This document shows, piece by piece, positions 1-64,000 of a DNA stretch of 64,000 nucleotides; position 1 is the first letter of the stretch, and the number at the start of each line of letters is the position of its first letter. The notes beneath the pieces were generated by a model. That model was not told where the DNA came from and did not search any database. It saw only the letters and a program-made list of their open reading frames with translations. Source of the DNA: an uncultured Gemmatimonadales bacterium (lineage in GTDB: Bacteria > Gemmatimonadota > Gemmatimonadetes > Gemmatimonadales > GWC2-71-9); NCBI GenBank assembly GCA_963796635.1, contig CAWCMH010000001.1, forward strand, positions 11,709-75,708, read 5' to 3'. Both the position numbers and the translations under genes were made by a program.

Positions 1-1310
1 CTCTCCGACGCATAGGTGAAAGGCACATTCACGCGCGGCGTGTTATCGGGCACCACGGTGTACGGAATTCCCCACGTCGATCCCCAGTCCGGGTGCAGGC
101 TGGTGTTCAGCCCGATGGTGCTGAGGATGAGGTTCGAGTTGGGATCGACCTGCGCCGTGTCGACCGGCTGATTCCACGCGTTGCTCGCGGGAAAGACCTG
201 CTTGCCGTGCAGGTCGGCGTCGACGCCCAGGTCCGCGGTCGCACCGCCGCCACCCGCGGCGGTGACGACGATGCTGTCGAGCATCATCGCCGGAGAGCCG
301 CTCGCGCCGGCAACGCTGACCGTGATGGTGTCGACGTACGTGCCGGGCGCGAGCGCCGCGGTGGTACGCGTCCACGCCACGGTGCCGTTGCCGGTGCCAG
401 CTCCCGCGGTCAGTGTGGTCCAGCTCTTCCGCTTCGCGGCTGTCCAGTCGGTGTGCGCGGCGTTGTCACCGGTGATGCTGACGGTCGCCGTCGCCGCTGG
501 TGCCGCGTCACCCTGCGTGATGGCGGTGTTGAAGGAATGCGGTGCAACCGCGAGCGCCAGCGGCACCGGCGGCGCCGTGATGGTCAACGAATCGAGCACT
601 CGCGCAGGCGATCCTGCCGCGCCCGGCGCCGTGACGGTGAGCGTGTCGACATACACGCCCGGCGCGAGTCCACTGGCGTTGCGTGACCAGAGCGCGTTCC
701 CGCTTCCGGTTCCGCCTGCGGCCTGAATCACGTCCCACCCGGCGCTGCTGCGCACCGACCACGGGGTGCTCGCGGCGCCGTCGCCCGACAACGTGATCCC
801 GACGTTGTCGCCGGCAACCGCCGCGTACTCCACCGCCGTCGTGCTGCGTGACGGTGGGCTTACAATCAGTGCGAGCGGGACCGGTGCCGCAGTGATTTCC
901 AGGGTATCGAACAACATCACCGGCGAATGCTTCGCTGCGGCGGCCGACACGAGGATCGTGTCGACATAGGTGCCGACATGCAGGCCCGCCGTGCTGCGTG
1001 ACCAGGCCACGGTGCCGCTCCCTTTGCCCAGCGCAGTCGTGAGCGTCACCCACGATTGGCGTGACGTGGCAACCCAGGTCACGGTGTCCGCCCGGTCGCC
1101 CGCCATCATGACGGCCGCATTGTCGTTCGGCGCCGGTGTGCCGGGCTGAGCTGTCGCCTTCCGCGCCAACGGGTTGACGGCGAGGGTGAGGGGCGCAGGC
1201 GCCGACGGCGGATTCGTGGTGGTTGCATCGCTCGCGGGAGCCGAATCGCAGCCGAGGCCGGCAGCGGTGAGCAGGAGCAGCGCGAAACGATGGCGGGGTA
1301 TCGAGATCAT
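1..1310 (-). CDS. secreted lipoprotein with three ~105-aa BACON/Ig-like repeats and a conserved C-terminal domain (C-terminus lies beyond the window edge)
   Basis: Not in the ORF track because it runs off position 1. My own translation of the minus strand from ATG 1310..1308 gives MISIPRHRFALLLLTAAGLGCDS (lipobox). Three repeats follow with the signature SW.TL...G.GSG.V.W.R....L..G.YVDT..V.A.G..SP, also seen in 22328..27341. The tail FPASNAWNQPVD..LHPDWGSTWGIPYTVV aligns with DDPWNTPVDHD..LHPDFGPGRFG..GIPYDVV of 15994..17229. The + ORFs 93..686 and 181..726 are antisense shadows. Confidence 0.6.
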   Translation of the reverse strand, partial: MISIPRHRFALLLLTAAGLGCDSAPASDATTTNPPSAPAPLTLAVNPLARKATAQPGTPAPNDNAAVMMAGDRADTVTWVATSRQSWVTLTTALGKGSGTVAWSRSTAGLHVGTYVDTILVSAAAAKHSPVMLFDTLEITAAPVPLALIVSPPSRSTTAVEYAAVAGDNVGITLSGDGAASTPWSVRSSAGWDVIQAAGGTGSGNALWSRNASGLAPGVYVDTLTVTAPGAAGSPARVLDSLTITAPPVPLALAVAPHSFNTAITQGDAAPAATATVSITGDNAAHTDWTAAKRKSWTTLTAGAGTGNGTVAWTRTTAALAPGTYVDTITVSVAGASGSPAMMLDSIVVTAAGGGGATADLGVDADLHGKQVFPASNAWNQPVDTAQVDPNSNLILSTIGLNTSLHPDWGSTWGIPYTVVPDNTPRVNVPFTYASE

Positions 1311-1373
1311 CGGACCAGGTCTTTTCAAGCAGGGCTGAATGGACAGCCCATGATAGTATCGGCAGTGGGGCCG

Positions 1374-1456
1374 TTCATCCCGAGCGGAGCGAGGGATGAA
1401 GACCAGCGGATCCCTCGACTGCGCGCTCGCTGCGCGAGTGCTCCGCTCGGGATGAC
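1374..1456. repeat. REP-like long imperfect hairpin of the CATCCCGAGCG(G/C)AGCGAGGGAT family, immediately downstream of tyrS
   Basis: GTTCATCCCGAGCGGAGC (1373-1390) pairs with GCTCCGCTCGGGATGAC (1440-1456). Inner GAGGGAT pairs with ATCCCTC. The same core motif recurs at 59527-59908. Confidence 0.6.
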
Positions 1457-1459
1457 GTG

Positions 1460-2724
1460 TCACTCCACTCGCATTGCTGCCCAGTTCTTCTTGCCCTTGC
1501 GCAGCAGCACGTAGCCACCCGGCAGCACATCGGCGGCGGTGATGCGTGTTTGCGCATCGGCTGGCACACCATTGACCGAGAACCCGCCGCCGGCGATGCC
1601 GCGGCGCGCATCGCCTTTCGACGCGGCGAGTCTGCTGCGTTCGAGCGCATCGACGATGTCGATGCCGGATGCGAGCTCGCTCGGCGACAGGGCGAACGCT
1701 GGAACCTCGCCGGCGACCATCGCCAGCGTGGCCGCGTCGGCGGCGCGGAGGTCGCCGCCGCCAAAGAGAATCGCCGCGGCCTCGGTGGCGCGCCGCACCG
1801 CGTCGGCGCCGTGCACGCGCTGGGTCACGTCGTCGGCCAGGCGCCGCTGGGCGCTGCGTCGGCCCGGGTCGCCGCCGTGGTCCGCCACGATCGCCGCGAT
1901 GTCGTCGAGGCCCAGGAACGTCATGAAGCGCAGCAGCATCTCGACGTCGGCGTCTTCGACGCGGAGCCAGAACTGATGAAAGGCATACGGCGATGTCCTG
2001 GCCGGATCGAGCCAGACGTTGCCTGCCTCGCTCTTGCCGAACTTGGTGCCGTCGGCCGTGGTCAGCAGCGGCAGCACCGCGCCGTGCAGCTTCCGCCCGT
2101 CGCGCCGGGCGGCGAGTTCGATCCCGGCGGTGATGTTGCCCCATTGGTCGCTGCCGCCGAGCTGCAGGTCACAGTGGTACTCGCGCGCGAGGTGCGCAAA
2201 GTCGTACGCCTGGATCAGCATGTAGGAGAACTCGGTGAACGAAATCCCGTCGTCCATGCGGGACTGCACCGAATCCTTCTGCAGCATGTAGTTGACCGTG
2301 AAATGCTTGCCGGTGTCGCGCAGGAAGTCGAGCAGCGAAAGCGGCCCGAGCCAGTCGGCGTTGTTGACCATCAGCGCGTCGCTGCGGTCGTGGCCGAACT
2401 CGAAGAAGTGTTCGAGCTGGTGCCGGATGGCCGCGCATTGTGCTCGACCTGTCCGGCCGACAGCAACTGCCGCTCGGTGCGCCGGCCCGACGGATCGCCG
2501 ATCACGCCGGTTCCGCCGCCCACCACCACGATCGGCTTGCCGCCGCTGCGCTGCAACCACGCCAGCGCCATCACCGGGATCAGGTTGCCAATGTGCAATG
2601 AGTCGGCCGTGGGATCGAAGCCGGCGTAGCCGGTGATCGGTCCGGTGGCGAGGCGTTCGGCGAGCCCCGGCGTGGCATCGTGCAGCATGCCGCGCTGGCG
2701 GAGGATGTCGAGCAAGGTGGGCAT
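1460..2724 (-). pseudogene. tyrS: tyrosine--tRNA ligase, reading frame interrupted once (about 2433); probably an assembly indel rather than true inactivation
   Basis: N-terminal part is in the frame of ORF 2371..2781 ([14 protein letters not shown]..., HIGH motif as HIGN). The remainder is in the frame of ORF 1460..2851 (KFGKS = KMSKS motif, S4-like C-terminus). The junction reads QVEHNA / [13 protein letters not shown] and is restored by one extra G in GCGCGGCC. Confidence 0.9.
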
Positions 2725-2925
2725 GGGCGGCGCAAAGATGCGCCGGCGGGCCGCCGGTGCGCAACCGACGGTGATGGGCACGGCTGATCGGGCGCCCGCG
2801 CCGCTCAGGCGCAGGAATCCGCGATCGAACCACGGACGGCACGCGTGTCACGGGCGTGTCTGCGACGCACGCAACTGAATCGGGTCTGCTGCAAGCGGTC
2901 GTTGAGTCGCCTATTTTACCACATC

Positions 2926-5089
2926 ATGGCCGGTGCTTCGAGTTCCCGCGTCGATCGTTTCCGCGCGTTCTGGACCAACCCCCGACACCTCCGCAACCTC
3001 GCCCTCGGCGTGGTCGCGGTGGGGGCCTTCTTCGCGCTGCTGCTGGTGGGCATCTGGACCCGCGCCTGCGCCAACGACGCCTGTCCGGCCGTCGGCACCG
3101 TCGCCGATTACGATCCGTCGCAGGCGTCGCGCGTCTACGCGGCCGATGGCCGCGAAATCGGCGATTTCTTCCGCGACCAGCGGCGGGTGTCGGTGCCCCT
3201 CAAGGAGATGTCGCCCGCGGTGCCGGCCGCCTTCCTGTCGGTCGAGGACAAGCGCTTCTACGAACATCACGGCGTCGACTGGGTGCGCTTCTTCGGCGCG
3301 ATCAAGCACGTCCTGACCACCGGCGGCATCAGCCAGGGCTTCTCGACCATCACGATGCAGTTGCCGGGCAACCTGTGGCCCGACGAGATCAATCGCCGGG
3401 AGCGGTCCGGCCTGCGCGGGATCGTGCGCAAGATTCGCGAGATCCGCATCGCGCACGCCCTCGAGAAGCGCTACACCAAGAATCAGATTCTCGAGCTGTA
3501 CCTCAATCACATCAATCTCGGCAACAGCGCCTACGGTGTCGAAGCCGCGGCGGAGCGCTATTTCGGCAAGTCGGCCCGCAACCTCAACGTCGCCGAGGCG
3601 GCCACGCTCGCCGCGCTGCCGAAGGCGCCGGAGTACTACAACCCGCGCAAGTATCCGCGCAACTCGCTGATGCGCCGCAACCAGGTCATCGAGTTGATGC
3701 GCGATGCCGGCTACCTGCACGCCGACGAGGCCGACGCCTGGGAAGCGTATCCGCTGCAGTTGTCGTCGCGCAGCGATTATCACAGCGATGCCGAGTATTT
3801 CGTCGAATACGTGCGGCAACTGATGCTCGCCAAGTACGGACCCGACGTCGACCGCAGCGGCTACAGCATCTACACGACGCTCGATCTCGACGCGCAGCAA
3901 GCGGCGGTGACGTGCGGTCGATTCGCAACTCACCGCATCGAGAACAACAAGGTCGCGGGCGTCGGCAAGTTCAATCACACCACCTATCGCCGCCTACATG
4001 GAGAAGCACGGCGCGGCCGACGAGGACCGCTCCGACACGCCGTACCTGCAGGGCGCGGCGCTGGTGCTCGAGGCGAAGACCGGCAACATCCTCGCCATGG
4101 TCGGCGGCCGCGACTTCGGCGACTCGAAGTTCAACCGGATCACCCAGGCGCTGCGGCAGCCGGGATCGAGCTTCAAGCCGATCGTCTACACCGCCGCGGT
4201 GGAGTCGGGGATTTCGCTCGACGAGCACGTGCAGGACGCGGCGGTGAGCATTCCGATGCCCGATGGCCAGCCGAACTGGGAGCCGAAGAACTTCGAGGGC
4301 ACGTTCAGCGACTCGATGGTGAGCATTCGCAAGGGGCTCTGGGCGTCGATGAACACCATCGCCGTGCGGGTGGGCGAGCAGGTGGGGATGGGGCCGGTGA
4401 TCGCCGAGGCGCGCAAGTTCGGGATCACCACGCCGATCGATCCGGGACCGTCGCTGTTTCTCGGCACGCCTTCGGTACCGCCCGATCGAGATGATCGCCG
4501 GCTACACCACGTTCGTCAACCAGGGCACCCGCACCATTCCGAACGCGATCCTCCGGGTCGAGGACCGCAACGGCAAGATCATCTGGCAGCCGCAGCCGCA
4601 GACGGTGCGCGTGGTGGATCCGGCGATCGCGTTCACCATGGACGAGGCGTTGCGGGGCGTGGTCACCAACGGAACCGCCACAGCGCCGTGTACCGTGCCG
4701 GATTTACCATGCCGGCCGGCGGCAAGACCGGCACCACCAGCGACTACCACGACGCCTGGTTCATCGGCTTCACGCGCGATCTGGTGGCGGGCGTGTGGAT
4801 GGGCTTCGATCAGCCGGTCACGATCATGCGCAACGCGCAGGGCGGCAAGCTCGCCGCGCCGGCGTGGACGCAGATGATGAACGAGATCTACCAGCGTCGC
4901 CGCGATCCGGGCGACTGGGGAGTGCCGGCCGACTCGATGGTCGCGGTGGTGATCGACAAGACCAACGGCCTGCGCGCCACACCGTTCTGCCCCGACAGCG
5001 TGCGCGAAACGCGCTACTACATCAAGGGTACCGAACCAACGGAGTTCTGCCCGATCCACTCACCGTTCCGGCCGGGCGCCGGGCACTGA
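2926..5089 (+). pseudogene. mrcA: class A penicillin-binding protein (bifunctional transglycosylase/transpeptidase, PBP1A type), three frame changes (about 3990, 4478, 4682)
   Basis: TM anchor LALGVVAVGAFFALLLVGIW. GT51 motifs SVEDKRFYEHHGVD, STITMQL, RKIREI. Transpeptidase motifs PGSSFKP (SxxK) and KTGTT. Pieces come from ORFs 2845..4494, 3998..5089 and 4491..4877 and join colinearly. Confidence 0.9.
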
Positions 5090-6321
5090 TGCTGCGGCTG
5101 GCAGCGCCGTGGGTGCTGCCGATCGACGCGGCCCCGATCGCCGACGGCGCGGTGCTGATCGGCGACGACGGCCGGATCGCGGCGGTTGGTCCCGATCACG
5201 CCGTTGCCGCACCACCGGACGCGCGCAGCAGCGATTCGACGATGCCGTGCTGCTGCCAGGCCTCGTCAACACCCACACCCACCTGGAATTCACCGGCTTC
5301 GCCGGCATGGCCGACGAGGCCGACTTCTGGGAGTGGATCAAGCACATCATCGCCCTCAAGGCGACGCGCGACGAGGAGCAGTTCTTCGACGCCGCGTGCG
5401 CCGGCATCCGGCGTGCTGGCAGGCCGGTGTCACCACCGTCTGCGACATGGGCAACACCGGATCGGTGATCGCGGCGATGGATCATCTGGGTGCCAGCGGC
5501 ATCGCGCATCACGAAGCGTTCGACATGCACACGCTCGAGACGGTGGCAGTCATGAAGCAGTTCTCGCGCGACCTCGATCGTCTCGCCCGTCATGCCACTG
5601 GGCGGGTGCAGCTGGGCGTGTCACCGCATGCGCCGTACACGGTGAGCGGGCCGCTCTACCGCGCGGTGAGCGACCTGGCCCGCGCGCACGGCGTGCCGAT
5701 CGGCGTGCACGTCGCGGAGCCGGCCGACGAGACCGCGTTGTTGCGCGACTTCACCGGCATCTTTGCCGACGCGTTGCGGGCGCGCGGCGTCATGCGGGTC
5801 ACCGACACGCCGACATCGCCGATCGCGTGGCTCGACCAGCACGGCGTGCTTGGGCCTCGCACCATCTGCGCCCACGCGATCCACACCGACGATGCGGACA
5901 CGACGATCATGCTGCAGCGCGGCGTGGCGGTGGCGCACTGTCCGCGGAGCAACCGCCACCATCATCACGCCGACGCCCCGGTGGCCCGCTACGTCGATCG
6001 GGGCCTGCGCATCGGGCTGGGCACCGATTCCGAGGTGAGCGTGGCGCCGCTCGACCTGATCGCCGAGGCGCGCGAGGCGCGGGTGCTGACCGGGTGGAGC
6101 GCGGCCGAGACGTTGCGGGCGCTCACGCTGGGCGGTGCGGAGGCGCTGGGGCTTGCGACCGAGTGCGGCAGCTCACGGTGGGGAAGTGGGCAGACGTCGT
6201 AGCGATTGGGGTCGAGGCTGGAATGCGGGTGGAGGAAGCGCTGGTCGCATCGCAGCTCGGTGACGTGCGGGGGACGTGGCTGGGGGGGCGGAACGTGTAC
6301 CAGTCAGCCCGTTCCCCTTGA
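5089..6321 (+). pseudogene. metal-dependent amidohydrolase (chlorohydrolase / nucleoside-deaminase-like family), three frame changes (about 5226, 5410, 6165)
   Basis: LLPGLVNTHTHLEF metal-binding motif, VSPHAPYTVS, HVAE, AHCPRSN, GTDS, GKWADVVAI tail. Four colinear segments from ORFs 4795..6321, 5109..5468 and 5186..6202. The start ATG overlaps the PBP stop (TGATG). Confidence 0.75.
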
Positions 6322-6372
6322 AAATCCGCCCGTTCGGGGTTATCCATCCGTACCCATATCGGAGCCACCTCG

Positions 6373-6952
6373 TTGCGTTGCCTGGCATTGAACGCCTCCT
6401 TCGAACCACTCACCATGGTCCCCACGCGACGTGCGCTCCGGCTCGTCATCGAGGGCAAGGCGGAGATCGTCGAGGCAGACGGCGGCGAACCGGTTCGAAG
6501 TATGCGGATGGAGATGCCGCGCCCGGCGATCATCCGCCTGGTGCGCTTCGTCCACGTCCCCCGCCGCTTCCGCCGCCAGGTCACCAACACCTTCCTCTTT
6601 GCCCGCGACTCCTACACCTGCCAGTACTGCGCGCGGGTGCAGGGCCAGCTCCGGCTGCGCGAATGCCTCACGCGCGATCACGTGATTCCGCAGTCGCGCG
6701 GCGGCAGCAACGACTGGACCAACGTCGTCACGGCGTGCTCCAGCTGCAACACCCGCAAGGGGAACCGGATGCCCGATGACATCGGGATGCATCCGCTGCG
6801 CGTCGCCGATGGAACCGCACTTCGTGCACCTGTCGTGGGCGATCCGCCGGCTCACCGCGACGCAGCTCAAGTACATCCGGATCTTCTACGGCGAAAGCGC
6901 GCTGGCGGCGATTCGTCCGCACCCGGCGGCCATCACGGCCCTTTCACGGTAA
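6373..6952 (+). pseudogene. HNH endonuclease family protein, one frame change (about 6797)
   Basis: CQYC ... TRDHVIPQSRGG ... NVVTACSSCNTRKG (HNH/zinc ribbon). After MHPLR the conserved tail PMEPHFVHLSWAIRRLT..LKYIRIFYGE is in the +1 frame and ends at TAA 6950..6952. Confidence 0.8.
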
Positions 6953-7527
6953 ACGTCGCGGTCCGCGCTTCGGGCAGGTCTTCGTGGTTGCCGTTCCCCA
7001 TGATCAGCCGCCGCACCAGTTGCGATGCCGCGCTGGAGCCATCGTCGTTGTTGCGCGCATCGCCGGGCGGGTCCGCCGTGATGCTCAACCCCACGGTGTA
7101 GTACCAGCGCCCGGGGGACAGCGTGGCCGGCGTCACCAGTCGGGCCTCGCGACCCACCCACATCGCCAGCGAGTCGGCCGTGTGGAAGGTCTCCGTCGTG
7201 GTCGCATTGCTCGGTGCGCTCCTCGAAGGTGTACACGTCGATGACCGGGACTTCCTGGATGATATCGTCCCACTCGACCGGCGTGAGCGGCCGGTCGATC
7301 AACCGCGACTGCCAGAGCACCACAGTCCAGTGCAGGTGCAGCGGATACGCGCTCGACAACGCGTCGCGCCAGCGCGGGTCGGTGAGCAGGTCGCTGACAT
7401 GCACCACGAGATTGGGAGGGGCGTCGGGCCGCAGCTCCAGGCGCACGCCAATGCGCGCGCGCGCCTGCGCCGGCGCCGCCGTCACGGCGCCAACCAGGAG
7501 AGCGAGTGCAGTGAGCCAGCGCCCCAT
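6933..7527 (-). pseudogene. secreted hypothetical protein, tentatively DUF4390-like; one frame change (about 7205); last gene of the HK/EBP/OMP operon
   Basis: Signal peptide MGRWLTALALLVGAVTAAPAQA. LLTDPRWRDALSSAYPLHLHWTVVLWQSR resembles the DUF4390 core from memory. The C-terminal half continues in the frame of ORF 6933..7163. The start is 5 nt after the stop of 7533..9242. Confidence 0.4.
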
Positions 7528-7532
7528 CGTGC

Positions 7533-9242
7533 CTAGAACCGCGCGTTGAAGAGCAGCAACGCCTGCATGCCGACCGGATCGACCAGCGACTTGGCCAGGT
7601 AGACGCCGACCCACGGCAGGGCGATCCCGGCGCCGACGTCCGATCGCCACTCGTTGATCGCCTCGATCCGGTTGGTCGGCACTCGCCCGGCGCTGTCGCC
7701 CGCCAGCCACGCGCTACCGGCATCGGCGAGCAGCACCAGGTCGGGTTTGCGGATGCCCACGGTGTAGGGTCCGACGCGCGTCGTCAGGTCGATCGGCAAC
7801 GTGTGGTGGTATTCCAGTTGCACCGCGAGTTCCCGGTCGCAGAGCGCCGGCTGGCCGGGATCGGGTTTGCGTCGACGATCGCAGTTGATCGCTCGAAAGT
7901 CGTAGCCCGACAAGGGATCGGCGCCGCCGATCGCGCGGCGCCGCTGGATGGTCAGTGGATCCCCACCGAGATAGCCGCCGCCGGATATCCGACCGTTGAT
8001 GCGCTGTTCCGGATCGATTCGCAGATAGGCCCGGAGGTCGAAGTCCCCTTCGGTCTCGCCGTAGCCGGTCGATGGCAGCGGGTCGCGAATCGCGGTGGGC
8101 AACGACACCGGCTGGAGATCGTTGCTCGCCACGTGGCGCACGGCCACTCGGGTGTACCACTGCAGCACAGGGTGCCGCCGGTCGTCGCGGCCGTCATAGG
8201 TGAACTGCAACGACGCGATGCGGTAGCGGCCGTCGTCGATCAGCGGATTGGCCCGCCAGGTCTGATAGGCGCGGAACAGCGAAAACGCGTTGACCGCCTG
8301 CACCGTGTTCTGCTGACTGATTTCATACGATCCCGACAGCGTGATTTCGGGCCACGGCGTGACATTCGCAAACAGCGAGCCGCCGCGCCGGAGGTACCAG
8401 TCGTGATAATCGCGCCGGAGCAGGATGGCGCTCAGCCCCGACTCGACGGACGAGAACGGCCGATCCTGGGTCGCCGTGATGGTCGATCCGCCTTCGACGC
8501 CCACCGAATACGGCACCGGCCCGCTGTGCGACAACTCCGACTGGACGTGCCAGCCGACCGCCGCGCGACTGTGATTGGGGTCGCTGGCGCTGCGCAGGAC
8601 CAGGTATGCCTGCGAGCGCAGCGTGTCCGCGGGCATCGCCTGCCAGATGGCGTTGGCGCCGACCTGGATCGGCAGCCCCTCGACGCGATTGTACTGTCCC
8701 AGACCCAGGTGCGGCGTCAGGCGCACCTCACCGACATCGATCCCGATTGCCGAGGCGCGCGCGCCGAGTGAACGCGTGGGCGGACGCAGCACGACGGCAC
8801 CATCGCTGCGCGTCATCAGGGCGACCACCGTGTCGCAGGCGCGACGGACGCCGCCGATGCGGCCGCCCGGATCGACGGTGAGCCGGCCGCCCAGCACGGT
8901 GACGTCCCCGGCGACGCGGCCGGTCGCCGTGACGCGGAGGTCGCCATCGAGCACCACGACGCTGCCGCCCACGCTGCCGTCGATCCGCAACGAACCTTGA
9001 TACACGCCATAGGCGCCGCGGGTGGAATCCGGCGCCGGGATGCTGACGCTGCCACGGAAGACGCGCACCGTCGCCGGTGCATTGAATCGCGCCAGCGCCG
9101 CGGCGATGAGAGAATCGTCGGTACAACCGGGCGCCGGCGCCGCGCCCGGCGGCCCCGTATTGATGGTCCGCACCTGGGCCGCCAGCGGGCCCGCCATGCC
9201 GACCACGGTCGCCGCCAGCAGCATGGCGCTTCGGCTCGTCAT
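7533..9242 (-). CDS. outer-membrane protein: signal peptide, bactofilin-like beta-helical segment, Omp85/surface-antigen-like C-terminal beta-barrel (no obvious POTRA)
   Basis: [72 protein letters not shown] is bactofilin-type G.V.G periodicity. The C-terminus has [31 protein letters not shown] and a terminal LLLFNARF. The start overlaps the EBP stop (ATGA). Confidence 0.55.
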
Positions 9243-10618
9243 TCCCCGCCTCCTCCGCGAATCCCCAGCCGGCGCATGCGCCGGTAGAGGTTGCCACGAT
9301 CGGTCTTGAGCAGCCGTGCCGCTTCGGCAATGTTGCCGCCGGCGTTCGCCATCGCGCCGGTGATCAGTTCGCGTTCCGTGTCATCCAGCCGCTCCGTGAG
9401 CCCGCGGCCGTTGTCGGTAAACTCGGCCGTCGTGACGGATACCGGTGCGACGACCCCGAGTCCTCCGGCCCGCAGCACCCGCGGCACCAGATCGCCGGTG
9501 ACTTCGTCGCCGCCGATGATGGTCAGGCGTTCGACGATATTGGCGAGCTCGCGCACGTTGCCGGGCCACGTGTGGCGCCGGAGTGCCGTCAGCGCCTCAT
9601 CGGTGAAATGCGGCGGGTGCCGCGGGCGCAAACGCGCCGCAAGGTGCTGCACCAGCTCGGGGATGTCGTCGAGGCGGTCTCGCAACGGCGGCACCTCGAT
9701 CGGGAAGACGTTGAGCCGGAAGTACAGATCCTCGCGGAAGGTGCCGTTGTGGACCGCGTCCTCGAGCCGTCGGTTCGTGGCGGCCAGTGCCCGGATGTTG
9801 ACGTGGACGGTGCGCTCCGCGCCGATCCGCTGGATGTCGCCGCGTTCGAGCACCCGCAGCAGCTTGGCTTGTGCCTCGAGCTGCAGGTCGCCGATTTCGT
9901 CGAGAAAGAGGGTGCCGCCATCGGCGAGTTCGAAGCGTCCGATCCGCCGATCGGTCGCACCGGTGAATGCACCGCGTTCGTGCCCGAACATCTCGCTTTC
10001 CACCAGGTCGCGCGGAATCGCGGCGCAGTTGACCGACACGAACGGTCCGCGCGCGCGCGGTGAGTAGCGATGGATGGCATTCGCGACCAGCTCCTTGCCG
10101 GTCCCCGATTCGCCGAGAATGAGGACGCGGGCGTCGGTCGGTGCCACCTGGCTGATGAGCTGGCGCACGTGCTCGATTTCGGGGCTGGTGCCCACCAGCG
10201 TCGGCTGCGGACCGAGCGCCTGGCGCAGCGAGCGGTTTTCGGCCTGGGTGCGCACCAGCGTTTCGGCCGAGCGCACGGCGACCAGCAGGGACTCCGGCGC
10301 CAGCGGCTTTTCGAGAAACTGGAAGGCGCCCATCTGCACCGCGCGCACGGCGTCGGCCAGCTGCGCCTTGCCGCTCATCATGATGACGGGGATGTCGTGA
10401 TCGGCCGTGCGAATCTTCTCCAGCGTCGCGAGCCCGTCGGGGCCCGGTGGCATCATCAGGTCGAGCAGGATGATGTCGGGGCGCACGTCGGGAAGCGCCA
10501 GCAACCCGGCGTTGCCGTTGGGCGCTTCGGCGACGTCGAAGTCCTCGGACTTGAGCAGGGCCCCCACCATGCGGCGGATGTTGGCTTCGTCGTCGACGAT
10601 CAACACGCGCGTGCTCAT
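9239..10618 (-). CDS. sigma-54-dependent response regulator (NtrC/NtrX family enhancer-binding protein)
   Basis: Receiver domain ([11 protein letters not shown] ... [10 protein letters not shown]). AAA+ domain with GESGTGKE and GAFTGA. Fis-type [28 protein letters not shown]. True start is ATG 10618, overlapping the kinase stop. The 572-aa ORF 9239..10957 is an upstream extension into the kinase gene. Confidence 0.9.
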
Positions 10619-11793
10619 GCCGGAAACTCGACCACGAACGTCGCGCCGCGCGGTGCGTCGGCCAGGCCGATCGTGCCGCCATGCTGCTCGATGGTCTGCC
10701 GCACGATGGCGAGTCCCAGTCCCGTCCCCGCGGGTTTGTCGGTGTAGTAGGGCTGGAAGATCTTGTCGCGGTTGGCGGCGGGAATGCCGGGCCCGCTGTC
10801 GCGGAAGGTGATGCGAATGCAGCCCTCGTCGAGTGCGACCGCGACGTCCAGCGATCCCTCGCCGTGACAGGCTTCGACGGCGTTGCGCACGATGTTGCTG
10901 AACGCGCGTCGCAGCGGATCGTAGTGCCCGACGAGCGTGACATCGGGCCGATCGCATGTGAAGGTGGATTGCATGCCTTCCGGCACCGCGTTGCGCAGCA
11001 GGTCCTCGAGCAATTCACACAGGTCCACCGCGGCCGCCACGCCTTCCGGAAGCCGGCCGAGCTCGGCGAAGTCGCGCGCCATCGCTTCGAGTCGTGCCGA
11101 TTCCGTGCCGATCACGTCGAGCGCGTCACGCCACTCGGGGGGCGCGTTGCGCGAGAGCTGTCGCACGGCGAGGCGAATCGGTGTCAACGGATTCTTCATT
11201 TCGTGCGCGACGCGACGGGCCACCTCGCCAAAGGCGCGCAGCCGCTCGGCCTCGAGCTCGGCGGCGCGGGCCTGCTCCAGTCCGGCTTGCAGCGTGTAGA
11301 GCGATTGCTGCAACGTCACCAGCTCCGGCGTGGCCCGGCGCGACTGCACCTGCGGCAGCGGGTCGTGCCGGAGAATGCGTCGCGTCCAGTCGACGATCTC
11401 GTTGAGCGGCGCGGCGTACTGCCGCGACAGCATCGCTCCCGCGCCGACCACGAGCAGCACGAAGAAACCGACGACCAGGATCAACGCTACGGCTGCACGC
11501 TCGCCCCATTGCCGTTCGGCGCCGGGTGTCTGCGTCGCGGCGATCATCAGGGAGCGCACACTGTCGTCGTGCTGCTGCAGAGCGGTCCGCTGCGCCGGAG
11601 TGAGCGCAGCCTGACTGAGCTGGGCAAAGGCGCGTGATTCGGTCCGCCCGACCGGGAAGATGTCGGTGTCGGGATTGAGGCGCGGCTGGTGCTTCACCGC
11701 CCAGACGCCGGCCACCGCCATCACCGCCAGCGGAAAGGCGCTGACCGTGAGGAGGGCGATGAACAGGCGGGCTCGAAAGGAGAGGCGGGACAC
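10615..11793 (-). CDS. membrane sensor histidine kinase (2 TM, HAMP, HisKA, HATPase; NtrY/NtrB-like)
   Basis: TM segments [24 protein letters not shown] and [24 protein letters not shown]-box [13 protein letters not shown]-box IVRNAVEA, G-boxes DSGPGI and GTGLGLAIV. Confidence 0.85.
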
Positions 11794-11811
11794 GGTGCAA
11801 AGTTAGCCACC

Positions 11812-11832
11812 GGCGTGTGAATCAGACACGCC
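11812..11832. promoter_or_regulatory. perfect 7-bp inverted repeat GGCGTGT-N7-ACACGCC, candidate enhancer (UAS) for the adjacent sigma-54 promoter
   Basis: Read directly. Lies about 85-100 nt upstream of the predicted start site of the 11889..11904 promoter, in the divergent HK / TonB-like intergenic region. Confidence 0.3.
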
Positions 11833-11888
11833 TGCGTCGGACGAAGCGGCCGGCCGGACGACTTGATGTTCCGGGCCCAACCGGGCTT

Positions 11889-11904
11889 TGGCACCGCTCC
11901 TGCA
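11889..11904 (+). promoter_or_regulatory. sigma-54 (-24/-12) promoter candidate TGGCAC-CGCTC-CTGCA upstream of the TonB-like receptor operon
   Basis: Exact TGGCAC, GG-N10-GC spacing, about 65 nt upstream of ATG 11969, correct strand, intergenic. Confidence 0.5.
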
Positions 11905-11968
11905 CCATGCCAGGCATCCACCGGCCACCGTTCCGGCCGGCCCATGAGCCTTTTCCGACTGGATCGCC

Positions 11969-14900
11969 ATGCCGATGCGGTGTGTAGCCCGGAGGTTTGC
12001 CTCGTTCATTGCGCTTCTCGGCCTGAGCCTCTGCTCATTGGGCCCCGGCCCCCTCGAGGCCCAGAGTCTTACCGCGGGGGGGCTTACCGCGACGATCATG
12101 GACGAGCGCGGTGTCCTTATGCGTGACGTGACGGTGACCGTCGAGCAGGCCGGAGCGGCGCTCCGCACCCTCCAGACAACCCACGCCGGCGTCGTCAATT
12201 TTCCGATCCTGGCCCCCGGCAGCTACAGCGTCCTCGCCGAGCAGCTCGGCTATCAGCCGGTGCGGATGACCGGTGTGGTGGTCGTCAGCGGCGGTGCGAC
12301 GCGAATCACGTTTCGCCTGGTTCGCAAGCCACCGCCCATCAACACTGTCGACGTGGTGGCATCAAACGCACAGGTGACCACGGGGTCGACCGGGGAGACG
12401 CTGTCCGGGACTGACCTGCTCGCCTTTGCACGCCGGGAGGATGTCACCAACACCAGTAGTGCCTTCGCCAGGGCCGACGCGCCGCTCGACGGGAGGGACG
12501 GCTGGATCGAGAGCGGTGACGGCCTGGCCCCGCGATTCTCGACACTGGTCGTCGACGGCGTGCGCGAAGTGCTGCTCCGTCAGCCGGCACTGCGCGGCGA
12601 TCCGGTCACCGCTCCGCTGTTCGGGCGGGATGCGCTCGGACAGGCATCGTTCAGCCAATTCGCGGCCGACGCCGAGTGGCCGGCGGCGGCGGGCGATCTG
12701 CTCAGCGCGCAGTCGGCGCGAGGCGGCCCGCGGTTCACCTTCGATCCGTGGCTCACGGTGTCGAGCGCCAAGGTCGGCGATCGTCATGCCGACAATCCCG
12801 CTGATTCGAGCGCCACATCGGTGCGGGCAGGATTCAGCATGGGCGGCCCGATCAAGGGCGACACCGCCGGCTGGTTCGTGCAAGCCGATTATCAGCACAT
12901 CGCGCTTCCCTCGGCGGATCCATTTGCTGCCGGCATCGCGGGCCCGGATTCAGGGGACGTTGCGGCGGCGATCGGCGCGGCCGCCGGGCAGTATCATCAG
13001 GATGTCGGTCGCTGGGTCTCGCCCACGGTGCGCACTTGGGAGGGCGGCAGTGGACTCGCCCGCCTCGACTGGCGCTTCGGCGCCAACACGCTGCTGGCGG
13101 TGCGCGCCGGCGGGGCGTCGTGGAGCGAGGACAATGCCGACGTGGGGCAGGAGCTCGTCAATGGCGCCGGGTCACGGTTGCAGGCGCACGATGTCAGTGG
13201 GTCGGCTGCGCTGACCACGGGCGGCGACTCGTGGTCGAGCGACACGCGCGTCGGCGTGCATAGCAGTTCGCGTGACTGGACTGGTGCGGCATTGCCGTAC
13301 ACCGGCATGGTCGGCGACGGCATCGCCATCGGCGGCGCGTTCACGCTGCCCGGCAACTTCAGCGACAACGGTGTCGGTCTCTACGAAACTGTCACGTTGC
13401 ACGCCGGCGACCACACGGTCAAGCTGGGCGGATCGGTGGAAGGCCGGACGATCAATTACAGCTGGCTTCCCGGATCGAGCGGCCGCTACGAGTTTGGTGA
13501 TGTCGCATCGTTCGCGGCCGATGAGGGCGCGTACTACCAGGCATTCCGTTCCGCCGCGGCACCCGACCTGCCCATCCATGATGTGACGTTGTTCGCCGAG
13601 GACTCGTGGCGTCCCCTGACAGGGCTCGAGCTGTTTGGCGGTGTGCAGTACGCACGCGAATCGCTGCCGACCGGCGTGATCCAGTTCGATTCCGTCTGGT
13701 CGTACACGTCGGGCGTTCGCAACGACGCCGTCCCGACCGACAGCAAATCCGGCGGGTTCGGGCCACGCGGCGGCTTCACCTGGGATGCCAGCGGTACGGG
13801 CGCCACCACGGTGCGCGGCGACGTCGGCATTGCGCCCGGGCACTTCGATGAATTGGCACTTGCCGAGGTGGCGCAATTCGACGGCGACGTGACGGTACGT
13901 CGTGCCACCGGGGCGCTGACGTGGCCCGCAGTCGGCACCGATGCCGGAACGGCCGTCGGGCAGTCCCTCACGCTGTTCAATTTCGGCGTCCGCAAGCCGC
14001 GCAGTTACAAGTCGAGCCTGTCGCTCACGCAGCGACTGGGATCGGCCGCGACCCTGACAATCCATGGCGCGTACTACCACACCGACTACCTGCTGCGCCG
14101 CACCGACATGAATCGCCCGGCCGGTTCAGTGGCGACCGGCAGCGACGGCCGGCCGATCTACGGATCGCTAGTGCAGTATGGTGGACTCATCACGCCTGCC
14201 GTGGGGTCGAATCGCCGATTCGATCAATTCGACATGGTGTACGGGTTGACGTCCGACGGCTACACCAATGACTACGAGGCCGGCGTGACTCTGGAGCGTC
14301 ATGTGGGTCGCGGCATCGATGCGTTGCTTGCCTATGTCTACTCACGCACCACCGACAACCTGCCGGGCCAGCTCAGCGCCGACCCCGCGGACCAGTTGTC
14401 ACCGTTTCCGGACGGCCTGAATGGCGCATCGTGGGACCCAGGCCGATCCGACCTCGACATTCCCCACCGCGTGGCGTTCACGGTGACGTACACGTCGCCG
14501 GGAGCGGCGCCCTTCACGCTGGCGGCGCGCTATCGGTACCGCTCCGGATTGCCGTTCACGCCGGGCTTTCGCCCGGGCGTCGACGCCAACGGTGACGGCT
14601 CGGGTGGCAATGATCCGGCGTATCTCGGCGGCGACATCAGCGGTGTGAATGCGCTGGCCGGCAGTAATGCCTGCCTCGGCTCACAACTCAACCAGATCGC
14701 GAGCCGGAACAGTTGTCGCGATCCCGGTGTACAGGCGCTCGACCTGACGCTCGGCGTTCCGCTGCCGATCGGTGGTTCGCATCGAGTGCAACTCACCGTC
14801 GACGCCTTCAACCTCGCCGGGTCGGCAACCGGATTGTACGATCATGCGGCGGTGCTGGTCGATCCTGCGGGCACCATCACCTATGACGGCAGCGGTCATC

Positions 14901-14998
14901 TGGTGCTGCCCCTGATCGCCAATCCCGATTTTGGCCAACTGCTCAGCCGGCGCGGCATCCCGCGCCAGATCCGGGTCGGATTCCGGGTGGAGAATTGA
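11969..14998 (+). CDS. TonB-dependent-receptor-like outer-membrane protein with N-terminal carboxypeptidase-regulatory-like domain
   Basis: Signal peptide. The segment GLTATIMDERGVLMRDVTVTVEQAG...GSYSVLAEQLGYQPV...RITFRL is CarboxypepD_reg-like. About 850 aa follow, rich in Gly/Tyr/Asp alternating beta-strand-like sequence. Intact 1009-aa ORF. Confidence 0.75.
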   Translation: MPMRCVARRFASFIALLGLSLCSLGPGPLEAQSLTAGGLTATIMDERGVLMRDVTVTVEQAGAALRTLQTTHAGVVNFPILAPGSYSVLAEQLGYQPVRMTGVVVVSGGATRITFRLVRKPPPINTVDVVASNAQVTTGSTGETLSGTDLLAFARREDVTNTSSAFARADAPLDGRDGWIESGDGLAPRFSTLVVDGVREVLLRQPALRGDPVTAPLFGRDALGQASFSQFAADAEWPAAAGDLLSAQSARGGPRFTFDPWLTVSSAKVGDRHADNPADSSATSVRAGFSMGGPIKGDTAGWFVQADYQHIALPSADPFAAGIAGPDSGDVAAAIGAAAGQYHQDVGRWVSPTVRTWEGGSGLARLDWRFGANTLLAVRAGGASWSEDNADVGQELVNGAGSRLQAHDVSGSAALTTGGDSWSSDTRVGVHSSSRDWTGAALPYTGMVGDGIAIGGAFTLPGNFSDNGVGLYETVTLHAGDHTVKLGGSVEGRTINYSWLPGSSGRYEFGDVASFAADEGAYYQAFRSAAAPDLPIHDVTLFAEDSWRPLTGLELFGGVQYARESLPTGVIQFDSVWSYTSGVRNDAVPTDSKSGGFGPRGGFTWDASGTGATTVRGDVGIAPGHFDELALAEVAQFDGDVTVRRATGALTWPAVGTDAGTAVGQSLTLFNFGVRKPRSYKSSLSLTQRLGSAATLTIHGAYYHTDYLLRRTDMNRPAGSVATGSDGRPIYGSLVQYGGLITPAVGSNRRFDQFDMVYGLTSDGYTNDYEAGVTLERHVGRGIDALLAYVYSRTTDNLPGQLSADPADQLSPFPDGLNGASWDPGRSDLDIPHRVAFTVTYTSPGAAPFTLAARYRYRSGLPFTPGFRPGVDANGDGSGGNDPAYLGGDISGVNALAGSNACLGSQLNQIASRNSCRDPGVQALDLTLGVPLPIGGSHRVQLTVDAFNLAGSATGLYDHAAVLVDPAGTITYDGSGHLVLPLIANPDFGQLLSRRGIPRQIRVGFRVEN

Positions 14999-15993
14999 TG
15001 ATGCGCGACTTCACTCGGTGCTGCGCACTCGTGCTCGGCATTACGGCCTGCACCAATGCCGGCGAACAGAACACGCTGCCGACGCTGACGCGTGGGTCGA
15101 TCGGCGTGGCGGTGTACCTCGATCGCAATGCCACGCACGCGTTCGACGCGGGCGACACCACCTTCGCCGGCGTGCGCGTCGCGCTGCTGCTCCCGGGCGG
15201 CACCGACACACTCCGCACCGCGACGACCAACGATCTCGGCGAGGCCGCGTTCGACTCGCTGCCGATCGGCACGTATCGCATCGCCGTCGATCGTCACGCA
15301 CTCGGCGACTCGATCGGCGTGGTCGCGGGCGACACCGGCACCATCCAGATCGTGGCACTGCCACCGTCGGCTTCGGCGGCGGCGCGGGTGGTTCGTCTCG
15401 GCTTCAGTGAAGTGGATCTGGCACAAGCGCGCGCGCTCCCGGTGGGGCAGCGGGTCATCGTGCGTGCGCGGGTGACCTCGCCGTTGCAGGCGTTCCGCGA
15501 TACGAGCGCTTTTCTCAACGACACGTCAGGATATATCCGCGTGCTGCACGCGGTGCCGCAAACCGGCACGGCCGGCAATGTGGCCGGGGATTCGGTGCTG
15601 GTGCTCGCGACCACCGACAGCGCTGCAGGACAGCCGGTCCTGCGTGACGGGCACTTCACGCGGATCGCGGCGGCCCTGGCACCCACGCCGGTGCTGGTCA
15701 GCGTCGCGGAGGCGCGGACGGCGAACGACGATTCGCTCGACGCCGCGTACGTGCAACTGAGCAACGTGACCATTGTCGACACGATGGCGGCGACGCCCGA
15801 CTTCGCGATCACCGTGGCCGACTCGACCGACAGCACCACCACCATCAAGGTGGTGCTCGATCAACTGCTCAACGCCCCGCACGGTGTGTTCGTGCCCGGG
15901 CGCACGGCAACGTTGCGCGGCGTGCTGATTCCGGCCGGCGACGGGACCTGGTTCCTCAAGCCACGCAGCTCGACGGATGTGGTGCTGAACTAG
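14995..15993 (+). CDS. hypothetical lipoprotein (Cna-B/SdrD-like fold then OB-fold-like modules, tentative)
   Basis: MMMRDFTRCCALVLGITACTN lipobox. GVRVALLLPGG..TTNDLGEAAFDSLPIGTYRIAV. Start overlaps the receptor stop (ATGATGATG), which implies co-transcription. Confidence 0.45.
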   Translation: MMMRDFTRCCALVLGITACTNAGEQNTLPTLTRGSIGVAVYLDRNATHAFDAGDTTFAGVRVALLLPGGTDTLRTATTNDLGEAAFDSLPIGTYRIAVDRHALGDSIGVVAGDTGTIQIVALPPSASAAARVVRLGFSEVDLAQARALPVGQRVIVRARVTSPLQAFRDTSAFLNDTSGYIRVLHAVPQTGTAGNVAGDSVLVLATTDSAAGQPVLRDGHFTRIAAALAPTPVLVSVAEARTANDDSLDAAYVQLSNVTIVDTMAATPDFAITVADSTDSTTTIKVVLDQLLNAPHGVFVPGRTATLRGVLIPAGDGTWFLKPRSSTDVVLN

Positions 15994-17229
15994 ATGGCGT
16001 CCCTGATGCAGCATCGGCTGCTGTTGCTGGCGGCCGTCGTGCTGGGTGGGCTCAACCTGTTGAATCTGGCGCTGGCCGCCTGGTACTGGTCGCGGCTCCG
16101 TCCAGCACGCATCAACGTTCGTCGCATCGTGGCCGGACTCGTGGCCGTGGTCGCGGTCGTCGTCGTGGTGGGCGCCGGAATGGCTGCAGTTTATGTGCAC
16201 CGAAGGGATATCGCGGAATCGTCGCGAGTGACCGTCCCCGGTGAGATCACTTACGGCAGGCTCGGTTCGCTCGGGGGAAAGCGGGTATTGCCGCCCGACG
16301 ATCCATGGAACACACCCGTCGATCACGATCCCGTCGATACGATGTCGGCAAAATATCTTGCCGCGATCGGGCCAGAGGTCGCGCTACATCCCGACTTTGG
16401 TCCGGGGCGATTCGGCATCCATTTGTACGGGATCCCCTACGACGTGGTCGACGGGGCGCACACGCGAACCGTACGGATCCCGTTTGCGTATGCCGGCGAG
16501 AGCGACGACGTGCCGTATCCGATTCCGGGACACGCCGACGTGGAGCAGGGGGGTGACCAGCACCTGATCGTGATCGACGTGACCGGGTGGCGGCTGTACG
16601 AGTTGTTCGGTGCGCATACCGACAACAACGGCGCGAGCTGGCAAGCCGGCGCGGGCGCGGCGTGGAGCCTCAATTCCGACATCAGCCGGCGCGATGGCTG
16701 GACCAGCGCGGATGCGGCCGGCCTGCAGATCTTCCCCGGGTTGGCCCGGGCGGACGAAGTGTACGACCTCCACAGCATCGACCACGCGTTGCGCGTCACC
16801 CTGCCGCTCACGCAGCGTGCGCATGTCTATCCCGCACGTCACGACGCCAGCGCCCAACGCGCCGCGGACTTGCCGCCAATGGGCATGCGGCTGCGACTCA
16901 AGCGGTCGGTGGATCCGGCCTCATTCCCGGCGGGTGCGGCGGTCATCGTGCGGGCGCTGCAGCGTTACGGACTGATTCTGGCCGACAACGGCGGGGCGCT
17001 CTTTGTGAGTGGCACCGCGGATCGCCGCTGGAAGCGATCGGACCTCGAGGCGCTCACGCGGTTGCATGCGAGCGACTTCGAAGTGGTGGCTCCGATTCCG
17101 CCGCCTGGGAGCGACACGACCGCATCGAAGGAAGCCGAACGCCATCACACCGCATCACTGACACGGGCCGTGACCCACATCATTCTCGCACGTAGTGCGA
17201 GAGCAGCCGTGCCGCGGCGACGCCGATAA
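15994..17229 (+). CDS. membrane-anchored conserved hypothetical protein; ectodomain paralogous to the C-terminal domain of 1..1310
   Basis: Two N-terminal hydrophobic helices. Then DDPWNTPVDHDPVD...HPDFGPG..GIPYDVV...GDQHLIVID..RLYELF...WTSADAAGLQIFPGL...HALRVTL...PPMGMRLRLK...ADNGGALFVSG..RW. Starts one nt after the stop of the upstream gene. Confidence 0.5.
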   Translation: MASLMQHRLLLLAAVVLGGLNLLNLALAAWYWSRLRPARINVRRIVAGLVAVVAVVVVVGAGMAAVYVHRRDIAESSRVTVPGEITYGRLGSLGGKRVLPPDDPWNTPVDHDPVDTMSAKYLAAIGPEVALHPDFGPGRFGIHLYGIPYDVVDGAHTRTVRIPFAYAGESDDVPYPIPGHADVEQGGDQHLIVIDVTGWRLYELFGAHTDNNGASWQAGAGAAWSLNSDISRRDGWTSADAAGLQIFPGLARADEVYDLHSIDHALRVTLPLTQRAHVYPARHDASAQRAADLPPMGMRLRLKRSVDPASFPAGAAVIVRALQRYGLILADNGGALFVSGTADRRWKRSDLEALTRLHASDFEVVAPIPPPGSDTTASKEAERHHTASLTRAVTHIILARSARAAVPRRRR

Positions 17230-18390
17230 CCAGGGCTGCGATCTCCACCGCCCATTCCAGCGGTACCATTTGCATCCGCGCCGCGGCGTTGACCAGGATA
17301 TATCCGGCAACCGCGATCGCTCCGGCGCCGAGGCGGATAGTCCAGCCGAGCGGCGACATCAGCCATCCGAGCAATGCGAACCAGCTACCCAGCCACATGG
17401 CCGTCCAGAACAGGGCGTCGCTGCTCACGGTGCTCACGAATGGATGGATGAAGACCCATCCGAGTCCGGCGGACAGCGGCAGCGACTCCCGCCTGTTTGC
17501 TCGCGCGCCGCGCGGCCCACTGACCATCGTCATCTGGTCATGTTCGCGGCGCCAGGTGATCTGCCACGGCTGGTGTGGCGCTGACTCGAATGCTCCGCTG
17601 AAGCGCCACTTCGGCGTGTGCAGCAGCCACGCAGTACCGCGAAGCCGCACATCGACGATCGCATCCTGGCCGATCTCGTCGAGATCCAATTGCTGTGCGG
17701 AATTGGCATCGACAACCCGGACCACCGGCGCCTTTCGCGGTTCCGTCCAGGCGCTGTCGCGAGTGACGATCGCCTGCATCGTCAGCGAGTCGTGCCAGAC
17801 GGGAATGCTGGTGAGAGGTCCTCGGGGATCGGAATGCCATCGACGCTGGCGGCGTGAAGTTGGCCCGAGAAGGGTCGAGCGCCCGGCGACGGCTCGAGCT
17901 GCTGCCCGATCCACGGTGCCGCCTTTGTTGCCGCCGGCTGGAGCGCCACGACTGAGCCGCTCCAGAGCGACGCCATCCACACGAGGATGACGGCGGTGCC
18001 AATCCTCGCGGTGCGGCGTGTCGGCTGAGCGATCGCCTGGAGCAACGGCAGAGCAGTCCAGCCAAGCAGCCCGCCGATGCTGTTGGTCAACACGTCGCCC
18101 AGCGTTCCATCGCGGCCAATCAGTAGATGCGCCTGCGTGGTTTCGATGCCGATCGTGAACGCGGTCATGACCAGCGCGGCGCGCCACCACGGCCAGTCGA
18201 GCGCACGGAGTGCGAGTCCAAGCGGGAAAAAGAGCAGCAGGTTGAGGATCACGTCGGCAGCGCCGGCTTCACCGCAGACGACGCAATACCAGTGGCTTCG
18301 GGCGACTTCCTCGACCGCGAGGGGATGGGAGCGCAGGGTCAGCGCTGCGATCAACAGCGTCCACCCGACCGCGAAAGTGCGCCAGGCCAT
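17180..18390 (-). pseudogene. VanZ-like membrane protein with long C-terminal extension, one frame change (about 17820)
   Basis: N-terminal half from ORF 17782..18459 (start MAWRTFAVGW; LNLLLFFPLGLAL, IETTQ, GDVLTNSIGGLLG = VanZ-like). Continues in the frame of ORF 17180..18190 (LTSIPVWHDSL...) and ends with two more TM helices. Confidence 0.55.
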
Positions 18391-18567
18391 GCCCCGCCAC
18401 CCGGTATGGGAAGCGCGCCTCAGCACGACAACATCCGGTGTGTGGCGAGAGCGACACAAATCACAAGTTGTTGATCCACCTCAGGTTGTCACCGCCGTTC
18501 GCGACCATATCTGCCACTCTACATCCCGCTCGATACGCTGCCGATACTTGGCGCACTGACGAAGTCG

Positions 18568-18710
18568 CGCTGCTCAGAGCACCGCCGGGGAAACCCGGCT
18601 TCGCAGAGCCAGGGAGCTACCGCACCGAACGGTGCCATGCCCGCCCAGCCGCCAGCGACCGTTCCCGCGAGGGAATCACATTCGGGCCGGCTTGCCGGCT
18701 GAGGTGCGCT
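18568..18710 (+). promoter_or_regulatory. conserved structured 5' leader, copy 1 (candidate cis-regulatory RNA) upstream of small lipoprotein gene
   Basis: About 90% identical over the first 93 nt to 21353..21445. Hairpins: GCCGGG-GAAA-CCCGGC (18584-18599), GCACCGAACGGTGC (18622-18635), TTCCC-GCGA-GGGAA (18662-18675), GCCGG-CUUG-CCGGC just before the GAGG Shine-Dalgarno. Confidence 0.45.
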
Positions 18711-19118
18711 GTGCAGCTCGTACGAGTCGTTCCGGCGTTGATGATCGCAGCCTTGGCTGCGTGCAGCAGCGAGACTGCGACCGGTCCGTCGACCACTACA
18801 CCCGCCGGCCCGACGGCCGGGTGGTTGACCGTGCAGCTTACCACCCCCAACAGCAATGATGGCGCGGTGCAGTTCTCGATCGCCGGTCCCGCCATCGACA
18901 GCGTCGCGATCGTCGGCTACGACGGTTTTGCCGCGCGGACCAGCAACGTGGCCAATCTGGTCGTCGACGGGCAGATCACCAGCGGCGACGTGGCGCGCAT
19001 TCTCGTTCCGGACATCTCGCTGGCTGGTGATTACCAGGCCAGCGTGTCGGCTGCCGCGGCGCGCGACAGTTACGAGTTGCAGTCGACGCAAGGCTACCGC
19101 GCCATCATCGTCAGATAG
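18711..19118 (+). CDS. small hypothetical lipoprotein, paralog A
   Basis: GTG start 6 nt after GAGG. VQLVRVVPALMIAALAACSS lipobox. About 65% identical to 21494..21904 (WLTV.L.TP..NDGAVQ...GP..DSVA.VGYDGFAART...VVDG.I.SGD.ARI.VPD...DY.A.VSAAA.RDSY.LQS). Confidence 0.6.
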   Translation: MQLVRVVPALMIAALAACSSETATGPSTTTPAGPTAGWLTVQLTTPNSNDGAVQFSIAGPAIDSVAIVGYDGFAARTSNVANLVVDGQITSGDVARILVPDISLAGDYQASVSAAAARDSYELQSTQGYRAIIVR

Positions 19119-19133
19119 CTGGCGGCGCAACGA

Positions 19134-20130
19134 TCAAGCCACGGTGTGGTGCCGCAGCCGCCATGGCCACCACACGGCACCGGCCAGGAATCCGCAGCCC
19201 CACGCCACGTGGATGATCAGGAAGACCAGCGGCAGCAGCGGCAGGTAGGTCCACTTGCTGCGCGCGGCCGTCACAATGCTGATCCCGATATTCGCGCCGG
19301 CATACACGAACAGGTGCAGCGCGCCGAGCACGCCAAACCAGTGTGTCAACGGCCACGCCGCGACAATCGACAGCACGAACAACGGAGGTATGACCTGACG
19401 CGCGCGCAGCGAGTGCGCGTGCTCCATCAGCGTGCGCACCTTCCAGAAGCCGTAGCGGGTGTACTGGCGCAGCAGCGATGTGAGCGAGCCGCGCACGAAA
19501 TAGGTCGAGCGAATCGTGGGCGACAGATAGACGCGATGGCCTGCTCGGCGCAGGCGCACGTTCATTTCATAATCTTCGTTGACGGCCCAGTCTTCGCGCA
19601 TGCCGCCGATGGCGCGCAGCGTCTCGGTGCGCCAGCAGCCGAGGTAGACGGTGTCGGTGAATTCGGGCGCGGTGGCGTAGCGGTACTTGGCGTCGCCGAC
19701 GCCAAAGCGCGACGACAGCGCCGCGGCGATCGCACCGCTCATCCAGCCGCGACCCGTCGCGTGCTGGATCCCGCCGACGTTGCCGGCGCCGGTTTCGTCG
19801 AGCAGGCGAACGGATTCGCTGATGTAGTCGGCGGGATAGGTGCTGTGCGCGTCGGCACGGAGCAGGTATTCGCCGCGGGCGCGGCCGATGCGCGTGATTG
19901 AACGCGGCGGACTGGATGCGCCGGGGATTGTCGACCAGGATCACCTGCGGATGCCGCTCCGACAGCTGCCGCACCAGCGCGGCCGACTCGTCGGTACTCT
20001 GTCCGTCGTACACCAGCAACTCCGACTCGTCGGCAAGCGGGTCGGCCAGCAGCGACTCGAGACACGCCGTGATGAAGGCCGCTTCGTTGCGGATCGGGAT
20101 GATGACGGTGATGCGGGGATCGGAAGCCAT
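19134..20130 (-). pseudogene. family 2 glycosyltransferase, ExoA-like, one frame change (about 19893)
   Basis: ITVIIPIRNEAAFI...YDGQSTDES...VILVDNPRRIQSAAFN. After the shift: GEYLLRADAHSTYPADYI...GGIQ... then the frame of ORF 19134..19742, with C-terminal TM helices. Confidence 0.8.
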
Positions 20131-20184
20131 GACGCGGCAAAGTTATCCGGACCGGCAGCGTTGAGCGAAGAGAAGGGACAAAAC

Positions 20185-20213
20185 AAAAGGCCACCGCATC
20201 GCGGTGGCCTTTT
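20185..20213. terminator. bidirectional rho-independent terminator hairpin
   Basis: AAAAGGCCACCGC-ATC-GCGGTGGCCTTTT, perfect 13-bp arms flanked by A/T runs, 27 nt downstream of the PEP-CTERM gene stop. Confidence 0.7.
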
Positions 20214-20239
20214 GTGTCCGAGCGAAATTGCCGAGCGGT

Positions 20240-21043
20240 TCAGCTCTTCTTGATGCGCCGACGAAGCGAGGCCCCGCCCAGACCGACCAGACCCATCGCC
20301 ATCAGCGACATGGTCATCGGCTCGGGGGTGAAGCCCTGCGGGCCGCCGCCGTTGTTGGCGTAGATGCCGATCAGCAGGTCCTGGTAGTCGCCATCGGAAT
20401 AGCCGGTGGTTGACTTGCTTCCGGAGGCCATTGCCGGTATAGAGGTCCTCGAAGCCGACGATGAACTGACCGCCACCGGCGCCGAGCGTAGCGCCGCCGA
20501 GTCCGAACAGCGCGAACTGGCTGCCGGCGTTGGAGAACACCTCAGTGCCGTCGGTCAGCACCGATGTCAGGCGAACGGATCGAATGCACTGTTCCGGCCA
20601 GAGGACAGTCGCCCAACGTAGTGGTGTTGCACGTCGTTCCGATCCGTGCTGATGCCCCAGTCGATTCCGCGCCTGGACGTCGAGCCGGCTGCGACGATAC
20701 CGATGCAGTTGAAGTGTACGTGCCCGCGCTGAACGTGAAGTCAGGCGACGCATCGTATCCGCTCGGCAATGCGTTGGCGCCGGTGAATCGCCGTTCGCGT
20801 CGGAGAGCCGTATACGGCAGCCAACCGGTCGGGTGCTGGTTGTTGCAGGTCGTAGCCTGCGCTGCCAGCCGTCCCGTTGAGGACGTAACCCGATGTTGCA
20901 GTTCGTGCCGTCCCACGACAGGTTATCCAAGAAGCGGTCTGGCTGTTATCGGCAGGTGGCGCGCCGTTGACCCACTGGGCCTGCGCGGAAACTACGGTGC
21001 CGCCGACAAGGGCGGCGACGATCAAGGCTGACAAACGCTTCAT
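20240..21043 (-). pseudogene. PEP-CTERM sorting-domain protein (exosortase substrate) with DUF4114-like FED...DGDY.D region; at least 5 frame changes
   Basis: Signal peptide MKRLSALIVAALVGGTVVSAQA (ORF 20741..21043). Internal pieces LDNLSWDGTNCNIG, FTGANALPSGYDASPDFTFSAGTYTS, LTDGTEVFSNAGSQFALFGLGGATLGAGGGQFIVGFEDLYTGNG sit in other frames. C-terminus GYSDGDYQDLLIGIYANNGGGPQGFTPEPMTMSLMAMGLVGLGGASLRRRIKKS = PEP motif + TM + basic tail (ORF 20240..20476). Confidence 0.75.
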
Positions 21044-21080
21044 GATGGCCTACACTCGGGTTGAGGACGGCCGCCATAGA

Positions 21081-21096
21081 AGCAAGCCGCGCGCCA
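21081..21096 (-). promoter_or_regulatory. sigma-54 (-24/-12) promoter candidate TGGCGC-GCGGC-TTGCT for the PEP-CTERM gene
   Basis: Reverse complement of AGCAAGCCGCGCGCCA. Exact TGGC..N7..TTGC with GG-N10-GC spacing. About 40 nt upstream of ATG 21043, intergenic, correct strand. Confidence 0.55.
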
Positions 21097-21127
21097 GTCC
21101 GGCGGCGGTGGACATGGTGTCGCTATC

Positions 21128-21151
21128 TGCTTGCAAATGAACAGCTTGCAA
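21128..21151. promoter_or_regulatory. direct repeat GCTTGCAAA-N6-GCTTGCAAA (each containing palindromic TTGCAA), candidate activator site upstream of the PEP-CTERM sigma-54 promoter
   Basis: Read directly. 15-bp start-to-start spacing, roughly -57 to -80 relative to the predicted start site. Confidence 0.35.
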
Positions 21152-21352
21152 AAATCCATCACCGATCGCGCTGGCCGCGCCGTAGCGGCCGCGCAACAAC
21201 AGTTGTCGTTGGGCGGCCATAGGGTTCGGCGTCGACCGCGAACCGACCTCCTGGCGGCCCACCGCGCCGTGACGAGCGGGGGTCTTGATTTGCCCGCTGC
21301 CCGATTACATTAGCCGCACCGCGATCGTTGTTCTCGCATCACAATTGAAGCA

Positions 21353-21493
21353 CGCTGCTCAGAGCACTGTTGGGGAAACCTGACTTCGCAGAGCCAGGGG
21401 GCTACCGCACCGTACGGTGCCATGCCTGCCCAGCCGCCAGCGACTACGCCCGCAAGGGTCACTGTCACGTCGGTGCGCCGGCGGAGGTGTGCT
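21353..21493 (+). promoter_or_regulatory. conserved structured 5' leader, copy 2
   Basis: Homolog of 18568..18710. Hairpins GUUGGG-GAAA-CCUGAC (21369-21384), GCACCGUACGGUGC (21407-21420), GCCC-GCAA-GGGU (21448-21459). GGAGG Shine-Dalgarno 6 nt before GTG 21494. Confidence 0.45.
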
Positions 21494-21904
21494 GTGCAGC
21501 TTGTGCGTTTCACCCCCTTGCTGTTGCTCGCGGCCGCGGCGGCATGCGGCAGCGAACCCGGCACGAATGCGTCGGCCAGCAGTACGTCGATCACGCCCAC
21601 CGCGGGGTGGTTGACGGTGCGGCTCATCACGCCACACACCAATGACGGCGCGGTCCAGCTGGCGGTGACCGGCCCGACGGTCGACAGCGTGGCGATGGTT
21701 GGCTACGACGGATTCGCTGCGCGAACGGACGATGCGGTTGACATCGTGGTCGACGGCGCGATCGTCAGCGGCGACATTGCCCGCATTCATGTGCCCGACC
21801 TTTCGGTCGCCAGTGACTATCGGGCCACCGTGTCTGCTGCCGCGATGCGCGACAGTTATCAACTCCAATCGATTGATGAATACCGCGCGGTCGTCGAACC
21901 GTGA
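21494..21904 (+). CDS. small hypothetical lipoprotein, paralog B
   Basis: VQLVRFTPLLLLAAAAACGS lipobox. Paralog of 18711..19118. Lies directly upstream of the S8 protease gene. Confidence 0.6.
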   Translation: MQLVRFTPLLLLAAAAACGSEPGTNASASSTSITPTAGWLTVRLITPHTNDGAVQLAVTGPTVDSVAMVGYDGFAARTDDAVDIVVDGAIVSGDIARIHVPDLSVASDYRATVSAAAMRDSYQLQSIDEYRAVVEP

Positions 21905-22327
21905 TCGTGGTTCACGACAGGCTGCCGCGTCGCGTGGATCGCACGTCGCTCGGCGACGCGAACCGGGTCGGTGCAAAGTGTGCGGCATCGCGAGTACGAA
22001 CGCTGCGCGTTGTCGATTCCGCGACGACCCAGCCTGCCGTGCCACGTACCGCGGGTCCCGGACGCCGTTTCTGTCAGGAGGTCAATGCCCAACTGATTGT
22101 CGTGCAATTGTTTATGCGCCGGTGTGGCGACGATGCATCACACGGTCGTGGTGCGTTCGTGACGTCGCTGAGTGGCGTACCAGCCACATGGTGGCAGATT
22201 GGTTCGCGATCTTATTCAAATCGCGGTATTGACGCCATACGGTTGGCGTTTTGATCCGCCGATAATACGCAATGCACGGTACTCGGGCCCCACACGGCAG
22301 GCCTGATATCTCATTGCCGAGGTAGAC

Positions 22328-25300
22328 ATGATCCGGAGTCGGTGGGGCATTGGCCCTGTCGTGGCGCTGCTGCTGTTGCCTTCGATCGCCAGCGCCCAGC
22401 AAGACCTGACGTCGTTGCACCGAGCCGTGGCTGCGGCGGGCGGGCGCGTGATCGTCACGCTCAAGAGCGGTGGGCATGGCGCCATGTTGCGCGTGCCGGG
22501 CTCGCCACCCGTGACCGCCGGACAGATGGCTTCGATCGAGACGCGGCTCACCCGGGTGCATCACATGCGGGTGCACAGTCGCGCCGCATTCATCGGCGCG
22601 CTGATGTCGGTGGTCGATGACTCCGACCTGGATCGCCTGGTGGCGGATTCCAACGTTGCGACCGTCGAGCCCGACGTCGCTGCCCCGCTGACATCGGTCG
22701 AATCACATGACGTTGCCGCACCGGTCACATCGGCCGCGACGCATGGCGTCGTGGTACCGGCGCGATTCGCGGCGGACGCGATTCCGTGGGGTGTCACCGA
22801 CGTCGGTGCGCCGCAGGCGTGGGCTGCGGGGATCACCGGCGCGGGCGTCAAGGTCGGCATCATGGATTCCGGCATCGATATCACGCATCCCGATCTGCAC
22901 GTCGTCGGTGGCCAGAGTTTTCAGACGGTCAACAACAATCCGTCGAACCTCAACGATGACGTCGCCAGCTGCGATGGGCACGGTACCCATGTCGCCGGCA
23001 TCGTGGCGGCGCTGCAGAACGGGGTCGGCGTGGTTGGTGTGGCGCCGGGTGCGTCGTTGTATGCGCTCAAGGTGTTCGAGGACGACGGCAGCGGGTGTGT
23101 CGCGTGGCTCAGCTCGCAGATCAACGCGCTGCAGTGGGCGGTGACCAACCATCTCGATGTCGTCAGCATCAGCATCGGCAACTCAGCAGTCGGCGCACTT
23201 ACGACTACGCCGTGGCGTCGGCGATCGCCGCGGGCGTGAACGTCGTGGCTGCCTCCGGCAACAACAACGGTGGAGCGATCGTGACTCCCGCCGCGTCGCC
23301 CGGTGCGATCGCGGTGGCCGCGCTCAATTCCGACAACTCCGTCGCCAGCTACTCCAATGCCGGCCCGCAGATGTGGGTCGCCGCACCGGGCACCAGCGTG
23401 GAGAGCACGCTGCCGGGCGGCACCTACGGGTACAAGTCGGGCACCTCGATGGCGACGCCGCACGTCACCGGCGTGGTGGCGCTGCTCAAGCAGGCCCACC
23501 CGACCTGGACTCCGGCGCAGATCCGCGCGCAGCTGGAGTCGAGCGCGGTCGACCTGTCGACGCCGGGCTTCGACAACGCCACCGGCTGGGGATTGGTGCA
23601 GGCCCCTGGTGGCACGCCGACGCCGTTGACACTCGCCGTGAGCCCGCAGAGCCGGAAAGCGACCGTGCAGCAAGGGAGCAGCGCGCCGAGCGATCAGGCA
23701 AGCGTCACGCTGAGCGGGACGAACGCGTCGACGACGGTGTGGACGGCCAGCAAGAAGAAGAGCTGGATCACGTTGACGACCGCGAGCGGCACCGGGAGTG
23801 GCACGGTGGCGTGGAGCCGGAACAGCAGCGCGCTTGCGGCCGGGACCTACGTCGACACGATCACGGTGTCGGCCACCGGAGCCACCGGATCGCCCGCCGT
23901 GGTCTACGACTCGCTGGTCGTGACACCGGTCGTGCCGGTGACGCTCGCGGTAGCGCCCGGCGCGCGCAGCGTGTCGGTGCAGCAGGGTGGCGCGGCAGCA
24001 GGATCGTCGGCGACCGTGACGTTGACCGGGACGAACGCGTCGACCACGGCATGGACCGCGACCAAGAAGAAGAGCTGGACCACGCTGACGACCAGCAGTG
24101 GCACCGGCAGCGGCACGGTGGCGTGGACGCGCAGTACGGTGCCGCTCAGCGTGGGCACGTACGTCGATACCATCACCGTCTCGGCGACCGGCGCCATCGG
24201 GTCGCCGACCGTGGTCTATGACACGATTCATGTGACCGCGGCTCCGGTGCCGGTGACGATTGCCGTGAGTCCGGCGGCGCGCAGTGCGACGATCCAGGCG
24301 GGGAGCAGCGCCCCGGCGACGAGTGTCGCGGTGACGCTGAGTGGCGACAATGCCGCGAGCACGTCGTGGTCGACGACGCACAAGGCGTCGTGGGTGACGC
24401 TCACGACGAGCAGCGGGACCGGCAGCGGCACGCTGGCCTGGAACCGCAATACCACCGCGCTGGGCGTGGGGACGTATGTCGACACATTACGGTGAGCGCC
24501 ACCGGCGCGGTGAACTCGCCGGTCAAGGTCTACGACACGCTGCATGTGACGGCGGCGCCGGTGCCGGTGACCATCGCCGTGAGTCCGGCCGCGCGCAGTG
24601 CGACGATCCAGGCGGGGAGCAGCGCGCCCAGCACGAGTGTGGCGGTGACGCTGAGTGGCGACAACGCCGCGAGCACGACGTGGTCGACGACGCACAAGGC
24701 GTCGTGGGTGACGCTCACGACGAGCAGCGGGACCGGCAGCGGCACGCTGGCCTGGAACCGCAATACCACCGCGCTGGGCGTGGGGACGTATGTCGACACA
24801 TTCACCGTGAGCGCCACCGGCGCGGTGAACTCGCCAGTCAAGGTGTACGACACGCTGCATGTCACTGCTGCCCCGGTACCTGTTACCATCGCCGTGAGCC
24901 CCGCTGCGCGGAGTGCGACGATCCAGGCGGGGAGCAGCGCCCCGGCGACGAGTGTCGCGGTGACGCTGAGTGGCGACAACGCCGCGAGCACGACATGGTC
25001 GACAACGCACAAGGCGTCGTGGGTGACCCTCACGACGAGCAGCGGGACCGGGAGCGGTACGCTGGCGTGGAATCGGAATACCACCGCGCTCGCCGCCGGC
25101 ACGTATGTTGACACGTTCACGGTGAGTGCGGCGGGTGCTGTCAATTCGCCGGTCACGGTCTTTGACACATTGCATGTGACGGCGGCGCCGGTGCCGGTCA
25201 CCATCGCCGTGAGCCCAGGGGCGCGCAGCGCCACCATTCAGGCGGGCAGCAGCGCGCCAAGCACCAGCGTCTCGGTGTCGATGGCGGGGACCAATGCGTG

Positions 25301-27341
25301 GAGCACCACCTGGTCGACGACCCACAAGGCCTCGTGGGTGGTCCTGACGTCAGGCACGGGCATGGGCAACGGGACGCTGGCATGGAGCCGAAGCACGACC
25401 GGGCTCGCGGCGGGTACCTACGTCGACACGTTGACCGTCAGCGCCAGTGAAGCGGTGAACTCGCCGGTCGTCGTGTTTGACACGTTGCACGTGACGGCGG
25501 CACCGGTGCCCGTCACGATCGCCGTGAGCCCTGCCGCGCGCAGTGTCACAATTCAGGCAGGAACCACCGCGCCCAACACCAGCGTCGCCGTGACGCTGAG
25601 CGGCGACAATGCTGCGACCACGGCATGGTCGACCACGCACAAGGCGTCGTGGGTGAGCCTCACGACGAGCAGCGGCACCGGCAGTGGGACGCTGGCGTGG
25701 AGCCGCAACGCGAGCGCGCTCAGCGTCGGCACCTACGTCGACACGCTGACCGTGAGTTCCGCGGGCGCGGTGAATTCGCCGATCGAGGTGTTCGACACGG
25801 TGCACGTGACGGCAGCGCCGGTGCCGGTGACGATCGCGGTGAGCCCCGCCGCGCGCAGCACCACGATTCAGGTCGGCAGCAGTGCGCCCAACACGAGCGT
25901 TGCCGTGACATTGAGCGGAACGAACGCCGGTACGACCACCTGGTCGACGACGCACAAGGCCGCCTGGGTGAGCATCACGACAGGCACCGGTACCGGCAGC
26001 GGTACGCTCGCCTGGACGAGGGAGGCGGCGAGTCTCAGCATCGGGACGTACGTCGATACGTTGACGGTGAGCGCCAGTGGTGCCGTGAATTCTCCAGTGC
26101 TGGTGTTCGACACCCTGCACGTCACGTCCATCCCGGTTCCGATCACGATTGCGGTCACGCCGATCAGTCACGGCGCCGCCGTGGTGCAGGGGAATCCCGC
26201 CCCGACTGGCAGCGCCAGCGTGTCGCTCGCCGGGACCAACGCGATCGCTGTCCCATGGACCGCGACGCACCATGCAGCCTGGCTGTCGCTGATGGCGGCA
26301 TCCGGGACCGGCAGCGGCAACGTCACGTGGCAGCGTAGTACGGCGGGCCTGCCCGTCGGTGTGCATGTCGATACCATCGAAGTGACTGCCGTCGGTGCGG
26401 TCGGGTCGCCTGCGTCGGTGGTCGACACGTTGCAGATCCTCGCGGCACCGCTGCCCCTGACCGTTGGCTTTACGCCGGGGACCCGGAGTGCGACGGTGAT
26501 GCAGGGCATGTCGGCCGCGGACCAGGCCGCCGTCACGTTCGCGGGCGACGGCGCCGATGCCGCGTCGTGGACGGCCACCAGCACCGCCACGTGGCTGTCG
26601 CTCAACAATGCTTCCGGCAATGGGTCGCAGACGCTGTCGTGGTCGTATCATGCGGCGCTGCTGCTGCCGGGATGGCACGTGGCGACCATCACGGTGACGA
26701 GTGGCGATGCCCAGGCAGTGCTGATCGATTCGCTGAACGTGACTGCGCTGGTGCGCTCGATCGCGCTCTTGCCGGCCGGGCGCCGGATCCGGTCGGTGCA
26801 CTTTGCCAACTCGGGCGCCCATCTAAGCTTGATCCCGATCGACTCGGCCCTGGTTCAGGGGACGGACCTCGACAGCACCAGCGATGATACCTGGATCGCG
26901 ACGGTCAGCACCGACCGGCTGCAGATCCAGACCGCCAGCGGCGCGGTCGGATCACACGTGGTCTGGGGCCGGCCACCGCAGGATCTGGCCAATGGCCTGT
27001 ACGTCGACACCGTGACCGTCACACTGGCCAGCGACGCGAGCCTGCAGGCGCAATTCATCGACTCACTGGACGTCGCCACGGTCGCGGCTCCGGAGCCCGG
27101 TGCGGCGGTGACCGACCTGTTCAGCGGGTCGAGCCTGACGGCCGACCAGCGCAGCGCGATGGACGCGCAGGGGAACAGCAACGGCCGCTACGATCTGGGC
27201 GACTTCCTGGCATGGGTGAGTCGCAATCACATCCAGCTGTCACCGGCCGTGGCGATGAAGCTGCGCACGGTCATGTCTACCACGCAGTCACCGCTGCCCC
27301 GGCCGGCGCAAACACTCAACACAACGAAGCCTCCGCAGTAG
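22328..27341 (+). pseudogene. giant secreted S8 (subtilisin-like) serine protease followed by 10-11 tandem BACON/Ig-like repeats and a dockerin/EF-hand-like C-terminal motif; two frame changes (about 23203 and 24487)
   Basis: Signal peptide. Catalytic D (VGIMDSGID), H (CDGHGTHVAG), S (SGTSMATPHVTG). Segments from ORFs 22328..23239, 23095..24495 and 24366..27341 join colinearly. The 24487 shift is a 1-nt loss that makes one repeat unit 314 instead of 315 bp. Confidence 0.85.
23605..27070 (+). repeat. in-frame tandem coding repeat, period 312-315 bp (104-105 aa), 10 clear units plus one degenerate unit
   Basis: Unit boundaries (codon of the H/V in (H/V)VT) at 23917, 24229, 24543, 24858, 25173, 25488, 25803, 26118, 26433, 26736. 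Units starting at 24229, 24543 and 24858 are near-identical at nucleotide level. Confidence 0.9.
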
Positions 27342-27355
27342 TTGCGGAGGCTTCG
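27325..27355. terminator. hairpin overlapping the protease stop codon (12-bp perfect arms), possible terminator between convergent genes
   Basis: CGAAGCCTCCGC-AGTAGTT-GCGGAGGCTTCG. A second hairpin GCCGACCGGTTCGGTCGGC follows at about 27357-27376. Confidence 0.45.
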
Positions 27356-27396
27356 GCGCCGACCGGTTCGGTCGGCGATCGACAGGGCGCCTGCGA

Positions 27397-28803
27397 TCAG
27401 CTGCTGGCGCCGGCGGCCGCGGCCACCGGTAGCGGATCCTCACGCATCGACTGATCGGGATTGACGCCCATCAATTGCAGGATGGTCGGCGCGACGCTCC
27501 GGAGCGGTACCCGCGTGGTGTGATGGTCATGCCGGCCGCCCGGCTGGCGGATCCACAGGATGCCATCGGGATGATGCATCCCGCTCTTGAGCCCGTCGGC
27601 CAGGTAGAACAGGTCGGCGAACGGGATCGGTGCAGACCCCGGTGCCTGCAACACAGGATTGCCGGCGAGCTGCTCGAAAATTCCGCACCCCACCATCAGG
27701 TCGTTGCCTTCGCGATGCACCCGCATCGCTTGCCGGCCGTCGACCGTGATCGCATTCAACTGGTCTGCGGCGGCTTGCGCGTCGGCCTCCGACTGGAACA
27801 GCAGGTGGAATTCCTCCGACATCACCGGCTGGATCTCATGATGCATCCTGAGGCCGGCCCAGCCGGTGAAGGCCTCGAACTTCTTCGGGCGGTAGAACAC
27901 CTTGCCACCCTGGTCTTCGTATTTGAGGCAGGGCTGCTGGCCGAGCGCTGACGCGAGGATCACGGTGTACTTGTCGGCGGCGAGTTTGAGCGCCTCTCCG
28001 ACGATGTGGTCCATCTGCTGGTACCCGTACAGCACGGCATTCTCGTACTCGGCCTGTTCGTCGTCACTGGGTTTCACCTGAAATGCTCCAGGATCCATGT
28101 TGCGCCAGTGCAGGTGCTGGAAGTGCGCCGTGCTGTTGAGAAAGAACGTGGCGAAATCAGGCCGCTCTCGCTTGAAGTACCAGCGGAACACATCCCATTG
28201 CAACCGGTCGAGCACCACCGCACGGCGCCAGCGGAACTTGCCCGTGGTGCGTTCGGTCAGCAGCTGCCGCGACAGATACGACACCGTCGAAAACGACAGC
28301 CCGTGGCCGAGCATGAATCGCAGGAATGCCAGGTAATCGGCGCGCGACAGCGGCACGCTCTCGTTGGTGTGTTCCTGCACGTTGACGCGGACGAAGTGCA
28401 GATATGGTGCGAACTCTTCGGCCGGGTGCGCGCGGGCCCCGACCGTCCACGGGTCGGGCAGCACCAGGCCGTTGAACGGTTCCTCGTAGCGCAGGTTCAT
28501 GCTGCCGCAGATCCAGCTCTTGAGGCCGTTGCGCGACAGCACGTCCCAGAGGCGGGGCTTGGTGCACTTGGGCCCGTCACCGAGAAAGAAGACGCCATGC
28601 TCGCCATACGACAGGCCGGTGTGCACGGTGACCCATTGAATCCACGGCTCGAGCGCTTCCTGCGCTTCCTGGGCATCGGTCACGTAAGTTTGAGATTGCT
28701 GGAACAGCCGCTTGAAGTTCGGCAGGTGCCCCTCGGACATGAACTGCTCGATCAGCGTTGGCGACAGCTCGTTGAATTCGAGCATGAGGACCGGGTTGGT
28801 CAT
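27397..28803 (-). CDS. alkaline-phosphatase-superfamily protein (type I phosphodiesterase/nucleotide pyrophosphatase-like), divergent
   Basis: MTNPVLMLEFNELSPTL...LPNFKRL...HTGLSYGEHGV...FFLNSTAHFQH...SGMHHPDGILW resembles the AlkP core. Start taken at ATG 28803 (MTNPV). Lower G+C (53-58% in counted lines) than the flanks. Confidence 0.5.
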   Translation of the reverse strand: MTNPVLMLEFNELSPTLIEQFMSEGHLPNFKRLFQQSQTYVTDAQEAQEALEPWIQWVTVHTGLSYGEHGVFFLGDGPKCTKPRLWDVLSRNGLKSWICGSMNLRYEEPFNGLVLPDPWTVGARAHPAEEFAPYLHFVRVNVQEHTNESVPLSRADYLAFLRFMLGHGLSFSTVSYLSRQLLTERTTGKFRWRRAVVLDRLQWDVFRWYFKRERPDFATFFLNSTAHFQHLHWRNMDPGAFQVKPSDDEQAEYENAVLYGYQQMDHIVGEALKLAADKYTVILASALGQQPCLKYEDQGGKVFYRPKKFEAFTGWAGLRMHHEIQPVMSEEFHLLFQSEADAQAAADQLNAITVDGRQAMRVHREGNDLMVGCGIFEQLAGNPVLQAPGSAPIPFADLFYLADGLKSGMHHPDGILWIRQPGGRHDHHTTRVPLRSVAPTILQLMGVNPDQSMREDPLPVAAAAGASS

Positions 28804-28856
28804 GGGGCATCTCCAGGAGAAATTCGGCTGACCTGAACGATGCAAGATCCGTGCTG

Positions 28857-28872
28857 TGGATCGGTTCTTGCG
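28857..28872 (+). promoter_or_regulatory. weaker sigma-54-like element TGGATC-GGTTC-TTGCG upstream of the acetyltransferase gene
   Basis: GG-N10-GC with exact TTGC. The -24 half matches 4 of 6. Embedded in an imperfect palindrome GCAAGATCC..GGATC..TCTTGC. Confidence 0.3.
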
Positions 28873-28977
28873 CAGCCAGCCGGTGGAGAAAGATGCACCG
28901 GTGAGGCGCGGTGGGCACAGGGAAGCGACGTCGCCCCTGTGGCGTCGCGGAACCGAGCTGACAAGGGGTGGAGACCG

Positions 28978-29565
28978 ATGGCGTGGGTGGGTGGTGAGAT
29001 CCGGAACGACCTGCGCCTGAAGGCGCGCTGGAATTACGGCACCGACCGTGGCATTGGCACCGCGTTGCGGGTGCTGCTGACCGACGGGTCGATGGCGATC
29101 GTGCTGTACCGGATCATGCAGTGGTCACGCCGCTACCACCTCACGCCGCTGGAGTTCCTCGCCAATCGCCTCAACGGCATCTTCTGCAACTGCTACATCG
29201 GGCGGGGCGCCGAATTCGGCTCGGGGTTCGTGCTGCTGCACGCCGACGGCGTGGTGATCAATCGGCTGGTGCGCGGCGGGAGCAACATCTACATCGAACA
29301 CCAGGTGACGATTGGTGCCGATCGCGGCACGTCGCCGCAGCTGGGCAACGACATCTTCATCGGCGCCGGCGCCAAGGTGCTCGGCCCGATCACGATGGGC
29401 GACGGTGCGCGGGTGGGAGCCAACGCGGTGGTGGTGCGTGACGTGCCGGCCTACGCGACGGTGGTCGGCGTCCCGGCCAAAGTGGTGCGCCAGCGACACG
29501 CCGGAGACGGCGATACGCTGGCCCGGCTGGGGTCGACGGAGCAGTGGGACGACGAGGCGCGCTAG
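28978..29565 (+). CDS. serine O-acetyltransferase-like hexapeptide-repeat acyltransferase (EPS-locus type)
   Basis: RIMQWSR..LANRLNGIFCNCYIGRGAEFGSGFVLLHADGVVIN...IGAGAKVLGPITMGDGARVGANAVVVRDVPAYATVVGVPAKVV. AAGGGGTGGAG Shine-Dalgarno before ATG 28978. Confidence 0.75.
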   Translation: MAWVGGEIRNDLRLKARWNYGTDRGIGTALRVLLTDGSMAIVLYRIMQWSRRYHLTPLEFLANRLNGIFCNCYIGRGAEFGSGFVLLHADGVVINRLVRGGSNIYIEHQVTIGADRGTSPQLGNDIFIGAGAKVLGPITMGDGARVGANAVVVRDVPAYATVVGVPAKVVRQRHAGDGDTLARLGSTEQWDDEAR

Positions 29566-31721
29566 TTCGAGACTTGAATCGTGGGCCCGAAGGTGACCGC
29601 CGTGCTCCCGATGCTGACGGTTGATCCGTTGACGGTCACCGGCGGCGGTTGATCCGTCCCGACGATGATCACCTGCCGCAACACGATGCTGCCACCCGTG
29701 AATGCCGGGCGATCCGCAGCCTGGTAGCCGGTGAGTCTCGGACGGCGAGAAGGCGCTTGGGGTCAGCACACTCGACTCGGGGAGCGATGTGATGGTTACC
29801 GGTCGCGGTGACAACGTGTAGACGAACACCGCCTGTCCGTCCGCCGTGTGCCACGATGCGACGTTGCCGTTGACCGTCGGGTTGACCGGCGCGTGGAGTA
29901 CCCACTGCAGCAGCGCGCCGCGTTGGTGATCGTCGCTGATCGGCCGCGCAATACCGATTGAGAGCTCGGCAATGCTCGCGGATCGTCCATGTCGACGCTA
30001 TCCTGCACGACGATGATGTCTAAGCCCGTTGCGCTGCAGGTATACCACCGTGCTCTGCCAATGCCGCAGGAAAGGCGGCGGCGGATCCCAATAGGGTTCG
30101 GGCGATAGTAGACTCCCGCGGTAGACGCCACTGATGCTCCACCACCCATTGCCCGCTCTGCACCGCCGGTCTCACCGCGCTGATACATGGCGCTCAAGCC
30201 GGCCAGCAGCAGGCTGTTGTTTCCCTGGGCAAACTGGGCTCCTCCGCCATAGCCGATCGGGTGCGTCAGCACCCACTCGCCGTTACGGTATAGCTGAAAG
30301 TCGCGGAGGTAGCCCACATCGTGGTCCGCGAACGTGTGGTTCGACATGCGACCGTCGAACAACGCTTGCGGCGTGCGCACGATCAGGTGACCCGTGCCGG
30401 CGAAGTATCTGGCCATCGTGCTCGTCGGTACCGAATTCGCAGACGCATACGGGTTGTAGAACAGGAAGAACCGCGCCCATGGCTCCGCGCTGCCATAATC
30501 CGGACGTGGCCGTACTTGGCAAAGATCGCCTGCAGCACTCCTTGGGCATCGGTGGCGTGCGGCGCTCTCCACGCTTGTCCCAGCCCGGAGAGCACGCCCA
30601 ACAGCGGTACTGCAGCCGAAATCCCTGGCCGAGAAAATCGCGTGGATTCTGCACGTCGCCCCATTGCGGCGGCCTGACGAAGATCGGGCGTGGTGAAGTA
30701 GACCTGCGCCTGAGCGGCTTGGTCGAGATATGCCGTGACTTCGGGAAAATGATCGACGCCTGTCGCGGTACGGACGGCTGCCGCGCCCATGAGTAGCAGT
30801 ACCTGCGTGCCGAGGTTGTAGTCAGTGCTTTCGAACCATTCGCCGCCGGCGCCGTGGTCGGTGACGTATTCATCGATCGTGTTGCGCAGCGTGAGCCGAT
30901 TGACGCCGGTGGCATCGAGTCCACCCACCGCGACGGTCGGGAGACCGGCTGCCGTTTGAGTCGCGTTCAGCCAGTTGACGTGCGCCGGGCTGAGTCCCGC
31001 GGTCGCGAGATCGGTGGCCGCCAATCCGAAGTAGTAGCCGATGTTGGCGTCGCTGTCGCCGATGCGGACTCCGCCGACGTACTCGGGCGTGTTGATGCCA
31101 AGCGCGAAGTCCGCCCACCGATTCAAGTCCCGCGACCGCCTGCTCGCGTTCGGTCGGCGCTGAGTGCCGGATAGAGCCAGTCGAACAGGATCGCATTCTC
31201 CGTGAAGTACTCCCGCACGTCGTTTGCGTTGGCCGGCGGCCTCTTCGATGTTTGGCGCGGCTAAGCCTCCAGGCAGCGCGCGCGTAGGTGAGATTGCCGG
31301 TAATCTGGTACATGATGGCGCACCACAGCCCACGGTCGCCGTAGCGGGGAGTAGCCAGCGACGGCGTCGTTGCAATTCTGCACCAGGAGTTGGTAGAGCG
31401 GATCGTTTTCCTGTCGCATTCTCTCCCAGACAGCTTGCTGCGCCGGCGTCCAGACGAGTCGAGGGGCCCGCCCCGTTGGCGAAAGGCTGTCGAGCGAGCC
31501 GATTGGTGGCGACGCCGGTTTGACGCTGTCGGCGACGGGCAGGACGCTGTCGGCTGGCGTCGTTTCGCTGTATCGGGCTTCGAGCGGCCGGAGTCGCTCG
31601 ACGTGCTGTCGCCATGGGCGGTAGAGTCGGCCGGTGGCGACTGGGTGTGCGCCACCGGGCTGACGTCATTGCCGCACGACGCCACGGCGATCGCGCCGAT
31701 CAGCAACCAGCCGAGTTTCAC
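29562..31721 (-). pseudogene. lipoprotein, probable polysaccharide lyase (heparinase II/III- or alginate-lyase-like), at least 6 frame changes
   Basis: VKLGWLLIGAIAVASCGND lipobox. Colinear fragments in three frames: RLVWTPAQQAVWERMRQENDPLYQ, RYGDRGLWCAIMYQITGNLTYARAAW, NDVREYFTENAILFDWLYPALSA, NRWADFALGINTPEYVGG...EWFESTDYNLGTQVLLLMGAA, FFLFYNPYASANS...NHTFADHDVGYLRDFQLYRNGEWVLTHPIGYGG, tail IIVGTDQPPPVTVNGSTVSIGSTAVTFGPTIQVSN. Confidence 0.45.
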
Positions 31722-33161
31722 GCGAGCCGCCGTTTCCGCCGCATCGGCGTGATCGACGTCGGCGAGGTCGAGGCGCTGGACGCCTCGATGCGTCGGTCCC
31801 GGTAGGGATACCCGAGGAGAACGGCGCAGCCGAGTCCCTGCACGAAAAGGGTGACGGATGCGTACGCCTTGGCGAGGAAGAAGCCGGTCACGATTGTACC
31901 CGCGGCGGACGCGATCGTCATGGTCGCCAAAATCGCCTCCGATCGCGCTTCGGGCATGGTACGCGAATCAGCTCCGTGGCGTGCCTTCGTTGCCGGAGCA
32001 GTCCACGAATCACGAGATACCAGATCATGGTGAAGCGACACAAGCCCAGCACGCCGAGTTCCATGCCGATCTGGACGAACGAATTGTGCGCCGCGCGGTC
32101 CGTTGCCGTTCAGCCACCCGAAATAGGTCTCGAAGTTGTTGATGCCGTAGCCCCACGGGCCGGGTAATCATCCAGTAGATGCCGCGCTTCCAGATCGCCA
32201 TCCGTCCTTCGCCGCCCGAATAATCGCTGAAATCGCTCATCCGGTCGGCGCCGCTGCCGTGGGCGACCAGTACGAATCCGGCGATGCAGGCGAGCACGCC
32301 GACGATGTTGATCGCCCGGCGGAGTGGCGATGTCCCCGACGAGATCAGCACCAGCGCCACGACAGCCAGCCCGAGCTCGGCGCCACGCGATTGGGTCGGC
32401 ACCACGGCGATGACCAGCAGAATCGCCAGGCCGATCCATATGCGGTTCCAGGCCTTGCCCATCTGGCCGCGGTAGAGCGCGAGCGGAATGAGCGCCACGA
32501 AGATCTGGGCGAGGTCGTTCGGGTCGAGACTCACGCCGAGGTCGACTCTTCCGGATTGTCCCATCGTCTTGGCAGCCGCCGAGAGCGTGTATTGCACGAT
32601 GACGGCCGCGCTGAGCAGCAAGACCGTCAAGCGCCATCTTCAAGGAGCGACGATCGCGCAGTAGCACGACACTGCTGATGAACACGATGACCGATACCGA
32701 GTACTGCGTGGCCGCAAAATAGATCGAGCCTGACATCCAGATGCCGATGGGAGCCGTCAAGAAGGCGAGTGCGACAATCGCAGCCTGCCAGCGCACCGCA
32801 GGGACGATGTCCCAGATCATCCGCCACCCGAACACCGACATGCTTGCCAAGCACAACGACCATGATGCAGCCCGACATGATCATCGGCAGGTGGGGCACG
32901 GCAAGAACCGGATACAGCTCCTGCAGACGCAGCACCGCATAGGAGAGATACAGGCCGAACAGCGCGGCCGTCGCTCGTACGGCGGTCGACACTTCCGTGG
33001 CGGACCATGGCGCCTTTCCCCGGCTGGGTGGAGTCACGGACATGACCGGCAACGGTCAACCCGGCACGGTTGAGTTTCGCGATGATCTCATCGGCGGCGG
33101 CATCATTCTTCGATGTCGGCGCCTCGGGCAGCCTGCGGCGAGTCCGAACCGGGCCGGTCAT
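31718..33161 (-). pseudogene. O-antigen ligase/polymerase-like (Wzy_C type) multi-pass membrane protein, at least 4 frame changes
   Basis: Fragments from ORFs 32817..33161, 32627..33052, 32110..32856, 32025..32630 and 31718..32041. Diagnostic VPTQSRGAELGLAVVALVLI and GRMAIWKRGIYW. The ATG overlaps the upstream stop (ATGA). Confidence 0.65.
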
Positions 33162-34206
33162 GTGACCACCGCGGCCATCGGATCGCGGCCGTCGGCCAGT
33201 CGTTCGATGATGTTAGCTGCTTCCCACGCGGTCACATATCCGAGTCGTACTCCACGCCGCTGGCAGGCTGCCCGCAGGTTCGTGAACAACGCGTCGAGAT
33301 CGGTGCCGAGGAGCGCCGCCGAGTTGGCTTCCTGGGCGCCGTGGGTGTGCAACTTGATGAACTGGTGCGAGCCGACGCGGGGGGCCGCCGCGAGCCAACG
33401 ACTTACGCGGTGGGGCGACGGATGATCCACGCTGCTCAATTCGCCGGCCTCAACGGAAGGAAAGAACGGGCGACGGTTGTGGCGCCGTACGGTCAGACGG
33501 CCCCTGCACCATCAGGAGGCCCGGGCGGCGCACCGTCGCCGGGACGCACCTGCTGGCCGGTGTCGTGCGAACGTGGCTTCGCCGGATCGTCGACCGCTCG
33601 GTAGATCGAATTGACAATCCGCGTCTGGCACGGTGACGGTGCCGCCGGCATGGTGAAGTCGGCGTAGCAGCCGAGCTGCTGCAGGATGGTGATTTCGTTA
33701 TTCAAGCCGCAAAACTTGCCGGCGGGGTGCGAGTTGTCGAGTGCCCAGTTGCCATGGATGAAGCCGAAGACCGTGCGACCCTGATGCTGCCGCAATAGCC
33801 CGTGCTCCGACGCCAGTTGCGCGACGAAGCCCGACATCCGGTCGCGAAAGTTCGCTTCGCCTTCGCCGTCGTGATGCAGATGTACTTCGACATCGGCAAT
33901 GCCGGCGCGGGTCATTTCGGCGAGCGGTTCGAGCAGCTCAGGCCGATATTCCTCTTCGGGATAGAAGAACGTGTAGCGCGGCGCACGACCCCAGTCATCT
34001 CGATGCTTCGCGGCGATCGCCGGCCAGCGTTCGCGCCAGTTGGCTACCCGCTGCCGAGCCACGGCCAGTGATGGGTGCTTCCACTGCGGCTCGAAGTGAT
34101 CGGTGATCAGGAGCCAGACGTGCGTCACAGGCGGCTGGCGCACCGCCGCCAGGCGCGCCGACACGACACCCGGCATCCAGATTTGCGCGTTCCGCGGCAA
34201 CTTCAC
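33158..34206 (-). pseudogene. conserved hypothetical, possibly polysaccharide deacetylase / glycoside-hydrolase-deacetylase-fold protein; one or two frame changes near 33510
   Basis: VWLLITDHFEPQW...FFYPEEEY...VEVHLHHDGEG...FGFIHGNWALDN...CGLNNEITILQQLGCYADFTMP, then (other frame) HQFIKLHTHGAQE. The GTG start overlaps the GT4 stop (GTGA). Confidence 0.35.
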
Positions 34207-35328
34207 CGCGCGGCCCGCTGAAACACGTGAAGCTGGTTGCTGAACTCCTGTGCCACAGCGGACCAGGCACGCGGGGCAGACGGCGGCACTGCGGGCACGG
34301 TCCGGTATGATCGGGACAACGCCGCCGCGAGCGCGCCCGGGTCTTCGGGCGCCACCAGCCAGCTCGGCGTCGGGGGTGATTTCGGCGACGCCCCCAACTG
34401 CGGTCGCCACGTAAGGCGTACCGCAGGCGAGCGCCTCCAGCAGCACGTTCGGAACACCTTCGGAGCGCGATGGGAGGGCGAGCAGGTCCGCCGCTCGATA
34501 CCAGTCTCCCAGTTCGTCGTGCGCCACCCGTCCCACAAACGTGACGCGTTTGCCGATCCCCAGAGACGTGGCCCGACGCTCCAATGCTTGCCGATCAGGA
34601 CCATCGCCGATGACTGTGAGGTGCCAGGGTGCGTCGCTGGTCTGCGCCAAGGCGTCCAGCAGGATATCGATTCCCTTCACGGCCACGAGATTTCCCACAG
34701 CCAGCAACAGCCGGATGTCAGGCGCGACATCCAGGCGTTGGCGGGCCGCCAGCTTGTCGCCGGGTGCAAAAAGCCTTGCGTCGACCCCGCGGTAGAATGG
34801 GACGACACGGGCAGGGTCGGCGCCCAGTTCGATCGCTGCATTGGCAAGGTGCTGGCCGTCGGTGATCACGCCGTCGACGGTTTGCAAGACCCGTGCGACG
34901 GCCTGCCGGCGGCGCCGGTCGCGCGGGAGCACCAGCAGGTCCGACCCACCGGCCATGGCAACGACCGGGACCCCGATCGATCGGGCGAATTGCCGCGCCA
35001 CATCGGCGTCGGGATGGATCCAGAATGCGACGATGATGTCAGGATGCCATTGCCGCGTCATGCGGCGGAATGGCGCCCGCAACCGCCACGCCATGAACCG
35101 ATGATACTGTGATCGCAGGATGCGGGGCGGATAGTACCAGGTGCGGTATACGGCCGTCGCGTCCGGCGTCTTCGGTCGGTTCGCCCGCCGATTGGTCCAG
35201 CTGACCGGCACCAGGCAGCGCACGTCGTGCCCAATCTCCCGCAGCGCACGCACGAGGTCGGCGTTGAATGTGCCCCGGGTGGGTTCACCGGGAATCGGGT
35301 AGATGTTCGAGAAGAAGAGGATCCTCAT
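34203..35328 (-). pseudogene. GT4-family glycosyltransferase, one frame change (about 34372)
   Basis: MRILFFSNIYP...LLALPSRSEGVPNVLLEALACGTPYVATAVGGVAEI. The C-terminal LVAPEDPGALAAAL... is in the frame of ORF 34203..34604. ORF 33493..35328 artificially fuses it to the next gene. Confidence 0.8.
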
Positions 35329-36431
35329 CGGGACCCGTATGCCTGGTCATATGCCGCACCGGTTGCGGCGAGCGAAAAATCCGCCTCGATCCGGTTGCGA
35401 GCGTTGCGCCCCGATTGCGCTGCGCTCTCCGGGTTCGACAACAGCGTGACAATCGACTCTGCCAGCGCGCTCGGCGACTCCGGCGGGACAAGCACGCCCA
35501 TCGTGGTGTCGAGTACTTCGCTGTTGCCGCCGACGTCGGTCGCAACGACCGGAAGACCGCTGGCCATGGCCTCGAGCAGCGCAATCGATATCCCCTCGCT
35601 TCGCGACGGCAGGACGAACAGGCTGGCGGCGGCGAGAAACGGACGAACGTCGTCCTGCTTGCCCTCGAATCGGATCACCGCTTGCAAGCCCAGGCGATCG
35701 GACTGGGCTTCGAGGGCGCTGCGCGTCGGCCCGTCGCCGACAATGGTCAGCCTGGCCTCCGGCAAATCCCGATGGACCGTTGCCATCGCGTCAACCAGTG
35801 TGTCCTGTCCCTTCACGTGGTACAGGCGGCCAACGTGCACGATCCGTCCGGATCGTTGCGGGGTAGGTGCCGATATGGTGAAGCGGCTCACATCGACGCC
35901 GTTGTGGATCACCACCACGCCATTCGGCGCCGTGACTCCCGCGGCGAGCAGCTGTTGCTGCGCGTTGGCCGACACGGCGGCGACGACGTCGAACGCGGCG
36001 GCAGTCCATCGCCGCAGGCGCAGCAGAGATGGTCGAGTGTCACCGAGGCGGCCATGCTCGGTATGAACCAGGCGACGGATGGGCGCTCGCCAGAGGCGTT
36101 TCGCCAATCCGGCAGCGATCTGAGGCGCAGCGTTGTGGGTGTGTACCACGTCGGGCCGGACACGGCGGAGCCAGTGCGCCAAGCGGCGACTGGTTCGAAC
36201 CGCACCTGGTCGATCGGACCCGGCGAGCAGCTCGACCGCGACCCCGGCGTCGGCGAAATGTGTAGCCAAGTCGCCCAGCTGGTGCAGGCAGAGCACAACT
36301 GGTGTGGCACCCACGCCCCGCTGCTGCGCGGCGAGGTCGAGCACCACCCGTTCGGCGCCCCCGTGGCGAACCGATGTGAGCACGTGTACGATGCGCTGGC
36401 CACTCGGTCGTGGCATCAGAAGGGCACGCAC
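35325..36431 (-). CDS. GT4-family glycosyltransferase (intact)
   Basis: IVHVLTSVRHGGAERVV...LFVLPSRSEGISIALLEAMASGLPVVATDVGGNSEVL. The stop overlaps the next start (ATGA). Confidence 0.85.
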   Translation of the reverse strand: MRALLMPRPSGQRIVHVLTSVRHGGAERVVLDLAAQQRGVGATPVVLCLHQLGDLATHFADAGVAVELLAGSDRPGAVRTSRRLAHWLRRVRPDVVHTHNAAPQIAAGLAKRLWRAPIRRLVHTEHGRLGDTRPSLLRLRRWTAAAFDVVAAVSANAQQQLLAAGVTAPNGVVVIHNGVDVSRFTISAPTPQRSGRIVHVGRLYHVKGQDTLVDAMATVHRDLPEARLTIVGDGPTRSALEAQSDRLGLQAVIRFEGKQDDVRPFLAAASLFVLPSRSEGISIALLEAMASGLPVVATDVGGNSEVLDTTMGVLVPPESPSALAESIVTLLSNPESAAQSGRNARNRIEADFSLAATGAAYDQAYGSR

Positions 36432-36563
36432 CCGGCCGGGGGCTCCTGCACCTCAGCGACGCCAGTGATTGCGAGGGGCGGTGCCGAGCCGTACCATTGT
36501 GGCGGTACGTGACTTGCGGGTCCGTGCTGCCGCCTGACGCTTCCCGCCGCCGGCACGATCCGG

Positions 36564-37115
36564 TTGCCACGCCAACTTTGCACAGGGACACCCATGCCGG
36601 TCTCGACCACCCCGCTGTCCAGTCGTACGGACAAGCTCATTTCGATAGCGCTCGTCGTGCTCGTCGTCATGGGCGTGTCACCATTGTTCGATATGCTGGT
36701 ATTGCGTACCCCGCTGCGATTCGGCGAGGCGCCTTGGCGTTACCAGACGTTCCTGATGTTGTTGAGCAACGGGCCGCAATTGCTGATCCTGCTCGCGTTG
36801 CTGCTGGCGTTGGCGACCTTCGCCGGCAAGCGGTCCGTGATCCGGGCCCTGGCGATCGCCGCCTTCGTGATCGCCATCGTCTACCTGATCGCGCTGCCGC
36901 TGTTCGGGCTCGACTTCCTCACCATTCGCCGGCTGGTGGCGCAGGCCGCCAAGCGGTCGGTGGACCTGATGGCGCTCAAGACGATGGTATACGGCGGCGT
37001 CGAGGTGCTGGCGGCCGCGTGGATCGGCGCCCACGCGTGGGGCGCGAGCGCGCGGGTCGAAGACGCGGTACGGCGCGAGCAGGGGCATGGTCTGGTGGTG
37101 GGGCAGGCGGAATAG
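36564..37115 (+). CDS. hypothetical 4-TM membrane protein (start may be ATG 36594)
   Basis: Intact ORF with four hydrophobic segments. Only + strand gene between two minus-strand EPS operons. No recognisable family. Confidence 0.4.
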   Translation: MPRQLCTGTPMPVSTTPLSSRTDKLISIALVVLVVMGVSPLFDMLVLRTPLRFGEAPWRYQTFLMLLSNGPQLLILLALLLALATFAGKRSVIRALAIAAFVIAIVYLIALPLFGLDFLTIRRLVAQAAKRSVDLMALKTMVYGGVEVLAAAWIGAHAWGASARVEDAVRREQGHGLVVGQAE

Positions 37116-37116
37116 C

Positions 37117-37755
37117 TCACCAGGTCGGCAGCGCGGCGTACACATCGTGCACGAGTGTGGGCGCTACCGCCCGCGCAACGCTGTCGGCCGCGGCGCTGTC
37201 GTCGTTCTTGAGCACGGCAACGATCCGCACCAGCGCCTCTTCGGTGCGGCCGCGCACGATCGCATCACGCAACAACTCGAACTTGACGCGCAGCTCGTTG
37301 TGGGCCACTCGGCCGCGTCCCTGATACCAGTAGTACACCAGCGCCTGCGTCTTCCCGTTGGCAACGCGGTACCGGTTGACGGTGACGGGACCATTCGGTG
37401 TCGCGATGGTCATCGCACCGGCATCGACTTGCTCCCACCCGGCACCCGGCAGGCAGTTCCTGGGTGAGTGAATCGTCTTGCCCTGATGCTGCTCGTCGTA
37501 GTAGCCCACGTAGACGCTGAACGGCAGATATCCCGCCGGTGCGTACTCACGAAGCACATACGAGCTCATGCCGGCGACCTGCCGCTGCTCCGTGTCGACG
37601 GTGTCGTCGGTGCCACGCGCGCCGAGCAGTGAGGGCGCAACCAGGCTGACGGAATGGCGGAGCGGAGTCGACGTGGCGCGGCGCGCGACCATGGTACTGT
37701 TGACCACGCAACCGGCGGCGAGGATGCCGGCGGGAAACCAGCGCAGGCCGTTCAT
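37117..37755 (-). CDS. EpsI-family exosortase-associated protein
   Basis: GKTIHSPRNCLPGAGWE and ALVYYWYQ..GR are hallmark EpsI motifs. The ATG overlaps the exosortase stop (ATGA). Confidence 0.8.
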   Translation of the reverse strand: MNGLRWFPAGILAAGCVVNSTMVARRATSTPLRHSVSLVAPSLLGARGTDDTVDTEQRQVAGMSSYVLREYAPAGYLPFSVYVGYYDEQHQGKTIHSPRNCLPGAGWEQVDAGAMTIATPNGPVTVNRYRVANGKTQALVYYWYQGRGRVAHNELRVKFELLRDAIVRGRTEEALVRIVAVLKNDDSAAADSVARAVAPTLVHDVYAALPTW

Positions 37756-38639
37756 GCCGCCGCACTCCGCCGGGTGATCAGCTGTTCACCCACGCGCACC
37801 ACGCTGGCGATCGCGGCCAGCGCGCCGAGCGCAATCAGGAACATCGCCCAGCCTTCATTGCGGTGCAGATCGCCGGCGGCCCATTTGGGGTCGACGTAGT
37901 AGGCCAGGAATGCCGTGAAGAAGATCCGCACCGCGTTCACGAACACGGCGACCGGAATGGCCAGCAACACCAGCAGCAACCGCATCGGCGTGGTGCGCAA
38001 ATACATGCCGCCGATCAGCACGCCCAGCGACAGCAGGGCGGTCAGCGACCGCAGGCCGCTGCACGCTTCGGCCACGAAGAGCCGCTGTCCGGGAAGGTTG
38101 ATCACGTTGCCGGTGGTGACCACGGGAATGTGCCGCCAGCGGATCATCGAAGTGGCCATTGCCGAGGCGCGGAATTGCAGCGGTGTGGCCAGCATGTTGG
38201 TGAGAATCGCCGGCAACGGGATCGTCAGCACCAGCAGGGAGATCGGCAACCACCAGCGTCGCACCTGCGTCCATCCACACCAGAAGACAATCAGCCCGAC
38301 GGCCGCGAGCCAGATCGAGAAACGCTGCGTGAACAACTCGGCGGCGGCGGATCCCAGCGCGCGCAGGAACACCGCCGCGACCAGCAGGGTGATACCCCAA
38401 CGCGGATTGGTCCGGGCGTCGGCGGCAATACCCTCGCGCCACGCCAGCCAGAGAGCCACTGGAAAGAGCAGCAGTCCGTGGCCGGCGTCGGGGTCGGTCC
38501 ACCACTCGCGCACCAGGTTGAGGAACGGCGAGGTAAACAGGACCAGGAAGGCGGCGCCGGCGAGCAGGGTCGGCAGGCGCTCGGGAAGTGAAAGCGTACG
38601 CCAGCGAGCGGGCGCATGCTCGACCGAGGGTGCTACCAT
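37752..38639 (-). CDS. exosortase (EpsH/Xrt family transpeptidase)
   Basis: WWTDPDAGHGLLLFPVALWL, catalytic-type AEACSGLRSL, VFVNAVRIF, HRNEGW. 8 predicted TM segments. Start taken at MVAPSVEH (38639), a 7-nt overlap with the upstream gene. Confidence 0.85.
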   Translation of the reverse strand: MVAPSVEHAPARWRTLSLPERLPTLLAGAAFLVLFTSPFLNLVREWWTDPDAGHGLLLFPVALWLAWREGIAADARTNPRWGITLLVAAVFLRALGSAAAELFTQRFSIWLAAVGLIVFWCGWTQVRRWWLPISLLVLTIPLPAILTNMLATPLQFRASAMATSMIRWRHIPVVTTGNVINLPGQRLFVAEACSGLRSLTALLSLGVLIGGMYLRTTPMRLLLVLLAIPVAVFVNAVRIFFTAFLAYYVDPKWAAGDLHRNEGWAMFLIALGALAAIASVVRVGEQLITRRSAAA

Positions 38640-39367
38640 CCACCCTTCCGGAAGAGCATCACGGGGATGGTCTTGAGCATGATGCGGAGATCCTCCCACA
38701 CGGTACGGCGCCGGATGTACTCCAGGTCGTGCGCCACCTTTTTCCTGACGTCTTCCACCGATGCGTCGTACTGCAGGTTGACCTGCGCGTGTCCGGTGAT
38801 CCCGGGTGGCACGCGCTGCCGCTTCTGGTAATCGACTACCTGCTGGCGCAGCTCGGCAAAGAGCTGCGGACGTTCCGGGCGCGGACCGACGAGGTTCATG
38901 TCGCCCCGGAGCACGTTGAGCAACTGCGGCAGCTCGTCGAGGCGGCAGCTTCGCAGAAATCCGCCGACCGGCGTCAGCCGGTCATCGTCGCTGGCCGCCC
39001 ACACTGCGTTGCCGTGGGCTTCGGCGTCGACGCGCATGGTGCGGAACTTCACGATGGTGAACGGCCGGCCGCCAATGTCGCCCTGTCGGCGCGGGACCCC
39101 GCGGGTGCCGCCGCGGCGCTCACGCCCGCTCCGGCTGTCGAGTCCGACGCGGGTCTGAACATAGAACACCGGGCCGCGCGAAGTGAGCTTGATCGCGAGC
39201 GCGATCAGCAGCCAGACCGGCAGCGAAATGACGAACAGCAGAGCCGCGACGCCGATGTTGAGCGCGCGGATCGCCCGATCGCTGTGCCAGAACGCGATCG
39301 AGCTTCTCGATGACGCTCCAGAAGTGGTGACCGGCGTCTCCTCAGCCTCTGCCATGTGAGTCAGCAC
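38633..39367 (-). CDS. polyprenyl-phosphate sugar phosphotransferase (bacterial sugar transferase, priming enzyme)
   Basis: N-terminal TM. RGPVFYVQTRVG...GRPFTIVKFRTM...DELPQLLNVLRGDMNLVGPRPERP...PGITG. Contains a ~22-aa Arg/Gly-rich insert (DSRSGRERRGGTRGVPRRQGDIG) inside the RVG..G.PF motif. Confidence 0.85.
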   Translation of the reverse strand: MLTHMAEAEETPVTTSGASSRSSIAFWHSDRAIRALNIGVAALLFVISLPVWLLIALAIKLTSRGPVFYVQTRVGLDSRSGRERRGGTRGVPRRQGDIGGRPFTIVKFRTMRVDAEAHGNAVWAASDDDRLTPVGGFLRSCRLDELPQLLNVLRGDMNLVGPRPERPQLFAELRQQVVDYQKRQRVPPGITGHAQVNLQYDASVEDVRKKVAHDLEYIRRRTVWEDLRIMLKTIPVMLFRKGGW

Positions 39368-39379
39368 GATCCTTGACAG

Positions 39380-40171
39380 TCAGAAGATCCGGATGGCGAG
39401 GTAGACAAGACCCGCCAGTCCACTCGAAGCGCCCACGATGCGCCAGAACAGTGCCGATGCCGGCCGCACCGCGACGTTGATCTCGTCGCCCGCCTGCACA
39501 TTGAGCTGGTCGAGCGTGCGGCCGCGGTAGATCGCGTCACTGAACTCGGTCCCATCGACGATGACCTGGTCCTGCCGCCTGATCGTGGATTTCTTCCATC
39601 GCACGTTGTTCGCCGGGCCATTCGCGAAGCTATCCGACATGATCGCGTCGCTCAGCAGCGTGTTGGCCGGCACGTAGTAGAAGCCCGGTTTGTTGACCCC
39701 CCCGAACATGGAGACGCGGATGTACGGCGTCGCTGTCACGGTCGGCTGGTTCACGAATCGCTTGAACTGCGTGCTGAGGTACGCTTCAATCTCCGAGCGC
39801 AGCAACCCGGCGACACTGATCGTGGCGCCGCTTGGCAACGTGATCTCGCGCTGCGAGTTGACCGTGTAGGTGCCCGACAGGCCCGGTTCGGCCAGGATCG
39901 AGACGCGGATCTGGTCGCCGTTGTGGAAGTCGCCATCGCTCAGGCGCTGCTTGATGGCGGCGGCCTCGAGTTGCTTGCTGGCCTTGAGTGACGCGCTGTA
40001 CGCCGTTGATGCGAGCTCGGCGTTGATCTGATCGAGCGACGCCTGCAGTTCTACGCGGGTCACCATGACCCTGCTGGCGGACCCGCCGACCGTGTCGGGT
40101 TGCTGGGCGCGCAGTGGCAGGCCAAGCGCCGCCAGGCAGGTCAACGCCAATCCGAGTCGCAGCTTGATCAC
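39380..40171 (-). CDS. periplasmic/outer-membrane polysaccharide export protein (Wza-like, Poly_export + SLBB)
   Basis: Signal peptide MIKLRLGLALTCLAALGLPLRAQ. GDQIRVSILAEPGLSGTYTVNSQREITLP..G.ISVAGL. PGFYYVPANTLLSDAI. GDEINV. Confidence 0.8.
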   Translation of the reverse strand: MIKLRLGLALTCLAALGLPLRAQQPDTVGGSASRVMVTRVELQASLDQINAELASTAYSASLKASKQLEAAAIKQRLSDGDFHNGDQIRVSILAEPGLSGTYTVNSQREITLPSGATISVAGLLRSEIEAYLSTQFKRFVNQPTVTATPYIRVSMFGGVNKPGFYYVPANTLLSDAIMSDSFANGPANNVRWKKSTIRRQDQVIVDGTEFSDAIYRGRTLDQLNVQAGDEINVAVRPASALFWRIVGASSGLAGLVYLAIRIF

Positions 40172-40248
40172 CCAGTTCTCCCGCTGTGGTTCGAGTTGTC
40201 CTCAGTGCCGGCTCACTAACGGGTGCCGGCACGCTTCGACTACTTGGA

Positions 40249-40264
40249 AGCAAGATGCCAGCCA
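40249..40264 (-). promoter_or_regulatory. sigma-54 (-24/-12) promoter candidate TGGCTG-GCATC-TTGCT for the wza / sugar transferase / exosortase / epsI operon
   Basis: Reverse complement of AGCAAGATGCCAGCCA. Exact TGGC..N7..TTGC. About 80 nt upstream of GTG 40171, intergenic, correct strand. Confidence 0.55.
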
Positions 40265-40336
40265 CAATTCTTGGGGGTGGAAATGTAGCGCCACCGCTAT
40301 TCCGTGGATGCTTCGCGACAGAAGTGTTGCGCCAGA

Positions 40337-40352
40337 GTGACAGCGTTGTCAC
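40337..40352. promoter_or_regulatory. perfect palindrome GTGACA-GCGT-TGTCAC, candidate enhancer site about 100 nt upstream of the wza sigma-54 promoter
   Basis: Read directly. Position is typical for enhancer-binding-protein sites. Confidence 0.3.
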
Positions 40353-40582
40353 GGCGATGTTCTACCGGTCGCGGCAAGGACATTGCACCGGATGGCGCGC
40401 CGGACCCCGAAATCGGTGCTTCGATCGCCGGAAATTGACCGTCGGTGCCAGCTGAATCGGCCCGGCAGCTTGCGGGATTTTCGCGTGGTGGTGTGCCGAA
40501 TCGCGAGACTCCGCGCTGGCATTGAAATCGTTGCGTCGATGCCGCACTGTGACGTCGCGTCGCCACGATATGAGAGGTCACG

Positions 40583-41428
40583 TTGAGCGGAGAGTCAGTG
40601 AAGCAACCCCCGGCTGGGCCGGTCGTCCTGATCGCGAACGACCAGGAGTGGACCGCTCGCGCCATCGCCACGATCCTGACGTCGAACGGCTATCAGGTGG
40701 TGCATGGGTTCACGGCGAGAGAAACGCTCGCGCTGGCCGGTTCGACCGACCCCGACTTGGTGATCCTCGATCAGCAGCTGCCTGATTTCTCCGGTGTCGA
40801 GGTGTGTCGTCGGTTGCGGGAAGACCCCCGTTTTGGCCCGACACTGCCCGTCATCATCACGACCGCCGGTCCCTCCGGACGGCCGCAGCGACTGACCGCC
40901 TACGAGGCGGGCGCCTGGGAGTTCTACGGCCAGCCGCTCGACGCCGAGGCGTTGCTGTTCAAGATCGGCGCGTACGTGGCGTCGTATCGACAGGTTCGCG
41001 CGTTGCGGGCGCATTCGCAGGCTCGGCCGGTTGCGATCCACGAGCCGGACACGTTGCGGCTGCGCGCGACCGAGATGCTCTCACAGACGCGCCGCAACGG
41101 CGCGTCGCTGTGTTGTGTGGCATGGACCATGGCGAATGTGGACGATGCTACTGCGCTCTCGGCCGCCGTCGATGCGTTCCGCCAACATGCCCGGGCGGCC
41201 GATCTTCACGGTCAGCTCGGCCCGCGCGACCTGGTACTGGTTGCCTCGACCACCAGGACTGTCGATGCGCGGCGCATAGCCGAACGGTTTCGCGATGTGC
41301 TCGCCAGTGCGCTCGCGACGGCCGCTGCCCGGATCGATACGGCGATCGTTGCGATCGACGACGTGACGCAACTGCCCACCGACGGCGCGGCGCTGTTCGA
41401 GCGTCTGCGGCTGGCGCGCGCCGCCTGA
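40583..41428 (+). CDS. response regulator: receiver domain plus uncharacterised C-terminal domain
   Basis: VVLIANDQEW...DLVILDQQLPDFSG...LPVIITT...YGQPLD is a receiver fold. The 150-aa C-terminus has no recognisable HTH or intact GGDEF motif. TTG start as listed. Confidence 0.65.
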   Translation: MSGESVKQPPAGPVVLIANDQEWTARAIATILTSNGYQVVHGFTARETLALAGSTDPDLVILDQQLPDFSGVEVCRRLREDPRFGPTLPVIITTAGPSGRPQRLTAYEAGAWEFYGQPLDAEALLFKIGAYVASYRQVRALRAHSQARPVAIHEPDTLRLRATEMLSQTRRNGASLCCVAWTMANVDDATALSAAVDAFRQHARAADLHGQLGPRDLVLVASTTRTVDARRIAERFRDVLASALATAAARIDTAIVAIDDVTQLPTDGAALFERLRLARAA

Positions 41429-41450
41429 GGCGCGCCAGCCCGATCCGCCG

Positions 41451-43862
41451 TCAACTCGCTGGTTGTTTTGCCGGACCCAGACTCTTCGGGTCGGGACCTT
41501 CCTCGACTGCCCCGTATCCGTAACTGTATGAGTAGTACTTGTAATCGTTCATCGTCGATCGCACATCGTTGAGCACCGCGCCCACCAGTCGGATCGGAAG
41601 CTGATCGACGATCTGCAGCTTGGCTTCCGCCAGGTCGCGTTCGGTCGCTCCCGCCCGCAGCACCAGCATCAGGTTGCCGGTGAGCGTGCCCAGCACGAAC
41701 GGGTCGATTCCGGCGCCAAGCGGCGGTGAATCAATGATGATCACTTCGAACCGCTCACGCATGAGGGTGAGCAGCTCACGCATGCGCACGGTGCCGAGCA
41801 GTTCCGGGCCGTTCCGCTTGCGGCTGCCACCGGTGATCAACTGCAACCCGGGATGGGTCGTGGTGCGCAGCAACTTCTCCAGTTCGAGTTCGCCAACCAG
41901 GTAGTCGAGCAAGCCGGGGCGCCGTTCCGCACCAAAGGTGCGATGCAATTCGCCACGGCGGGTGTCGCCGTCGATCAGCAAGGTGCGATATCCCGACTCT
42001 GCAAACGACAACGCGAGATTCGAGGCCACCAGCGACTTGCCGTCGCCCGGTGACGGGCTGGAAATGGTGAGGACCACGCCGTCCTGGCTGATCGCGTGCG
42101 CCAGGTTGAGGCGCACCGTCCGGAACGACTCGATGACCTGGGCCGCCTCCTCCGCCGTGGCCTGTTCACCCTTGGCGCGCCGGATTTCCGGGATGACACC
42201 AAGAATGGTCAGGCCCAGACCGCCGCTGATCTGGTCGGCGTAGCGGACCCGCTTGTCGGTCAGGTCGAGCAGGAAGGCGAGGCCCAGACCCAGCACCAGT
42301 CCCAGCAGAGTGCCTGCTGCGATGATGCGCGGCTGGCTGTTCTTGTTGGGGAGCAGCGGCGCCACGGCCGGATCGATGACGGCCACATCGGTCGGCGCGC
42401 TCGCCTCCTGCACGCGCGCGGCGTAATACTGCTGCGTCAGCTTGCCGACGATATCCGCGTCGACCGCCTGCTCGCGTTCCAGCGAATTCTCCTCGATGGT
42501 CCGCTGCGGAATCTGTTGCAATTCCTTGCCACCGGCTTGCACTTCGGAATCCGTCTGCGCGATCATGTCGTCGAGGTTGTGGATCACGACGTTGGCGTAG
42601 AGCGGAATCGTTACGGTCTCCAGCTGCCTGACATGCGCGACGAGCCGCGGCATGTCGATGTCGCCCTTGGCGTCGACCATACTGTCGGTGTAGCGCTGCC
42701 GGTAGAGCTGGAGTTGCGCGTCCTGCTGCATCAACTCGTTGAGATAGCTCATCAACTCCGGGGACAATTTGGCCGACGGAATGGCATTGAAGAGATCCAC
42801 GGCAGGCTTGCCGGCCTTGAGCTTGGCGAGTGCGTCGGCCATGGCGTCGCGGTCGCGCTTGAGCGCTGCCAACTGGTTTCGGCGGGTCAAGAATGCCGTG
42901 TAAGCACCGGGCTGCGTCTGCGCCAGGCCTGGAGCAACCGGGAGCTCCTCGCGCGGCAACGTGATGGTCTTGACGCGGTACGACTGCAGCGCGCGCTGGT
43001 CGGCATCAAGCCGTGCCGTTGAAGCGTTCAACTGCGAGTCGAGCACCTGCGTTGCCGTGTGCAGGTTGCGGCGCTTTTCGAAGGACGTCTGCTCGACGAA
43101 CTGGGCCATCAAGTCATTCAGGACGGCGGCGGTGCGGTCGGCGTCTGAGCCTTCCAGGGTCAGGAGCATGAACCGGGGAGCCTGAAACGGCTGCAAGTCG
43201 ACAGTCAGGTGCTTCTTGATGTTGTCGGCGGCTTCGCGCGACGTGATCACCTGAAAATCAAAGGATTCGCCATACCACCGGGGCTCGATCACCGGCGCCC
43301 AGAGAAAGCCGAACGGCCGGCCCACGCTGTCGCCCACGGCACCGCGGTCGACGCGCCCGGTCTGCGTATTGGTGAATTCCCAGGTCCGCCCATCGGACGC
43401 GATCTTGAAGCGATAATCGCCCGGCACCGATTGGCTGGCCAGCTCGAAATTGTTGAACATCGCGGCCGCCGGTCCGCTCGGGCCGGGCGGCGGCGGCGGC
43501 GCGCCGATCCGCGTGGGTCCGATGATATAGAGGCGGTGTTCGAGCACCACCGGTTCGATGATCTTGTAGCTCTTGATGAAGACGTCGTACTGCTGCCCGA
43601 CAAAGGCGGAGTTTTCGTCGGGCGAGAGCTGCAGGTTGCCATTGACCACGTAGCTGGGCGGCTTGAGCCGGCTGACCACGATACCGCCGCCGATCCCCGC
43701 CAACGTCAGGAGCAACACCAGCCACCTGGCGCGCCGGATCGCCGCCAGATAACGGACCACCGGCGACGTGCGGACCCCACCGCTGGCGCCAACCAGCGGC
43801 GATGAGGCCCCCAGGGTCGGCTGTCCGGGCAGATTCTCAGGAATCGGTACAATGTTGGACAT
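41451..43862 (-). CDS. polysaccharide co-polymerase / tyrosine autokinase (Wzc/GumC-like chain-length determinant)
   Basis: Wzz-like N-terminus with TM, long coiled periplasmic region, second TM. Cytoplasmic P-loop ISSPSPGDGKSLVASNLALSFA, IIIDSPP. Tyr-rich tail DYKYYSYSYGYG. Confidence 0.85.
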   Translation of the reverse strand: MSNIVPIPENLPGQPTLGASSPLVGASGGVRTSPVVRYLAAIRRARWLVLLLTLAGIGGGIVVSRLKPPSYVVNGNLQLSPDENSAFVGQQYDVFIKSYKIIEPVVLEHRLYIIGPTRIGAPPPPPGPSGPAAAMFNNFELASQSVPGDYRFKIASDGRTWEFTNTQTGRVDRGAVGDSVGRPFGFLWAPVIEPRWYGESFDFQVITSREAADNIKKHLTVDLQPFQAPRFMLLTLEGSDADRTAAVLNDLMAQFVEQTSFEKRRNLHTATQVLDSQLNASTARLDADQRALQSYRVKTITLPREELPVAPGLAQTQPGAYTAFLTRRNQLAALKRDRDAMADALAKLKAGKPAVDLFNAIPSAKLSPELMSYLNELMQQDAQLQLYRQRYTDSMVDAKGDIDMPRLVAHVRQLETVTIPLYANVVIHNLDDMIAQTDSEVQAGGKELQQIPQRTIEENSLEREQAVDADIVGKLTQQYYAARVQEASAPTDVAVIDPAVAPLLPNKNSQPRIIAAGTLLGLVLGLGLAFLLDLTDKRVRYADQISGGLGLTILGVIPEIRRAKGEQATAEEAAQVIESFRTVRLNLAHAISQDGVVLTISSPSPGDGKSLVASNLALSFAESGYRTLLIDGDTRRGELHRTFGAERRPGLLDYLVGELELEKLLRTTTHPGLQLITGGSRKRNGPELLGTVRMRELLTLMRERFEVIIIDSPPLGAGIDPFVLGTLTGNLMLVLRAGATERDLAEAKLQIVDQLPIRLVGAVLNDVRSTMNDYKYYSYSYGYGAVEEGPDPKSLGPAKQPAS

Positions 43863-44077
43863 ATCACCCGAAGGTCATGGGTACGGCCCGCAGTGCCACA
43901 CTCGCGGATCCTTACGCAAGCATGATACCGCAGTCCGCAGCCTCAAGTCTACAGGTTGTGGCAAAGTGTGTGGCAACGACACAACGACGGATGCTGTACT
44001 TTGGACACAGCCTGAGACCTTCCGGCCACGGTTGAGGCGCTTGCTGGCCCCAAGTCGATGGACCAGCACCACAGTTT

Positions 44078-44093
44078 CGGCACGGTTTTCGCC
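44078..44093 (+). promoter_or_regulatory. weak sigma-54-like element CGGCAC-GGTTT-TCGCC upstream of the PrsR-like gene
   Basis: GG-N10-GC spacing and GGCAC are present, but the -12 half is TCGC rather than TTGC. 47 nt before ATG 44140. Confidence 0.25.
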
Positions 44094-44139
44094 TCTGGAG
44101 GCTGCTGTGGTGGCCCAACGCCCGTTCCGAGGAGCTCCA

Positions 44140-45645
44140 ATGACGGCTGTAAGTGGGACCGGACCGGAGGTCGGTTCTCAGGATTCGATGGCCAGTCGCG
44201 ATGTGCTTGCCTTGCCGCAGGACGTCAAGGCCAGCATTCGAATCCTGATCGTCGATGACGAGCGGACGTTGCGGGAAAGCTGCGCCTCGGTGTTGCGAGG
44301 TGAAGGCTACAATGTGACGCTGGCTGGCCGCGGGGAAGAGGCGCTGGAACTGGTGCGCCGGCGGCAATTCGACCTGGTCCTCGTCGACCTGTTCATGTCG
44401 CAGGTCAGCGGCCTCGAGTTGCTCAATGCTGCACTCGAAGCCAATCGCGACAGCCTGGTCGTGGTCATGACGGGCAACCCGAGTGTGGCCAGCAGCATCG
44501 AGGCGCTGCGGATGGGGGCCTGGGACTACCTCCCCAAGCCGTTCTCGGCGACCCACCTGCAGGTGCTGATCGGTCGGGCGTCGCACGCCGTGCTCAAGGG
44601 ACGGGAGGCGGCCGACCTGCGCCTGCAGGTGATGCGGCAGCATTCGCACTCCGATACCCAGGCCCTGATCGGTATTTCGCCGGCATTTCGCAAGGCCGTG
44701 GAGCTCGCGCGCAAGGTGGCGCCCACCGACGCGTCGGTGTTCATCAGCGGGGAGAGCGGTACCGGCAAGGAAGTGATTGCCCAGTTCATCCACCAGCATT
44801 CGCGGCGGGCCAAGAAGACGCTGGTGGCGCTCAACTGTGCGGCGCTCCCGGAACCGCTGCTTGAATCGGAAATGTTCGGTCACCGCAAGGGGGCCTTTAC
44901 CGGCGCCGATCGCGACAAGCCGGGCCTGCTCGAGACCGCCAACGGTGGCACGCTTTTCCTCGACGAACTCACCGAAATGTCGTTGCCGTTGCAGGCCAAG
45001 CTGTTGCGCGTGGTGCAGGACGGCGTGGTGCGCCGGGTCGGCGCCGAAACGGCGGGCGATCCGGTGGACGTGCGATTCATTTCGGCGACGAATCGTGAAC
45101 CGCAGGAAGCCGTCGAGCGTGGCTCGCTCCGCGGCGACCTGTTCTACCGCCTGCGCGTGGTACCGATCACGCTGCCGCCGCTGCGGAACCGGGTGGATGA
45201 CATCCCGCTGCTGGCGAATCATTTTCTCGGCGTGTTCTGGCATCGCCACCGGCAGATGAGCGATCGGGCGCCGCGCTTGAGCGATGCGAGTATTGAATAC
45301 CTGCGCTCGCGCCCCTGGCGCGGCAATGTGCGCGAACTGCAGAATGTGATCGAACACGTGGCCGTGCTGGTCGATCCGGAACAATCGATCGAGCCGGGTG
45401 ACATTCCGATCTATGATGACGTCGAGTCCCCGACCCAGCACCTTCCGACCGCACAGCTCGACGGTCCGTTCCACGACGTCAAGGATCAGGTGATCGCGCA
45501 GTTCGAACGCGACTACCTGACGCGGCTGGTGGCGCGCGCGGCGGGCAACATGTCGAAGGCGGCGCGGCAGGCCAACATCGATCGAACCACGCTGTATCGC
45601 CTGATGGAGAAGCACGGACTGCAGCGCGACGACCGCCGGGAATAA
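44140..45645 (+). CDS. sigma-54-dependent response regulator, PrsR-like (PEP-CTERM-locus enhancer-binding protein)
   Basis: Receiver (RILIVDDE...DLVLVDLFM). AAA+ ([22 protein letters not shown]). Fis HTH (NMSKAARQANIDRTTLYRLMEKHG). GGAG Shine-Dalgarno before ATG 44140. Confidence 0.9.
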   Translation: MTAVSGTGPEVGSQDSMASRDVLALPQDVKASIRILIVDDERTLRESCASVLRGEGYNVTLAGRGEEALELVRRRQFDLVLVDLFMSQVSGLELLNAALEANRDSLVVVMTGNPSVASSIEALRMGAWDYLPKPFSATHLQVLIGRASHAVLKGREAADLRLQVMRQHSHSDTQALIGISPAFRKAVELARKVAPTDASVFISGESGTGKEVIAQFIHQHSRRAKKTLVALNCAALPEPLLESEMFGHRKGAFTGADRDKPGLLETANGGTLFLDELTEMSLPLQAKLLRVVQDGVVRRVGAETAGDPVDVRFISATNREPQEAVERGSLRGDLFYRLRVVPITLPPLRNRVDDIPLLANHFLGVFWHRHRQMSDRAPRLSDASIEYLRSRPWRGNVRELQNVIEHVAVLVDPEQSIEPGDIPIYDDVESPTQHLPTAQLDGPFHDVKDQVIAQFERDYLTRLVARAAGNMSKAARQANIDRTTLYRLMEKHGLQRDDRRE

Positions 45646-45646
45646 C

Positions 45647-46708
45647 GTGGCTCTCGCTCCCGCTGCCCGGACGCGTCTGGCCGACGTCACCGATGGCCTG
45701 GTCGAAGACTGGCGTGTGGTGCTGGAAGACGCGATCTCGCAGGCGGAAGTCGCGGCCGGCCTGGCCGATATCGTGTCCCGGATCGAAGCGGCCGCCGCAC
45801 GCGGCGAGACCGGCGATCGCCCCGTCAGTTCCCCCTTGAGCCGTCGGCTTGTGGCGTTGGTCCGCCGACGGGTGCTCGACGCGACCGATGACGGTCCAGC
45901 CCCGGCAGACTTGCTGGCCCTGATCGTCGCGGTCGAAGCCGTCGCGGCGTCGTTCGAACCACCGTGGTCGGAGCGATTTCAGGATCGCCTCACCGGTCCG
46001 AGTGGTCTCGACCTGATTGTCGAGGTCGCGCACGACCTGCGTTCTCCGCTCACGTCGATCCTGTTCCTCGCCGAGACGATGCTGCACGGCCGCAGCGGCC
46101 CGTTGACGACTTTGCAGGAGCGGCAGCTCGGGCTGGTGTATTCGGCGGCCTTTGGACTCAACTCGGTCGCCAGCGACGTGATCGAACTCGTGCGCGGCGG
46201 CGATCGCCTGTTCGGACGCGACCAGCAACTGTTTTCGATTGCGGAAGTCCTCGAGGCAGTGCGGGACATCGTGCTGCCGATTGCCGAAGAGAAGGGTCTG
46301 GAGTTGCGGTTTCAGGGGCCGCGCGACGAGCAGCGGTACGGACATCCCGGTGCGCTCAACCGGGTGCTGCTCAACTTGACCACCAACGCGCTCAAGTTCA
46401 CGGCCGAAGGGTTCGTGGAGGTCAAGGTGGTCGAAGTCGGGGGCGACATCATCGAGTGCTCGGTGCGCGACACCGGTCGCGGCGTACCCGCCGCGGCGAT
46501 GCCGACCCTGTTCGAGCCGTTCCGTCGCCGGCAGAAGGCGGGAGACTACGCGTTTTCCGGGTCGGGCCTGGGACTGTCGATCTGCCGCAAGCTGGTCGAA
46601 GGGATGGGGTCGGAGTTGACGGTCACTACCGCGCCGGGTGAGGGAACCCAGTTCTCGTTCCGGCTGGTGATGCGTCCGCAGGATGGGGAAGGCGGCGTGT
46701 TTGTCTGA
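45647..46708 (+). CDS. soluble (no TM) sensor histidine kinase, partner of the PrsR-like regulator
   Basis: H-box VAHDLRSPLTSI, N-box LLNLTTNALKFT, G-boxes RDTGRGV and GSGLGLSICR. GTG start 1 nt after the regulator stop. Confidence 0.85.
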   Translation: MALAPAARTRLADVTDGLVEDWRVVLEDAISQAEVAAGLADIVSRIEAAAARGETGDRPVSSPLSRRLVALVRRRVLDATDDGPAPADLLALIVAVEAVAASFEPPWSERFQDRLTGPSGLDLIVEVAHDLRSPLTSILFLAETMLHGRSGPLTTLQERQLGLVYSAAFGLNSVASDVIELVRGGDRLFGRDQQLFSIAEVLEAVRDIVLPIAEEKGLELRFQGPRDEQRYGHPGALNRVLLNLTTNALKFTAEGFVEVKVVEVGGDIIECSVRDTGRGVPAAAMPTLFEPFRRRQKAGDYAFSGSGLGLSICRKLVEGMGSELTVTTAPGEGTQFSFRLVMRPQDGEGGVFV

Positions 46709-46726
46709 GGTGAGTCGCGCGGACGA

Positions 46727-48040
46727 TTACCAGGCAAATCCTTCGTAGCGCGGGTGGCCGCTCCAATCTGACGCGGGCAAACGGACCAGGTCGATCACAT
46801 GAGTGTCTTGTTCGACGCGCCCCGGCAAGTCGGCGAATTCCGGCGATCCGTTCCCGATGACGATGATATCTGCGTCGGCGATCGCCGCATCCAGCGTTGC
46901 GGTCATCAGCGACCAGAGGTCGGGGATTTCTTGCGCGATGTACTCCCGGTTGGCGCCGGTGATATTTGCTTCGTGAACGTCGCGATCATAAATAGTCAAT
47001 TGATAGCCTCGGCCCACGAGCATTTCGACCAGCGTGACCATGGGTGATTCACGGAGATCGTCCGTCCCCGACTTGAACGCCAAACCAAGAATGGTGACGC
47101 GGCGGCTCCCGGCATGCTGGATCAACTGGAATGCGCGATCGATCTGGCGCCGGTTTGACGCGAGCAGTCCGTCCAATAGCGGGGTTTCGACATCGCGCTC
47201 GCGCGCGCCGTACGCCATCGCACGCACATCCTTCGGAAGGCAGCTCCCGCCAAACGCGAAGCCCGGCCTCAAATATTTGGGTGAAATATTCAATTTGGTA
47301 TCCTCGCAGAGCAGGCGCATGACTCGTGGCTGTCGACGCCCAGGCTCTTGCACACGCTGCCGATCTCGTTGGCGAAACCGACCTTGAGCGCGTGGAACGC
47401 ATTGCACGCGTACTTCACGGATTCGGAGACGCGGATCGGGACGCTATGGACTGGTGCCGTCGCAGGATAGAGCGCTGCCACCCGATCAGCCGTGGTCGGG
47501 TCGGTCGCACCGATAATCGTGAATGGTGGATCGTCGTAGTCTTTGATCGATGTTCCCTCCCGGAGAAACTCCGGATTGCTGGCACACCGAAATCCCGATC
47601 GGCCCTTTTCCCGGACGTCCGTTCCAGCGCTGGAATCACCATGTCCTCGATGGTGCCGGGGAGCACCGTGCTCCGAATGATGACTGCGTGCCACCCGCTT
47701 TGCCGGCAAGGCGTGCACCAACGCCTTCACAGACGCGCAGGACATAGCTCAGGTCGATGTTCCCGTTGCGCCGGCTGGGCGTTCCTACGCTGATCAGAGA
47801 GATATCCGTCGAATCGATCGCATCGTCGAGATCTGTCGTCGCCCGCAGACGCCCGATACGCACCATCTCGCCGACCAATTCGTCGATGCCCTCTTCCAGA
47901 ATGGTGCTGTGACCGGCGTTGATTCGATCGACCTTCGCCTGGTTCACGTCCATCCCGACCACGACATGTCCATCGCGAGCCAAGCACGCGGCACTTACAC
48001 ACCCGACATAGCCCATTCCAAAGACGCTTACTCGATCCAT
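46727..48040 (-). pseudogene. nucleotide-sugar 6-dehydrogenase, GDP-mannose dehydrogenase (AlgD)-like; three frame changes (about 47695, 47580, 47320)
   Basis: VSVFGMGYVGC Rossmann fold. NPEFLREGTSIKDYDDPPFTIIG (AlgD-like). GFAFGGSCLPKDVRA catalytic Cys. Four colinear segments from ORFs 47636..48091, 47415..47666, 47290..47745 and 46727..47407. G+C is about 52-57% in counted lines. Confidence 0.8.
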
Positions 48041-48074
48041 GACCAGATTCCTCGCGGGGTCGATGTCGCCTCGA

Positions 48075-48090
48075 TGGCGTGCAACTTGCA
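48075..48090 (+). promoter_or_regulatory. sigma-54 (-24/-12) promoter candidate TGGCGT-GCAAC-TTGCA for the GT4-wecB operon
   Basis: Exact TGGC..N7..TTGCA. Followed by GGGAGG (48106-48111) and ATG 48119. Intergenic, correct strand. Confidence 0.55.
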
Positions 48091-48118
48091 TGCCGGTCGG
48101 CGTTCGGGAGGATCGTCA

Positions 48119-49306
48119 ATGCGGGTGCTGTGGCTCAAGTACGGGCAGATACTGCCGGTCGATACCGGCGGCAAGCTTCGGTCGTTATCGTTGCTCCAGG
48201 AGCTGCAGGAACGTGTTGAGCTCACGTTCGTCTGTTACGACCGTGATTTGCCCGCCGAGTACGGTCCTTCGATTTCCGCACTGTTGCCAGGCACCCACGT
48301 GTACTCCGTGGCAGACATTCCCAGCTGGCGCCACACCGATTTGCGATCCGCCGTCCGGAGCGTGGCCGGCCATGCGCCACTCCACGTCACGCGATTCACG
48401 TCGACTGAAGCACGCAACCGATTGACCGAGTTGGTGGAACGTACGCAGTTTGATGTCGGGATTTGTGATTTCTTGACACCGACGGGTGTGTTCCCTTCAC
48501 GGCTTTCGAAACCGACAGTGCTATTCGAGCATAACGTTGAGTGGTCGCTATGGCGGCGCCGCACGGAAACGGTGAACGGAATCCGTCGAGCGGTTTACGC
48601 GCGTGAGACGCGGCTGACCCGATCGTACGAGAGAAGAATGCTCCGGCGATTCGATGCCACCGTCGCCGTGAGTGCGATTGACCGCGACTGCTTGCTACAA
48701 CTGGAGCCGACCGCTTCGATCCATGTTGTGCCGACTGGCGTTGATGTCGCTGGACTGGCCCCAATCGAATCGTGCCCGCGGGCTCCGCGTCTTGTATTGT
48801 TCGTAGGTTCGCTGCATTGGCAGCCGAACGTCGACGGCATGCATTGGTTTCTCGATCATGTCTGGCCACGGGTTCGTGTCGCCGTTCCCGATGCGATCTT
48901 CCGCATCGCGGACGACGCCCTCCGGCCGATATCCTCCCCGCGCAGGCGCCGACATCGAGATCTGGGGACGTGCCCTCGGTGCGTCCCCATTTGCACGCGG
49001 CCGCGATATCGTGGTTCCCCTGCGAGCTGGAGGCGGGACACGCCTCAGGATTTATGAAGCCATGGCGGCAGGCGCGCCGATCGTTTCGACGTCAGTTGGC
49101 GCAGAGGGACTCGACGTGACGGCTGATGAGGATATCGTGCTCGCGGACGACGCTGGATCGATCGCCGTGGCGGTGTCCATGCTGCGCCAGCCGACGCTTG
49201 CCGCGGATGCGACTCCGCCTGTCGGACAGCATGCGCGGCGACAGTGGAGAAGGGCAGGAAACTTGAACAAATGCTCAATCAGATCGAGGCCCAGCGCTTG
49301 CATGAA
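48119..49306 (+). pseudogene. GT4-family glycosyltransferase, at least 6 frame changes concentrated in 48900-49300
   Basis: MRVLWLKYGQILPVDTGGKLRS...LVLFVGSLHWQPNVDGMHWF is intact to about 48900. Then short alternating-frame pieces: GRRPPADIL, RAGADIEIWG, DVPSVRPHLHAAAIS, VVPLRAGGGTRLRIYEAMAAGAPIVSTSVGAEGL, KLEQMLNQIEAQRL. The predicted stop overlaps the wecB ATG (ATGA). G+C is about 47-55% in counted lines. Confidence 0.65.
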
Positions 49307-50465
49307 TCATCCCGACGGCCCCAAGGTGCTCGTTGTCGCCGGTGCGCGACCCAACTTCATGAAGGTGGCGCCGGTGCTGCACGCGCTGCACAGTTACGGG
49401 TGGCGCGCCGTGCTGGTGCACACGGGTCAGCATTTCGATGCCTCCATGTCGGATAGTTTCTTCGCCGATCTCGGCATGGCCGCTCCCGATCATCATCTTG
49501 GCGTGGGCGCCGGCTCGCACGCGGAGCAGACGGCGCGCGTCATGGAACGGTTCGATCCGGTGTTGCAGGCCGAGCAACCGGACTGGGTCGTCGTGGTGGG
49601 GGACGTCAATTCGACGCTGGCCGCGGCGCTGGTGACGGCCAAGCAGCGGCCGCTGCTCGGGTGCCGGTTGGCGCACGTCGAAGCCGGGTTGCGCAGCGGC
49701 GACTGGCGCATGCCCGAGGAAGTGAATCGCGTGGTCACCGATCAGTTGTCGGACCTGTTGCTGACGCATTCACCGGAAGCGGCGACGCATCTCGCGGCCG
49801 AGGGCATCGGCGCGCAGCGGATCGCGTTTGTCGGCAACGTGATGATCGACTCGCTGCTTGCCACGCTACGGCGGTTCCACGACGACGCGCCGTGGGCAGA
49901 TCACGGTCTCGAGCGTGGCGAGTACGGACTGGTCACCCTGCACCGTCCGTCGAATGTCGACGACGCCGACCGGCTGAGCACGCTGCTCGACGGACTGGGG
50001 CGGGTGGCTGACACGCTGCCATTGCTGTGGCCGGTTCACCCGCGGGCCCGCGCAAAGCTCGCCGAGCTGGAGATCCCCGCGGGATTGAGACTGATCGAGC
50101 CGGCGAGTTATCGCAGCATGGTCCACCTGGTCGCGGGCAGTGCGGTGGTGATCACGGACTCCGGTGGTTTGCAGGAGGAGACCAGTGCGCTGGGCGTGCC
50201 CTGCGTCACGCTGCGCGAGAGTACCGAGCGGCCGATCACCGTGACGCATGGCACCAATCGCCTGGTGCCATGGCCGCCGACGGCCGCGTCCATTGCGGCG
50301 ACGGTGGCCGATGTGTGCCATGTCGCGGCGACGGCGCCGGTTCGCCCGGCGACGATCCCGGGTTGGGACGGACATGCGGCGGACCGCGTGGTGGCCGCGA
50401 TGGCCAGTGCACAGCGCGAGGACGGACTGTGCCCGCCCGGCGTGGAGTTGGCGGCTTCGCGATAA
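49303..50465 (+). CDS. wecB: UDP-N-acetylglucosamine 2-epimerase (non-hydrolysing)
   Basis: KVLVVAGARPNFMKVAPV...HTGQHFD...VVGDVNSTLAAAL...HVEAGLRSGDWRMPEEVNR...DSGGLQEETSALGVPCVTLRESTERP. Confidence 0.9.
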
Positions 50466-50702
50466 CCGGTCGCCGGCGGCCGGGGTGTGCCGCGCCGACA
50501 CGCCGTGCTATTTTGCCAGCGGATACGCGCGTCATTGGGACGCGCATCCTGATACGTGCCGTCTCGATCATCGACTGACGCCGCTGCATCGCGCAAGCGC
50601 AGAGCGCGGCGAGGCCGAGACCGGGGACGGCCCCGACAATGGACTGTTGTGAAAAGCCTTCCCGTTCGCGGGCCCGGCCGGGCAACCCACGCCGCCGCCG
50701 CC

Positions 50703-52307
50703 ATGCACCAGACTGACGCGCCCATCCACCATGCGCCCAACGCGGCGCTCCTGATCGACTTCGACAACGTCACGCTGGGCGTGCGATCGGATCTCGCCAA
50801 GGAACTCCGTACCCTGCTCAACAGCGAGATCATTCGCGGCAAGGTGGCGGTGCAGCGCGCGTATGCCGATTGGCGACGCTACCCGCAGTACATCGTGCCG
50901 CTGTCGGAATCGTCGATCGACCTGATCTTTGCCCCGGCCTTCGGCACCGCCAAGAAGAACGCCACCGACATCCGGCTGGCGGTCGATGCGGTCGAGCTGA
51001 TTTTCACGCGGCCCGAAATCGGCACGTTCATGCTGCTGTCGGGTGACAGCGACTTCTCGTCGCTGGTGCTCAAGCTCAAGGAGTACGGCAAGTACGTGAT
51101 CGGGGTGGGCATTCGAGAATCGGCCAGTGATATCCTGATCCAGAACTGCGACGAGTACTACTCGTACAGCGACCTGGCCGGGCTCACTCGCGAAGCCGAC
51201 GTGGCGGGCCCGCCGCGCGATCCGTGGGAACTGGTGGCCGAGGCGATGCAGCAGATGGTGCGCAACGACGACGTGATGCGTGCCGACCGGCTCAAGCAGG
51301 TGATGCAGCAGATCGACCCGGCCTTCGATGAGCGTAACGCCGGCTACAACCGGTTCAGCAAGTTCGTCACCGATGCCGGCGCGCGCGGCCTGATTCGCGT
51401 CGTGAAGCAGGACAACGGGCAGCTCGAGGTGGCGCCCGCTGCCGCAGGCGCGGCGCCGGCACGACGGGACACCAAGAGCAGCGCGGCACCGCCTGTGGCC
51501 GCGCCGCCGGCTGGCGAAGCGGCGGCCGGACGCAGACGTCGCGGCGGACGAGGAGGCCGCGGCGGTCGTGGCGGGGGCGAGCCGGCGGGAGCCGCGGCGC
51601 CCGCAGCGGCGGCGCGCGCGTCGCGCCCGGTGAGTACGGAGTTGACGCTGGCAGAGGCATTCCAGCTGTTGTCGCGCGCGCTCGGCGAACTGCCGGCGCC
51701 GGTGGCGCAGGATGTCCTGCTGGCGCGGATGGCGACGCTGTATGGCAAGGAGGATCCGCTGCTCGAACCGGCGCGCTTCGGCAAACTGCTGCGGCAGGTG
51801 AACGACGCAGAGGTCGCCGATGTGCGGTCGTTGGGCGACGACCGCTACGAGATCTCGCCGCACAAGTCGGATCTTGCGCTGCAGATGCGGCCCACCGAAC
51901 CTGCCGCGACCGATGCCGGCGCGACACCAGCGGTGCGGCCCCCCGCCGCGCTGCGGTTCCGGGGCGGATCGCGGTCGGCCACGCGTCCGGCAGACCTGCA
52001 GATGGTGGGCGTCATCGACTTGTCGGCGAGCGAGCCGAAGACCGAGTCGACGGCGAGCGCGCCAACGGTCGAGCCGATTGCCGTCAGCGCACCGGTGGCG
52101 ACCCCGGCGCCGCCAAAGTCGAAGGCGCGTCGCGGGAAGCGCGGCGGCAAGAAGACCGGCGCGACCGCGGTCGGTACATCGGTCGAGTCGCCGGCGAGCG
52201 CGGTACCCGGAAAGACCGCGACGCCGGCCGAACCGGCAGCACCGAAAACGGGCGGAGCAACCAGGCGATCGACACGCAAGAAGACTTCGAAGCCGCGCGC
52301 CGGCTGA
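50703..52307 (+). CDS. NYN (LabA-like) domain protein with two OST-HTH/LOTUS-like modules, an RGG box and a Lys/Arg-rich tail
   Basis: ALLIDFDNV...AYADW...NATDIRLAVDAVEL...FMLLSGDSDFSSLVLKLKEYGKYVIGVG (NYN). VMRADRLKQVMQQIDPAFDERNAGYNRFSKFVTDA (LOTUS-like). RRRRGGRGGRGGRGGGE. Second LOTUS-like ARMATLYGKEDPLLEPARFGKLLRQV. Start uncertain (50556-50703). Confidence 0.7.
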   Translation: MHQTDAPIHHAPNAALLIDFDNVTLGVRSDLAKELRTLLNSEIIRGKVAVQRAYADWRRYPQYIVPLSESSIDLIFAPAFGTAKKNATDIRLAVDAVELIFTRPEIGTFMLLSGDSDFSSLVLKLKEYGKYVIGVGIRESASDILIQNCDEYYSYSDLAGLTREADVAGPPRDPWELVAEAMQQMVRNDDVMRADRLKQVMQQIDPAFDERNAGYNRFSKFVTDAGARGLIRVVKQDNGQLEVAPAAAGAAPARRDTKSSAAPPVAAPPAGEAAAGRRRRGGRGGRGGRGGGEPAGAAAPAAAARASRPVSTELTLAEAFQLLSRALGELPAPVAQDVLLARMATLYGKEDPLLEPARFGKLLRQVNDAEVADVRSLGDDRYEISPHKSDLALQMRPTEPAATDAGATPAVRPPAALRFRGGSRSATRPADLQMVGVIDLSASEPKTESTASAPTVEPIAVSAPVATPAPPKSKARRGKRGGKKTGATAVGTSVESPASAVPGKTATPAEPAAPKTGGATRRSTRKKTSKPRAG

Positions 52308-52324
52308 GTCCGCGCGCCATACGC

Positions 52325-52837
52325 ATGGCGCGCGCGCTGCTGGGTCGCACGCTCGCCTCCGATCTCGGGGGCGAGCGTGTTTCCGGCATCATCGTCGAGA
52401 CCGAAGCGTATCTGGGAGTGCATGACGCCGCATCTCATGCGTGGCGTCGTCGCCGTCACCGGTTGTACAGCGGCATTTATGCGCCCGCCGGCAGCTGGTA
52501 CGTGTACCGGTCGTACGGCATTCACTGGTGCCTCAACTTGACGACGCCGACACATGACGACGGCGGGGCAGTGCTGATTCGTGCGGTGATGCCGGTGGAA
52601 GGCCTCGAGGTGATGCGGCGGCGGCGGCATGGCGTGCCCGACCGTCAACTGACCAACGGGCCCGGCAAGCTGGGGCAGGCGTTTGCGATCACCGGTGAGC
52701 AGGACGGCATGCTGGCGACGGCCACCAGCCCGTTGCGGCTGCTTGAGGGACCGCGCAAGCGCGGCGTGATCGAAGTCACGCCGCGCATCGGGATCAGCCG
52801 AGCGGCGGAGTGGCCGCTGCGGTTTGTGTTGCGTTGA
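52325..52837 (+). CDS. mpg: DNA-3-methyladenine glycosylase (Mpg/AAG family); N-terminus looks short
   Basis: GIIVETEAYLGVHDAASHA...YVYRSYGIHWCLNL...VLIRAV.P..G...GPGKLGQAF...TPRIGISRAAEWPLRF. In-frame upstream sequence (DFEAARRLSPRAIR) looks family-like but has no start codon. Confidence 0.85.
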   Translation: MARALLGRTLASDLGGERVSGIIVETEAYLGVHDAASHAWRRRRHRLYSGIYAPAGSWYVYRSYGIHWCLNLTTPTHDDGGAVLIRAVMPVEGLEVMRRRRHGVPDRQLTNGPGKLGQAFAITGEQDGMLATATSPLRLLEGPRKRGVIEVTPRIGISRAAEWPLRFVLR

Positions 52838-52871
52838 TCAACAGCGCTGAATTGCTGCCCATGTGTCGGGA

Positions 52872-53510
52872 TTAGTTCCCGATCGACTCCGCGGTTTCCC
52901 GCGTGCTGCCCAGTCCGATCCGCACGCCCGCCATCACGGTCTGCGTCGACCCGCGCAGCAGATTGTCTTCGCTCGGCGAAGTGCCCGCCTGGTACTGCGC
53001 GAAGATGGTGACCCGGCCCATGCGGCCTTGCACACCGAACAGCAAGGTCAGGAATCCGCTGGTCGAATGCGACTTCGCGTCGTCCTGTTCCGCCTGCGCG
53101 GTCGCCGGATCGAGATTCAGGCTGGGATCGACGTGCGGACCGACCACCGTGATCAGGCCGCCACCGCCGCCGAAGTACGGCTCGATCGCGCCCGACACGG
53201 GAAAGGCCAGGAGCACGGCCTGGAAGCGCCGCACGTCGTTGAATTGAATCGAGGACGTCGCGTTCTCGTTGGTGCCGATGCCCTCGTCGACACCGACGAG
53301 CAACGCGCCGCGGTGGGCCATGACGAGGAAATGCGCGCCGACGGCCGGTACCACCTTGGTGTCCTGGACGCGGGTCTGATAGGCCATGGCGCCGGCCTCG
53401 AAACCGATTTTCCACGTGTAGGAGTCGCTGCGTTGCGCGACGGCCGTTCCGGGCAGCACGGCCGCAAGGGCGACCACGCCGGTGGCGAGATAAGACGAGT
53501 AGCGCATCAT
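52872..53510 (-). CDS. small outer-membrane beta-barrel protein (OmpW/OmpA-barrel-like)
   Basis: Signal peptide MMRYSSYLATGVVALAAVLPGTAVAQ. Alternating hydrophobic beta-strand pattern. AGGAGA Shine-Dalgarno upstream. Confidence 0.5.
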   Translation of the reverse strand: MMRYSSYLATGVVALAAVLPGTAVAQRSDSYTWKIGFEAGAMAYQTRVQDTKVVPAVGAHFLVMAHRGALLVGVDEGIGTNENATSSIQFNDVRRFQAVLLAFPVSGAIEPYFGGGGGLITVVGPHVDPSLNLDPATAQAEQDDAKSHSTSGFLTLLFGVQGRMGRVTIFAQYQAGTSPSEDNLLRGSTQTVMAGVRIGLGSTRETAESIGN

Positions 53511-53567
53511 CCAACGGTCTCCTGAAAGAGGCGTTAAGCACGGCTCCGCAAGGAACAGACCGCTGGC

Positions 53568-54779
53568 TCAGATCAGCGCCAGTTGGCGTCCGATCCGCTC
53601 GAACGCCGCCAACGCCTGGTCCAGGTCCTCGCGCCGGTGCGCCGACGACAACTGGCAGCGCACCCGGGCCTGACCCTGCGGCACCACCGGAAAGCCGAAT
53701 CCGGTGACGAACACGCCCTGATCCAGCAGCAGTTCGCTCATCCGGATCGCGGCGGCGGTCTCGCCGAGGATCACCGGCACAATGGGAGTATCGCCCGGAA
53801 GGGGGCGAAACCCGAGAGCCCGCAGCCCCTCGCGGAAATACCGGGCGTTTTCCCGCAGCTGGGTGACCCGGTCGGGCTGGGCCTCGAGGACCTCGATGGC
53901 CGCCAGCGCCGATGCGGCGACCGTGGCCGGCAGCGCATTGGTAAAGAGCTGGGGCCGGGCGCGTTGCATGAGGTAATCGCAGACTGCCGACGACCCGGCG
54001 ACGAACCCCCCCGCCGCGCCACCCAATGCCTTGCCGAGGGTGGAGGTGATGATGTCGACCTGGCCGTGCATGTCGAAGTGTTCGGCGGTCCCGCGGCCCC
54101 CCACGCCGAGGACGCCGGTAGCGTGGGAGTCGTCGAGCCAGACCAGTGCGCCATGCTTGCGACAGACCCGGAAGAGTTCGGGGAGATTGACGATCGATCC
54201 TTCCATCGAAAAGACGCCGTCGCTCACCACCAGCTTGACCTCGCGATCGGACGCGGCCGCGAGCTTGGCGTCGAGGTCGGCGTAGTCGCCATGCTGGAAC
54301 ACGCCGGTCTCGCATTTGGCGATCGACTTGGCGAGCCGCAGCCCGTCGATGATCGAGGCGTGATTGAGCTGGTCGGACAGGACGATGTCGCGCTCGGTAA
54401 GAATGGTCGCCGGGAGCGCCTCGTTGGCGTTCCAGCAGCTCACGAACGACACGGCGGCCTCGGCGCCGACCAGTCGGGCGCACGCGGCCTCGAGATCGCG
54501 ATGAATGGTGAACGTTCCGCAAATGAAGCGGACCGACGCGGTCCCCGCGCCGAAGTCGTCGATGCCGGCCTTGCCGGCGGCCATCACCACCGGATCGTCG
54601 GCGAGGCCCAGGTAATTGTTGGACGACAGAATGATGACTTCGCCGCGGCCTTCCATGCGCACGCGCGGCGCCTGCGGCGATTCGAGATAGTTGAAGGTCT
54701 TGTACACGCCGTCGCGGCGGAACTGTTCCAGTTGACCGCGGATGCGCTGTTCCAGCGCGCCAGCCCCCGTGCCGCTCAT
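53568..54779 (-). CDS. kbl: glycine C-acetyltransferase (2-amino-3-ketobutyrate CoA ligase)
   Basis: SNNYLGL, DQLNHASIIDG, DDSHATG, PLP-lysine context TSTLGKALGG. Start ATG 54779 overlaps the tdh stop (ATGA). The listed 649-aa ORF is an upstream extension. Confidence 0.9.
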   Translation of the reverse strand: MSGTGAGALEQRIRGQLEQFRRDGVYKTFNYLESPQAPRVRMEGRGEVIILSSNNYLGLADDPVVMAAGKAGIDDFGAGTASVRFICGTFTIHRDLEAACARLVGAEAAVSFVSCWNANEALPATILTERDIVLSDQLNHASIIDGLRLAKSIAKCETGVFQHGDYADLDAKLAAASDREVKLVVSDGVFSMEGSIVNLPELFRVCRKHGALVWLDDSHATGVLGVGGRGTAEHFDMHGQVDIITSTLGKALGGAAGGFVAGSSAVCDYLMQRARPQLFTNALPATVAASALAAIEVLEAQPDRVTQLRENARYFREGLRALGFRPLPGDTPIVPVILGETAAAIRMSELLLDQGVFVTGFGFPVVPQGQARVRCQLSSAHRREDLDQALAAFERIGRQLALI

Positions 54780-55819
54780 GGCGCCACCTCCAGGATCACC
54801 TTGCCGGCCGAGCCGTTCTTGATCACGGCAATCGCGTCGGCGATCCGTTCCATCGGAAAGCGATGCGTGACGACCGGATTCGGATCGAGCTGTCCGGACT
54901 GCAGCAGTCGCATCATGTGGATCCAGGTCGAATACATCTTGCGCCCGGTGACGCCGTAGAGGGTGAGTCCCTTGAAGATGACGTCGCGCGCGAAGTCGAC
55001 CTCGGTGGTGCGATTGGGCGTGCCGAGGAGATTGACGCGAGCGCCCGGACGAGCGGCGGCAAACGCGGTGCTGTGCCCCGACGGATGACCGCTCATTTCG
55101 CAGACGAGGTCGACGCCGAGACCACCGGTGAGCTCCCGCGCCCGGGCGACCACGTCGTCGGTGGCGGGATCGAGGACGTACTGGGCGCCCATGCGGGTTG
55201 CCAGCGCTCGGCGGGTGCCGTTGAGGTCGGAGGCGATCACCAGCGAGGCGCCGGCGGCCCGGAGCACGCCGACCGCAAAGCAGCCGATCGGTCCGCAGCC
55301 GATGACCAGGGCGGTGCTGCCGGTGACGTCGCCGCCTTCGAGGGCGGTGTGGACGGCGTTCCCGATCGGGTCCATGATGGCGCCGATGTCGGACGGGATG
55401 CCGTCGAGGTGCATGACGTTGGTGGCCGGCATCGCGATGTATTCGGCAAAGGCCCCGTCGCGATCGACACCGATGATCGACGTGCGCACGCAGAGGTGAC
55501 TGTTGCCGGTGCGGCACGGCACGCAGTGGCCGCAGACGACATGGCCTTCGGCGGTGACGCGGTCGCCGACATGAAAGATGCCGTCGGCAGCGGCCTCACT
55601 ACCGATGGCGGCAACCTCTCCGGCAAACTCGTGACCGATGATGACCGGCGGATGCAATCGCGCCGACGCCCACGCGTCCCATTCCCAGATGTGCAGGTCC
55701 GTGCCGCACACGCCGGCGTGCTGCACGCGGATCAGGATGTCGCGCGTTCCGATGTCGGGAACGGGACGGTCCATCAGTTCCATGCCGATCCCTGGAGCAG
55801 ACTTCACGAGTGCGCGCAT
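54776..55819 (-). CDS. tdh: L-threonine 3-dehydrogenase (zinc-dependent MDR family)
   Basis: MRALVKS...GVCGTDLHIWEWD...GHEFAGEV...CGHCVPCRTG...GCGPIG. Classic tdh-kbl pair. Confidence 0.9.
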   Translation of the reverse strand: MRALVKSAPGIGMELMDRPVPDIGTRDILIRVQHAGVCGTDLHIWEWDAWASARLHPPVIIGHEFAGEVAAIGSEAAADGIFHVGDRVTAEGHVVCGHCVPCRTGNSHLCVRTSIIGVDRDGAFAEYIAMPATNVMHLDGIPSDIGAIMDPIGNAVHTALEGGDVTGSTALVIGCGPIGCFAVGVLRAAGASLVIASDLNGTRRALATRMGAQYVLDPATDDVVARARELTGGLGVDLVCEMSGHPSGHSTAFAAARPGARVNLLGTPNRTTEVDFARDVIFKGLTLYGVTGRKMYSTWIHMMRLLQSGQLDPNPVVTHRFPMERIADAIAVIKNGSAGKVILEVAP

Positions 55820-56403
55820 GCGGGTGTCCGTCGTTGGAATTGCGGTGGAATATGCGCCGCTCGCGCCGCCAGCCCAAGGACCACCGTCGCGACGCGGGCA
55901 CGGAAAAAAGTGGTTTCGTGCCGCCCGCGGACATGTCGGCAACCGACCGCCGTCGGTCGCGCCCGCGCGTCGACATGCCGGGGTCGGACCGCGCGCACGA
56001 GGTCGCGCCGCGGCGCCGCGCGACAACGTGCGGCGCACGACATGCCATGCGCGCGACGCGCACGCCGAGCGAGGGTCACGTGCAAAGCCGTATGGTCAAA
56101 GGCTTGCAGCGTGATGGTTGACATGATCCGTGCGATGTCACACCGCAGTGGACGGTGTGAAGTGTGGTGATGGAGTGTCGCGCCGACCGGGACGACCGCC
56201 CGCTTTTGTCGGAGCCGGTCGGGCGGTCACGCATGGTGCGGTGCACGTCGGCGGCGGATTTCGTGCGGCGGGGGTATTGCGCGCGGAAAGAAACATCCGA
56301 TCTTGTATACGCCGACGCAATTCCGCACCTCGGTGCCGGAGACGTCGCCGCGAGCATCGCACGTACGACGGTGTCTCGCGCAAACCATTCTCAGGGAGGC
56401 TCC

Positions 56404-56535
56404 ATGGCAGCTCGCAAGAAGGCAGCAAAGAAGTCCGCGAAGCGCGGCACGAAGAAGGCCGCCAAGCGCGGCGCGAAGAAGTCCGCCAAGCGTGGTCGCA
56501 AGGCTGCGAAGCGCGGACGCCGGAAGGCTGCGTAA
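56404..56535 (+). CDS. 43-aa Lys/Arg/Ala-rich histone-H1-like basic mini-protein
   Basis: MAARKKAAKKSAKRGTKKAAKRGAKKSAKRGRKAAKRGRRKAA = four to five 8-aa (24-nt) tandem units KK.AKRG.. Strong AGGGAGG Shine-Dalgarno 6 nt upstream. A GCCGGC..GCCGGC hairpin lies downstream. Confidence 0.55.
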   Translation: MAARKKAAKKSAKRGTKKAAKRGAKKSAKRGRKAAKRGRRKAA

Positions 56536-56609
56536 CCGGGCAGCCCTCGCGTTGACTTCGCGAGCGTAGCACACGGGCCGGCGCGGGTTGCCGGCTCGTT
56601 GCTTTGAAG

Positions 56610-56656
56610 TCGTTAGCTGTTAGGCGTTAGCGGTTAGCGGTTAGCGGTGACTAACG
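56610..56656. repeat. tandem heptamer array (NNGTTAG)x5 ending in an inverted CTAAC, immediately downstream of gene 56651..57505
   Basis: TCGTTAG CTGTTAG GCGTTAG CGGTTAG CGGTTAG CGGTGA CTAACG, with GTTAG at 56612, 56619, 56626, 56633 and 56640. Confidence 0.8.
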
Positions 56657-57505
56657 AGCTGCGGCGTTTCGTTCGGGGAGGGCTTCGGCCGGCTTGACGA
56701 AGAGTGCTTCGCGCGCCGCGGTGCCCCGGGGCCGGCGGGGGCCTCGCGCAATCGGTTCGCGCTGCCAGCTGGCGTAATGCCCGGCGAGTCCTTCGGGGCC
56801 GCCGCCCAGCGAATCGGGGACCAGCGCGTGCAGCCCGCCGGGCGCCGTGATGGCCTGCAACTCCGCCAGCAGCACCCGGCGCTCGCCGGGGGTCAATGAC
56901 GCCAGGGTGCCGGCGTCGATCACCACCAGAACAAAGTCGCTGGCGATGGCGGGCAGCCACTGGCCGAACTGGACGCAGATGGCCTGAAAGGTCGACGACA
57001 GCGATTCCATCGCGATGCGGTGTTCGGCGCGATCGACGACACCGAAATCGCGGTCGAGAAAGGTGACCACACCGTCGTGGGCCGCGAGCAGGTAGGCGCA
57101 CGGCTCGGCACCACTGCCCACCACCAGCACCGGATCGTCAGGCTCAACGCGCTGGGCCAGGGTCGCCACCAGATGGGTGGCGTCGAGTCCCCAATGTCCG
57201 GGGTCGCACTGGGCGGCGCGCAACTTGGGGTACGACTTGCGCCAGCTTTCGAATCCGCGGATGCCGAGCCGCTTCTTGATGAAGTCGTCGACGGCGGTTT
57301 GCGCCAGCACCTCGGTGAGCAGAAACTGTTCCTCCCCGCGCAGGTCGACCATGGCCTCGTCGGCCTGCCGCAGCAGTTCTTCACGCGAGATGGAATTCTT
57401 GTAGTGCTCGATCCGGTCCATGATGTAGAGATCGTACTGCTGCCGCAGCGATCGCAGGGAACGGCGTTTGCGCGCGGTGGCCAGCAGTTGCTGCGCAGTG
57501 AGCAT
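56651..57505 (-). CDS. hypothetical protein, possibly SAM-dependent methyltransferase-like
   Basis: Intact 284-aa ORF. PVLVVGSGAEP and VLVVIDAG resemble Rossmann-type motifs. No confident family assignment. Confidence 0.4.
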   Translation of the reverse strand: MLTAQQLLATARKRRSLRSLRQQYDLYIMDRIEHYKNSISREELLRQADEAMVDLRGEEQFLLTEVLAQTAVDDFIKKRLGIRGFESWRKSYPKLRAAQCDPGHWGLDATHLVATLAQRVEPDDPVLVVGSGAEPCAYLLAAHDGVVTFLDRDFGVVDRAEHRIAMESLSSTFQAICVQFGQWLPAIASDFVLVVIDAGTLASLTPGERRVLLAELQAITAPGGLHALVPDSLGGGPEGLAGHYASWQREPIARGPRRPRGTAAREALFVKPAEALPERNAAAR

Positions 57506-57547
57506 GCAACAAGGTCGTGAATTGAGGGGCAGGGGTCAAGCGAGGAG

Positions 57548-57661
57548 GCGTTAGGCGTTAGCTGTTAGGCATTAGGCATTGGGGTCCGGCGTCGCGCGGG
57601 TGCCCGCCGGCAGCGGCTATTCGCTCGCGGCTGACTAATGCCTAAAGCCTAACGCCTAACG
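57548..57661. repeat. inverted pair of heptamer arrays (GCGTTAG GCGTTAG CTGTTAG GCATTAG ... CTAATGC CTAAAGC CTAACGC CTAACG) forming a ~27-bp stem with a ~55-nt GC-rich loop
   Basis: Read directly. Lies between the stop of 57670..58824 and the start of 56651..57505 (both minus strand). Possible terminator or REP element. Confidence 0.75.
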
Positions 57662-57669
57662 ACTACTGA

Positions 57670-58824
57670 CTATTCCACCCGCAACACCGCCCCCTTCAAA
57701 TATCCCGTCTCCGGAATGGTCAGCACTTCCGGATGATCGATGCCCTGGCCGAGCACGCGGCGCAGGACGACGCGCCGGCCGCTCGCGGCCGCGGCGCGCG
57801 ACAGCATGGTCATGAAATCGGCGCGGTCGACATGGAAGGAGCAGCTGGCCGTCAGCAGCCACCCGCCCGGGGCCACCAGCTGGAGCGCCCGCCGGTTGAG
57901 CTCGTGGTAGCCGCGCAGCGCCGCCGGCACGCTCGACTTGTTCTTGGCAAAGGCGGGCGGATCGACCACCACGACATCGAACCGGTCGCCGGCGCGACCC
58001 CATTGGGGCAGCAGATCGAAGGCGTCGCCCGCGACCCAGTCGATGTTGGTCAGCCGGTTGAGTTCGGCGTTGGTTCGGCCGCGCGCCAGTGCCTCGTCGC
58101 TCGCGTCGAGGGCGATGACGTGCGCGGCTCGTTCGGCGAGGTGCAGCGCAAACGAGCCGTGATACGCGAAGCAGTCGAGCGCGCGGCCACCCGGCGGTAC
58201 CAGTGATGCGGCCAGCAGGCGGTTGTCTCGCTGGTCGAGGAAGGCGCCGGTCTTCTGGCCGGTCCACGGTGCGGCATACCATCGTACCGCGGCCTCGCGC
58301 ACCTCGATCTGCTGCGGCACGTCCCCCATCGCGAGTTCGATGCGCTCGTCCAGGCCTTCGCGGCGGCGAGTGGCGACGTCGTGGCGCAGCAGGATTCCCT
58401 CGGGAGCGAACACGCTGACCAACGCGTCGATGACCGTCGACCGTTCGGTTTCGAGCGCTGCCGACAGCAGCTGGACGACCAGCCAGCGATCATACCGGTC
58501 AACGATCAGGGCGGGCAGGCCGTCGCCTTCGGCATGGACCGCACGCCAGGCGGTGGCGTCGATGCCGGCCCGGCGATCGCGGCACGCCTCGAGCCGTTGT
58601 CGCCACCAGTCACCATCGATCGGGACATCGCGACGTTCGAGGAGACGGAGGCGGATCTCCGAGCGCGGGGAGCAGAGCGCCTGCCCGAGAAACCGGCCGC
58701 GCGAGTCGCGCACGGCGACGATGCCGGGCGCATCCGGATGTTCGATCACGTCGCTGCGGTAGATCCACGGATGGCCGTGGTCCCAGCGGGCGGCGCCGCG
58801 CGGCGACACAATGGCGGGAGTCAT
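57670..58824 (-). CDS. class I SAM-dependent rRNA (cytosine-C5) methyltransferase, RlmI/YwbD-like (PUA-like N-domain)
   Basis: MTPAIVSPRGAARWDHGHPWIYRSDV...GLPALIVDRYDRWLVVQ...QKTGAFLDQRDNR...DCFAYHGSFAL...VVVDPPAFAK. The listed 563-aa ORF is an upstream extension over thiE. Confidence 0.8.
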   Translation of the reverse strand: MTPAIVSPRGAARWDHGHPWIYRSDVIEHPDAPGIVAVRDSRGRFLGQALCSPRSEIRLRLLERRDVPIDGDWWRQRLEACRDRRAGIDATAWRAVHAEGDGLPALIVDRYDRWLVVQLLSAALETERSTVIDALVSVFAPEGILLRHDVATRRREGLDERIELAMGDVPQQIEVREAAVRWYAAPWTGQKTGAFLDQRDNRLLAASLVPPGGRALDCFAYHGSFALHLAERAAHVIALDASDEALARGRTNAELNRLTNIDWVAGDAFDLLPQWGRAGDRFDVVVVDPPAFAKNKSSVPAALRGYHELNRRALQLVAPGGWLLTASCSFHVDRADFMTMLSRAAAASGRRVVLRRVLGQGIDHPEVLTIPETGYLKGAVLRVE

Positions 58825-58893
58825 GTCGGCGGAACAGGCGGCATTGGCAGAATCTAACGGCCGACTGGCCGGTATATTCGGCGAGACTCCGGG

Positions 58894-59519
58894 ATGACCG
58901 ACGCTCAACTTCGCGCCGCGCTGCGGCTGCTGCTGATTACCGACGATGCGATGCTCGGACACCGCGACATCGTCGACGTGTGCGTTGCCGCCGTGCGCGG
59001 CGGCGTCACCGCGGTGCAGCTGCGCCGCAAGGATGCCCGCGACGCGGAGCTGGTCGCGACCGCCCGGCGGCTCGTCGCCACGCTGAGTGTTCCCGTATTC
59101 GTGAACGACCGCACCGATATCGCATGGCGGCGGGCGCCGCCGGCGTGCACCTGGGGCCCGAGGATCTGCATCCTGCGTTGGCGCGGCGGATCGTGCCAGC
59201 CGGTTTCGTGATCGGTGCGTCGGTCGGTGGCGCCGTGGAAGTCGAACGCGGTGCCGCGGCCGACTATTGGGGCATCGGCCCGTTGCATGCCAGCACTTCC
59301 AAACGCGATGCCGGTCCCGCGCTCGGCATGAGCGGCGCGGCCCATTGGCTGGCGCAGGCAAACGGTCGGCCGTGCGTCGTGGTGGGCGGTGTGGTGCCAG
59401 GCGATGTCGGCGACGTCGTTGCGGCGGGTTTCGCCGGCGTGGCGGTGATCAGCGGGATCTTGCGCAGCGATGATATCGAGGCGGCGGCGCGAAAATACAG
59501 CGGGCCGGCTCGCGGTTGA
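58894..59519 (+). pseudogene. thiE: thiamine-phosphate synthase, one frame change (about 59124)
   Basis: LLLITDD...AAVRGGVTAVQLRRKD...VPVFVNDRTDIA. Then (frame of ORF 58980..59519) AAGAAGVHLGPEDL...IGASV...YWGIGPLHASTSK...VVVGGV...GVAVISGI. Confidence 0.8.
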
Positions 59520-59526
59520 TGCCCTG

Positions 59527-59908
59527 TCATCCCGAGCGCAGCGAGGGATCACTGCCCGCGCGCGCAGGGGCGCAAGCCCCTTCGCGGTGCCGAGCCGCGG
59601 CCTTGGCCGCGCCGGCCACGCGCGTGCCTGACTCGCCGCGCGACGCCGAGGCCCTTCGACTCCGCGCCGGCCACGCGCGTGCCTGATTCGCCGCGCGACG
59701 CCGAGGCCCTTCGACTCCGCCGCGGCTGCGCCGCTGCTTCGCTCAGGGTGACAACGCCCTTGATCCCTCGCTGCGCTCGGGCCAGGATCCCTCGCTGCGC
59801 TCGGGCCTAGGATCCCTCGCTGCGCTCGGGCCTAGGATCCCTCGCTGCGCTCGGGCCAGGATCCCTCGCTGCGCTCGGGCCTAGGATCCCTCGCTGCGCT
59901 CGGGATGA
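59527..59908. repeat. composite REP/MITE-like element. 24-bp terminal inverted repeats TCATCCCGAGCGCAGCGAGGGATC bracket a 57-bp direct duplication. Six tandem 24/25-bp copies of GATCCCTCGCTGCGCTCGGGCC(T)AG occupy 59762..59908.
   Basis: Read directly. Tandem units at 59762, 59786, 59811, 59836, 59860 and 59885. The duplication is GCCGGCCACGCGCGTGCCTGA(C/T)TCGCCGCGCGACGCCGAGGCCCTTCGACTCCGC x2 (about 59624-59738). Confidence 0.85.
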
Positions 59909-59941
59909 GGTACCGTCCTCGCTTTGCGAGGACGGTACCTC
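59907..59941. terminator. perfect 15-bp-arm hairpin GAGGTACCGTCCTCG-CTTTG-CGAGGACGGTACCTC overlapping the mltG stop; possible terminator between convergent thiE and mltG
   Basis: Read directly. No clear U-tract, so function is uncertain. Confidence 0.4.
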
Positions 59942-60893
59942 ACATTTGCTCGCGCAGCCTCCGGATGTTGCGCAACTGTTCGGCGTATGTCGTGGCGAAC
60001 ACGCTCTTGCCGTTGGGCGCTGCGACGAAATAGAGGTACGGCACCGCGGCCGGGTGCAGTACCGCGATGATCGCGGCGCGTGATGGATTGCCCACCGGTC
60101 CGGGCGGCAGGCCGGGATGCAGATAGGTGTTCCACGGCGACCGGTGGAGATAGTCGACATCGTACAGCCGCCCCTTTCGGACACCGGTCTCGATCAGGTA
60201 GGCGTACTCCACGGTCGGGTCGGCCTGCAGCGGCATGTGCAGCCGCAGCCGGTTGCGATAGACGGCGGCGATCAGGGGCAACTCGCTGGAATCGGGCGCT
60301 TCGGCCTGCACGATGCTCGCGAGCGTGAGCAGCGATTCACGGTCGAGATGCTGTGCCTGGGCGAGCGAATCCCACGTCGGGTCCCAGCGCTTGAGCCGGG
60401 CCGTCACGAATCGGGTGACGATCTGGTGGGGCGTGTCGAATCCGCCGAAATCGAAGCTTTCGGGAAGCAGCCATCCTTCGACGCTCGGGCCCGTGGCGTG
60501 GACCGTGTCACGCAGCGTGGAGTCGCGTGCGGCCGCCAGCATCTGCTGCACGGGAATGCCGAGCCGGTGCTGGACGTTGCGGGCGAGATCGAAAATGGTG
60601 CCGCCGGGCGGCACCGTGATGCGGAAGTGGAGCGCGTCGCCTGCCTTGAGCGCGCGCAGCACCCGGAACGTGCTGGCCCCGCGATGAAACTGATAGATAC
60701 CGGCGTGCAGTCGGTGATCGGCGTGTTCCCAGCGGGCCACCCAGGTGAACATCGTGCGCGACCAGATGACGTGATGTGCGGCGAGCGAATCGGCGGCGGC
60801 CTGGACGCCGGTGCCCGGCGGAATCGGCACGCGTTCGACGGTGCCCGATCCGCACGCGGCGAGCAGCATTGCCGCCGCCGCGATGCGCTTCAC
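59940..60893 (-). CDS. mltG: endolytic murein transglycosylase MltG (YceG family)
   Basis: VKRIAAAAMLLAACGSG anchor. LASIVQAEA...SPWNTYLHPGLPPGPVGNPSRAAI...YLYFVA..NGKSVFATTYAEQ. The GTG 60893 start overlaps the ruvX stop (GTGA). Confidence 0.8.
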   Translation of the reverse strand: MKRIAAAAMLLAACGSGTVERVPIPPGTGVQAAADSLAAHHVIWSRTMFTWVARWEHADHRLHAGIYQFHRGASTFRVLRALKAGDALHFRITVPPGGTIFDLARNVQHRLGIPVQQMLAAARDSTLRDTVHATGPSVEGWLLPESFDFGGFDTPHQIVTRFVTARLKRWDPTWDSLAQAQHLDRESLLTLASIVQAEAPDSSELPLIAAVYRNRLRLHMPLQADPTVEYAYLIETGVRKGRLYDVDYLHRSPWNTYLHPGLPPGPVGNPSRAAIIAVLHPAAVPYLYFVAAPNGKSVFATTYAEQLRNIRRLREQM

Positions 60894-61327
60894 GCCGGAT
60901 GATCCGGATGCCGCCGATCGAGCCACTGCTGCAGGATTTCGGCGGCGGCGAGCGCATCGACGTTCGCGTCACGCGTCGTGCGCCCGGACAGTCGCAGCGA
61001 TTCCAGCGTGCGCGCGGTCGTGAAGCTTTCATCGATCCAGTCGAGCGGCAGGCCGGCGCGCGCCGCGACAGCGCGTCCCATTTCACGTGCCGCGATCGCC
61101 GCGGGCCCTTCGAGTCCGTCATCGCCGAGGGGGACGCCCACGACGATGCCGACGGGAGCGTGCGTCTCGATCAACGTGAGCAGGCGTTGCAGCGGCAACC
61201 GGTGTCCGGTGCGGCGGGCGAGGGTATCGAGCGCGCGCGCCACCAGCTGGGTTTCGTCGCTGAGTGCCACGCCGATGCGGCGGGTGCCCCAGTCGAGGCC
61301 GAGGACGCGGCCGGAGGGGGGGATCAT
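60890..61327 (-). CDS. ruvX: Holliday-junction resolvase-like nuclease RuvX (YqgF)
   Basis: RVLGLDWGTRRIGVALSD...IVVGVPL..DG...DESFTT..A. Confidence 0.85.
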   Translation of the reverse strand: MIPPSGRVLGLDWGTRRIGVALSDETQLVARALDTLARRTGHRLPLQRLLTLIETHAPVGIVVGVPLGDDGLEGPAAIAAREMGRAVAARAGLPLDWIDESFTTARTLESLRLSGRTTRDANVDALAAAEILQQWLDRRHPDHPA

Positions 61328-61386
61328 CGCGCGGCGCCGCCGGGACGAAACGTGGGGGCGCAGCAGGGGCGAAAGATCTTTCGCCC

Positions 61387-62673
61387 CTACTGCGCCATCG
61401 TCGCGAAGAATTCCTTGTTGGTCTTGGTGCGCTTCATGCGCTCGAGGAGGAATTCCATCGCCTCGACGACGGGCATGTCGGCCAGGAAGTTGCGCAGCAG
61501 GTAGACGCGGTTGAGCTCGTCCTTGTCGAGCAGCAGTTCTTCCTTGCGGGTGCCCGACTTGTTGATGTCGATCGCGGGGAAGATGCGCCGGTCGGCGAGG
61601 CGCCGGTCGAGCACGAGTTCGGCGTTGCCGGTGCCCTTGAATTCCTCGAAGATCACCTCATCCATGCGCGAGCCGGTATCGATCAGCGCGGTCGCCACGA
61701 TGGTGAGCGAGCCGCCGCCATCGATGTTGCGCGCGGCGCCGAAGAAGCGCTTGGGCTTTTGCAGCGCGTTGGCGTCGACGCCGCCGGACAGGATCTTGCC
61801 CGAATGCGGCACTACCACGTTGTGGGCGCGCGCAAGGCGGGTGATCGAATCGAGCAGGATGATCACGTCGCGACCGTGCTCGACCAGTCGGCGCGCCTTC
61901 TCGATCACCATGTCGGCCACCTGCACGTGACGGTCGGCCGGTTCGTCGAACGTCGACGCGATCACTTCGGCGGCGACGTTCTCCTGCATGTCGGTGACTT
62001 CTTCCGGGCGCTCGTCGATCAGCAGCACGATGAGGTAGCACTCGGGGTGGTTCTCGGTGATCGCGTTGGCCAGCTTCTGCAGCAGGATGGTCTTGCCGGC
62101 CTTGGGCGGTGCCACAATCAGGCCGCGCTGCCCCTTGCCGATCGGCGACATCAGGTCGACGACGCGCATCGACAGATCGTTGTCCTTGCGCTCGAGGCGG
62201 ATGCGCTGATCGGGATAGCGCGGCTTGAGGTTGTCGAAGGCGATCCGGCTCTTGGTCTTGTCGGGTTCCTCGTAGTTGACGCTCTCGACCTTGAGCAGGG
62301 CGAGGTAGCGCTCGCCTTCCTTGGGTGGGCGCACCTGCCCCATGACGGTGTCACCCGTGCGCAGATCGAAGCGCTTGATCTGCGACGGCGAGACGTAGAT
62401 GTCGTCGGGGCCGTAGAGGTAATTCCAGTCCTGCGAGCGCAGGAACCCGTAACCCTCGGGCAGGATCTCCAGCACGCCTTCGCCGCGGATGACGGTATCC
62501 TTGTCGAGCAGCGACTGCTCGATGCGGAAAATCAGGTCCTGCTTGCGGAGCCCCGAATAGTTGGTGATGTTGAGCTCGCCGGCGAGTGCATTGAGCTCCG
62601 CCACCGATTTCTGCTTGAGTTCCGCGATATCCACCGGATGCTCCGAGTGGAGTGACTCTGCACGTGAGGTCAT
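61387..62673 (-). CDS. rho: transcription termination factor Rho
   Basis: [27 protein letters not shown] (N-terminal domain). GFLRS...[16 protein letters not shown] (RNA-binding). [15 protein letters not shown] Walker [23 protein letters not shown]. Start taken at MTSRAES (62673). Confidence 0.92.
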
Positions 62674-62829
62674 GAGAGGCCCGGATGCTGATGCGGCTGA
62701 GGTGGATGAACGAGCGTGTCTGGCGTAGGGGACTCGCGCGGTGTGCGCGGCAAGAGCGAGTGGATGGCGTGCCGGGGTTCGGGCAACAGGTGACAATAGG
62801 GCCAGTGACGCGCGGCGTCAAGCGGTGCG

Positions 62830-63966
62830 ATGGCTGAGCCGGGCGATTTCTACGCGACCTGGCGCCAGGTCAGCCTGGTGGGCGACCGCGAGGTCCAGGA
62901 TGGCGTGATCAAGGTGGAACACCAGGGCCCCAGCGAGGCGCTCCGGGATTTCCTGCGCCAGTGGCCCGGGGCCTGGTACTGGGGCGACAACGCGGCCACG
63001 CGGCTGGTGCTGATTCGTGGCACCGCCAAGGCCCGGCCCGAACGGTGGCTCTGGCACGGCGCGCTGCTGCTGCTGTTCATCGTCTGCACGATGGGGGCCG
63101 GGGCCATCGTGGAAGGGCGCCTGCGTCCGGCGGTCTATCCCGGCCTCGGTGGCGCGGTGACCGGGATGATCGAGTTCGGCAACTTCGTCGTGCAGGGCGG
63201 CTGGCGGGTCCTGCTCAGTGGCTGGGCGTTTGCCGGCCCCCTCCTGGGAATTCTGCTGATTCACGAGCTGGGACACTATTTCGCCGCGCGGAGTTATGCG
63301 ATCGACGTGTCCCCGCCGTATTTCATTCCGGTCCCGCCCAACCTGTCGCCGATCGGCGGACTGGGCGCCTTCATCCGGTTGCGCAGCGCGGTCTACGATC
63401 GCCGGCAACTGCTCGATGTCGGCGCCTCGGGGCCGCTCGCCGGCTTTGTCGTCGCGATCGGCGTGCTGCTGTGGGGCTATCAACTGTCGCATCGCGTCAG
63501 CACCGGGCTGGTCGGGTCGCCGTCGTTCATCATGTTCGGCACCCGACCCGTGCTGCTCGGCGACTCGCTCGTCGGCCACCTGCTGCGCGACTGGCTCATT
63601 CCCGGTCAAGGCGCCGTGCTGCTGGCGCCCCAGGCGTTCGCCGGCTGGGTCGGACTGTTCATCACCGGACTGAACCTGCTGCCGCTATCGCAGCTCGATG
63701 GCGGCCACGTGTTGTACGGACTCGCGGGCGCCCGGCAACGATGGGTGGCCGTGGCCATCGCTGCGGGATTGCTCTTTCTCGGCACGCGCGCGCCGATGTG
63801 GTTTCTCTGGGCCGGGCTCACATTTGCGATCGGCGGCGGCAAGTGGAGTCATCCGGAGGTCGTGATTCCCGATCGACCGGTGACGCGCGGCGGATGGCTG
63901 ATCGGTGCGGCTTGCATCATCGTGCTGATTCTGACGTTCGTGCCAGTACCTTTTCCTGGTGCATGA
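62830..63966 (+). CDS. M50-family (site-2 protease-like) membrane metalloprotease
   Basis: IHELGHYFAAR (HExxH). GLNLLPLSQLDGGHV (second metal-ligand motif). Multiple TM helices. Confidence 0.8.
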   Translation: MAEPGDFYATWRQVSLVGDREVQDGVIKVEHQGPSEALRDFLRQWPGAWYWGDNAATRLVLIRGTAKARPERWLWHGALLLLFIVCTMGAGAIVEGRLRPAVYPGLGGAVTGMIEFGNFVVQGGWRVLLSGWAFAGPLLGILLIHELGHYFAARSYAIDVSPPYFIPVPPNLSPIGGLGAFIRLRSAVYDRRQLLDVGASGPLAGFVVAIGVLLWGYQLSHRVSTGLVGSPSFIMFGTRPVLLGDSLVGHLLRDWLIPGQGAVLLAPQAFAGWVGLFITGLNLLPLSQLDGGHVLYGLAGARQRWVAVAIAAGLLFLGTRAPMWFLWAGLTFAIGGGKWSHPEVVIPDRPVTRGGWLIGAACIIVLILTFVPVPFPGA

Positions 63967-63975
63967 GGAGCCGAC

Positions 63976-64000
63976 ATGAGTGATGCCATTCCGGAACGGG
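63976..64000 (+). CDS. 5' end of an unidentified gene (MSDAIPER...), truncated by the window edge
   Basis: ATG 63976 preceded by GAGGAG. Only 8 codons are visible. Confidence 0.2.

Follow-up and report, generated by a model that had tools for sequence, protein, structure and literature searches.

A conserved four-gene operon of Gemmatimonadota encoding a histidine kinase, a sigma-54 activator, an Omp85-type barrel and a divergent DUF4390 protein

A role was assigned to DUF4390 proteins only in 2026, when PlrP of Bordetella was shown genetically to be the periplasmic third component, and an essential modulator, of the NtrYX-type two-component system PlrSR (J Bacteriol 2026; PMC13001219). PlrP is proposed to act on the kinase/phosphatase balance of PlrS, DUF4390 genes in Proteobacteria always lie 5 kb or less from an NtrYX-type system, and the same paper raised the question of similar periplasmic partners beyond the Proteobacteria (PMC13001219). 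A preliminary description of the locus analysed here had placed DUF4390 genes beside NtrYX-type systems in Betaproteobacteria, in agreement with that paper; its remark that no described function could be named for such a module is outdated by the work on PlrP. NtrZ of Caulobacter is likewise a periplasmic accessory protein modulating a kinase, whose phosphatase activity it is proposed to lower; it is not a DUF4390 protein, is not encoded beside ntrYX and has no outer-membrane partner (PMC13001219).

Here, we describe an operon in a 64,000-nt stretch of DNA (“the window”) in which a divergent DUF4390 protein is encoded together with a sensor histidine kinase (HK), an NtrC-family sigma-54 enhancer-binding response regulator (EBP) and an outer-membrane protein (OMP). 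The operon resembles PlrP-PlrS-PlrR in combining a secreted DUF4390 protein of ~200 aa, a histidine kinase and an NtrC/NtrX-type regulator in one tight cluster, an association that is invariant within the lineage. In contrast to the Bordetella system, in which plrP comes first in plrP-plrS-plrR, the DUF4390 gene is the last of the operon, an Omp85-like gene stands between it and the regulator, and EBP keeps the GAFTGA motif and has a sigma-54 promoter next door. The locus also belongs to Gemmatimonadota, not to Beta- or Gammaproteobacteria, and is found without the rsmB or trkAH context. The question raised in the PlrP paper is thereby answered with yes, in a distant phylum, where DUF4390 goes together with another type of kinase and a clearly sigma-54-dependent regulator. 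To these the module adds an outer-membrane partner that is obligate and whose type does not appear among the Omp85 subfamilies described.

Layout of the operon, its kinase and its activator

The four genes all lie on the minus strand and are tightly packed. HK (10615..11793, 392 aa, GTG start) and EBP (9239..10618, 459 aa) overlap by ATGA, as do EBP and OMP (7533..9242, 569 aa), and the junction between OMP and gene 4 (6933..7527, ~197 aa if read through) consists of TAG, five nucleotides and ATG. This is the translationally coupled layout that the preliminary description had proposed, and its gene starts and junctions stand; what it had overlooked is a frameshift in gene 4, which is not the continuous open reading frame ending at 6933 that had been assumed. 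A scan of the operon region detected neither a sigma-70-like promoter nor an intrinsic terminator inside it, and a search of RNA runs met the sequence in none of them. Tight gene spacing is common to related loci and so is not peculiar to the window.

According to hydropathy and Pfam, HK consists of a first transmembrane segment (~aa 6-33), a periplasmic loop of ~60 aa, a second transmembrane segment (~aa 95-125), a linker, a DHp domain (HisKA, 2.9e-10) and a CA domain (HATPase_c, 5.3e-25). The small sensor loop is kept across the family, and HK shares 88.5% identity over its full length with the kinase of the close relative L004. Neither PAS nor PDC domains were found in HK with Pfam and NCBIfam, whereas PlrS has a PDC domain. 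Membership in NtrY was rejected on this architecture (~60-aa loop, no PAS or PDC), and the kinase gene adjoining DUF4390 is thus not of the NtrY/PlrS type (PDC, HAMP and PAS) expected within 5 kb. Because HK lacks PDC and PAS and is not NtrY/PlrS-like, the mechanism proposed for PlrP may not transfer to it.

EBP comprises a REC domain (Response_reg, 4e-28), an AAA+ domain (Sigma54_activat, 3.7e-71) and a C-terminal Fis-type HTH (HTH_8, 1e-9), and its GAFTGA motif is read in the sequence as ERGAFTGA, the combination that characterizes NtrC-family sigma-54 regulators. The assignments of a histidine kinase and a sigma-54 activator, made earlier from the sequence, are both borne out by these domains. 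At a finer level EBP scores 395-413 bits against the NCBIfam models NtrC, AtoC and NtrX, each time under the cut-off, and NtrX (395 bits, cut-off 600) is not better than NtrC or AtoC. Among PDB entries FleQ, Brucella NtrX (5M7N) and NtrC1 are matched at ~300-314 bits; 5M7N aligns end to end (304 bits), with FleQ and NtrC1 scoring similarly. No open reading frame with an RpoN box, as expected for rpoN, is present within the window.

The outer-membrane protein and the DUF4390 protein

OMP begins with a signal peptide, read from the sequence, and a short helix (aa 43-53), followed by a bactofilin-like beta-solenoid that is predicted to be periplasmic (8787..9068, minus strand, aa 59-152) and an Omp85-type beta-barrel ending in R-F (7536..8726, minus strand, aa 173-569). 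The AF2 model (mean pLDDT 85.6) renders the solenoid as short strands and the barrel with ~16-17 strands, counted by eye from its DSSP list, and the top 50 Foldseek matches of the model are all BamA, TamA and Sam50 barrels (E 1e-9 to 2e-7). The Omp85 HMM (PF01103) matches 27 of 69 OMP family members (best E 4.7e-10) and not the window's own OMP, so that the Omp85 match is one at family level only; the HMM links of the family to PF01103 and PF18939 are weak. On the family HMM, the AF2 model and Foldseek together, we rate OMP as an Omp85-type barrel.

With the Omp85 superfamily (BamA, TamA, “noNterm” and DUF5686-type proteins) OMP shares the barrel fold (Foldseek E ~1e-9), the beta-13 motif F-x-D-x-G, conserved here as (F/L)-x-D-x-G-S-A-W at aa 505-512, and the terminal aromatic residue, a Phe that is kept. 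It further has an invariant Cys pair at 454/468. The lid-lock motif of Omp85 loop 6, (V/I/L)RG(F/Y), is altered: the corresponding L-x-G-Y-x-F-R is found at aa 444-450, and P, A or S take the place of the canonical Arg, which is not conserved. The second difference from the superfamily concerns the region in front of the barrel, which in Omp85 proteins is normally taken up by POTRA domains and in OMP by a beta-solenoid of ~95 aa. POTRA was detected in none of the 69 family members at E<=0.01, and in the AF2 model the pre-barrel region consists of the beta-solenoid and one short helix. The N-terminal domain types listed for the ten described Omp85 subfamilies include no beta-solenoid (PMC4104836, PMC11358297).

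The solenoid has the repeated G-x-V/I beta-helix windings of bactofilins (BacA, 2N3D; Thermus bactofilin, 6RIA; PF04519). The Pfam Bactofilin HMM matches 38 of the 69 family members at E<=0.01 (best 1.3e-5) and gives the window's own OMP 22.2 bits, under the cut-off of 27.9, and a profile of the solenoid retrieves from PDB only the bactofilins 6RIA (E 0.0024) and 2N3D (E 0.0028). Unlike bactofilins, the domain is sub-threshold, is secreted and continues into an outer-membrane barrel. Judged by these comparisons it is a likeness to bactofilin, not membership; its secretion and its fusion to a barrel exclude a polymer-forming cytoskeletal protein of the cytoplasm, and a true cytoskeletal bactofilin identity of the OMP N-terminus was rejected on the signal peptide, the barrel fusion and the sub-threshold scores. 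“Polymer-forming cytoskeletal protein”, the database name of some OMP relatives, is a misleading automatic annotation that is corrected here. The preliminary description had read 7533..9242 as an Omp85-type barrel preceded by a bactofilin-type segment in place of POTRA, and the structure prediction returns that order, Foldseek and the family HMM support the barrel, and the bactofilin and POTRA counts support the replacement at family level.

Gene 4 has a signal peptide ending in AQA, and a hydrophobic N-terminus with the same end is read in all orthologs; its relatives are 194-203 aa long and all intact. By lengths and N-terminus the family thus corresponds to the secreted protein of about 200 aa that is typical of DUF4390/PlrP. 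In the window itself, neither half of gene 4 matches anything in Pfam or NCBIfam, and the assignment comes from the family: the DUF4390 HMM (PF14334) matches 27 of 59 members, three of five individually scanned members reach Pfam's 27-bit cut-off, a search with the family profile extends to a clade with DUF4390 matches in 59 of 66 members (best 2.9e-11), and hhalign aligns the family with a clearly DUF4390-positive clade at 99.9% probability (E 4e-32). By profile comparison, gene 4 is therefore a divergent DUF4390 protein whose homology is visible at family level only, in keeping with the DUF4390-like label it had first received. For a close homolog, the AF2 model (pLDDT 86.5) consists mainly of beta-strands, and a fold search with the DUF4390 model against PDB gave nothing at E<=0.001, the best being weak matches such as the fimbrial subunit AggA.

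As written, gene 4 is an open reading frame of 213 aa (7527..6886) in which similarity to homologs ends after about residue 106; the homolog-like C-terminal half has to be read in the +1 frame, as far as 6933. Aligned with a relative of 84% identity, the sequence shows one inserted nucleotide at ~7211 (ACCGAGCAATG versus ACCG-CCAATG in the relative), so that what ends at 6933 is a composite of ~197 aa obtained by reading through the insertion. The frameshift is most likely an assembly error, because at least six frame switches cluster at 2.9-7.5 kb, in the genes for PBP1A, an amidohydrolase and HNH and in gene 4; five other genes checked are intact and the adjacent 9 kb are clean. Decay of the module in this genome would mean that the insertion is real, the DUF4390 protein truncated or garbled and the system deregulated. 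The insertion does not lie in a homopolymer run and the shifted frame stays open for 213 aa, as decay would allow, but it lies at one end of 4.6 kb in which the frame switches at least six times, several of these switches being in PBP1A and the amidohydrolase; such clustering beside a clean 9 kb is consistent with a consensus error confined to this part of a long-read assembly, and the gene is intact, at 194-203 aa, in all relatives. We thus regard decay as unlikely. Two public soil-metagenome DNA runs had only 7-8% of words in common and did not cover gene 4.

Conservation of the gene order

The four genes that the preliminary description had treated as one unit occur in the order HK-EBP-OMP-DUF4390 in every related locus with enough DNA, ~100 loci. 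Upstream of gene 4, Gemmatimonadales-type loci with room for the respective gene contain OMP in 78 of 78 cases, EBP in 71 of 72 and HK in 58 of 58, and deep-branch loci, which have different flanks, contain them in 24 of 24, 19 of 19 and 16 of 16 cases. The close relative L004 has kept the four genes among different neighbours. With start codons chosen heuristically, EBP and OMP overlap by 4 nt in 55 of 78 Gemmatimonadales-type loci and in 13 of 26 from the deep branch, and most loci have either 0-10 nt between OMP and gene 4 or an overlap of 4 nt. The earlier suggestion of an ancient HK/EBP/DUF4390 unit that OMP joined as a lineage-specific insertion finds no support: HK is not NtrY-like, and OMP is part of every module examined, including the deepest branch.

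Conservation of this kind might reflect no more than inherited synteny in one phylum, with HK and EBP forming an ordinary two-component system and OMP and the DUF4390 protein being unrelated passengers. Every locus recovered with an organism name is indeed from Gemmatimonadota, and many loci also retain the genes farther out (PBP1A, amidohydrolase, HNH, VanZ). However, the gene order persists down to ~35% OMP and ~20% DUF4390 identity and into the branch with different flanks, the 4-nt overlaps are maintained, and the invariable proximity of Proteobacterial DUF4390 genes to NtrYX-type systems provides an independent case (PMC13001219), which together make synteny by descent a highly improbable explanation.

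The divergent promoter and the proposed signalling route

Just outside the coordinates of the preliminary description, and overlooked by it, lies a pointer to the likely output of the system, a sigma-54 promoter predicted from its motif (TGGCACCGCTCCTGCA, TGGCAC-N5-CTGCA; 11889..11904, plus strand; GG at 11890-91, GC at 11902-03). It is located 65 nt upstream of the ATG of a divergent gene (11969..14998, plus strand) for a TonB-dependent-receptor-like outer-membrane protein of 1009 aa, with CarboxypepD_reg and OMP_b-brl_4 domains according to Pfam. The stop of this barrel gene overlaps, as TGATG, the start of a downstream partner (14998..15993, plus strand, ~331 aa) with the lipobox LGITAC and an SdrD_B/CarboxypepD_reg-like Ig domain, and the barrel gene and its lipoprotein partner are co-conserved.

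The motif search returned a single match, with one mismatch, in the intergenic region between the divergent genes. The 16-mer is identical in loci L001 and L002 and has one base changed in L003, the motif being kept while the surrounding DNA diverges. The divergent barrel gene adjoins HK in 49 related loci and the motif precedes it in 45 of 49, and of 40 strict motif matches in 1.6 Mb of loci, 38 fall on this site. Deep-branch loci and L004 have neither an adjacent barrel gene nor a strict motif, so the output is not always next door. From its adjacency, the promoter is likely the target of the operon's EBP; it could also be served by another EBP. The divergent barrel gene is accordingly the probable regulated output of the HK/EBP operon, which probably activates the adjoining genes for outer-membrane transport.

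With moderate confidence, we interpret the operon as an envelope-spanning signalling module that controls the divergent outer-membrane barrel/lipoprotein operon, and we infer the following mechanism. HK would not be a direct sensor because its periplasmic loop has only ~60 aa. The secreted DUF4390 protein would bind this loop and set the kinase/phosphatase balance, as proposed for PlrP on PlrS, and the periplasmic beta-solenoid of OMP would dock or sequester the DUF4390 protein, by which an outer-membrane condition could be relayed inward. Phosphorylated EBP would then activate the promoter at 11889-11904 and turn the barrel and lipoprotein operon on. The roles given to OMP and the DUF4390 protein draw on analogy and co-occurrence. 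In the RcsF-BamA/OmpA-IgaA-Rcs and FecA-FecR-FecI systems, a signalling protein of the inner membrane receives its information from a barrel in the outer membrane and a partner exposed to the periplasm. The likeness to these systems is an analogy limited to the trans-envelope idea; their components are not homologous to those described here, where the transducer is a classical HK/sigma-54 EBP pair and the interaction is putative.

A more specific version, which we put forward only tentatively, is a four-component device in which the POTRA-stripped Omp85 barrel might act as outer-membrane sensor, the beta-solenoid might capture or release the DUF4390 protein, the kinase/phosphatase balance of the minimal-loop kinase might thus be set, and an outer-membrane uptake system would come under sigma-54 control. 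If true, OMP would be the first member of the Omp85 superfamily to have a part in signalling, and the module would be the first system of three or four components built on DUF4390 that lies outside Proteobacteria.

Alternatively, OMP might be no signalling part but a specialised assembly or translocation factor, a BamA/TamA/TpsB-like paralog that is merely co-expressed, for example for the large barrel or for DUF4390 as cargo. This would suit its Omp85-type barrel, in which the beta-13 motif F-x-D-x-G and a terminal Phe are retained, the 1009-aa barrel gene as usual neighbour, and the view that POTRA-less Omp85 proteins are capable of membrane-protein biogenesis (PMC4104836). We find it doubtful nevertheless, as the OMP gene is translationally coupled between EBP and DUF4390 and is not in the sigma-54-driven target operon, as it accompanies HK, EBP and DUF4390 even in loci that lack the big barrel gene, and as the protein has no POTRA for substrate handling and no conserved loop-6 Arg. 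For the signalling module that we favour, the conserved sigma-54 promoter represents a concrete testable output and a possible reporter for the function of DUF4390 and of POTRA-less Omp85 proteins.

A perfect inverted repeat, GGCGTGT-N7-ACACGCC (11812..11832), just upstream of the HK start and ~57-77 nt upstream of the -24 element, is a candidate binding site of EBP. The pattern GTGT-N7-ACAC is present in only 6 of 75 loci, and no site common to the family emerged among the loci scanned. A subset of them has another palindrome, TGTTGC-N6-GCAACA: L002 and L003 carry it ~80-95 nt ahead of the -24 element, and in L007, L008, L019, L028 and L035 it is again found between the divergent genes.

A four-gene module with conserved order

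The minus strand carries four genes arranged head to tail, encoding a histidine kinase of 392 aa (HK; 10615..11793, with GTG as start codon), a sigma-54 activator response regulator (EBP; 9239..10618, 459 aa), an Omp85-like outer-membrane protein (OMP; 7533..9242, 569 aa) and a fourth protein whose gene starts at 7527 ("gene 4"). The G+C content of the window is ~68%, and all of its closest relatives are from Gemmatimonadota. The junctions are as the preliminary description had read them, with ATGA overlaps at both HK/EBP and EBP/OMP and a 5-nt gap (TAG, 5 nt, ATG) between the OMP gene and gene 4. Within the four-gene region, neither a sigma-70-like promoter nor an intrinsic terminator is predicted.

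The supposed co-occurrence of the four genes was borne out by their neighbourhoods, the order being kept in about 100 loci including a deep branch. Among 85 Gemmatimonadales-type loci (OMP identity 35–84%), the OMP gene precedes gene 4 in all 78 loci with room, the EBP gene precedes the OMP gene in 71 of 72, and the HK gene lies upstream in 58 of 58. The deep branch was found with a DUF4390 profile in metagenome contigs; its loci score 220–300 bits with the OMP profile and show the same order throughout (OMP, 24/24; EBP, 19/19; HK, 16/16). Because this order is kept although the flanking genes differ, both in the deep branch and in the close relative L004, the four genes travel as a unit and do not reflect general synteny. 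Overlaps of 4 nt are also common across the related loci. The four-gene module is real and conserved, and represents a two-component system to which envelope proteins are added as accessories.

In L004 and L005, the two relatives with 84% identity, GH39/Big_2 and glycosyltransferase genes border the module, in the positions that the HNH, amidohydrolase and PBP1A genes and the divergent barrel gene occupy in the window. The HK and EBP genes overlap in the window and in close relatives; many deep-branch loci (L086, L095, L098, L100–L103 and L123) have a gap of ~700 nt between them, roomy enough for an extra gene, which in L095 holds a stop-to-stop ORF of 277 codons.

Gene 4: a broken frame and a family assignment

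The preliminary description overlooked a break in the frame of gene 4 at ~7211. The frame from 7527 is open until 6886 (213 aa), its likeness to homologs ends at about residue 106, and the remaining homolog-like sequence continues in the +1 frame to a stop at 6933. In L004, whose OMP is 84% identical, gene 4 is intact (197 aa), and DNA alignment against this locus places one additional base in the window's copy at the break. Compared with intact homologs, frame switches also occur in the PBP1A gene (~3994), the amidohydrolase gene (three, from 5092 to 6297) and the HNH gene (~6790). The switches cluster between 2900 and 7530, with at least six indels in 4.6 kb, directly beside 9 kb of clean sequence (7533–15993) in which the HK, EBP and OMP genes and both divergent genes are intact. 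Since so many indels adjoin so long a clean stretch, the cluster looks like a local consensus error of the assembly rather than mass pseudogenisation. Just two public runs were found to contain related sequence, and their reads miss the position of the extra base in gene 4.

Searched separately, the two halves of the window's gene 4 match no Pfam or NCBIfam family. Of 59 orthologs (194–203 aa), 27 match the DUF4390 family of Pfam, and three of five family members scanned singly meet the curated cut-off (27.1–27.9 bits versus 27). An exhaustive search of 1.84 billion representatives with the gene 4 profile returned just 314 relatives. Among the more distant of the 314, 59 of 66 match DUF4390 (best 2.9e-11), and profile–profile comparison links the two groups with 99.9% probability (E 4e-32). 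At the level of the family, these matches argue strongly for gene 4 encoding a DUF4390 protein. The AF2 model of a close homolog (pLDDT 86.5) is mostly beta-strand with a few short helices and has no significant match in the PDB.

Architecture of the outer-membrane protein

For the OMP, the preliminary description had proposed that a bactofilin-like beta-solenoid in the periplasm precedes an Omp85-type barrel, in the place usually held by POTRA domains, and family HMM matches, an AF2 model and Foldseek all agree with this architecture. On its own, the window's protein, whose sequence is also recorded unchanged on a 3.2-Mb contig, yields only sub-threshold matches (Bactofilin, 22.2 bits, and DUF5686). 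Its 69 relatives match Bactofilin in 38 cases, Omp85 in 27 (best 4.7e-10) and DUF5686 in 16, and none of them matches POTRA. The AlphaFold2 model, for which the alignment of the 69 relatives served as input (mean pLDDT 85.6), comprises a short helix (aa 43–53), a run of short strands (aa 59–152) and a large barrel (aa 173–569), and its top 50 Foldseek matches in the PDB are all BamA, TamA and Sam50 barrels (E 1e-9 to 2e-7). A profile of the N-terminal domain finds two solved bactofilins alone at E ~0.002–0.003, the next match being a maltose O-acetyltransferase at E 0.27. The family keeps the beta-13 motif (F/L)-x-D-x-G-S-A-W and the terminal R-F; its loop 6 reads L-x-G-Y-x-F-R, with P, A or S at the position of the Arg in the canonical Omp85 motif (V/I/L)RG(F/Y) (PMC11358297).

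The OMP therefore has the barrel fold of the Omp85 superfamily but lacks POTRA, and its N-terminal domain is outside those named for ten published Omp85 subfamilies (PMC4104836, PMC11358297). In the literature library searched, there is no paper that names both Omp85 and bactofilin. Besides this unusual Omp85 architecture, the module offers a likely output that lends itself clearly to testing. A role as a functional bactofilin was ruled out because the protein is a secreted one in which the domain is joined to a membrane barrel.

Two residues of the OMP, Cys 454 and Cys 468 (~7839–7883, minus strand), are invariant. They sit past the loop-6 motif in a long, strongly conserved loop segment, N-C-D-R-R-R-x-P-D-P-x-x-P-A-L-C-D-R, and probably form a disulfide in this Arg-rich stretch. 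Automatic annotation in public databases gives members of this one family conflicting names: "hypothetical protein", "BamA/TamA family outer membrane protein" and "polymer-forming cytoskeletal protein". The last of these is an artefact that arises because the bactofilin HMM matches the periplasmic solenoid.

Signalling proteins, divergent promoter and proposed scheme

The HK consists of HisKA and HATPase_c domains (Pfam) preceded by two hydrophobic segments (~aa 6–33 and ~aa 95–125) with a loop of ~60 aa between them, a build shared by orthologs from distant loci. On the kinase side the module falls outside NtrYX, the HK having this minimal loop and neither a PAS nor a PDC domain. The EBP contains REC, Sigma54_activat, AAA lid and HTH_8 domains (Pfam) and the GAFTGA motif, and by these sequence features is an NtrC-family sigma-54 activator. 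The NCBIfam models for NtrC, AtoC and NtrX score 395–413 bits, each under its cut-off, and do not separate the three; Brucella NtrX (5M7N) aligns with the EBP from end to end, with a score not above those of FleQ or NtrC1.

Across the window, matches to the sigma-54 promoter pattern TGGCAC-N5-TTGCW are no more frequent than expected by chance. One match with a single mismatch (11889–11904, plus strand) falls within the 175 nt that separate the HK start from the divergent barrel gene (11969..14998, plus strand). Its 16-mer, TGGCACCGCTCCTGCA, recurs at the corresponding position in both L001 and L002, and with one change in L003, the motif being kept while the DNA around it has diverged among these loci. 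Where the barrel gene neighbours the HK gene, the motif is found in 45 of 49 loci with at most two mismatches and in 41 with at most one, and under a strict pattern 1.6 Mb of DNA from the loci yields 40 matches, 38 of them exactly here on the correct strand. The region upstream of HK in L004 lacks the motif; as the barrel gene is also missing beside its module, the predicted target of regulation must be sited in another part of the L004 genome.

The barrel gene product (1009 aa; CarboxypepD_reg and OMP_b-brl_4) is, judged by its domains, a TonB-dependent-receptor-like barrel, and it is the likely output of the system. The stop of the barrel gene overlaps (TGATG) the start of a lipoprotein partner gene (14995–15993, plus strand; ~331 aa), whose product has the lipobox LGITAC and an Ig domain of SdrD_B/CarboxypepD_reg-like type, a pair that recalls SusC/SusD-type transporter–lipoprotein pairs. 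A perfect palindrome, GGCGTGT-N7-ACACGCC (11812–11832), lies ~57–77 nt upstream of the -24 element. Another, TGTTGC-N6-GCAACA, is found ~80–95 nt upstream of this element in L002 and L003, and also between HK and the barrel gene in L007, L008, L019, L028 and L035. No intergenic palindrome sequence is conserved family-wide; the palindromes differ by lineage and are possible candidates for co-evolving EBP sites.

DUF4390 corresponds to PlrP, a periplasmic protein that by genetic evidence is needed to hold back phosphatase activity in the NtrY-type kinase PlrS, via the PlrS periplasmic domain; in Beta- and Gammaproteobacteria every plrP homolog has ntrYX homologs no more than 5 kb away (PMC13001219). 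The preliminary description suggested that the HK/EBP/DUF4390 linkage may be ancient and the OMP a later insertion. DUF4390 does accompany NtrC-type two-component systems in two phyla far apart, but the kinases differ, and among the loci examined no Gemmatimonadota-type module is without the OMP. The components, coupling, co-occurrence and promoter of the module are direct observations; on them we build a scheme that we hold to be somewhat better than an even bet. The minimal-loop HK would take its input from the DUF4390 protein, the periplasmic solenoid of the OMP would provide a third contact coupling the signal to the outer membrane, and phosphorylated EBP would fire the divergent sigma-54 promoter. 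The module would then work like the Bordetella PlrP–PlrS–PlrR system but with a different gene order. The more specific idea of a sensor role for the Omp85-like barrel seems doubtful. As the main rival, the OMP, whose barrel resembles those of BamA and TamA, could serve in assembly or export and be merely co-expressed, which we consider unlikely.

Upstream of the HK gene itself, TAACTTTG (11798–11805, minus strand), just 5' of the GTG at 11793, fits the Bacteroidetes-type -7 promoter box, TAnnTTTG. As this box ends 4 nt before the start codon, it suggests that the HK mRNA may be leaderless or near-leaderless. In relatives, a TA..TT-type box recurs at a distance of 7–15 nt upstream of the HK start. 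Its strict form is present in 9 of 75 loci, where 0.8 would be expected; looser variants, CTAACTT and GTACATTATG among them, are found in many more.

Follow-up and report, generated by a model that had tools for sequence, protein, structure and literature searches.

We classified the two leaders that precede a pair of paralogous lipoprotein genes in the analyzed window (the whole stretch of DNA under study, 64,000 nucleotides) as class-I cyclic-dinucleotide riboswitches (GEMM-I) of an A20 subtype that resembles GEMM-Ib, an assignment that we regard as very probable. The original prediction described a duplicated structured leader at positions 18568-18710 and 21353-21493 and proposed it as a novel cis-regulatory RNA. 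The duplication is real, and both copies (A and B, respectively) are located at these coordinates. The novelty was not borne out by the comparison with known RNA families. When the whole 64-kb window was scanned against Rfam 15, two matches in total exceeded the gathering score, both of them to the family RF01051 (c-di-GMP-I / GEMM-I, gathering score of 35 bits), with E-values of 2e-4 and 6e-4 for the entire window. Aptamer A (18568-18657, +) scored 38.4 bits and was aligned to positions 1-87 of the 87 model positions, and aptamer B (21353-21442, +) scored 40.2 bits over the full model. Since both copies match a curated family above its gathering score, the leader is not a novel RNA. The candidate explanation by a novel RNA family was ruled out by the RF01051 matches in the window copies and in their orthologs.

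Structure and conservation of the aptamers

Each aptamer is 90 nt long and is organized around a three-helix junction, with helix P1 formed by CGCUG paired with CAGCG (18568-18572 with 18653-18657 in aptamer A, and 21353-21357 with 21438-21442 in aptamer B, both on the plus strand). One arm of the aptamer carries a GAAA tetraloop, and the other arm includes a CUACC...CAUG receptor-like internal loop, the combination expected of type 1 GEMM RNAs. In aptamer A, the GAAA-capped hairpin occupies positions 18584-18599 (+), and the distal hairpin of the second arm, described previously as a palindrome, occupies positions 18622-18635 (+).

The nine differences that had been counted between the two leaders over their first 93 nt were confirmed exactly, and correspond to 90% identity. 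Four of them (leader nucleotides 18, 19, 29, and 31) fall within the GAAA-capped hairpin, where they preserve pairing by the substitutions C-G to U-A, C-G to U-G, and G-C to G-U, as had been reported. Identity falls to 68% over the last ~50 nt of the leaders and is 70% in the coding DNA of the two lipoprotein genes. For the mature lipoproteins we measured 61% identity (73/119), slightly below the previous estimate of about 65%. The homology between the leaders indeed starts abruptly at CGCTGC, as the 100 nt upstream are only about 52% identical. Its interpretation as a transcription start is not supported, however, as CGCTGC represents the 5' edge of helix P1 and not necessarily a start. The earlier view of these leaders as non-coding, structured, cis-regulatory elements that act at the level of RNA was judged to be right.

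Because the scores of the window copies are modest (3-5 bits over the gathering score), we searched for their relatives in 25 loci retrieved around homologs of the lipoprotein genes (designated below by L numbers). RF01051 matches were found upstream of the lipoprotein orthologs in L001, L003, L006, and L014. The scores of ortholog leaders against RF01051 ranged from 36.6 to 52.7 bits, with the exception of the L002 leader, which scored 32.0 bits, just under the gathering score. L003 and L006 have a second aptamer, located a few kb farther downstream, with scores of up to 52.7 bits. Aptamer L003a had its best score against the c-di-GMP-I-GGC model, with 35.4 bits, which is far under the gathering score of 59 for that model. 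Using the clade model R1, we identified altogether 19 distinct aptamers, including the two in the window (100.4 bits for A and 99 bits for B) and 17 from related Gemmatimonadota contigs that represent the same conserved locus. The R1 scan of the window found no further copies beyond these two. Among roughly 25 homologous lipoprotein genes, about ten have no aptamer upstream.

The 19 aptamers support the GEMM-I fold by covariation in the helices. Standard pairs occupy 88% of the cells in the alignment, as compared with 77% in shuffled alignments and 25-41% in slid controls, and compensatory double changes were observed in 14 out of 27 pairs, a number reached by none of the 500 shuffles. Covariation extends to every pair of the tetraloop stem (six) and of the distal hairpin (four), and one P1 pair is changed from C-G to U-A in L024. 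The 19-aptamer alignment leans towards R1, as it was fitted to that model; an independent MAFFT alignment of 15 sequences was 86.7% paired and contained 11 co-varying pairs. Most members of the group have mismatches in three of the ten basal pairs of the second arm.

We considered the explanation that these leaders constitute a new RNA family that resembles GEMM-I merely by chance. In its favor, the window scores are close to the threshold (38-40 versus 35 bits), the second arm has several non-canonical pairs at its base, and position 48 is G where the family consensus has A. These features are outweighed by full-model matches in more than eight homologs, with scores up to 52.7 bits, by the agreement between the co-varying helices and those that the family model predicts, and by the GNRA tetraloop, A18, A47, and C92, all of which are in register. 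A chance resemblance is hardly credible given this combination of characters, and we retain the assignment to GEMM-I.

The tetraloop is GAAA in 15 out of 19 aptamers, GGAA in three, and GUGA in one. In most of the GAAA members, including both window copies, CUAMM...CAYG replaces the CUAA...UAUG of the family. The receptor-like CUA...CAUG loop is absent from all four non-GAAA aptamers (L009:1054-1138, L011:2734-2818, L013:134-226, and L024:10159-10260). The tetraloop and the receptor-like loop seem to change together, and the tertiary contact between them is a putative one.

The palindrome GCACCG-NN-CGGUGC at 18622-18635 is present as had been claimed. It had also prompted an alternative reading, in which the conserved block would regulate at the level of DNA and GCACC-N4-GGTGC would serve as an NtrC-type enhancer-binding site. 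The genomic context offers some grounds for it, because the DNA 7-9 kb upstream encodes a sigma-54 activator of the NtrC family along with a histidine kinase, and sigma-54-like -24/-12 motifs occur ahead of many homologous leaders. However, the palindrome lies inside the aptamer, downstream of the candidate promoters; the homologs keep its pairing and not its letters, with compensatory changes in four out of four pairs; and the entire block fits an RNA covariance model on a single strand only. As the sequence of the palindrome varies while its pairing is kept, the reading as a DNA-binding site is excluded for practical purposes, and we assign it a very low probability. The NtrC site was accordingly rejected as a candidate, and the palindrome is attributed to the distal hairpin of the second aptamer arm.

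Ligand-reading positions and the probable ligand

Positions 20, 47, and 92 of these aptamers are given in what we take to be the Vc2 numbering, which we mapped onto the model by the Rfam alignments and found to agree with the consensus of the c-di-GMP-I-GGC model. In aptamer A, the A equivalent to Vc2 G20 is at 18578 (+; position 11 of the model in the Rfam alignment), whereas A47 and C92 are at 18605 and 18652 (+), respectively. The corresponding A20, A47, and C92 of aptamer B are at 21363, 21390, and 21437 (+). Model position 11 immediately precedes the conserved GC in the first arm (CAG-A-GCAC) and is A in both copies. In each window copy, A47 is the nucleotide after CGC, and C92 is the C of the closing GCC. 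The Vc2-equivalent nucleotides A18, G19, A20, A47, G48, and C92 are shared by all 19 aptamers. Position 48 (18606 and 21391) is thus G in 19 out of 19 aptamers, where the Rfam consensus has a conserved A.

Among the three canonical GEMM-I ligand contacts (G20, A47, and C92), A47 and C92 are kept in these RNAs, but G20 is not, being replaced by A in all 19 aptamers. The signature of GEMM-Ib, namely A at the G20 equivalent with C92 retained, is found at 18578/18652 and 21363/21437. The A20 therefore marks these RNAs as members of the GEMM-I structural family, but not of its canonical c-di-GMP-specific type. The consensus of the c-di-GMP-I-GGC model has G, G, and C at the three places equated with 20, 47, and 92, and the "GGC" in its name presumably refers to these positions. 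The c-di-GMP-I-GGC (RF03167) and c-di-GMP-I-UAU (RF03168) families belong to the same clan (CL00126) and share the scaffold, but their ligand positions are G-G-C and U-A-U, respectively, in contrast to A-A-C in the studied aptamers.

The alpha base of the ligand is read by the nucleotide at position 20 (G20 or A20; PMC6140456). GEMM-Ib RNAs, the cGAMP riboswitches, have A in place of G20, which corresponds to A14 in Gs1761 (PMC6140456). The Vc2 G20A variant binds cGAMP and c-di-GMP with Kd values of 120 nM and 53 nM, respectively, and both ligands are also bound by the natural RNA Cbe 1-2 (PMC6140456). Since these two RNAs bind both dinucleotides, A20 alone is insufficient for cGAMP selectivity. 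The bispecific Cbe 1-2 of Clostridium beijerinckii and the engineered Vc2 G20A share the single-nucleotide A20 signature with the Gemmatimonadota RNAs; the organisms and gene contexts are unrelated, and the comparison is one of sequence. Given A20, the ligand of both leaders is likely to be 3',3'-cGAMP, or else cGAMP and c-di-GMP together.

The alternative with almost an even chance is that the RNAs belong to the same riboswitch family with ordinary c-di-GMP as the physiological ligand, so that A20 would only tune the affinity and no cGAMP signaling would be involved. [quoted passage not shown] The locus, which encodes glycosyltransferases, PEP-CTERM proteins, and surface lipoproteins, is also of the biofilm/matrix type that is usually controlled by c-di-GMP, and a cGAMP synthase was not found in the ~0.3 Mb inspected. 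In the 64-kb window and about 250 kb of related loci, we detected no GG[DE]EF or guanine-reading motif and no GGDEF, Hypr-GGDEF, or other cyclase gene. On the other hand, A20 is present in 19 out of 19 aptamers although the proteins have diverged to ~47% identity, and this invariance argues for selection for A over tolerance of it. Moreover, in the literature consulted, A20 goes with cGAMP binding, either selective or shared with c-di-GMP.

With the c-di-GMP-I riboswitches (RF01051), whose prototype is Vc2 of Vibrio cholerae, the Gemmatimonadota RNAs share the P1/P2/P3 junction, the GAAA tetraloop with a receptor-like loop, A18, A47, and C92 in register, and the location ahead of surface and matrix genes, within their 5' leaders. 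They differ by A in place of the highly conserved G20, by G in place of A48, by the three basal pairs of the second arm that are mismatched in most members, and by the Gemmatimonadota host (67% GC) with its uncharacterised family of downstream genes. With the Geobacter GEMM-Ib riboswitches (Gs1761, pgcA, and pilM), they have in common the A at the G20 equivalent (A14 of Gs1761), the retained C92, and the occurrence of several copies per locus ahead of lipoprotein, polysaccharide, and surface genes. The ON logic of pilM (PMC9262584) is likewise predicted here. The host phylum is different, there is no link to exoelectrogenesis, and the likeness to GEMM-Ib is one of sequence signature. In addition, pilM acts by transcription termination (PMC9262584), whereas the Gemmatimonadota leaders apparently act on translation by masking of the ribosome binding site.

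Expression platform and transcription

In both leaders, the ribosome binding site of the downstream gene has its complement in the 5' strand of the aptamer. For copy A, the strand GCUGC-U-CAG-A-GCACC at 18569-18583 (+) is matched by the 3' strand of a proposed anti-RBS helix, GGUGC-G-CUG-U-GCAGC at 18703-18717 (+), which overlaps the Shine-Dalgarno sequence GAGGUG (18701-18706) in part and includes the start codon GUG (18711-18713); both strands were delineated by MFE folding, RNAduplex, and RNAalifold. For copy B, the 5' strand at 21354-21368 (+; MFE fold and RNAduplex) is matched by the 3' strand of the proposed helix at 21486-21500 (+; MFE fold, RNAduplex, and RNAalifold), which likewise overlaps the Shine-Dalgarno sequence GGAGGUG (21483-21489) in part and includes the start codon GUG (21494-21496). 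The two copies are thus described by the common forms GCUGC-U-CAG-A-GCAC(C/U) for the 5' strand and GGUG(C/U)-G-CUG-U-GCAGC for the RBS side. RNAduplex predicts an energy of -23.9 kcal/mol for this duplex in copy A (p<0.001) and -20.3 kcal/mol in copy B (p=0.006), with empirical p-values from a comparison with 1000 random windows of 30 nt taken from the same DNA. This long-range anti-RBS helix is predicted in the unconstrained MFE fold of each leader and again in the RNAalifold consensus of five related leaders. Four of the supporting leaders are close relatives, and double compensation in this helix is not visible, as its 5' strand is invariant.

The linker between the aptamer and the gene includes two further hairpins, both present as had been claimed and recovered in the folds. 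The GNRA-capped hairpin UUCCC-GCGA-GGGAA (18662-18675, +) is kept with a different stem in copy B and in L016. The hairpin GGCCGG-CUUG-CCGGCU (18685-18700, +) abuts the Shine-Dalgarno sequence and has two compensatory pairs among relatives. The linker hairpins of copy B (21448-21482, +) are GCCC-GCAA-GGGU (21448-21459) and GUCGG-UGCG-CCGGC (21469-21482). Neither window leader contains a terminator-like hairpin with a U tract.

Independent support comes from L017b, a leader with an unrelated linker that precedes an S8 protease gene and contains the complement CUCUGGAGCAGC to the same aptamer strand over its Shine-Dalgarno sequence (p=0.01). The complementarity between the strand and the ribosome binding site is borderline in L006b (p=0.048) and L019 (p=0.066). 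In L003a, it is the 3' strand of P1, instead of the 5' strand, that pairs with the Shine-Dalgarno sequence (p=0.012). In 8 out of 17 leaders, no aptamer strand is significantly complementary to the ribosome binding site. A uniform expression platform across the homologs was rejected, since the complementarity is significant in some lineages only.

The masking strand comprises four of the five 5' bases of P1 and the junction nucleotides A18-A20, so the bound aptamer and the masked ribosome binding site would be mutually exclusive, which implies ON logic. Provided that the RNA is a riboswitch, the pairing potential of the leaders makes a translational ON switch the reasonably probable mode of action. 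In the proposed mechanism, a 3',3'-cyclic dinucleotide would bind at the three-helix junction, where A20 would read its alpha base, A47 would intercalate, and C92 would form a Watson-Crick pair with G-beta. Without the ligand, the 5' strand of the aptamer would pair with the Shine-Dalgarno sequence and GUG start ~120 nt downstream and block initiation. With the ligand, this strand would be held in P1 and the binding pocket, so that the ribosome binding site would be freed and the lipoprotein translated. P1 is much less stable than the masking helix, which speaks against a purely thermodynamic switch; the ON switch would probably be set kinetically, during transcription.

It is unlikely, in our assessment, that these are genuine riboswitches working as OFF switches, or on transcription or RNA stability (for example, via Rho-dependent termination). 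The platforms do vary among the homologs, 8 out of 17 of which have no direct complementarity between the strand and the ribosome binding site, and both polarities are known for GEMM-I riboswitches, with Cd1 being OFF and pilM being ON (PMC9262584). These observations are countered by the lack of a terminator-like hairpin with a U tract in either window leader, by the ON logic that follows from the consumption of the RBS-pairing strand by P1 and the pocket, and by the independent leader L017b with the same arrangement. We therefore continue to favor the translational ON switch.

With respect to transcription, a sigma-54-type -24/-12 motif, GGGTCTTGATTTGC, was found as a candidate promoter at 21280-21293 (+), 73 nt upstream of aptamer B. 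The motif GG-N8-TTGC is present at fixed offsets, 40-73 nt upstream of P1, in 13 out of 17 leaders, including copy B, and its background rate is 0.35 per kb per strand. Besides the window, it was detected in L001, L003, L006, L009, L011, L013, L017, L019, L021, and L022. No such motif was found for copy A, and a scan for sigma-70-type promoters and terminators was negative in and just upstream of either leader. A similar motif is located ~40 nt upstream of the PEP-CTERM gene, at about 21083-21098 (-).

Upstream in the window are the genes for an NtrC-family sigma-54 response regulator (Response_reg, Sigma54_activat, and HTH_8 domains; 9242-10957, -) and a histidine kinase (10618-11793, -). The longest open reading frames of the two overlap at 10618-10957, so the start of the regulator is probably further downstream. 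Against TIGR02915, the model of the PEP-CTERM-box regulator, this regulator scored 380 bits and did not reach the cutoff of 503. These sequence features suggest that the locus may combine transcription by sigma-54 and an enhancer-binding protein with riboswitch control. The earlier suspicion of NtrC-type control may hold for the locus, though not for the palindrome.

Regulated genes and the conserved locus

The genes directly downstream of the riboswitches encode the lipoproteins A (18711-19118, +; 135 aa, lipobox LAAC) and B (21494-21904, +; 136 aa, a paralog of A). Both genes have a GTG start, and the lipobox cysteine is residue 18 in both proteins. Neither lipoprotein has a Pfam or NCBIfam match. 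In a database of 5.8 billion proteins, the lipoprotein family has 48 members, and it is restricted to Gemmatimonadota as judged by all members with a named source and by six genome contigs that encode a relative. A confident AlphaFold model (pLDDT of 87) predicts a ~100-aa beta-sandwich, which gave weak cohesin-like matches in the PDB (E-values of 0.01-0.1, TM scores of 0.4-0.5).

The gene order around the riboswitch is kept in more than ten contigs. The conserved locus includes (i) a CarboxypepD_reg/beta-barrel outer-membrane protein, an SdrD_B-like protein, and a VanZ-like protein, the last of these encoded on the minus strand; (ii) the first riboswitch with its lipoprotein gene; (iii) an Exo_endo_phos protein (in many contigs) and a family-2 glycosyltransferase on the minus strand; (iv) one or two PEP-CTERM proteins on the minus strand; and (v) the second riboswitch, with a lipoprotein paralog in some cases, and an S8 subtilase/BACON_2 protein of ~1500 aa. 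The Exo_endo_phos gene was not seen in the window or in L016. In L003, L006, L017, and L024, the second riboswitch is located directly ahead of the protease gene, and these pre-protease aptamers are of the A20 type (L003:7714-7811, L006:7679-7774, L017:10008-10104, and L024:10159-10260). The window and its close relative L016 have a duplicated module, composed of the aptamer and the lipoprotein gene, in the pre-protease place. The subtilase (S8)/BACON_2 gene of the window lies downstream of lipoprotein gene B on the same strand, and copy B would probably control this protease as well.

Three genes of the window are each split into several overlapping open reading frames in different frames, namely the protease (22328-27341, +), the glycosyltransferase (19134-20130, -), and the PEP-CTERM gene (20240-21043, -). 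The homologs of all three in L016, L021, and L022 are single genes, with a protease of ~1500 aa. From the sequence, this suggests that the split frames are due to frameshifts, which may derive from assembly errors or mark pseudogenes. Between the convergent glycosyltransferase and PEP-CTERM genes, at 20183-20215, there is a perfect GC-rich hairpin, AAAAGGCCACCGC-AUC-GCGGUGGCCUUUUG, with an A run on one side and a T run on the other, which is probably a bidirectional intrinsic terminator. This hairpin had weak sub-threshold Rfam matches to leader and sRNA models. Elsewhere in the window, an HNH endonuclease gene (HNH_5/HNH domains; 6373-7101, +) is located between an amidohydrolase gene and a large gene without a confident Pfam match (sub-threshold Bactofilin only).

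The riboswitch class itself is already well known, and its recognition in these leaders removes a false lead towards a novel RNA. At the same time, it assigns a second-messenger input to the uncharacterised Gemmatimonadota-only lipoproteins and to the giant S8/BACON protease of a conserved cell-surface locus. The remaining interest is in the invariant A20 of the Gemmatimonadota clade, which bears on the occurrence of cGAMP-type riboswitches beyond the deltaproteobacterial exoelectrogens. We tentatively put forward the possibility that a Gemmatimonadota-wide GEMM-Ib clade, characterized by A20 and G48, senses cGAMP or integrates cGAMP and c-di-GMP, and that together with sigma-54/NtrC-type transcription it turns on the surface lipoproteins and the S8/BACON protease of the PEP-CTERM/glycosyltransferase locus. 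If true, regulatory cGAMP signaling, so far associated with Geobacter-type exoelectrogens, would extend to a different soil phylum with a different physiology.
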